A stretch of DNA of 20,606 nt from a bacterium. GTDB lineage: Bacteria; Zixibacteria; MSB-5A5; GN15; FEB-12. Below, in pieces: positions 1 to 20,606 of the stretch; position 1 is the first letter of the stretch; each line of letters starts with the position of its first letter. Location: positions 1 to 20,606 of the forward strand of contig JBDRNJ010000067.1 in assembly GCA_043811375.1 (NCBI GenBank), written 5' to 3'. Position numbers and translations under genes: made by a program. Below the pieces are notes generated by a model that had not been told where the DNA came from, did no database searches, and saw only the letters and a program-made list of their open reading frames with translations.

Positions 1-105
1 GATGGCTTTGAGAAACGCTTGATTCACCTGCCAAGAAAACGAAAACAGAAGAAGAACAATGATGACAACAAAGACCCTGAATCAAAAAAAGTGTTACCTA
101 TGTAA
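1..105 (+). CDS. C-terminal fragment of a probable IS481-family transposase (runs in from the left edge)
   Basis: Frame 1 is open from base 1: DGFEKRLIHLPRKRKQKKNNDDNKDPESKKVLPM*, with TAA at 103-105. The KVLPM ending encoded by the terminal repeat is typical of many IS481 transposases. The catalytic DDE domain is outside the window. Confidence 0.6.
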   Translation, partial: DGFEKRLIHLPRKRKQKKNNDDNKDPESKKVLPM

Positions 106-141
106 CCGGTCTAATGTGTATCCTATGTAACCGGTCATACA
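1..141 (+). mobile_element. Right end of a probable IS481-family insertion sequence
   Basis: An exact 15-bp direct repeat CCTATGTAACCGGTC lies at 97-111 and 122-136, each copy preceded by a GTGT(T/A) motif. The array ends in ...ATACA at 141. IS481 ends are TGT...ACA with repeated transposase-binding sites. Confidence 0.65.
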
Positions 142-222
142 TTTTTCGCGGTGTTCGGGACCGGTGGTTCGGCTATGGCGTGCCCATCGACCGCAGGTAC
201 CCCCTACACACCGGCAGTACAA

Positions 223-1284
223 ATGAACACTAACCTGCCCAATTCTCAAAGCCTTCTCCAACCGGCCGGCTTCGGTGCAGTACTCTGCGCCGGAGTATGT
301 TTGTTAGTCACAATTATAATGGCACCAGCCGCCTTCTGCGACGACTTCTGCTCAGTCCTGTCATCGACTGTCATAGAGGTAACAGCGGCTACTGTCGACA
401 ATGTCAGTCCCGGCGACACAGTTGATATTACAGTGGAAATTTCACCTGCGATCGGCACTGACTCGCTGTTGCTGGACGGTCTTAATCTGGCCATAGCCTG
501 GGATTCCGCGGTAATACAATTTGACGGCGTTTCGGATGGCGGTCTGGCAGCGGACAACGACTGGTTCTTTGAATTTGTTTTGCACTCTGACTCGGTCATA
601 CCGACAGCGACCATGTTGCTTGAACTGGTCGGCGCCGCCACCGCGCAATCAGCCCTCGTCCTGACCGGCAGCCACTACCTTACATTGCGGTTTGTCGTGG
701 CTGAAGATTCCATACTGCACAATACATCCACCGATATCAGTTTCTACTGGCGCGACTGCTACGACAACGTCTTCTGGTCCCGCGGATATGACACCGCCCT
801 GCTGGCCGGACAGGTGTTGAACGCTAACGGTATCGACATCACCGACACCGGTCACGCCCTCCCCTCAACAGCCGGACCGGCTTCGGAGTGCAGCGCGCAG
901 TTATCGCATGACGACACGGCGGCCATCGTAGCCGGTTGCTTTCGCAGTGGTCGGATCAATTTCTCAGTGTCTACGGCAGTTGACGAATCGTCGGATGCCA
1001 CAGTGCCGAACCAAATCATGCTGGCCCAGAATTACCCCAATCCCTTCAATCCTGATACCAGGATCGAATTTTCTCTACCGTGCCGTTGTGACTGGCAACT
1101 TGAGGTATTCAACCTTATGGGCCAGGTGGTGGCTCAGAACCGTGGCCGCAGCGGACCGGGAACGATGAGCATCGATTGGTGCGGGCGCGACCTGTGCGGT
1201 CAACCGGCGGCCAGTGGAGTTTATTTCTACCGCCTTGAGGCCGATGGCCGTCACTTCAGTCGGAAGATGCTTCTTTTACGGTAA
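223..1284 (+). CDS. Secreted protein with a cohesin-like beta-sandwich domain and a C-terminal secretion-sorting (T9SS type A / FlgD-Ig-like) domain
   Basis: Hydrophobic N-terminal signal-like segment; cohesin-like pattern (VSPGDTVDITV...GLNLAIAWD); C-terminal LAQNYPNPFNP...GVYFYRL...RKMLLLR. The ORF is open from GTG 151; ATG 223 is preferred but the start is uncertain. Confidence 0.75.
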   Translation: MNTNLPNSQSLLQPAGFGAVLCAGVCLLVTIIMAPAAFCDDFCSVLSSTVIEVTAATVDNVSPGDTVDITVEISPAIGTDSLLLDGLNLAIAWDSAVIQFDGVSDGGLAADNDWFFEFVLHSDSVIPTATMLLELVGAATAQSALVLTGSHYLTLRFVVAEDSILHNTSTDISFYWRDCYDNVFWSRGYDTALLAGQVLNANGIDITDTGHALPSTAGPASECSAQLSHDDTAAIVAGCFRSGRINFSVSTAVDESSDATVPNQIMLAQNYPNPFNPDTRIEFSLPCRCDWQLEVFNLMGQVVAQNRGRSGPGTMSIDWCGRDLCGQPAASGVYFYRLEADGRHFSRKMLLLR

Positions 1285-1294
1285 ACAACTGTAT

Positions 1295-2353
1295 TTACAG
1301 TGTGTCCTTCGCAGACAGACAGCAATCATACAGGTGTTGCGCAATCGACTGCGCCGCCAGGCGGTGACCCCGGGCATTGAAATGTGTGGGATCGCGCTTG
1401 GCATCATCGAACAGATCATTATGTTCATCAAAGTCGTGCGCCAGGTCCACTAATTCGATGCCATCAGCAGCTGCGACTCCACGGATAGTCCGGTTGTACC
1501 GTTCATGGAAATCGTGCATCGGCGACCGACTGCCGGGCGGGTAGTAGGAGACAAGAGATGGTATCGGCGATGTCAGCAAAACCGGTGTGGCACCGACCTG
1601 GTGAACAGAACGGCAGATTGCAGCCAGGTTATCAGCGAAGTCAGTCAAACCGACGCGGTAAACCGGTTGAGATCTATCCCAGGTGGAATCCGGGTGTCGC
1701 TCGATTGTATTCAGAAGCAGCTTCTTCATAAGACGATAACTGTGAAACCGTGACAGGACGTTCTGCACCGTCAGGATTGCCGGTGGAGGAAACTGTTGTT
1801 GTTTATCGCTGATCTGTCCGGCGGCCGCCCAGTGATCATTCCAGGCGAACAGAATCAGTACGATATCCGGCTGTAAACCGACCAGACGCCGCTGGAAGAG
1901 GCGCCTTCCCTGAAGACTCGTATAGCCGGGAACACCGGCATTGATTACCTCACACCTGTCCGTCAGCATGGTTTCCAGTTGAGCGGTATAGGTTTCCTCC
2001 AGCGACACGCCCCAGCCAAAAGTGCATGAGTTGCCCAATGCCATAATGCGACAGCCGCTTGTGGTCTCCGACACCTCACGACCGCGAAGACCAAGCGCAT
2101 TGATGTGATAGGTCTTTCCTTCGAAGAAGCGCGATGTTATGGTTTGATTGGGTCGCAGCTGCCAGAACAGGTCGGCGTCTTTCATGAATACGTCCGGATA
2201 ATCCAGCGCCCGATTGAGAACAAAGGTCCGATTCTGAAAATAGGTATCAACACCGGCCAGGCGCACCACTGTCTCGATCAGTCCCAGCAATACCAGCAGG
2301 CAGATGGCGGCCGCTACCAGCCGGTAAGCAACAGTCGGTTTGAACCCGCTCAT
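1295..2353 (-). CDS. Membrane-anchored SGNH/GDSL hydrolase-family protein
   Basis: N-terminal TM helix; block I ALGNSCTFG; INAGVPGY; FAWND; C-terminal DPTHFNARGH (DxxH). Confidence 0.85.
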   Translation of the reverse strand: MSGFKPTVAYRLVAAAICLLVLLGLIETVVRLAGVDTYFQNRTFVLNRALDYPDVFMKDADLFWQLRPNQTITSRFFEGKTYHINALGLRGREVSETTSGCRIMALGNSCTFGWGVSLEETYTAQLETMLTDRCEVINAGVPGYTSLQGRRLFQRRLVGLQPDIVLILFAWNDHWAAAGQISDKQQQFPPPAILTVQNVLSRFHSYRLMKKLLLNTIERHPDSTWDRSQPVYRVGLTDFADNLAAICRSVHQVGATPVLLTSPIPSLVSYYPPGSRSPMHDFHERYNRTIRGVAAADGIELVDLAHDFDEHNDLFDDAKRDPTHFNARGHRLAAQSIAQHLYDCCLSAKDTL

Positions 2354-2359
2354 GACACC

Positions 2360-2388
2360 AATATAGCCTGTGGCAGCACTCTTGTCAG
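2360..2388 (-). promoter_or_regulatory. Sigma70-type promoter giving a probably leaderless SGNH mRNA
   Basis: Minus strand CTGACA (2388-2383), 17 nt, TATATT (2365-2360), 6 nt, ATG (2353). No SD sequence is present. Confidence 0.5.
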
Positions 2389-2392
2389 CGCT

Positions 2393-2554
2393 TTAGAACA
2401 GAGTATATATGAAGGGAGCCAGCGCAGACGATTCGGTAAACACCACCAGCAGCGACAACAAGAGCAGAAAGATGATAATCGGTCCCAGCCACCATTTCCT
2501 GGACGTTTTCAGGAAGTACCAGAACTCCGCGAGAATTCGCATCCGTCGAAACAT
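2393..2554 (-). CDS. DUF5989-family (SxtK-like) small membrane protein, 53 aa; not in the ORF track
   Basis: Translated by hand: MFRRMRILAEFWYFLKTSRKWWLGPIIIFLLLLSLLVVFTESSALAPFIYTLF*. It has the diagnostic RKWWLxP and APFIYTLF motifs and sits directly downstream of a carbamoyltransferase. Confidence 0.9.
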   Translation of the reverse strand: MFRRMRILAEFWYFLKTSRKWWLGPIIIFLLLLSLLVVFTESSALAPFIYTLF

Positions 2555-2616
2555 GGCCGTCAAATCATCCTTACAAAGTCACTAACCGTGCCGAGAGTCA
2601 GTGACATACCATAACA

Positions 2617-4353
2617 TTAGTCAGGCGCTATCTCGAGACTGAATTGCCGTCGTAACTCAAGCGGCACCCGGATTCGACGTATAATGTAGTTTTCCATCAC
2701 CAGAATGTCAATCTCACCGGAACAGAAAGTCGCGAAGGCATCTTCGGGTGTGTTGACTATAGGGTGACCACGCAGATTAAACGATGTGTTGAGTACCACC
2801 GCTACGCCGGTCAGCTTCTTGTATTCACTGAGCACTCCGTGCAGAAAGGGATTGTCCCGGTGGGTCACCGTCTGTATGCGGGATGAATGGTCAACATGGG
2901 TCACCGCCGGAATTACCCGACGTTTATTTTCAACGACAGGATAATTGAACAACATATAAGGCGAATTGCCGACATTCTTAAAGTACTGAGAGACATCTTC
3001 CCGCAGCACTGCCGGCGCGAAGGGTCGGAATGGTTCCCGGTACTTGACGGCGGCATTGATCTTCTCTTTCATCCGAGCATCACGGGCATCGGCCAGGATC
3101 GACCGAAAGCCCAGTGCTCGCGGACCGAACTCCATCGCGCCCTGGAAGACAGCCACAATTTTACCGTCGGCAACGGCTTCCGCCACCTGGTGCTGAAGTG
3201 GTTCGGTAGTCATCTGTTGGTATGGGATGGTGTGTGTGTCCAGAAAGGTTTTGATCTGATCATTATCGTAAACCGGGCCAAGGTCGAAGAAGGACTGCGG
3301 CCTCTTATCCTCCCCGCTTAAGTGGTAGTGGGCGTAGAGAGCAGCTCCTACAGCGCCACCGGCGTCTCCGGCCGCCGGCTGAACATAAATGTCATCGAAC
3401 ACCTTCTCCCTCAGCAGCACGCTGTTGGCTCGGCAGTTCAGGGCCACTCCCCCGGCCATACAGAGCCGATCGAGGCCGGTCTGCCGACGCACATGACGCG
3501 CCATGCGCAACATGACCTCTTCCGTAACGGCCTGAATGGAAGCGGCTACATCTTCATGGAATGGTTCGATCTCATCCTGCGGGTCTCGTCTCGGTCGACC
3601 CAGTAACTTCTCCAGCCCGGAGCCGGTCATGGTCAACCCGTGATGAAAAGTGAAGTAGTCGAGATTGAGATGTATCGAACCATCGTCATGTATTCGCACC
3701 AGCTTCTGCTGCATCAACGAGGCGAACCGCGGTGTGCCATAGGGAGCCAGCCCCATGATCTTGTATTCGGCCGAGTTCACCCGGAATCCGAGATAGTACG
3801 TCAGCGCTGAATACAACAATCCCACGGAATGCGGATAGTGCATCTCACCCAGCAGTCTGACACTGTTATTATCGCCGACACCATACGATGCGTTCGCCCA
3901 CTCGCCGACGCCGTCAACAGTAAGAATGGCAGCCCGGTCAAACGGGGATGAGAAAAACGCACCGGCGGCGTGCGACAGATGATGCGACAGGTACAGTATT
4001 TCACCTTCGTAATTCAGTTCTCGACTTATAACGTAGTCGGTCCAGAGCTTGCGGCGCAGCCAGATCGGCATGGCCGCCAGAAAAGCCCGCCAGGAACGAA
4101 AGGGCGTGGCCATATATCCGGTCAGGATACGATCGAATTTCGCTAGAGGTTTGTCGTAGAAGACCACGTAATCCAGATCGAGCGTGGTCAGTCCGGCCCG
4201 TTTCAGGCAATAGGCGACGGCCTCGACCGGCAGCTCGGCGTCGTGCTTGATGCGCGAATACCTCTCCTGACCGGCAGCAGCCACCAGGGTTCCGTCGACA
4301 ACCAGGGCTGCGGCGGCGTCATGGTAGAAACAGGATATGCCCAGAATCTTCAT
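2617..4353 (-). CDS. O-carbamoyltransferase, NodU/CmcH/TobZ family (SxtI-like)
   Basis: MKILGISCFYHDAAAALV start (ATG at 4353 preferred over 4434); HHLSHA; DGVGE; EYKIMGLAPYG; AGGVALNC; EFGPRALGFRS; KYREPFRPFAP; LNTSFN. Confidence 0.93.
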   Translation of the reverse strand: MKILGISCFYHDAAAALVVDGTLVAAAGQERYSRIKHDAELPVEAVAYCLKRAGLTTLDLDYVVFYDKPLAKFDRILTGYMATPFRSWRAFLAAMPIWLRRKLWTDYVISRELNYEGEILYLSHHLSHAAGAFFSSPFDRAAILTVDGVGEWANASYGVGDNNSVRLLGEMHYPHSVGLLYSALTYYLGFRVNSAEYKIMGLAPYGTPRFASLMQQKLVRIHDDGSIHLNLDYFTFHHGLTMTGSGLEKLLGRPRRDPQDEIEPFHEDVAASIQAVTEEVMLRMARHVRRQTGLDRLCMAGGVALNCRANSVLLREKVFDDIYVQPAAGDAGGAVGAALYAHYHLSGEDKRPQSFFDLGPVYDNDQIKTFLDTHTIPYQQMTTEPLQHQVAEAVADGKIVAVFQGAMEFGPRALGFRSILADARDARMKEKINAAVKYREPFRPFAPAVLREDVSQYFKNVGNSPYMLFNYPVVENKRRVIPAVTHVDHSSRIQTVTHRDNPFLHGVLSEYKKLTGVAVVLNTSFNLRGHPIVNTPEDAFATFCSGEIDILVMENYIIRRIRVPLELRRQFSLEIAPD

Positions 4354-4355
4354 AG

Positions 4356-4601
4356 TCAGCTCTGTCGCCGCAGCTTCTCCAGATCGGGTTGGCGACCGTC
4401 GGTCGGTTTCCAGTTGCTGGCCTTTTTGAGACACCGCGACTGCGCTTGTAACGGGTCCCAGCCGAATAGACGAAACAGCCCACCCAGCGGTGACAGCACC
4501 AGGAAGTAAAAAAGGGTCAGCAACAGCTTAGTCTGGAAGCGCGCCACGGTCAGGGCGATTTTTTTCCACTTTGACCAGACCTTTCGTAGAATCATTTTCA
4601 T
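4356..4601 (-). CDS. SxtJ-like small membrane protein
   Basis: WSKWKKIALTVARFQTKLLLTLFYFLVLSPLGGLFRLFGWDPL resembles the SxtJ C-terminal pattern (W..L...L.....L...F.....P.G...R..G.DPL). Its stop lies 2 nt before the carbamoyltransferase ATG. ATG 4601 is preferred over 4622. Confidence 0.75.
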   Translation of the reverse strand: MKMILRKVWSKWKKIALTVARFQTKLLLTLFYFLVLSPLGGLFRLFGWDPLQAQSRCLKKASNWKPTDGRQPDLEKLRRQS

Positions 4602-4722
4602 GTCATCGGCCCCAAAAACCAAGAAATCGATTGACTCTTATCTGAACATCCATAATGTGCCTCTCAATGAAATATAGTCAGATTTCTACAGATTATCACG
4701 ATTCATTATTGGCCGGGCGGCG

Positions 4723-5757
4723 ATGACGGATCCCGGCGGCGACATTCTTATTACCGGCGCCTCCGGCTCGCTGGGCAAGCAACTGGTTTATGAACTTGAT
4801 CGGCAGGGCTTAAGCCCCGTTGCCCAGGTACGTCAGAGTTCCGACACGCGCTATCTCGATTCGGTCGGTGTCCGAAAGCGCGTGACCGACCTGCGAAACA
4901 AGACTGACCTGTCGCGATTGGTGGCCGGGGTCGACTCGATCATCCACACGGCGGCCTGGGTAAACTTTCGTCAGGATCGTCTGGCGGATTTTGTCGCCCT
5001 CAACACCGATGGTTCCCGGCATCTGTTTGCAGCCGCCCAAAAAGCCGGTGTGAAACGGTTTGTTCACGTCTCGACGGTGGCCGCCGTGGGGGCTATTCCC
5101 CGTCAATCACATGGCGAACTCAATCCGGTGGGTCCGCCTGACCGAGCCAGTGAAGACACTCCGTTTAATCTGGGGCACCTGCATATTCCCTATATAATGA
5201 CCAAGCGAGAGGCCGAGGAAAAACTTCTTCAGTCTGCCCCAGACGGGAAGACAGAACTGGTTATTGTCAATCCGTCGGTCATAGTGGCGCCATCGCGTAC
5301 CGGCGACGACCGAGGCAAAGCGCTCAAGAAATTCCCCCGCTGGCTGGCGCCCGGTCTGCCCAATTTTGTCAACCTGGTTGATATTCGCGATGTTGCCGCC
5401 GGAGTAATTGCGGCAATGAACAACGGCCGCCCGGGCGAGCGCTACATTCTGGGCGGCGACAACGTCACCGCCCGCGAACTGCTGCTGATCATTTCATCGG
5501 TGCTGGGACGTGCTCCACATTTTGTCCGGCTTCCCAGAGCCGCACTGTTCTCTGCCGCCCGCCTGGCGGCGTTGCGGGGCAGGCTGACAGGTTCGGGGAA
5601 AGTATCATTCTATCCTGACCTGATCAGACTTCTCGACTACGACTGGGCTTTTTCGTCCCGCAAAGCACGCCGTGAACTGGGTTACACCAGTCGCTCGTTG
5701 TATGTCACGCTCAAAGACCTCTTGACTAACAACTTCACACACAGCTACGCCCGGTAG
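4723..5757 (+). CDS. NAD-dependent epimerase/dehydratase (extended SDR, HpnA/dihydroflavonol-reductase-like)
   Basis: ITGASGSLG Rossmann motif; IIHTAA; FVHVSTVAA; YxxxK (YIMTK); VDIRDVA; GERYILGG. Confidence 0.88.
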   Translation: MTDPGGDILITGASGSLGKQLVYELDRQGLSPVAQVRQSSDTRYLDSVGVRKRVTDLRNKTDLSRLVAGVDSIIHTAAWVNFRQDRLADFVALNTDGSRHLFAAAQKAGVKRFVHVSTVAAVGAIPRQSHGELNPVGPPDRASEDTPFNLGHLHIPYIMTKREAEEKLLQSAPDGKTELVIVNPSVIVAPSRTGDDRGKALKKFPRWLAPGLPNFVNLVDIRDVAAGVIAAMNNGRPGERYILGGDNVTARELLLIISSVLGRAPHFVRLPRAALFSAARLAALRGRLTGSGKVSFYPDLIRLLDYDWAFSSRKARRELGYTSRSLYVTLKDLLTNNFTHSYAR

Positions 5758-5792
5758 CGTGCTTGTTGAAATCCGTGACCTCACTTACGTGA
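5751..5792 (+). repeat. Copy 1 of a degenerate 42-bp direct repeat (overlaps the epimerase stop codon)
   Basis: CCGGTAGCGTGCTTGTTGAAATCCGTGACCTCACTTACGTGA; 32/42 ungapped identity to 6692-6733 by hand alignment. Confidence 0.7.
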
Positions 5793-5896
5793 TAGTCTGC
5801 TTTTTCGCGCCAGTTGATTCTTAACAGTGCCAAGGCCTTTGATATTCATATAAAACCGATTTGATCTCCAACCTGTTCTTATTATGATTATTGGAC

Positions 5897-6646
5897 ATGA
5901 ATCTGATTATTCTGCAAAAAGAAGATCGAATTGACGATTTCCTCTATCGTATTAAGGACAATCGAGCCAGGCATATCCTCGAGATATTAAAACTCGATAC
6001 AGGAGATACTGTCGAAGCTGGTATTCTGAATGGACCTCAAGGGAAAGCCATAATCGAATCAGTAAGTGGGAACACGCTGATTCTCAAGTGTAGTGATTTC
6101 ACCATGATGCCCGCTCCTGCGATTACGATTGACTTGATTTGTGCCATGCCGCGCCCGCAGACCCTTCGGAGAGTATTGCGTACCATAGCGACAATGGGTG
6201 TACGAAAGTTGTTTTTGATCAGGGCAAACCGAGTAGAGAAAAGTTATTTCCATTCTCCTCTTCTGGAGCCGGACAACTATACCCCGTATTTGATTGAAGG
6301 TCTCGCCCAGGGGAAACTGACACGGTTACCTGAAGTTACGATCCACAAGCGTTTCAAACCTTTCTTTGAAGATACACTGAAAGACAATGCGAAAGATGAA
6401 ACGGGAGATGCTCTCAGACTTCTGGCTGATACTGAAACCAAACGTCTCCTGAGTAAGATATATTCAGATCCCCGTAGAGTTCTTCTTGCCATTGGACCTG
6501 AAGGCGGCTGGGTTCCGTTTGAGGTAGCATTGATGAAAGAAATTGGTTTTGAGTCTTTCACCCTGGGACAATGGCTCCTGAGAGTAGAATCCGCAGTAAC
6601 CGCTGCTTTGGCACAAATAGAGCTACTCGGCAGGGACAGTACATAG
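5897..6646 (+). CDS. rsmE: 16S rRNA (uracil-1498-N3)-methyltransferase (SPOUT)
   Basis: H..L.L..GD; AMPRPQTL...ATMGV; EGLAQG; AIGPEGGW; LGQWLLRVESA. ATG 5897 is preferred over TTG 5891. Candidate promoter TTGATC(5861)-N16-TATGAT(5883). Confidence 0.9.
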   Translation: MNLIILQKEDRIDDFLYRIKDNRARHILEILKLDTGDTVEAGILNGPQGKAIIESVSGNTLILKCSDFTMMPAPAITIDLICAMPRPQTLRRVLRTIATMGVRKLFLIRANRVEKSYFHSPLLEPDNYTPYLIEGLAQGKLTRLPEVTIHKRFKPFFEDTLKDNAKDETGDALRLLADTETKRLLSKIYSDPRRVLLAIGPEGGWVPFEVALMKEIGFESFTLGQWLLRVESAVTAALAQIELLGRDST

Positions 6647-6665
6647 ATCGTTCTAATAATTCCGG

Positions 6666-6688
6666 GGTTGGGGATTCTCGGCCCAACC
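6666..6688 (+). terminator. Hairpin between convergent rsmE and DGQHR genes (possible terminator)
   Basis: GGTTGGG / CCCAACC 7-bp stem with a 9-nt loop; no clear U tract. Confidence 0.35.
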
Positions 6689-6691
6689 TGT

Positions 6692-6733
6692 CCAGTAGCG
6701 TGCTTGCCTGAATCCGTGATCACACCTGCATGA
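6692..6733 (+). repeat. Copy 2 of the degenerate 42-bp direct repeat
   Basis: CCAGTAGCGTGCTTGCCTGAATCCGTGATCACACCTGCATGA; shares the exact blocks GTAGCGTGCTTG and AATCCGTGA with 5751-5792. Confidence 0.7.
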
Positions 6734-6797
6734 CGGAAGTCGTTGGAAAGTAATTGATTACTGAGGCTGCACGCCGTACATGAGCAAGCTCAAGTAG

Positions 6798-7991
6798 TTA
6801 CTCAATTATGTCGTTACGTGAGATCTGTAGGCGAAGCATCTTGAGAAACATTGATTGTCCACCGCTGCCCGGCACAAAGTTTTTTGATGTAAAATCGTTG
6901 TCCGTTACGTCGATCGGTTCTAAATACCTGTAGAATTCCTTAGATAAGGGGATCCTTCCGATCTCCTCACCAACGATATCAAGATACACGTCATCCTTCA
7001 AAAACTTCATCAGAGCCTTAAAAGCATTAGATTTTGGAAGCAGATTTCCTACTTGATCTTTAGCGTCCCACGATTTTGGCCATTTATCTCTAACAGCAAC
7101 AAAGTAGTTGAACAGGATCTCCGCTATGTCCAGATCTTTATTCTCAATGAATAGGTTTCTAAAAGGGTGTTTTTTTAGCTCGTCAATAGTTGCTCTTTTA
7201 AGCTTCTTACTGTCCAGCAAATCATTTCTATCACGTACTGCGTCTGGAGTAATGAATTTAACGAGCGCCTCCACAAATGACGCCTGCGTTAGCGGTTCCT
7301 TGGTACGACCCGGAGTTGCTGTTCCTAACCTCTTTATTCTCTTATGCAAAGGGCTTGATTCTTCTTTGTCCAGCGCTACGGCAACATTATGACAACTTTT
7401 ATGAGGGCTGGAAGTTCTTGCAAGTTCTGTGAGATCATAAACGAGGCTTTTGCTTACTTTCGTCTGTGCCAGATTTACCGTGGCAAAGATGTTGGCCTGT
7501 TCAGATATATCAGCTCCAACAAAAATGGAAAGGTTAATGTCAAAATCCCGATCTTCGAATGGGAAAGCCCAATTGCCATTTTCATCCATAAACGAGGCTA
7601 TTCTGTGTTGCCCATCAATTACTTTGGCAATCATCTCATAGGGTATTTGTTCCTCACCTGTTTCTGGATCACCACCGAAAGAAGACAGGGTCAATACCCG
7701 TGATTCTTCGTTGTATTCAACACATCGCTCATCTATAGTAACGATTACCGCCGTGGGAAAGGTAGCATCTTGAGCGGTTACATATTTTTTTATCTCCTTA
7801 ATACGCTTCTTGCTGATTGGCCTCTGAATCCCCAAATATCTCTCTACATCGCGCAGTTCTGTGGCAAGACGTCTGACATCATTGTAGCAGATTTTCACTA
7901 GGTCCTGCGCCTTAATCGAAGCAATATAAAAATCACCTATCGGCTGTGATACTTTGAGCACTGGCAATTTGATCGTTCCTGCTACCATCAT
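6798..7991 (-). CDS. DGQHR-domain protein (DndB/ParB-Srx-like superfamily)
   Basis: GIQRPISKKRIKEI; FPTAVIV; VIDGQHR; EQANIFATVNLAQTKVSKSLVYDL. The start is 10 nt after the upstream stop, with AGGGT as a possible SD. Confidence 0.92.
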   Translation of the reverse strand: MMVAGTIKLPVLKVSQPIGDFYIASIKAQDLVKICYNDVRRLATELRDVERYLGIQRPISKKRIKEIKKYVTAQDATFPTAVIVTIDERCVEYNEESRVLTLSSFGGDPETGEEQIPYEMIAKVIDGQHRIASFMDENGNWAFPFEDRDFDINLSIFVGADISEQANIFATVNLAQTKVSKSLVYDLTELARTSSPHKSCHNVAVALDKEESSPLHKRIKRLGTATPGRTKEPLTQASFVEALVKFITPDAVRDRNDLLDSKKLKRATIDELKKHPFRNLFIENKDLDIAEILFNYFVAVRDKWPKSWDAKDQVGNLLPKSNAFKALMKFLKDDVYLDIVGEEIGRIPLSKEFYRYLEPIDVTDNDFTSKNFVPGSGGQSMFLKMLRLQISRNDIIE

Positions 7992-8001
7992 TCTTTTTAC
8001 C

Positions 8002-8643
8002 CTATTTCCTTACCCGGTTAGTAAATTCATCAGAAAAGCCTTTCTCATTCTCCCTATTGATACCAACAAAATCACCGGCTTGACCAATGCCATCAAGAAT
8101 CGAAAGGTACCAGCAGAAGGAAGCATAAAGGTACAGCCAGGGCGCGCTTTGTACTGCAATCCAGTAAAGAAAAGTCGTCTGGAACATTGATTTATCGGTT
8201 TTCGTGGCGCTAAATCCGGCAGCCGTTAGCAACAGCACTGCAAGAGCGAAAATCCAGATCCATCCATATCCGATAAAAGTACGTTTGATCACGTTAGATA
8301 CCTTTGATAACTTGTTATCGATATGGTCTTCAAGTTCTTTGTAGCGTTCGATGCTGATGTATAATACGGGTGACAGAAAAGATGCTGCATAGACAAACAA
8401 TTCGGCGCTAAAAACGGCCTTCTTAAATTCCAGAAGCAGCTTACTTAACACTGGGTGGCTACCATCCGGAATGCTCGATAAGGTGACGCTCAAAATCACT
8501 GGGGCCGATGAAAATAGCCACAGAATAATGAATTTGGGTAGAGCACTTTTGTGGCTCTGCCATGAGAAGAACACTAAAGATTGAAGAAACGGAATTTTCG
8601 TGACAATAGACGATAAGATCTTCTTGGTTTTTATCCAAGACAT
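8002..8643 (-). CDS. Hypothetical integral membrane protein, about 4 TM helices
   Basis: Four hydrophobic segments (FIILWLFSSAPVILSVTL; LFVYAASFLSPVLYISI; GYGWIWIFALAVLLLTAAGF; FLYWIAVQSAPWLYLYASFCWYLSIL) and a charged C-tail. The start overlaps the last 13 nt of the upstream methyltransferase. Confidence 0.8.
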   Translation of the reverse strand: MSWIKTKKILSSIVTKIPFLQSLVFFSWQSHKSALPKFIILWLFSSAPVILSVTLSSIPDGSHPVLSKLLLEFKKAVFSAELFVYAASFLSPVLYISIERYKELEDHIDNKLSKVSNVIKRTFIGYGWIWIFALAVLLLTAAGFSATKTDKSMFQTTFLYWIAVQSAPWLYLYASFCWYLSILDGIGQAGDFVGINRENEKGFSDEFTNRVRK

Positions 8644-9458
8644 TTGATCACCATCTCATCGTATTTCCCTCGGGCAGATGACTTGCCCGAAATGACACTA
8701 GCTCTGCTCAATGTAATATGCTCACCAATCCCGTAATAAAGCTCTTGAATACATTTGTTACAGGCATTTGTGATTATTAACTTAGCTCCGCGATCCAGCG
8801 CCGACCTCACACAATTGCGGAGACGTATTTGATCTTCCCAGGAGAATAGACTCTCATTGTACTTTATGAAAGCATTGTCGTTGTGTCTGACCGTGTACGG
8901 CGGATCTACAAAAACAAAATCACCAGTTTTGGCCTTACCTAGAATGGTCTCAAAATCTTGTGAGTAAAGCTTGGCATTAGCTAGAAGTGATGCACATTTC
9001 TCAAAATCATCAGTTGAGAGAATCACATTTGTCTTTGTACCGATTGGTACATTAAACTGACCTCTTAGATTTACTCGATATAACCCGTTCCAACATGTTC
9101 TATTCAAGTATATGAATCGTGCGGCCCCACCAGCACTTGATCGAGGTTTTTGTGCTCTTATCTTATAGTAGTATTCTTTTGTGTGACTTCTGTGATGATT
9201 TCTGAGCAATCTCAGCACTTTCTTCCAATCATCACCTATTGCCCGATAGGTATCTATTAATTGCGCATTTGAGTCTGACAAGATCGCGCTTTTGGGGGCT
9301 AGCCTAAAGAATACAGCGCCACTACCGAGAAATGGCTCAATATAGCGCTCAAAGTGAATATTCAAGAGTTCAAGATGATTCTCGACGAGCCACCTCTTAC
9401 CACCTGCCCACTTCAGAAATGGTGGTAGGGGCGTGGTCACGGATTCCTGCACACCCAT
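8631..9458 (-). CDS. Dam-family (D12 class, alpha-group) N6-adenine DNA methyltransferase
   Basis: PFLKWAGGKRWL; YIEPFLGSGAVFF; ARFIYLNRTCWNGLYRVN..GQFNVP; FVFVDPPY. The start is either ATG 9458 or ATG 9473. Target specificity cannot be read from the sequence. Confidence 0.93.
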   Translation of the reverse strand: MGVQESVTTPLPPFLKWAGGKRWLVENHLELLNIHFERYIEPFLGSGAVFFRLAPKSAILSDSNAQLIDTYRAIGDDWKKVLRLLRNHHRSHTKEYYYKIRAQKPRSSAGGAARFIYLNRTCWNGLYRVNLRGQFNVPIGTKTNVILSTDDFEKCASLLANAKLYSQDFETILGKAKTGDFVFVDPPYTVRHNDNAFIKYNESLFSWEDQIRLRNCVRSALDRGAKLIITNACNKCIQELYYGIGEHITLSRASVISGKSSARGKYDEMVIKCLG

Positions 9459-9511
9459 GTTCTTACCATCCAATGGAATCCTGGTGTCTATGGGACTTCC
9501 AATTTAATAAA

Positions 9512-9585
9512 TGGCGGGGGGAGGATTTGAACCTCCGACTTTCAGGTTATGAGCCTGACGAGCTACCAGACTGCTCCACCCCGCT
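9512..9585 (-). tRNA. tRNA-Met(CAT), initiator (fMet) type; CCA not encoded
   Basis: Minus strand AGCGGGGTGGAGCAGTCTGGTAGCTCGTCAGGCTCATAACCTGAAAGTCGGAGGTTCAAATCCTCCCCCCGCCA folds as a cloverleaf with CAT anticodon. The unpaired 1-72 (A/C) and A11:U24 are initiator hallmarks. Confidence 0.95.
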
Positions 9586-9596
9586 GAACAGGTGCC

Positions 9597-9624
9597 AATA
9601 TAGCAGCCGGTGAGGCCGTGTCAA
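9597..9624 (-). promoter_or_regulatory. Sigma70 promoter of the tRNA-fMet gene
   Basis: Minus strand TTGACA (9624-9619), 16 nt, TGc-TATATT (9602-9597, extended -10); 11 nt before tRNA position 1. Confidence 0.7.
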
Positions 9625-9834
9625 GCCCCAAGGTGAAATAGTATCTGATTAATCTGAAACCGCATGGCCAAAACGGAGGTGCCGGCAGGACTTTATCCGG
9701 TCAACGGTGAATCCGGGTGTGAAATGTAAGTTGCTGCCATTAAATATGTTGACGCTCTTGTCGATAAAAAGATTGAGTGGCCGGTCGGTGTCGGAAGCAG
9801 TGTTGAATAATCCCATATTTTTTTTCCGATACTG

Positions 9835-9862
9835 TTGACAACCAGCGACTTTTACATATAAT
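9835..9862 (+). promoter_or_regulatory. Consensus sigma70 promoter of the rplM operon
   Basis: TTGACA (9835-9840), 16 nt, TATAAT (9857-9862); SD AAGGAG before ATG 9907. Confidence 0.8.
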
Positions 9863-9906
9863 GTAAGTCTGTTTTTGACTGAACAAATACGGTTTGAAGG
9901 AGTAGG

Positions 9907-10341
9907 ATGAGAACTTTTGTGCCGAAGGTTGATCCCGGTGGCCGCAAGTGGTGGTTGGTGGATTTAAACGATGTGATCCTTGGCCGGGCTGCCGTTAAGG
10001 TGGCCAATAAAATACGTGGCAAGGACAAACCTATCTTTACGCCCCACCTTGACACCGGCGATCATATCGTAGCCGTTAACGCTCGCGGACTGCGGTGGAC
10101 GGGTAAAAACAAATCGGCTCAAACGAAGTATTATCGCTACTCGGGATACCCCGGAGGACTGCGTGAAACCAGTCTGGCGGAATTGATGGAGAACCGACCG
10201 CAGGAAGTTTTCCGCCTGGCGGTCAGACGGATGTTGCCGAAGAACCGGCTGGGTCGCAAGATGCTGAAGAAGCTTCACGTTTATGCCGACGGCACTCATC
10301 CTCACCGGTCTCAGAAACTACAAGAATTGAAACTCAGTTGA
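9907..10341 (+). CDS. rplM: 50S ribosomal protein L13
   Basis: KWWLVD...LGR...[42 protein letters not shown]. Confidence 0.97.
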
Positions 10342-10354
10342 ATATTTGAGGATT

Positions 10355-10747
10355 ATGGAAAAAGAGGTCTATAGCGCCACCGGTCGTCGCAAGGAATCAG
10401 TGGCTCGTGCAGTAATGACTCCCGGCGAGGGGAAATTCACCGTTAATGGCCGCAATATCCGCGACTATCTGACTCGTGATTCATTGGTTGAGCATGCTCA
10501 GAAAGCACTGGTCGTAACTGAAACTGCGGGCACTGTTGATATTCAGTGCCGGGTGAGTGGCGGCGGCAATACCGGTCAGTCGGGTGCTGTACGGTTGGCG
10601 GTGAGCCGGGCTCTGCTTCTGATGAATCCCGACCACAAGCAAGTACTGCGCAAGAGTGGTTTACTTACACGTGACGCCCGCGAGGTCGAACGCAAAAAGT
10701 ACGGTCAACCCAAAGCGCGTAAGCGCTTCCAGTACTCCAAGCGTTAG
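10355..10747 (+). CDS. rpsI: 30S ribosomal protein S9
   Basis: [51 protein letters not shown] 10355 follows GAGG. Confidence 0.97.
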
Positions 10748-10761
10748 ACCGAAAAGTAACA

Positions 10762-10782
10762 TCCCTCCCTACACCGGAGGGA
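10762..10782 (+). terminator. Hairpin after rpsI (possible terminator or processing stem)
   Basis: TCCCTCC / GGAGGGA 7-bp stem with a 7-nt loop; no U tract on the + strand. Confidence 0.35.
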
Positions 10783-10791
10783 AATAGTCAA

Positions 10792-10862
10792 TCCCGGTTG
10801 ACCTGCCCGGAGGTCCGGTATCGCCGGTCCGGTCGGGGTCGATGCCGGGGTGAAGAACAACC
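10792..10862 (+). ncRNA. Putative rpsB 5' leader (S2 autoregulatory, t44-like) structured RNA
   Basis: Long GC-rich imperfect stem (CCCGGTTGACC...GGTCGATGCCGGG) with an internal CCGG/CCGG hairpin. It ends in GTGAAGAACAACC just before the rpsB SD, the position where rpsB leaders occur. Confidence 0.5.
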
Positions 10863-10880
10863 TATCATTTGAGGAAACCT

Positions 10881-11651
10881 ATGGTTTCTCCCCAGGTAAA
10901 GGAATTATTGGAAGCGGGGGTTCATTTTGGTCATCAGACCCGTCGCTGGAACCCCAAGATGAAACCATTCATTTTTGCCGCTCGCAACGGCATTTACATC
11001 ATTGACCTGCAAAAGACGCTCAACGCGCTGGAAAAGGCCAAGATGAAGGTTCGCGAGATTGTCGGTCGCGGCAAGCCTATTCTGTTCGTGGGAACCAAGA
11101 AGCAGGCCAAGGAAGTCATCGTCGGAGAAGCTGCCCGGTGCGACGGCTTTTATGTTACCGAGAGATGGTTGGGCGGCATGTTGACCAACTTCAACACTAT
11201 CAAAAACTCCATCAAGAAGCTCAAAGACATTGAGCAGATGAAGATTGATGGTACGCTGGAGAAGTTTACCAAAAAAGAGCGGTCGCGCATCGAGCATGAG
11301 GCGGAGAAGCTACAAAAGGTTCTCGGTGGTATCAAAGAAATGAACTACCTGCCCGGCCTGGTAATAATCGTCGATGCTCGCAAGGAGAAAATCGCCGTGG
11401 CGGAGGCGTCCAAACTCGGCATTCCCATTATTGCCATCATCGACACCAATGCCGACCCCGATCCGATTGATTTCCCGATTGCCGCCAACGATGACGCCAT
11501 CAAGTCGATACGGATTCTTATCCGCTCGCTGGTCGACGCCGCCGCTGAGGCCCGGACCGGACTGGCTATGGAGATGGTCGCCACTGAAACCAAGGCAGAA
11601 CAAAAGGTACCGCAGACTTATACTTCGAATAAACCCGACGAAAAAAAATAG
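10881..11651 (+). CDS. rpsB: 30S ribosomal protein S2
   Basis: [56 protein letters not shown] 10881 follows GAGGA. Confidence 0.97.
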
Positions 11652-11668
11652 TTGAGAAGGTAACAGCG

Positions 11669-12262
11669 ATGGAAATAACAGCCAAACTGGTCAAGGAGCT
11701 TCGTGAGAAAACCGGGGCCGGCATGATGGACTGCAAAAAAGCTTTGGTCGAAACCGATGGTAACGCCGAGAAGGCGATCTCGGTACTTCGGGAGAAGGGT
11801 ATCGCCAAAGCCACCTCCAAGGTCGGCCGAACCACCGCCGAGGGTGTCATCGCCACATACGTGCATACCGGTGACAAGCTCGGGGTGATGGTGGAAGTCG
11901 ACTGCGAGACGGATTTCGTCGCCCGAACCGACAAGTTCAAGGCTTTCGCCCGCGATATCGCTATGCATATCGCCGCCAGTTCACCGCTTTGCCTGAGCCG
12001 CGAAGATCTGGACGCTGCTGTGATTGAAAAAGAACGCGAGATATATCGTCAGCAGGCTCTTAACGAGGGTAAACCGGAGAAAATAGTCGATAAAATCGTC
12101 GACGGACGCTTAGAGAAGTTCTACTCGGAGGTAGCCCTGCTGGAACAACCTTACGTAAAAGACAGCGATCGAACCCTGGGGGACTTTGTCAAGGATATGG
12201 TGGCCGGATTGGGCGAGAATATCAATATCCGTCGGTTTGCCCGGTTCCGTCTTGGTGAATGA
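11669..12262 (+). CDS. tsf: Translation elongation factor Ts (short, about 197-aa form)
   Basis: [58 protein letters not shown]. Confidence 0.97.
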
Positions 12263-12989
12263 CGTGGAATCTGAAGGCGACGTTCCGGCATTCAAGAGAA
12301 TCCTGATCAAGATTTCCGGGGAGGCTCTTATGGGGGACGGTGAGTTCGGGTTGGACTCAGCCACCCTGGAATCGCTGTGTCACCAGATTCGTGAAATCAA
12401 ACAACTGGGGGTCGAAGTCGGCATTGTTGTCGGCGGAGGAAATATCTTTCGCGGCCTGGCCGCCAGCGAGAGAGGTATGGACCGGGTCACGGCCGACAAT
12501 ATGGGTATGCTGGCCACGGTCATCAATGCCCTGGCCATGATGGACACGCTGGAAAAACAGGGGATCTATACCCGGGTCATGTCGGCAGTCACCCTGAGAG
12601 CTTTTGCCGAACCCTACATACGCCGTCGGGCGGTGCGTCATCTGGAAAAAGGGCGAGTGGTGATTTTTGCCACCGGCACCGGACATCCGTATTTCAGCAC
12701 TGATACCGCCGCTTCGTTGCGGGCTATCGAAATCGGCGCTGAGGTGATCATCAAGGCTACCAATGTCGATGGCGTCTATTCGGCTGATCCCAGGAAACAC
12801 GACGATGCCGAATTCTATCACCGGTTGAATTATATGGATGTCCTGACCAAAGAATTGAAAGTAATGGATTCGACCGCGATCTCTCTTCTGATGGATACCA
12901 ATATCCCCGTGCGGGTGGTTAATCTCAACCAGCCGGGTAATCTGAAACGGGTGGTCCTGGGAGAAGATATCGGGACTCTGATAACATGA
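12255..12989 (+). CDS. pyrH: UMP kinase
   Basis: [59 protein letters not shown]. The start is probably GTG 12255 or 12264, not 12186. Confidence 0.95.
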
Positions 12990-13026
12990 CTCAATAGTCT
13001 CGGCCAATATCAGGAGGATCGAAAAT

Positions 13027-13584
13027 ATGCTGCCAGAGTTGCACAAGGAAGCTGAAGAAAGGATGGGCAAAACTCTCGATGCGATGGCGCGGGAGTTCTC
13101 GACGGTGCGCACCGGTAAAGCCTCGCCACAGGTGCTGGATTCAGTCAAGGTTGAGGTGTATGGTACCACTATGCCTCTTAACCAGGTCGCCACGGTGACC
13201 GTGCCGGAACCTCGTCTGCTGGTAGTTCAGGCCTTTGACAAGGCGACGGTTGGTGACATCGTCAAGGCGATACAGAAAGCCGATCTGGGGTTCAATCCGC
13301 AGGCTGACGGACAAATTATCCGCCTGCCGATTCCGGCACTCAACGAAGAGCGGCGCAAGGAACTGGCTCGGCACTGCAAGAACATCGCCGAAGAGGGTCG
13401 GGTTGCTATTCGCAATATCCGCCGCGACATCAACGAGCGCATCAAGAAGGCTCAGAAAGACAAAGAAATTTCCGAGGACCAGCAGGCTGACGATCTGGAA
13501 AAATCCCAGCAACTCACCAACGATCATATCAAGAAAATCGATGAGTTACTGGCCAAAAAAGAAAAGGAAGTCATGGAAGTGTGA
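13027..13584 (+). CDS. frr: Ribosome recycling factor
   Basis: RTGKASP..LD.V.V.YG; LNQVA; PALNEERRKEL; RVAIRNIRRD; KEKEVMEV. SD AGGAGG. Confidence 0.97.
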   Translation: MLPELHKEAEERMGKTLDAMAREFSTVRTGKASPQVLDSVKVEVYGTTMPLNQVATVTVPEPRLLVVQAFDKATVGDIVKAIQKADLGFNPQADGQIIRLPIPALNEERRKELARHCKNIAEEGRVAIRNIRRDINERIKKAQKDKEISEDQQADDLEKSQQLTNDHIKKIDELLAKKEKEVMEV

Positions 13585-13610
13585 CCTCCCGGCACTAAAC
13601 GAATCTCACG

Positions 13611-13641
13611 GCCCGGGCCGGACGGCTCGGGCTTCTTCTTT
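13611..13641 (+). terminator. Rho-independent terminator of the rpsB-tsf-pyrH-frr transcript
   Basis: GCCCGGGCC-GGAC-GGCTCGGGC stem-loop followed by TTCTTCTTT. Confidence 0.75.
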
Positions 13642-13743
13642 GGAACCGACGTAATCGTCATCACCCGATCCTCTCCCCCGTTGCGGACACACGGCACTGT
13701 AAATATGCCTTTTGGTTTGGTGGTGGTTGCCTATATTGACGGT

Positions 13744-14466
13744 ATGGCGCTCTATATTTTTTCCGATGCTCACCTCGGGGCCGACCCGCCGGAGAAAGAA
13801 ACAATCAAAGTCTCAAAAATCGCCGCGTTGTTTGAGTTGGTCAAAGCCGACGGCGACCGGCTGGTGATTCTGGGCGACCTGTTTGATTTCTGGTTTGAGT
13901 ACCGGCACGCCATCCCCAAGGACCACCACGACGTGCTGTTCATGTTGTCCGACCTGGTCCGGCGCGGGGTGAAGATCGACTACGTCAGCGGCAATCACGA
14001 TTTCTGGATGGGCGACTTTTTTGCCCGGCAGATGGGTATCACGCTGCACCGCGACGCACTGGACCTGGAGTACGACGGCAAGCGCCTGCATCTCATTCAC
14101 GGCGACGGTCTGGCCGGAGCCGACCGGGGTTATCGCCTGCTGAAGCGGATACTGCGCAACCGGGTCAACATCTGGCTTTATCGCAAGCTCCCCCCCGACT
14201 GGGCGATGCCATTAGCCAAACGAGTCTCCGGCTCATCGCGCAAGTACACTTCGCGACGTGACCAGACGTTCGCCGCCGACTACGAGATGTATGCCAAAGA
14301 GAGGCTGACGTCTTCGGGTTATGATATCGTAGCCATCGGTCATCTGCATATCCCGGTGATGAAATCATTCGGCGGCCGGGTGTATATCAACACCGGTGAT
14401 TTCATCGAGCATTTCACCTACGCCAAACTGGCCGGCGGGGAGATCAGGCTGGAGAGCGTTAGGTGA
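13744..14466 (+). CDS. lpxH: UDP-2,3-diacylglucosamine diphosphatase-like metallophosphoesterase (LpxH family)
   Basis: FSDAHLG; LGDLFDFWFEY; GNHDFW; HGDG; GHLH; NTGDF. The start MALYIF is at 13744, 6 nt after TATATT (13732-13737). Confidence 0.8.
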   Translation: MALYIFSDAHLGADPPEKETIKVSKIAALFELVKADGDRLVILGDLFDFWFEYRHAIPKDHHDVLFMLSDLVRRGVKIDYVSGNHDFWMGDFFARQMGITLHRDALDLEYDGKRLHLIHGDGLAGADRGYRLLKRILRNRVNIWLYRKLPPDWAMPLAKRVSGSSRKYTSRRDQTFAADYEMYAKERLTSSGYDIVAIGHLHIPVMKSFGGRVYINTGDFIEHFTYAKLAGGEIRLESVR

Positions 14467-14601
14467 GTGAGGCCTTGAGGTTGAAATGTTGTTGGTCCCG
14501 TTAGATCATTACACATGAACGGGGCTGCCCCCATAGCGATAATGGCGGCTGGTACTTAACGAGTGAACATCTTTGTCTGAAACTGATGCTCGCGATCCCC
14601 C

Positions 14602-15006
14602 CTACTTCTTCCCCAACTCTTTTTTTGCCGCGGCGATGAGGTCGCCGGTTTCGATGATGGTCTGCATGAACGGCGGATAAGGAGCACATGTCGTTTCGCC
14701 GCCGGAATGAAAAATCCTGCCCTGATCAAGATCAATCCGGATGGAGTCGGCATCACCCGGAATGTCGGCAATCACCGCCGCCAGACCCTGGTTGATAGCC
14801 TGACGGTAGAACGAGCGATCAAAACCGGGCGCCACGACCGCCCTGACACCGGCCGCTTTGAGTTTTTGAATCATCTGCTCCGCTGCCCGTCCACAACTAA
14901 AATGCCCCGGACAGATCAGTATTTCCGCCTTGATTTTGTCCGGAAGTGATACGACGGTGTCGACCTCGTGGTCCAGTCTGAATATCCTGCCGGTGATTTC
15001 TTTCAT
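14602..15006 (-). CDS. Degenerate LeuD/HacB-like (aconitase swivel domain) small subunit
   Basis: ITGRIFRL..VDT; FSCG; LKAAGVRAVVA.GF.R.FYRQAINQGL; IDL..G.I; PPFMQTII..G.L. It lacks the GSSRE motif (GRAAEQ instead) and the N-terminal substrate loop. SD GAGGA. Confidence 0.7.
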   Translation of the reverse strand: MKEITGRIFRLDHEVDTVVSLPDKIKAEILICPGHFSCGRAAEQMIQKLKAAGVRAVVAPGFDRSFYRQAINQGLAAVIADIPGDADSIRIDLDQGRIFHSGGETTCAPYPPFMQTIIETGDLIAAAKKELGKK

Positions 15007-15019
15007 ATTTCCTCAACAG

Positions 15020-16021
15020 TCATCGTGACGCTACGTTAGTGAGATCGTTACCAGGTCGTGCCGATACCGGCTCAATGGGCAGGGCAGCTTCGACTGCGCC
15101 CAGTTCCTGCTCGAACGGATGACCCGCCTGCCAACCGGTCCGGCCGGTGCTGCGGTGGTGTTCCAGCCGACGAACGGTTATCTCCGCAAAGACAGGGTCA
15201 ATGTCAAACGTAAGGCACTGTCGGCCGGTTCGTTCGCAGGCGAGAAGTGTGGTGCCGGAGTGTGCAAAGAAGTCGGTCACCAGGTCGCCCTCAACGGAGG
15301 AGGCCAGCACGATACGCTCGATCGCCGCTAACGGTTTCTGGGCGTAGCAGCCATTGACGTTTTCCCAGCGGCGATAAAACACCTGCTGGATATCCACCCA
15401 GACGTTTCCGGCCCGGATAGTATCCGACCGGCTGCGTTGCAGGTTTTCGGTACGTTGTCCGGCCACCTGCTTGTAATAGCCGCGCAGAACTTTGGGGATA
15501 TCGGTATACTGCACGGCAAAAAGTGGCTTGCCACGCGTGTAGTAGAGCAATTCCTGCCGGATCGCCATCCAGTTTTTCTGGGTGCCGTAGCCGCGCTGGT
15601 TGCGCAGGGTGATAAATGACCGAGACTCAAAACCGGTTGCAGCCATCATGGTCATGAATTGCGGCAGCGGCTGAAAGTGATCCTTCTGATCGGCTCCCAG
15701 CCAGACATACAGGGAACAGTCGTCCGAAAGTACATCCGAGCAACAGTCGATCCAGCCACGGCACCAGGCAATATACTCCGGCACCGTCTTTTTCTCGAAC
15801 ATTACCAGATTATATGGCGGATCCAAAACAGCCAGGGTCGCCTTCCGGCTGTTGAAAGCGCGGCGGACAAACGCCGGATCAGCGCCATCGCCACAGCCGA
15901 TAACGTGACCGGCATGGGGATCATGCCAAATATCACCCGGTTTGAGGCGGCAGTGAGGAATTAGTCGCGCCCGGATTTCGTCGGCATCGACATCCAGTCT
16001 TGGCAAACGTGCAACTCGCAT
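15020..16021 (-). CDS. Orphan site-specific DNA methyltransferase, N6/N4 family (beta-class motif order)
   Basis: DPPYN (motif IV) precedes QKP..IERI..SS..GDLV.DFFAHSGTTL (motif I); N-terminal PGDIW...H.IGCGD. Confidence 0.88.
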   Translation of the reverse strand: MRVARLPRLDVDADEIRARLIPHCRLKPGDIWHDPHAGHVIGCGDGADPAFVRRAFNSRKATLAVLDPPYNLVMFEKKTVPEYIAWCRGWIDCCSDVLSDDCSLYVWLGADQKDHFQPLPQFMTMMAATGFESRSFITLRNQRGYGTQKNWMAIRQELLYYTRGKPLFAVQYTDIPKVLRGYYKQVAGQRTENLQRSRSDTIRAGNVWVDIQQVFYRRWENVNGCYAQKPLAAIERIVLASSVEGDLVTDFFAHSGTTLLACERTGRQCLTFDIDPVFAEITVRRLEHHRSTGRTGWQAGHPFEQELGAVEAALPIEPVSARPGNDLTNVASR

Positions 16022-16091
16022 ACCGACATAAACAATCAGGTCGTATACCGGTGAGCAACAAAAACAGTTATCGGTTATTATCTGAATGGAA

Positions 16092-16121
16092 ACGGTCGGT
16101 CCGAATTAACGGACCGACCGT
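16092..16121 (-). terminator. Terminator hairpin downstream of the beta-barrel gene
   Basis: Perfect 12-bp stem ACGGTCGGTCCG / CGGACCGACCGT with loop AATTAA; short T run on the minus strand. Confidence 0.7.
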
Positions 16122-16150
16122 AATCGTTAATGCTTTGTCCGCCGGAGGTC

Positions 16151-16720
16151 TTAAAAAGCTACGGCGCTGACGAGAATACTGAAGTGACTGTTATCGAAGG
16201 AAACAGCCGATCGTGAGGTCTCCCCCGCTGCCAGATAGCCGCCTACCTGAACGTGCTTGGTAAACTCATAACCGGCGCCGAATAAAATGGCGCCGCCCGC
16301 ATCGTTGCGCCTGTATGCCTCTACATCCCATACGTACATACCAATACCAACGGCAGTATAAAATGACGCTCCCTGGGGACCGAAGTAATGATACCAGACG
16401 GCACCGTTAAATCCCTGACTGATCTTCTTGCCATCCAGTATCCCAAATTCTGACTCAAAAGAAACGACATTTGCTTCAAAAACGATCATGTTGTAGTTGT
16501 CCCAGGCATACCCCATCAGGACATTCAGCGCGCCACCACTGCCGGTCTCGTCATTGATGCGCGGCGGGTTGAAGACAGGTCGCTCGGCTTCCCACTTGGC
16601 ACTGGGGCAGAAACCCAATCCGCCGCCGATCACAAACCCGCGGCGCTGGTCATCAAAAGCTGATACGGTGGTCATCATCACCGCCCAAATCAGCACAGTC
16701 ACAATTAGCGTTCGTTTCAT
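16151..16720 (-). CDS. Small outer-membrane beta-barrel protein
   Basis: Sec signal peptide (MKRTLIV...VSA); alternating amphipathic strands (GFVIGGGLG, GAVWYHYF, ILFGAGYEF); C-terminal Phe; SD GGAGGTG. Confidence 0.75.
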   Translation of the reverse strand: MKRTLIVTVLIWAVMMTTVSAFDDQRRGFVIGGGLGFCPSAKWEAERPVFNPPRINDETGSGGALNVLMGYAWDNYNMIVFEANVVSFESEFGILDGKKISQGFNGAVWYHYFGPQGASFYTAVGIGMYVWDVEAYRRNDAGGAILFGAGYEFTKHVQVGGYLAAGETSRSAVSFDNSHFSILVSAVAF

Positions 16721-16750
16721 TTCACCTCCATAAATAAGAAATTGTTTGCA

Positions 16751-16779
16751 AACTTACAAAAATTGGCTGCCACTGTCAA
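16751..16779 (-). promoter_or_regulatory. Sigma70-type promoter of the beta-barrel gene
   Basis: Minus strand TTGACA (16779-16774), 17 nt, TAAGTT (16756-16751). Confidence 0.55.
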
Positions 16780-16834
16780 GGTATGTAGCGGCAGATCGGG
16801 ACAGTCGGCCAGGTTCCCGGTATCGGATTAACTA

Positions 16835-16863
16835 TTGACCGACAGTACGAGGTAAGCTTTATT
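16835..16863 (+). promoter_or_regulatory. Possible sigma70-type promoter of the MFS gene
   Basis: TTGACC (16835-16840), 17 nt, TTTATT (16858-16863); divergent from the barrel promoter. Confidence 0.4.
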
Positions 16864-16898
16864 GGTATGAATGTCAACCTCTTGATCCGGGAAAACAC

Positions 16899-18374
16899 AT
16901 GTCGACACCATCAGCTCCGGCAACGGAATCGACCACCGTGACCAATAAAGAGGGGCTGCTGTCACAACTGACTTCTCTCCCCCGACCGTACTGGATGGTC
17001 AACATCATGGAGATGCTGGAGCGCCTGGCCTATTACGGCGTGCGGGTGGTCATTCCCATCTACATCGCCCAGGCGGATGAACCGGGCGGGCTGCATTTCA
17101 CCCAGATTGAAAAAGGTCAGATATTTCTCTGGTGGGCATTAGTGCAGTCCCTGGTTCCGATGGTCTCCGGCGGTTTCGCCGATCGGTACGGCTTCAAGAA
17201 AACCATTGCAGTGTCAATAATCATCAAGATCGCCGGATACCTGCTGATGGCCACCCAGCGCGAGTTCTGGCCGTTCCTGTTCGGTTGCTGCGTGCTGGCT
17301 TTTGGTACGGCCATATTCAAACCGGGCGTGCAGGGAACTATGTGTCAGGTACTCTCCAGGAAGAGTTCCTCGGTAGGCTGGGGGACATTCTACATGCTGG
17401 TCAATATCGGCGGTTTCCTGGGACCACCGCTGGCGCATTTCCTGTACGGTGTCTCCTGGCCGATGGTGTTCTACGGCTGCGCCGCAGTCGTCTCGCTCAA
17501 TTTCCTGATGCTGCTGACTTACAAGGAGGTCCCGGCCGGGGGCGAGCAGAAAGGCAACCCGTTGCATGTGCTGGCCATTACCGCCCGCAATTTCATAAAC
17601 CTGCGCCTGGTCGTGTTTATCGTTATCATGTCGGGCTTCTGGCTGATGTTCATGCAGTTGTTTGACATGCTGCCCAACTTTATCGTCGACTGGGTCGACA
17701 GTTCGAAGCTGGTGGCCGATCTGCACCTGCCGGAGTTCATGCTCCAGTTTCATTCGACGCGCGGACCGCAACTTTCCCAGGAGTGGATGATCAACGCTAA
17801 TCCGGGATTGATTATTATTGCGGTAGTACTCATTTCCTGGATGGTGGCTCGCTTGCGGCGGGTGCTTTCCATTACACTCGGTATCACGGTGGCTTCAGTA
17901 GGGCTGGTACTGGCCGGATTCACGACATCCGGCTATTTCTGCATGATAGGCATTCTGGTCTTCTCGGTTGGCGAGATGTTGTCCTCGCCCAAAATGAACG
18001 AATACCTGGGCGTTATCGCACCCGAAGGCCAGAAGGGATTATACATGGGCTACGCCAATGTCCCGGTTGCCGTCGGATGGGGCTGCGGCTCTTGGCTGGC
18101 CGGACACGCATACAGCGAGATGGGTGACAAGGCCAACCTGGCGCTGGACTACCTGACCAGGAACTATAATATCGTGGATGTCGCCCGCACAGACGCCATG
18201 AACAAGCTGATGGAAGTTACCGGTATGAACGCCGTCGATGCCACCAACATGCTCTGGTCGACTTACCATCCATACAAGCTCTGGTACCAGTTTGCGGTTA
18301 TCGGTCTGGTGTCGGCAGTGGGGATGCTGCTGTATTCTTTCTGGGTACGCAAAGACCGGACAATGAATGAGTAA
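16899..18374 (+). CDS. MFS transporter, POT/PTR (proton-dependent oligopeptide)-like
   Basis: ExxER motif (EMLERLAYYG); GGFADRYG; FKP; FYMLVNIGGFLGP; VGEMLSSP; about 12 TM segments. Confidence 0.85.
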   Translation: MSTPSAPATESTTVTNKEGLLSQLTSLPRPYWMVNIMEMLERLAYYGVRVVIPIYIAQADEPGGLHFTQIEKGQIFLWWALVQSLVPMVSGGFADRYGFKKTIAVSIIIKIAGYLLMATQREFWPFLFGCCVLAFGTAIFKPGVQGTMCQVLSRKSSSVGWGTFYMLVNIGGFLGPPLAHFLYGVSWPMVFYGCAAVVSLNFLMLLTYKEVPAGGEQKGNPLHVLAITARNFINLRLVVFIVIMSGFWLMFMQLFDMLPNFIVDWVDSSKLVADLHLPEFMLQFHSTRGPQLSQEWMINANPGLIIIAVVLISWMVARLRRVLSITLGITVASVGLVLAGFTTSGYFCMIGILVFSVGEMLSSPKMNEYLGVIAPEGQKGLYMGYANVPVAVGWGCGSWLAGHAYSEMGDKANLALDYLTRNYNIVDVARTDAMNKLMEVTGMNAVDATNMLWSTYHPYKLWYQFAVIGLVSAVGMLLYSFWVRKDRTMNE

Positions 18375-18474
18375 GCGGAGGCCGCGCGGGCTGTTCTGGT
18401 CGGGGAGGCAGAAGCCACGAACGTCGCCTGTTTTTATGGCAAGGTGCGGTTCAGCTAGGCGGATAATGACAGGC

Positions 18475-20379
18475 TCAGAACGTGCTGTGTATCTTCATGA
18501 GCAGTACTTCCCGTCCGTTATCACCCGAATCCATATAACCAGCAACAATGATACCCCCGTCCGGTGCTTCCGCCAGCGCTGTGGCGCAACTGTGATACTC
18601 GCCTGTCAGCACCAGGTGGTTGGAAATATTACCATTGTGATCAATTGAAACAATAGCTGCCCGGTTGTCTTCATGTCCTGCTACGATGTACTTGCTGAGA
18701 GAGTGAGCCAGTAAGTCACTTGGTACTATCCTCGGTTGACTTTCCAGTGAAGTCTCCCATTCTATCATCCCCACCAGATCTGTCTTGATCAGAGCGTAAC
18801 CGTAGTAGTGCTGTCTATCCAGGAAAGCTAAACCCAGGCTAGGAGACCAAGAGGCACCTACCCAACCACCCTCATACTCAAGACCGGAATAGACCTGACC
18901 GTATCTGTACCATATGTCGGCTCCACCGGAATCAACACCTTGGATTACGTGGTGTTGCTCTGGAGGACCGCAGTTCACATGCCCCCACCACGGCCAGGAA
19001 ATATCCTTCCAGACAAATACGAATGAAGTGTCCGAGGTCGTCACCACATCATAACCATACCCCTCACCATAGTATCCGTATTCAATACAGACGCTAATGC
19101 CTTTGTATTGTACTCGCCATTCCTCACCGCCGTCCGAATCGACTTTCATTAGAAGCGCCTTACTCCGACCGCCACCACTGCCAGCAAGAATGTAACCACT
19201 ATTCCCCACTCTATCGAGTGCCCGAATCCTGCCCGTACTGACAGAATCAAGCGGAAACGTCGCCCACATGTAATCTCCATCAGCATCCGTCTTCAGTAGA
19301 TTGGCTCGCCCGCTGTTACTTCCCAGAGCATCAGTCAGCCCCACCATAACATAGCCACCATCGTCGGCTATCACCAGATCGTTTACATAATCATCAGTGG
19401 GGCCGCCAAACGTTTTCTCCCAAAGCATGTCGCCGTCGCTATCTGTCTTGACAAGGTAGACATCGTCGTAACCCGCACCGTACGAGTCGGTTTTACCGGC
19501 AATCACGATATCGCCGCCAGAAGTGACAACGACCGCTGCGGCCTCTTCGTTTCCCGATCCGCCCCAGGAACGTATCCAGATAAAAGCACTGGTATCAAGC
19601 GTCTCCCCAACAGCGACATTGGACAACACCGAGATGTTGTCGGATTCGTCGACTGCCTTCACGGCAAAGTAGTAAGTGCTGTTCTTGGTCAGGTCGGTGA
19701 CCTGATACTGTTGAACCTGGCCTGCCATTTGCGGTGTCGGTTCGCCATCAAGCTGCTGAGCCGCGTCCCATGATTGCGCTGTTATCAACTGATCATCGAA
19801 CCGGATGTCATAGGCGGCAACAATACCGATGCTGCCGTCATCGCCGGGAGCTGACCAGGTCAGTATCACGGAAGCCGTATCCTGGCTTGCTACCGAGAGA
19901 TCAGCAATCCGGGCCGGTGCCGTCGTATCGGCAGCATGGACCGACACCACATTGGACAGGTCCGAACAGTTACCGGCGTCGTCGGCAACCTTGAGTCCAA
20001 CGTAACAAATGACTCCAGAGTCCAATCCTATGATCGTATGTGTCTCCAGCTCACCGGGTACCGAGGGCACCGTCACCGACGTATCCCTTACAGCCCGATC
20101 CCAGTTGCAGCATGTTATCGGTGTCGTGGAATGCCTCAGGTCATATTCCGATGCGGTCCCTACGAGACTGTCATCACCGGATGCCGTCCAGATCAGCACC
20201 GCCGACGTGTCAGTTGAACTTAAGACGTACAACGTGGTGACTGCTGCCGGGGGAATGGAGTCAGCATTATTTAGTCCGGTGGATCCGTCTGGCTGGATTG
20301 ATGTACTGTCGCAGGACAGCAACCACAGCGACCATAAACCTGTCAAAATACCAACAGTAAAACGCCCTACATGCACCAT
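18475..20379 (-). CDS. Putative lipoprotein with two FN3-like repeats and a C-terminal beta-propeller-like repeat region
   Basis: Lipobox-like LLSC; paired D..P.A...L...WTA.GDD..G.A..YD.R repeats; WIRSWGGSGNE / WEKTFGGPTDD and KTD.DG..W blade repeats; SD GGAGG. Confidence 0.7.
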   Translation of the reverse strand: MVHVGRFTVGILTGLWSLWLLSCDSTSIQPDGSTGLNNADSIPPAAVTTLYVLSSTDTSAVLIWTASGDDSLVGTASEYDLRHSTTPITCCNWDRAVRDTSVTVPSVPGELETHTIIGLDSGVICYVGLKVADDAGNCSDLSNVVSVHAADTTAPARIADLSVASQDTASVILTWSAPGDDGSIGIVAAYDIRFDDQLITAQSWDAAQQLDGEPTPQMAGQVQQYQVTDLTKNSTYYFAVKAVDESDNISVLSNVAVGETLDTSAFIWIRSWGGSGNEEAAAVVVTSGGDIVIAGKTDSYGAGYDDVYLVKTDSDGDMLWEKTFGGPTDDYVNDLVIADDGGYVMVGLTDALGSNSGRANLLKTDADGDYMWATFPLDSVSTGRIRALDRVGNSGYILAGSGGGRSKALLMKVDSDGGEEWRVQYKGISVCIEYGYYGEGYGYDVVTTSDTSFVFVWKDISWPWWGHVNCGPPEQHHVIQGVDSGGADIWYRYGQVYSGLEYEGGWVGASWSPSLGLAFLDRQHYYGYALIKTDLVGMIEWETSLESQPRIVPSDLLAHSLSKYIVAGHEDNRAAIVSIDHNGNISNHLVLTGEYHSCATALAEAPDGGIIVAGYMDSGDNGREVLLMKIHSTF

Positions 20380-20606
20380 ACCCTATCCTCCCGGATATTT
20401 GCATGATTGCTTATCCATTAGAAAACTGCTATTTTATAGACGCTTTGTCAAGTTTAGCGTTTAATAGGTAGTGCAAGGATTATTGTGTAAATTGAGTTAT
20501 GTGGTTTTCCCTGAGTCTTTGGTTCAGTTCAATTACCTGAGTGTATACTATCCTTTCACAGCTTTGTTCATCCCGAAAAGAGTCGATTAATCTGACTCTT
20601 CGTCGG

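Follow-up and report, generated by a model that had tools for sequence, protein, structure and literature searches.

The window considered here, i.e., the whole stretch of 20,606 nt of DNA that was analysed, carries a 2.7 kb cassette of three co-oriented genes encoding a Dam-family methylase, a membrane protein, and a DGQHR protein, which on sequence grounds is probably an anti-phage defence system. The fixed core of this cassette is the membrane protein together with the DGQHR protein, and the marking enzyme is exchangeable. If the assignment is correct, the cassette would represent a widespread type of defence that works without a nuclease, takes DNA modification as its signal of self, and exerts its effect at the membrane, and it would provide a function for a conserved orphan clade of Dam methylases, for the TIGR04172 proteins, and for an unnamed membrane protein family.

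Organization and Genomic Setting of the Cassette

The coordinates of the cassette and its surroundings are collected in Table 1. The tight coupling of the genes described in the original prediction was reproduced to the nucleotide: the methylase and membrane genes overlap by exactly 13 nt (8631-8643), and the membrane gene is separated from the DGQHR gene by exactly 10 nt (7992-8001). The tRNA gene at whose 3' end the cassette had been placed is tRNA-Met(CAT), and its 3' end lies 38 nt from the TTG start of the methylase, although translation may in fact begin at ATG 9458 or at a GTG a few codons downstream of it. No site resembling a promoter or a terminator was reported in the stretch that separates the tRNA from the methylase, and the cassette is likely transcribed by read-through from the tRNA promoter.

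Table 1: Features of the cassette and the adjacent tRNA locus.
Feature	Coordinates	Strand	Length	Remarks
DGQHR protein gene	7991-6798	minus	397 aa	
Membrane protein gene	8643-8002	minus	213 aa	
Dam-family methylase gene	9473-8631	minus	280 aa	
tRNA-Met(CAT)	9585-9512	minus		3' end is the cassette insertion site
Sigma-70-like promoter	9597..9624	minus		11/12 match, extended TG; upstream of tRNA

The cassette is AT-richer than its flanks, as was noticed initially, but the values of 32-40% GC given then are those of single sequence lines; at gene level the content is about 42% (42.8, 42.4, and 42.3% for the methylase, membrane, and DGQHR genes, respectively) versus 58.4% in the epimerase gene and 53.6% in the genome, and such a low value is reached by just 1 of 1283 equal-length genome tiles. 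Together with the absence of the membrane family from the same-family genomes (0/107), this supports the cassette being foreign and patchy in its host lineage. In 7 same-family relatives, the ~10 kb upstream of rplM showed no copy of the tRNA or of the genes flanking the cassette. An att-type duplication of the tRNA end was not found, and no integrase was found among the ORFs of the window. An imperfect repeat (9430-9451 and 6705-6726; 18 of 22 nt) was considered as the cassette boundary and rejected, being near chance by estimate and not a genome-wide element. Phosphorothioation genes were not found among the window ORFs scanned, nor does the window contain the cognate restriction endonuclease that a type II restriction-modification system would have next to the methylase.

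The Methylase

The first gene product is assigned by its sequence to the Dam/DpnM (D12) type of N6-adenine methylases, with 236 bits for TIGR00571 dam (cut-off 115), 167 bits for PF02086 (cut-off 22), and intact SAM and DPPY motifs. Its best PDB match is the DpnII-1 methylase (E 2.4e-55), E. coli Dam was matched at E 7e-30, and when used as a query it is the sole Dam-like match in the genome. The recognition-loop residues, which align with those of E. coli Dam and DpnM, are near-invariant across 76 aligned methylases (R133 in 75, P143 in 74, and L131 in 68), which suggests that the motif matters. In E. coli Dam these residues are involved in GATC recognition, and GATC specificity is predicted for the cassette enzyme. 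The B (methylase) profile of PD-Lambda-5 was matched weakly (E 4e-8 versus 7e-101 for MTase_II) and its A profile was matched by none of the three genes, so that the A+B pair of that system is not present.

The DGQHR Protein and the Membrane Protein

The DGQHR protein is predicted to be a DndB/DpdB-like NTPase of the ParB/Srx fold that serves as the sensor. It scores 230 bits with TIGR03187 DGQHR (cut-off 59), and falls below the cut-offs of both the TIGR04172 subfamily (188 bits; cut-off 450) and the DpdB equivalog (70 bits; cut-off 300), which places it outside these two groups. The DGQHR motif is present in 82/82 aligned members, the residues Q56-R57, D126-R130, F169, and N173 are invariant, in agreement with TIGR03187/PF14072, and a further invariant set (H201, D254, R255, and R278) lies past the NTPase core. 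The genome holds one PF14072 gene, that of the cassette. DNA binding by this protein can be argued from family precedent.

The claim that the cassette is free of nucleases was upheld: none of the three genes matched a nuclease family, the last 210 aa of the DGQHR protein gave no meaningful Pfam match at E<=1, and the HNH motif (D/E)HxxP occurs in only 3/82 aligned members. Neither PF03235 (DUF262) nor HNH was matched in the DGQHR protein, which thus does not have the domain composition of DndI, SspE, or GmrSD, and a PDB sequence search with its profile gave nothing at E<=1. Neighbouring long proteins combine related DGQHR modules in one chain with PD-(D/E)xK-like and HEPN-like parts (weak matches, E 0.002-0.012), which suggests that DGQHR modules can couple to effectors.

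The second gene product, predicted to be an effector or an anchor, had been called a protein with four transmembrane segments. Its nature as a helical membrane protein stands, the structure model being all-helical with no strands (pLDDT 90.8), but a simple hydropathy scan gives 3 segments, and the four membrane helices are suggested by the model together with the charge pattern. Both ends are predicted to be cytoplasmic from the loop charges. No family match was found in PADLOC and Pfam, and NCBIfam gave a hydrophobic chance match only; from the 82 members of the family, PADLOC gave only 2-3 weak matches of hydrophobic character. Relatives are numerous, with 238 found at E<=0.001 in a set of representatives clustered at 50% identity. 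The fold search of the model was uninformative and indicates neither a new nor a different fold (Foldseek best E 0.4; VIA-align best Z 6.8, generic helical bundles), and the PDB sequence search with the membrane profile returned hydrophobic or designed proteins only. The membrane protein has zero invariant residues at 18% mean column identity, while the DGQHR protein has invariant polar residues at 46%, which makes the latter the likelier sensor.

Conservation and Distribution

The joint occurrence of the three genes in other genomes, on which the original prediction depended, was observed widely across bacterial phyla and prophages. The DGQHR gene is immediately preceded by a hydrophobic ORF in 93/93 testable loci, i.e., those with >=600 nt upstream of DGQHR (76/76 genome and 17/17 viral). 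The membrane profile was built from the same upstream genes it scored; BLASTP linkage, which is independent of this profile, joined 84 loci into one membrane-protein family. The reverse search from the membrane protein gave DGQHR downstream in 13/13 loci, several of them redundant, and Dam upstream in 10/13, the remaining 3 loci being cut off. A Dam-family gene is located within 4.2 kb in 77/98 loci (59/80 genome and 18/18 viral), and 9 further loci have another N6-type methylase. A methylase is absent nearby in 5/74 testable genome loci (L003, L024, L028, L030, and L077), and PF02086 had no match anywhere in the genomes of L003, L024, and L028, whose completeness is not stated. The counts exclude five distant viral loci (L099-L103; 23-31% identity), and the alignments (A3/A4) were made without 15 loci that are truncated, split, duplicate, or mis-called.

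In at least nine groups of phylum level, with DGQHR identities of 40-70%, the gene order is the same, with copies on plasmids and on prophage-like contigs, where they often adjoin repressor and tail genes. Neighbour clustering revealed no conserved fourth gene or nuclease partner around the cassette. Among 50,697 isolated phage records 2 weak matches (25%) were obtained, and a distant blastn search of E. coli with two cassette variants, which is of low sensitivity, gave no match.

The exchange of methylases is seen in both directions. Loci L012 and L016 have 82% DGQHR identity and different methylases, and L015 and L082 share 89-94% Dam identity with L093 at only 44% DGQHR identity. The substitute enzymes are MT-A70 and divergent D12 methylases with unassigned motif. 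DGQHR distances correlate more closely with those of the membrane protein (rho 0.50) than with those of Dam (0.33), the pairs being not independent; the tree was obtained by a quick method.

As regards enrichment near defence genes, only 13/135 immediate neighbours match any PADLOC model, a count with no background control; ~8 of them are plausible defence genes, and most immediate neighbours look housekeeping. REase_II had no match among the 135. The pair without Dam often adjoins a full restriction system, namely, BglII/BstYI-like (L036, L152, and L153), MmeI-like (L037), or DpnII (L098). In a single case (L066) a Hydrolase and Hydrolase-TM pair of Metis II type (E 5e-85 and 1e-32) is co-oriented and directly upstream of Dam-TM-DGQHR; this is also the one locus, among 79 genome loci with neighbours listed for scanning, that has a MisB HAD phosphatase beside it.

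Proposed Mechanism and Alternative Explanations

According to the mechanism proposed for this mobile cassette, the methylase would place m6A on host DNA, presumably at GATC, and the DGQHR protein would read this mark on DNA via its NTPase, as the DGQQR NTPase of DndI/SspE does with phosphorothioate. When the mark is lost, or unmarked phage DNA enters, the membrane protein would be activated and the infection stopped, either by abortive infection or, in the manner of Kiwa, by holding incoming DNA at the membrane. Since the DGQHR protein has no recognisable nuclease domain, its output would be passed to the membrane partner. This reading, drawn by analogy, is favoured tentatively and at somewhat less than even confidence; the loci without a nearby methylase and the small number of known defence genes among the neighbours count against it.

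It is on the unlikely side that the cassette works instead as a Metis-like alarm, where host DNA is loaded with m6A by the methylase and phage nucleases release methylated nucleotides that are bound by the DGQHR fold, which opens the membrane protein, the TIGR04172 clade sensing sulfur-bearing products. Systems with their own modifying enzyme were predicted in the Metis preprint (10.1101/2025.11.05.686725), the L066 arrangement is one case of proximity, and the methylase exchange, including the swap for MT-A70 and D12 enzymes, fits nucleotide sensing equally; a DndB-like protein also binds ATP and GTP (10.1101/2025.10.10.680097). However, the membrane protein does not resemble MisC: hhalign against one MisC-like sequence gave 1.8%, and 0/82 members match Hydrolase-TM (PDLC03009), a profile that does detect the L066 neighbour. 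The MisB-like clean-up enzyme (PDLC03008) is missing from the cassette and from the 95%-complete genome, the near-invariant Dam loop suggests that the motif matters, and the characterised relatives read marks on the DNA polymer.

That the cassette is not anti-phage appears improbable. It could be a selfish module for addiction or prophage maintenance that would unleash the membrane and DGQHR proteins once methylation disappears along with the element, or a set of unrelated passengers. Its frequent location beside repressor and tail genes on prophage-like contigs and the few known defence genes adjacent would agree with this. However, addiction and defence are mutually compatible, and the gene order kept across at least nine phylum-level groups together with independent re-pairing with methylases argues against mere passengers.

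Quite improbable is a guard function for a methylase or restriction system, in which the membrane and DGQHR proteins would watch the methylase protein and kill when a phage inhibitor binds it, Ocr/ArdA-like DNA mimics being inhibitors of this kind. The full restriction systems beside the pair without Dam speak for it, and Dnd-associated backups of such kind were proposed in PMC10853773. However, the partners include Dam, divergent D12, MT-A70, and sister-clade Dnd enzymes, so that one common binding surface is unlikely, and DGQHR distances follow the membrane protein more closely than Dam. The original suggestion of the DGQHR protein as a guard of the methylase loses support, since very different methylases adjoin DGQHR proteins that are close relatives.

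The least probable reading is that of an ordinary restriction-modification system whose nuclease is hidden in the C-terminal domain of the DGQHR protein, the membrane protein being only an anchor. The invariant residues past the NTPase core and the nucleases among ParB/Srx members (PMC10853773) may be cited for it, and against it the rarity of (D/E)HxxP, the lack of a nuclease family match, and DpdB, which has the equivalent domain and no endonuclease activity (PMC10164549).

Comparison with Known Systems

As foreseen, the triplet corresponds to no named system in PADLOC, and Dazbog, Metis II, and Kiwa are excluded by the profiles tested; no description of the cassette was found in a literature search, supplements and defence-screen tables being outside its reach. 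DpnII-type GATC restriction-modification has a similar DpnM/Dam-like methylase, but the cassette is without the DpnII endonuclease.

Dazbog resembles the cassette as methylation-linked abortive infection with a ParB-like-fold component. However, it consists of two genes without an own methylase, is triggered by phage cytosine methylase, and its first gene carries DUF262/PF03235 instead of DGQHR. The DzbA/DzbB profiles, which PADLOC 2.0.0 presumably includes, matched none of the three genes at E<=0.1, and the link to Dazbog suggested initially is wrong.

Kiwa likewise combines a four-helix membrane protein with a soluble, probably DNA-binding protein, but KwaA has a cytoplasmic beta-barrel, whereas the membrane model here has helices only, KwaB is a DUF4868 protein, and Kiwa has no methylase; the KwaA/KwaB profiles matched neither the cassette nor the 82 membrane members.

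Metis type II (MisB HAD and the MisC membrane effector; PADLOC Hydrolase-TM) and its putative type III are similar in being nuclease-free and adenine-methylation-dependent with a membrane effector. The cassette differs by having the DGQHR protein and no MisA, MisB, or MisC homologue, the type III MisA domain (PF00149) being unmatched in the three genes.

DndI and SspE are ParB/Srx-fold NTPases beside a self-marking enzyme, and switching of the NTPase by the mark is predicted here too; the differences are m6A as the mark, the absence of an HNH domain, and the membrane protein as a fixed partner. The ATPase of DndI is stimulated by the self mark and frees DndI from self DNA (PMC11662687), and DpdB is a DNA-stimulated ATPase dimer (PMC10164549). 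The Dpd neighbours dpdA/dpdC were not found, in line with the absence of a conserved fourth gene.

The closest named subfamily is TIGR04172, "DNA phosphorothioation-associated DGQHR protein 1", the function of which has been unexplained since 2011 (PMC3226654). It has the same arrangement of a small four-helix membrane gene followed by DGQHR, but the identity to the cassette protein is 25-28%, and dnd-type genes, not Dam, are adjacent: in 8/8 annotated loci the clade lies beside phosphorothioation genes with a four-helix partner. A viral scan with one TIGR04172 protein as the query gave no match. The homology of the two sets of membrane proteins is unproven, since the best HMM score is 13.7 bits, with 6/8 partners scoring below or close to the highest value for shuffled sequences (9.9) and one giving no reported score, and hhalign gives 25% probability with a score of 27.8 versus 14.2 for column shuffles, a lax control. 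It is conceivable, though doubtful, that a two-gene module of mark reader and membrane effector has been adapted to more than one self mark, with m6A used by the cassette clade and phosphorothioate by the TIGR04172 clade. If so, no ParB-fold protein would be known before it that senses methylated DNA, or methylated nucleotides set free from it, and thereby gates a new family of membrane effectors; the module would also account for a widespread class of "orphan" Dam methylases, and it would fill the prediction of the Metis authors of systems with their own marking enzyme.

Conservation of the Cassette

The DGQHR alignment search gave 23 viral loci in addition to 80 genome loci (the best 80 of 155), and exclusion of five distant viral loci left 18 for the counts. 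A hydrophobic ORF lies directly 5' of the DGQHR gene wherever there is enough sequence (76/76 genome loci from the best 80 of 155 and 17/17 viral loci); the counted genes themselves went into its profile, and BLASTP linkage alone, independent of the profile, joins 84 loci into one membrane family. A Dam-family gene with at least 35% identity is located within 4.2 kb of DGQHR in 57 of these best 80 genome loci and 17 of 18 viral loci, or in 59/80 and 18/18 with three more divergent Dams included. The remaining 21 genome loci of the best 80 comprise 6 that are cut off, 1 separated from Dam by an IS91-like gene, 9 that have a different methylase of the N6 type (divergent D12 in 4, one of these a fragment; MT-A70 in 4; MmeI-like in 1), and 5 with none; by motif scan a C5-cytosine methylase is near 1/98 loci only. 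Reverse search with the membrane protein as query found DGQHR downstream in 13/13 and Dam upstream in 10/13 partly redundant metagenome loci. The recurrence of the triplet in other genomes, on which the original prediction depended, is borne out from both queries. Clustering of all neighbours revealed three large families only, the next in size being phage repressors at 11 loci and integrases at 9; the set includes the near-duplicates L004/L007 and L074/L085.

The Cassette in the Host Genome

The three minus-strand genes are co-oriented with a 13-nt overlap and a 10-nt gap, and the original prediction also holds in its genomic setting: tRNA-Met lies directly upstream, 38 nt away, and the cassette is AT-rich (GC 42.5% versus 53.6% for the genome, 1/1283 genome tiles being equally low). 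In profile searches the methylase was assigned to Dam/D12 (TIGR00571, 236 bits), the DGQHR protein scored 230 bits with TIGR03187, 188 with TIGR04172 (cut-off 450), and 70 with DpdB (cut-off 300), and the middle gene encodes a membrane protein of an unnamed family; each is present in one copy in the genome with the queries used. A strong promoter is located 5' of tRNA-Met and the promoter scan of the window reported none between tRNA-Met and the methylase, so that the cassette is presumably transcribed by read-through. Because the membrane family was found in 0/107 other genomes of the host's family and strongly matched in 3/285 genomes of the phylum, host included, the cassette is a rare, foreign acquisition. 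The host probably belongs to Zixiibacteriota, since two loci with this label correspond to contigs assigned to its class and its order.

The tRNA-Met appears initiator-like by its mismatched first pair, its anticodon stem ends in A-G-G / C-C-T, and contig C46 carries a 93% identical copy; three G-C pairs are expected in the anticodon stem of an initiator tRNA. A 42-nt direct repeat (76% identical), with no further copy in the rest of the genome, may be an old insertion scar, and therefore the rsmE gene that it flanks could be a separate acquisition. No restriction enzyme was seen adjoining the second DNA methylase of the window, and the operon at its beginning perhaps serves surface-polymer modification.

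Coordinates of the cassette, its surroundings, and related features at homologous loci
Location	Coordinates	Strand	Feature
Window	1295-4622	minus	Operon: GDSL/SGNH hydrolase, carbamoyltransferase, small membrane ORF
Window	5751-5792, 6692-6733		42-nt direct repeat
Window	5891-6646		RsmE-like RNA methyltransferase gene, GC 46%
Window	6798-7991	minus	DGQHR protein
Window	8002-8643	minus	Membrane protein, 213 aa
Window	8631-9473	minus	Dam-family methylase
Window	9512-9585		tRNA-Met
Window	15020-16021		Second DNA methylase, N6_N4 family
L020	5054-7330		Extra 550-790 aa DGQHR, four-gene variant
L028	3135-4787		Same
L039	5142-7415		Same
L044	1745-4126		Same
L045	4156-6516		Same
L037	9173-9844		Unnamed 220-275 aa gene 3' of DGQHR
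L045	9061-9888		Related unnamed gene 3' of DGQHR
L066	2384-8661		Island: C5 methylase + Vsr-like gene (by eye), Hydrolase + Hydrolase-TM, Dam, membrane protein, DGQHR
L158 (Bacillus thuringiensis plasmid)	6473-8679		Distant membrane protein + DGQHR pair, convergent nucleotide pyrophosphohydrolase

The Core Pair and the Exchangeable Methylase

Across 67 loci the DGQHR pairwise identities follow the membrane protein (rho 0.50) more than Dam (0.33), the pairs not being independent. At prophage-like loci the convergent Dams fall into a single group, and their partner DGQHRs come from two clades; between L015/L082 and L093 the Dam identity is 89–94%, that of DGQHR only 44%, and that of the membrane protein 12–13%. 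Loci L012 and L016 share 82% DGQHR identity, yet have different methylases, and plasmid-borne pairs also adjoin BglII/BstYI-like restriction genes. This co-variation and methylase exchange show the membrane protein with DGQHR to be the unit, which likely needs a mark and not one particular enzyme.

In prophage-like contigs (L015, L056, L058, L082, L086, and L089-L096) the pair follows a repressor-like gene, faces a convergent Dam, and has been exchanged next to one and the same Dam, a pattern like that of a phage hotspot. One of the two genes found 3' of DGQHR in the distant loci L037 and L045 has a weak PDC-S64 match. On the Bacillus thuringiensis plasmid a dcm gene lies about 4 kb from the pair and no adenine methylase is annotated; the pyrophosphohydrolase may be a clean-up enzyme, or the locus a cytosine-mark version.

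The available text of PMC3226654 defines the sister clade TIGR04172, sampled here through plasmid matches, as a strict satellite of phosphorothioation without assigned function. All 8 annotated loci carry a 170–230 aa gene directly upstream and adjacent dnd-type (phosphorothioation) genes, and an unannotated E. coli locus has a similar upstream ORF. These upstream proteins contain 3–4 hydrophobic segments in the layout of the window membrane family, any homology being tentative.

Proposed Sensor and Effector Roles

The DGQHR alignment has 46% mean column identity and many invariant polar residues, and the membrane protein alignment 18% and zero invariant columns. The latter protein is modelled as a confident helical bundle (pLDDT 90.8). 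Its more basic loops are the N-terminal and C-terminal ones and the one joining helices 2 and 3, so that both its ends are predicted to be cytoplasmic. Five loci contain an extra long DGQHR protein, with weak PD-(D/E)xK-like matches in three and weak HEPN-like matches in two, and this four-gene variant matched no named PADLOC system. In Atlas the whole DGQHR protein aligns to such fusions (TM 0.65–0.71), which together suggests that DGQHR is a sensor module that couples with effectors either fused to it in cis or acting in trans.

Proposed Mechanism and Alternatives

The DGQHR protein would read an m6A self mark on host DNA. This reading is favoured, tentatively, because characterised relatives read DNA self marks and the Dam recognition loop is near-invariant among the aligned cassette methylases, whose closest structure is the DpnII-1 methylase. 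According to the passages available, the DndI ATPase is stimulated by phosphorothioate, which releases it from self DNA (PMC11662687), and DpdB is a DNA-stimulated ATPase with no nuclease activity (PMC10164549). Five testable loci without methylase, three of them in genomes without any PF02086 match, count against m6A reading. So does a modest defence-island context: PADLOC matches occur in 13/135 immediate neighbours of genome loci, about 8 of them plausibly defensive and the count having no control.

The main alternative, Metis-like sensing of released m6dA nucleotides, is rather doubtful. The main text of the Metis preprint (10.1101/2025.11.05.686725) predicts systems with their own methylase, and at one locus, L066, a Metis II-like pair stands directly 5' of the cassette in the same direction; this Hydrolase + Hydrolase-TM pair is linked to the E. 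coli 2862600 system via the available part of PMC9122126. However, the membrane protein is not MisC, the Metis membrane effector, no gene resembling the clean-up phosphatase MisB was found in the host genome, and that main text never mentions DGQHR.

A non-defence role is improbable. Guarding of the methylase or of a restriction system is hardly more credible, although for DndB a guard function, possibly by targeting modified nucleotides, was proposed in passages of PMC10853773. A cryptic nuclease within the DGQHR protein is the least probable, an HNH motif being absent.

Comparison with Known Systems

The proposed link to Dazbog fails, since according to the available text this system carries DUF262, not DGQHR, and reacts to a cytosine methylase of phage origin (10.1101/2022.08.27.505566); the accessible part of a second paper (10.1101/2022.05.11.491447) mentions neither DGQHR nor DndB. 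In the available portions of the respective papers, KwaA of Kiwa has a beta-barrel (PMC11785009), in contrast to the helical-bundle model here, and PD-lambda-5 has only the methylase label in common with the cassette (PMC9519451). The outline, passages, and section 17 of PMC10853773 do not describe the cassette, further comparison literature, available in part, includes PMC4619093, 10.1101/2025.10.10.680097, and PMC13728456, and no published description was found in the literature, while supplements or the Science Metis paper may contain one. The cassette is a putative modification-sensing defence built from known parts, of which the combination and the membrane family are unnamed.
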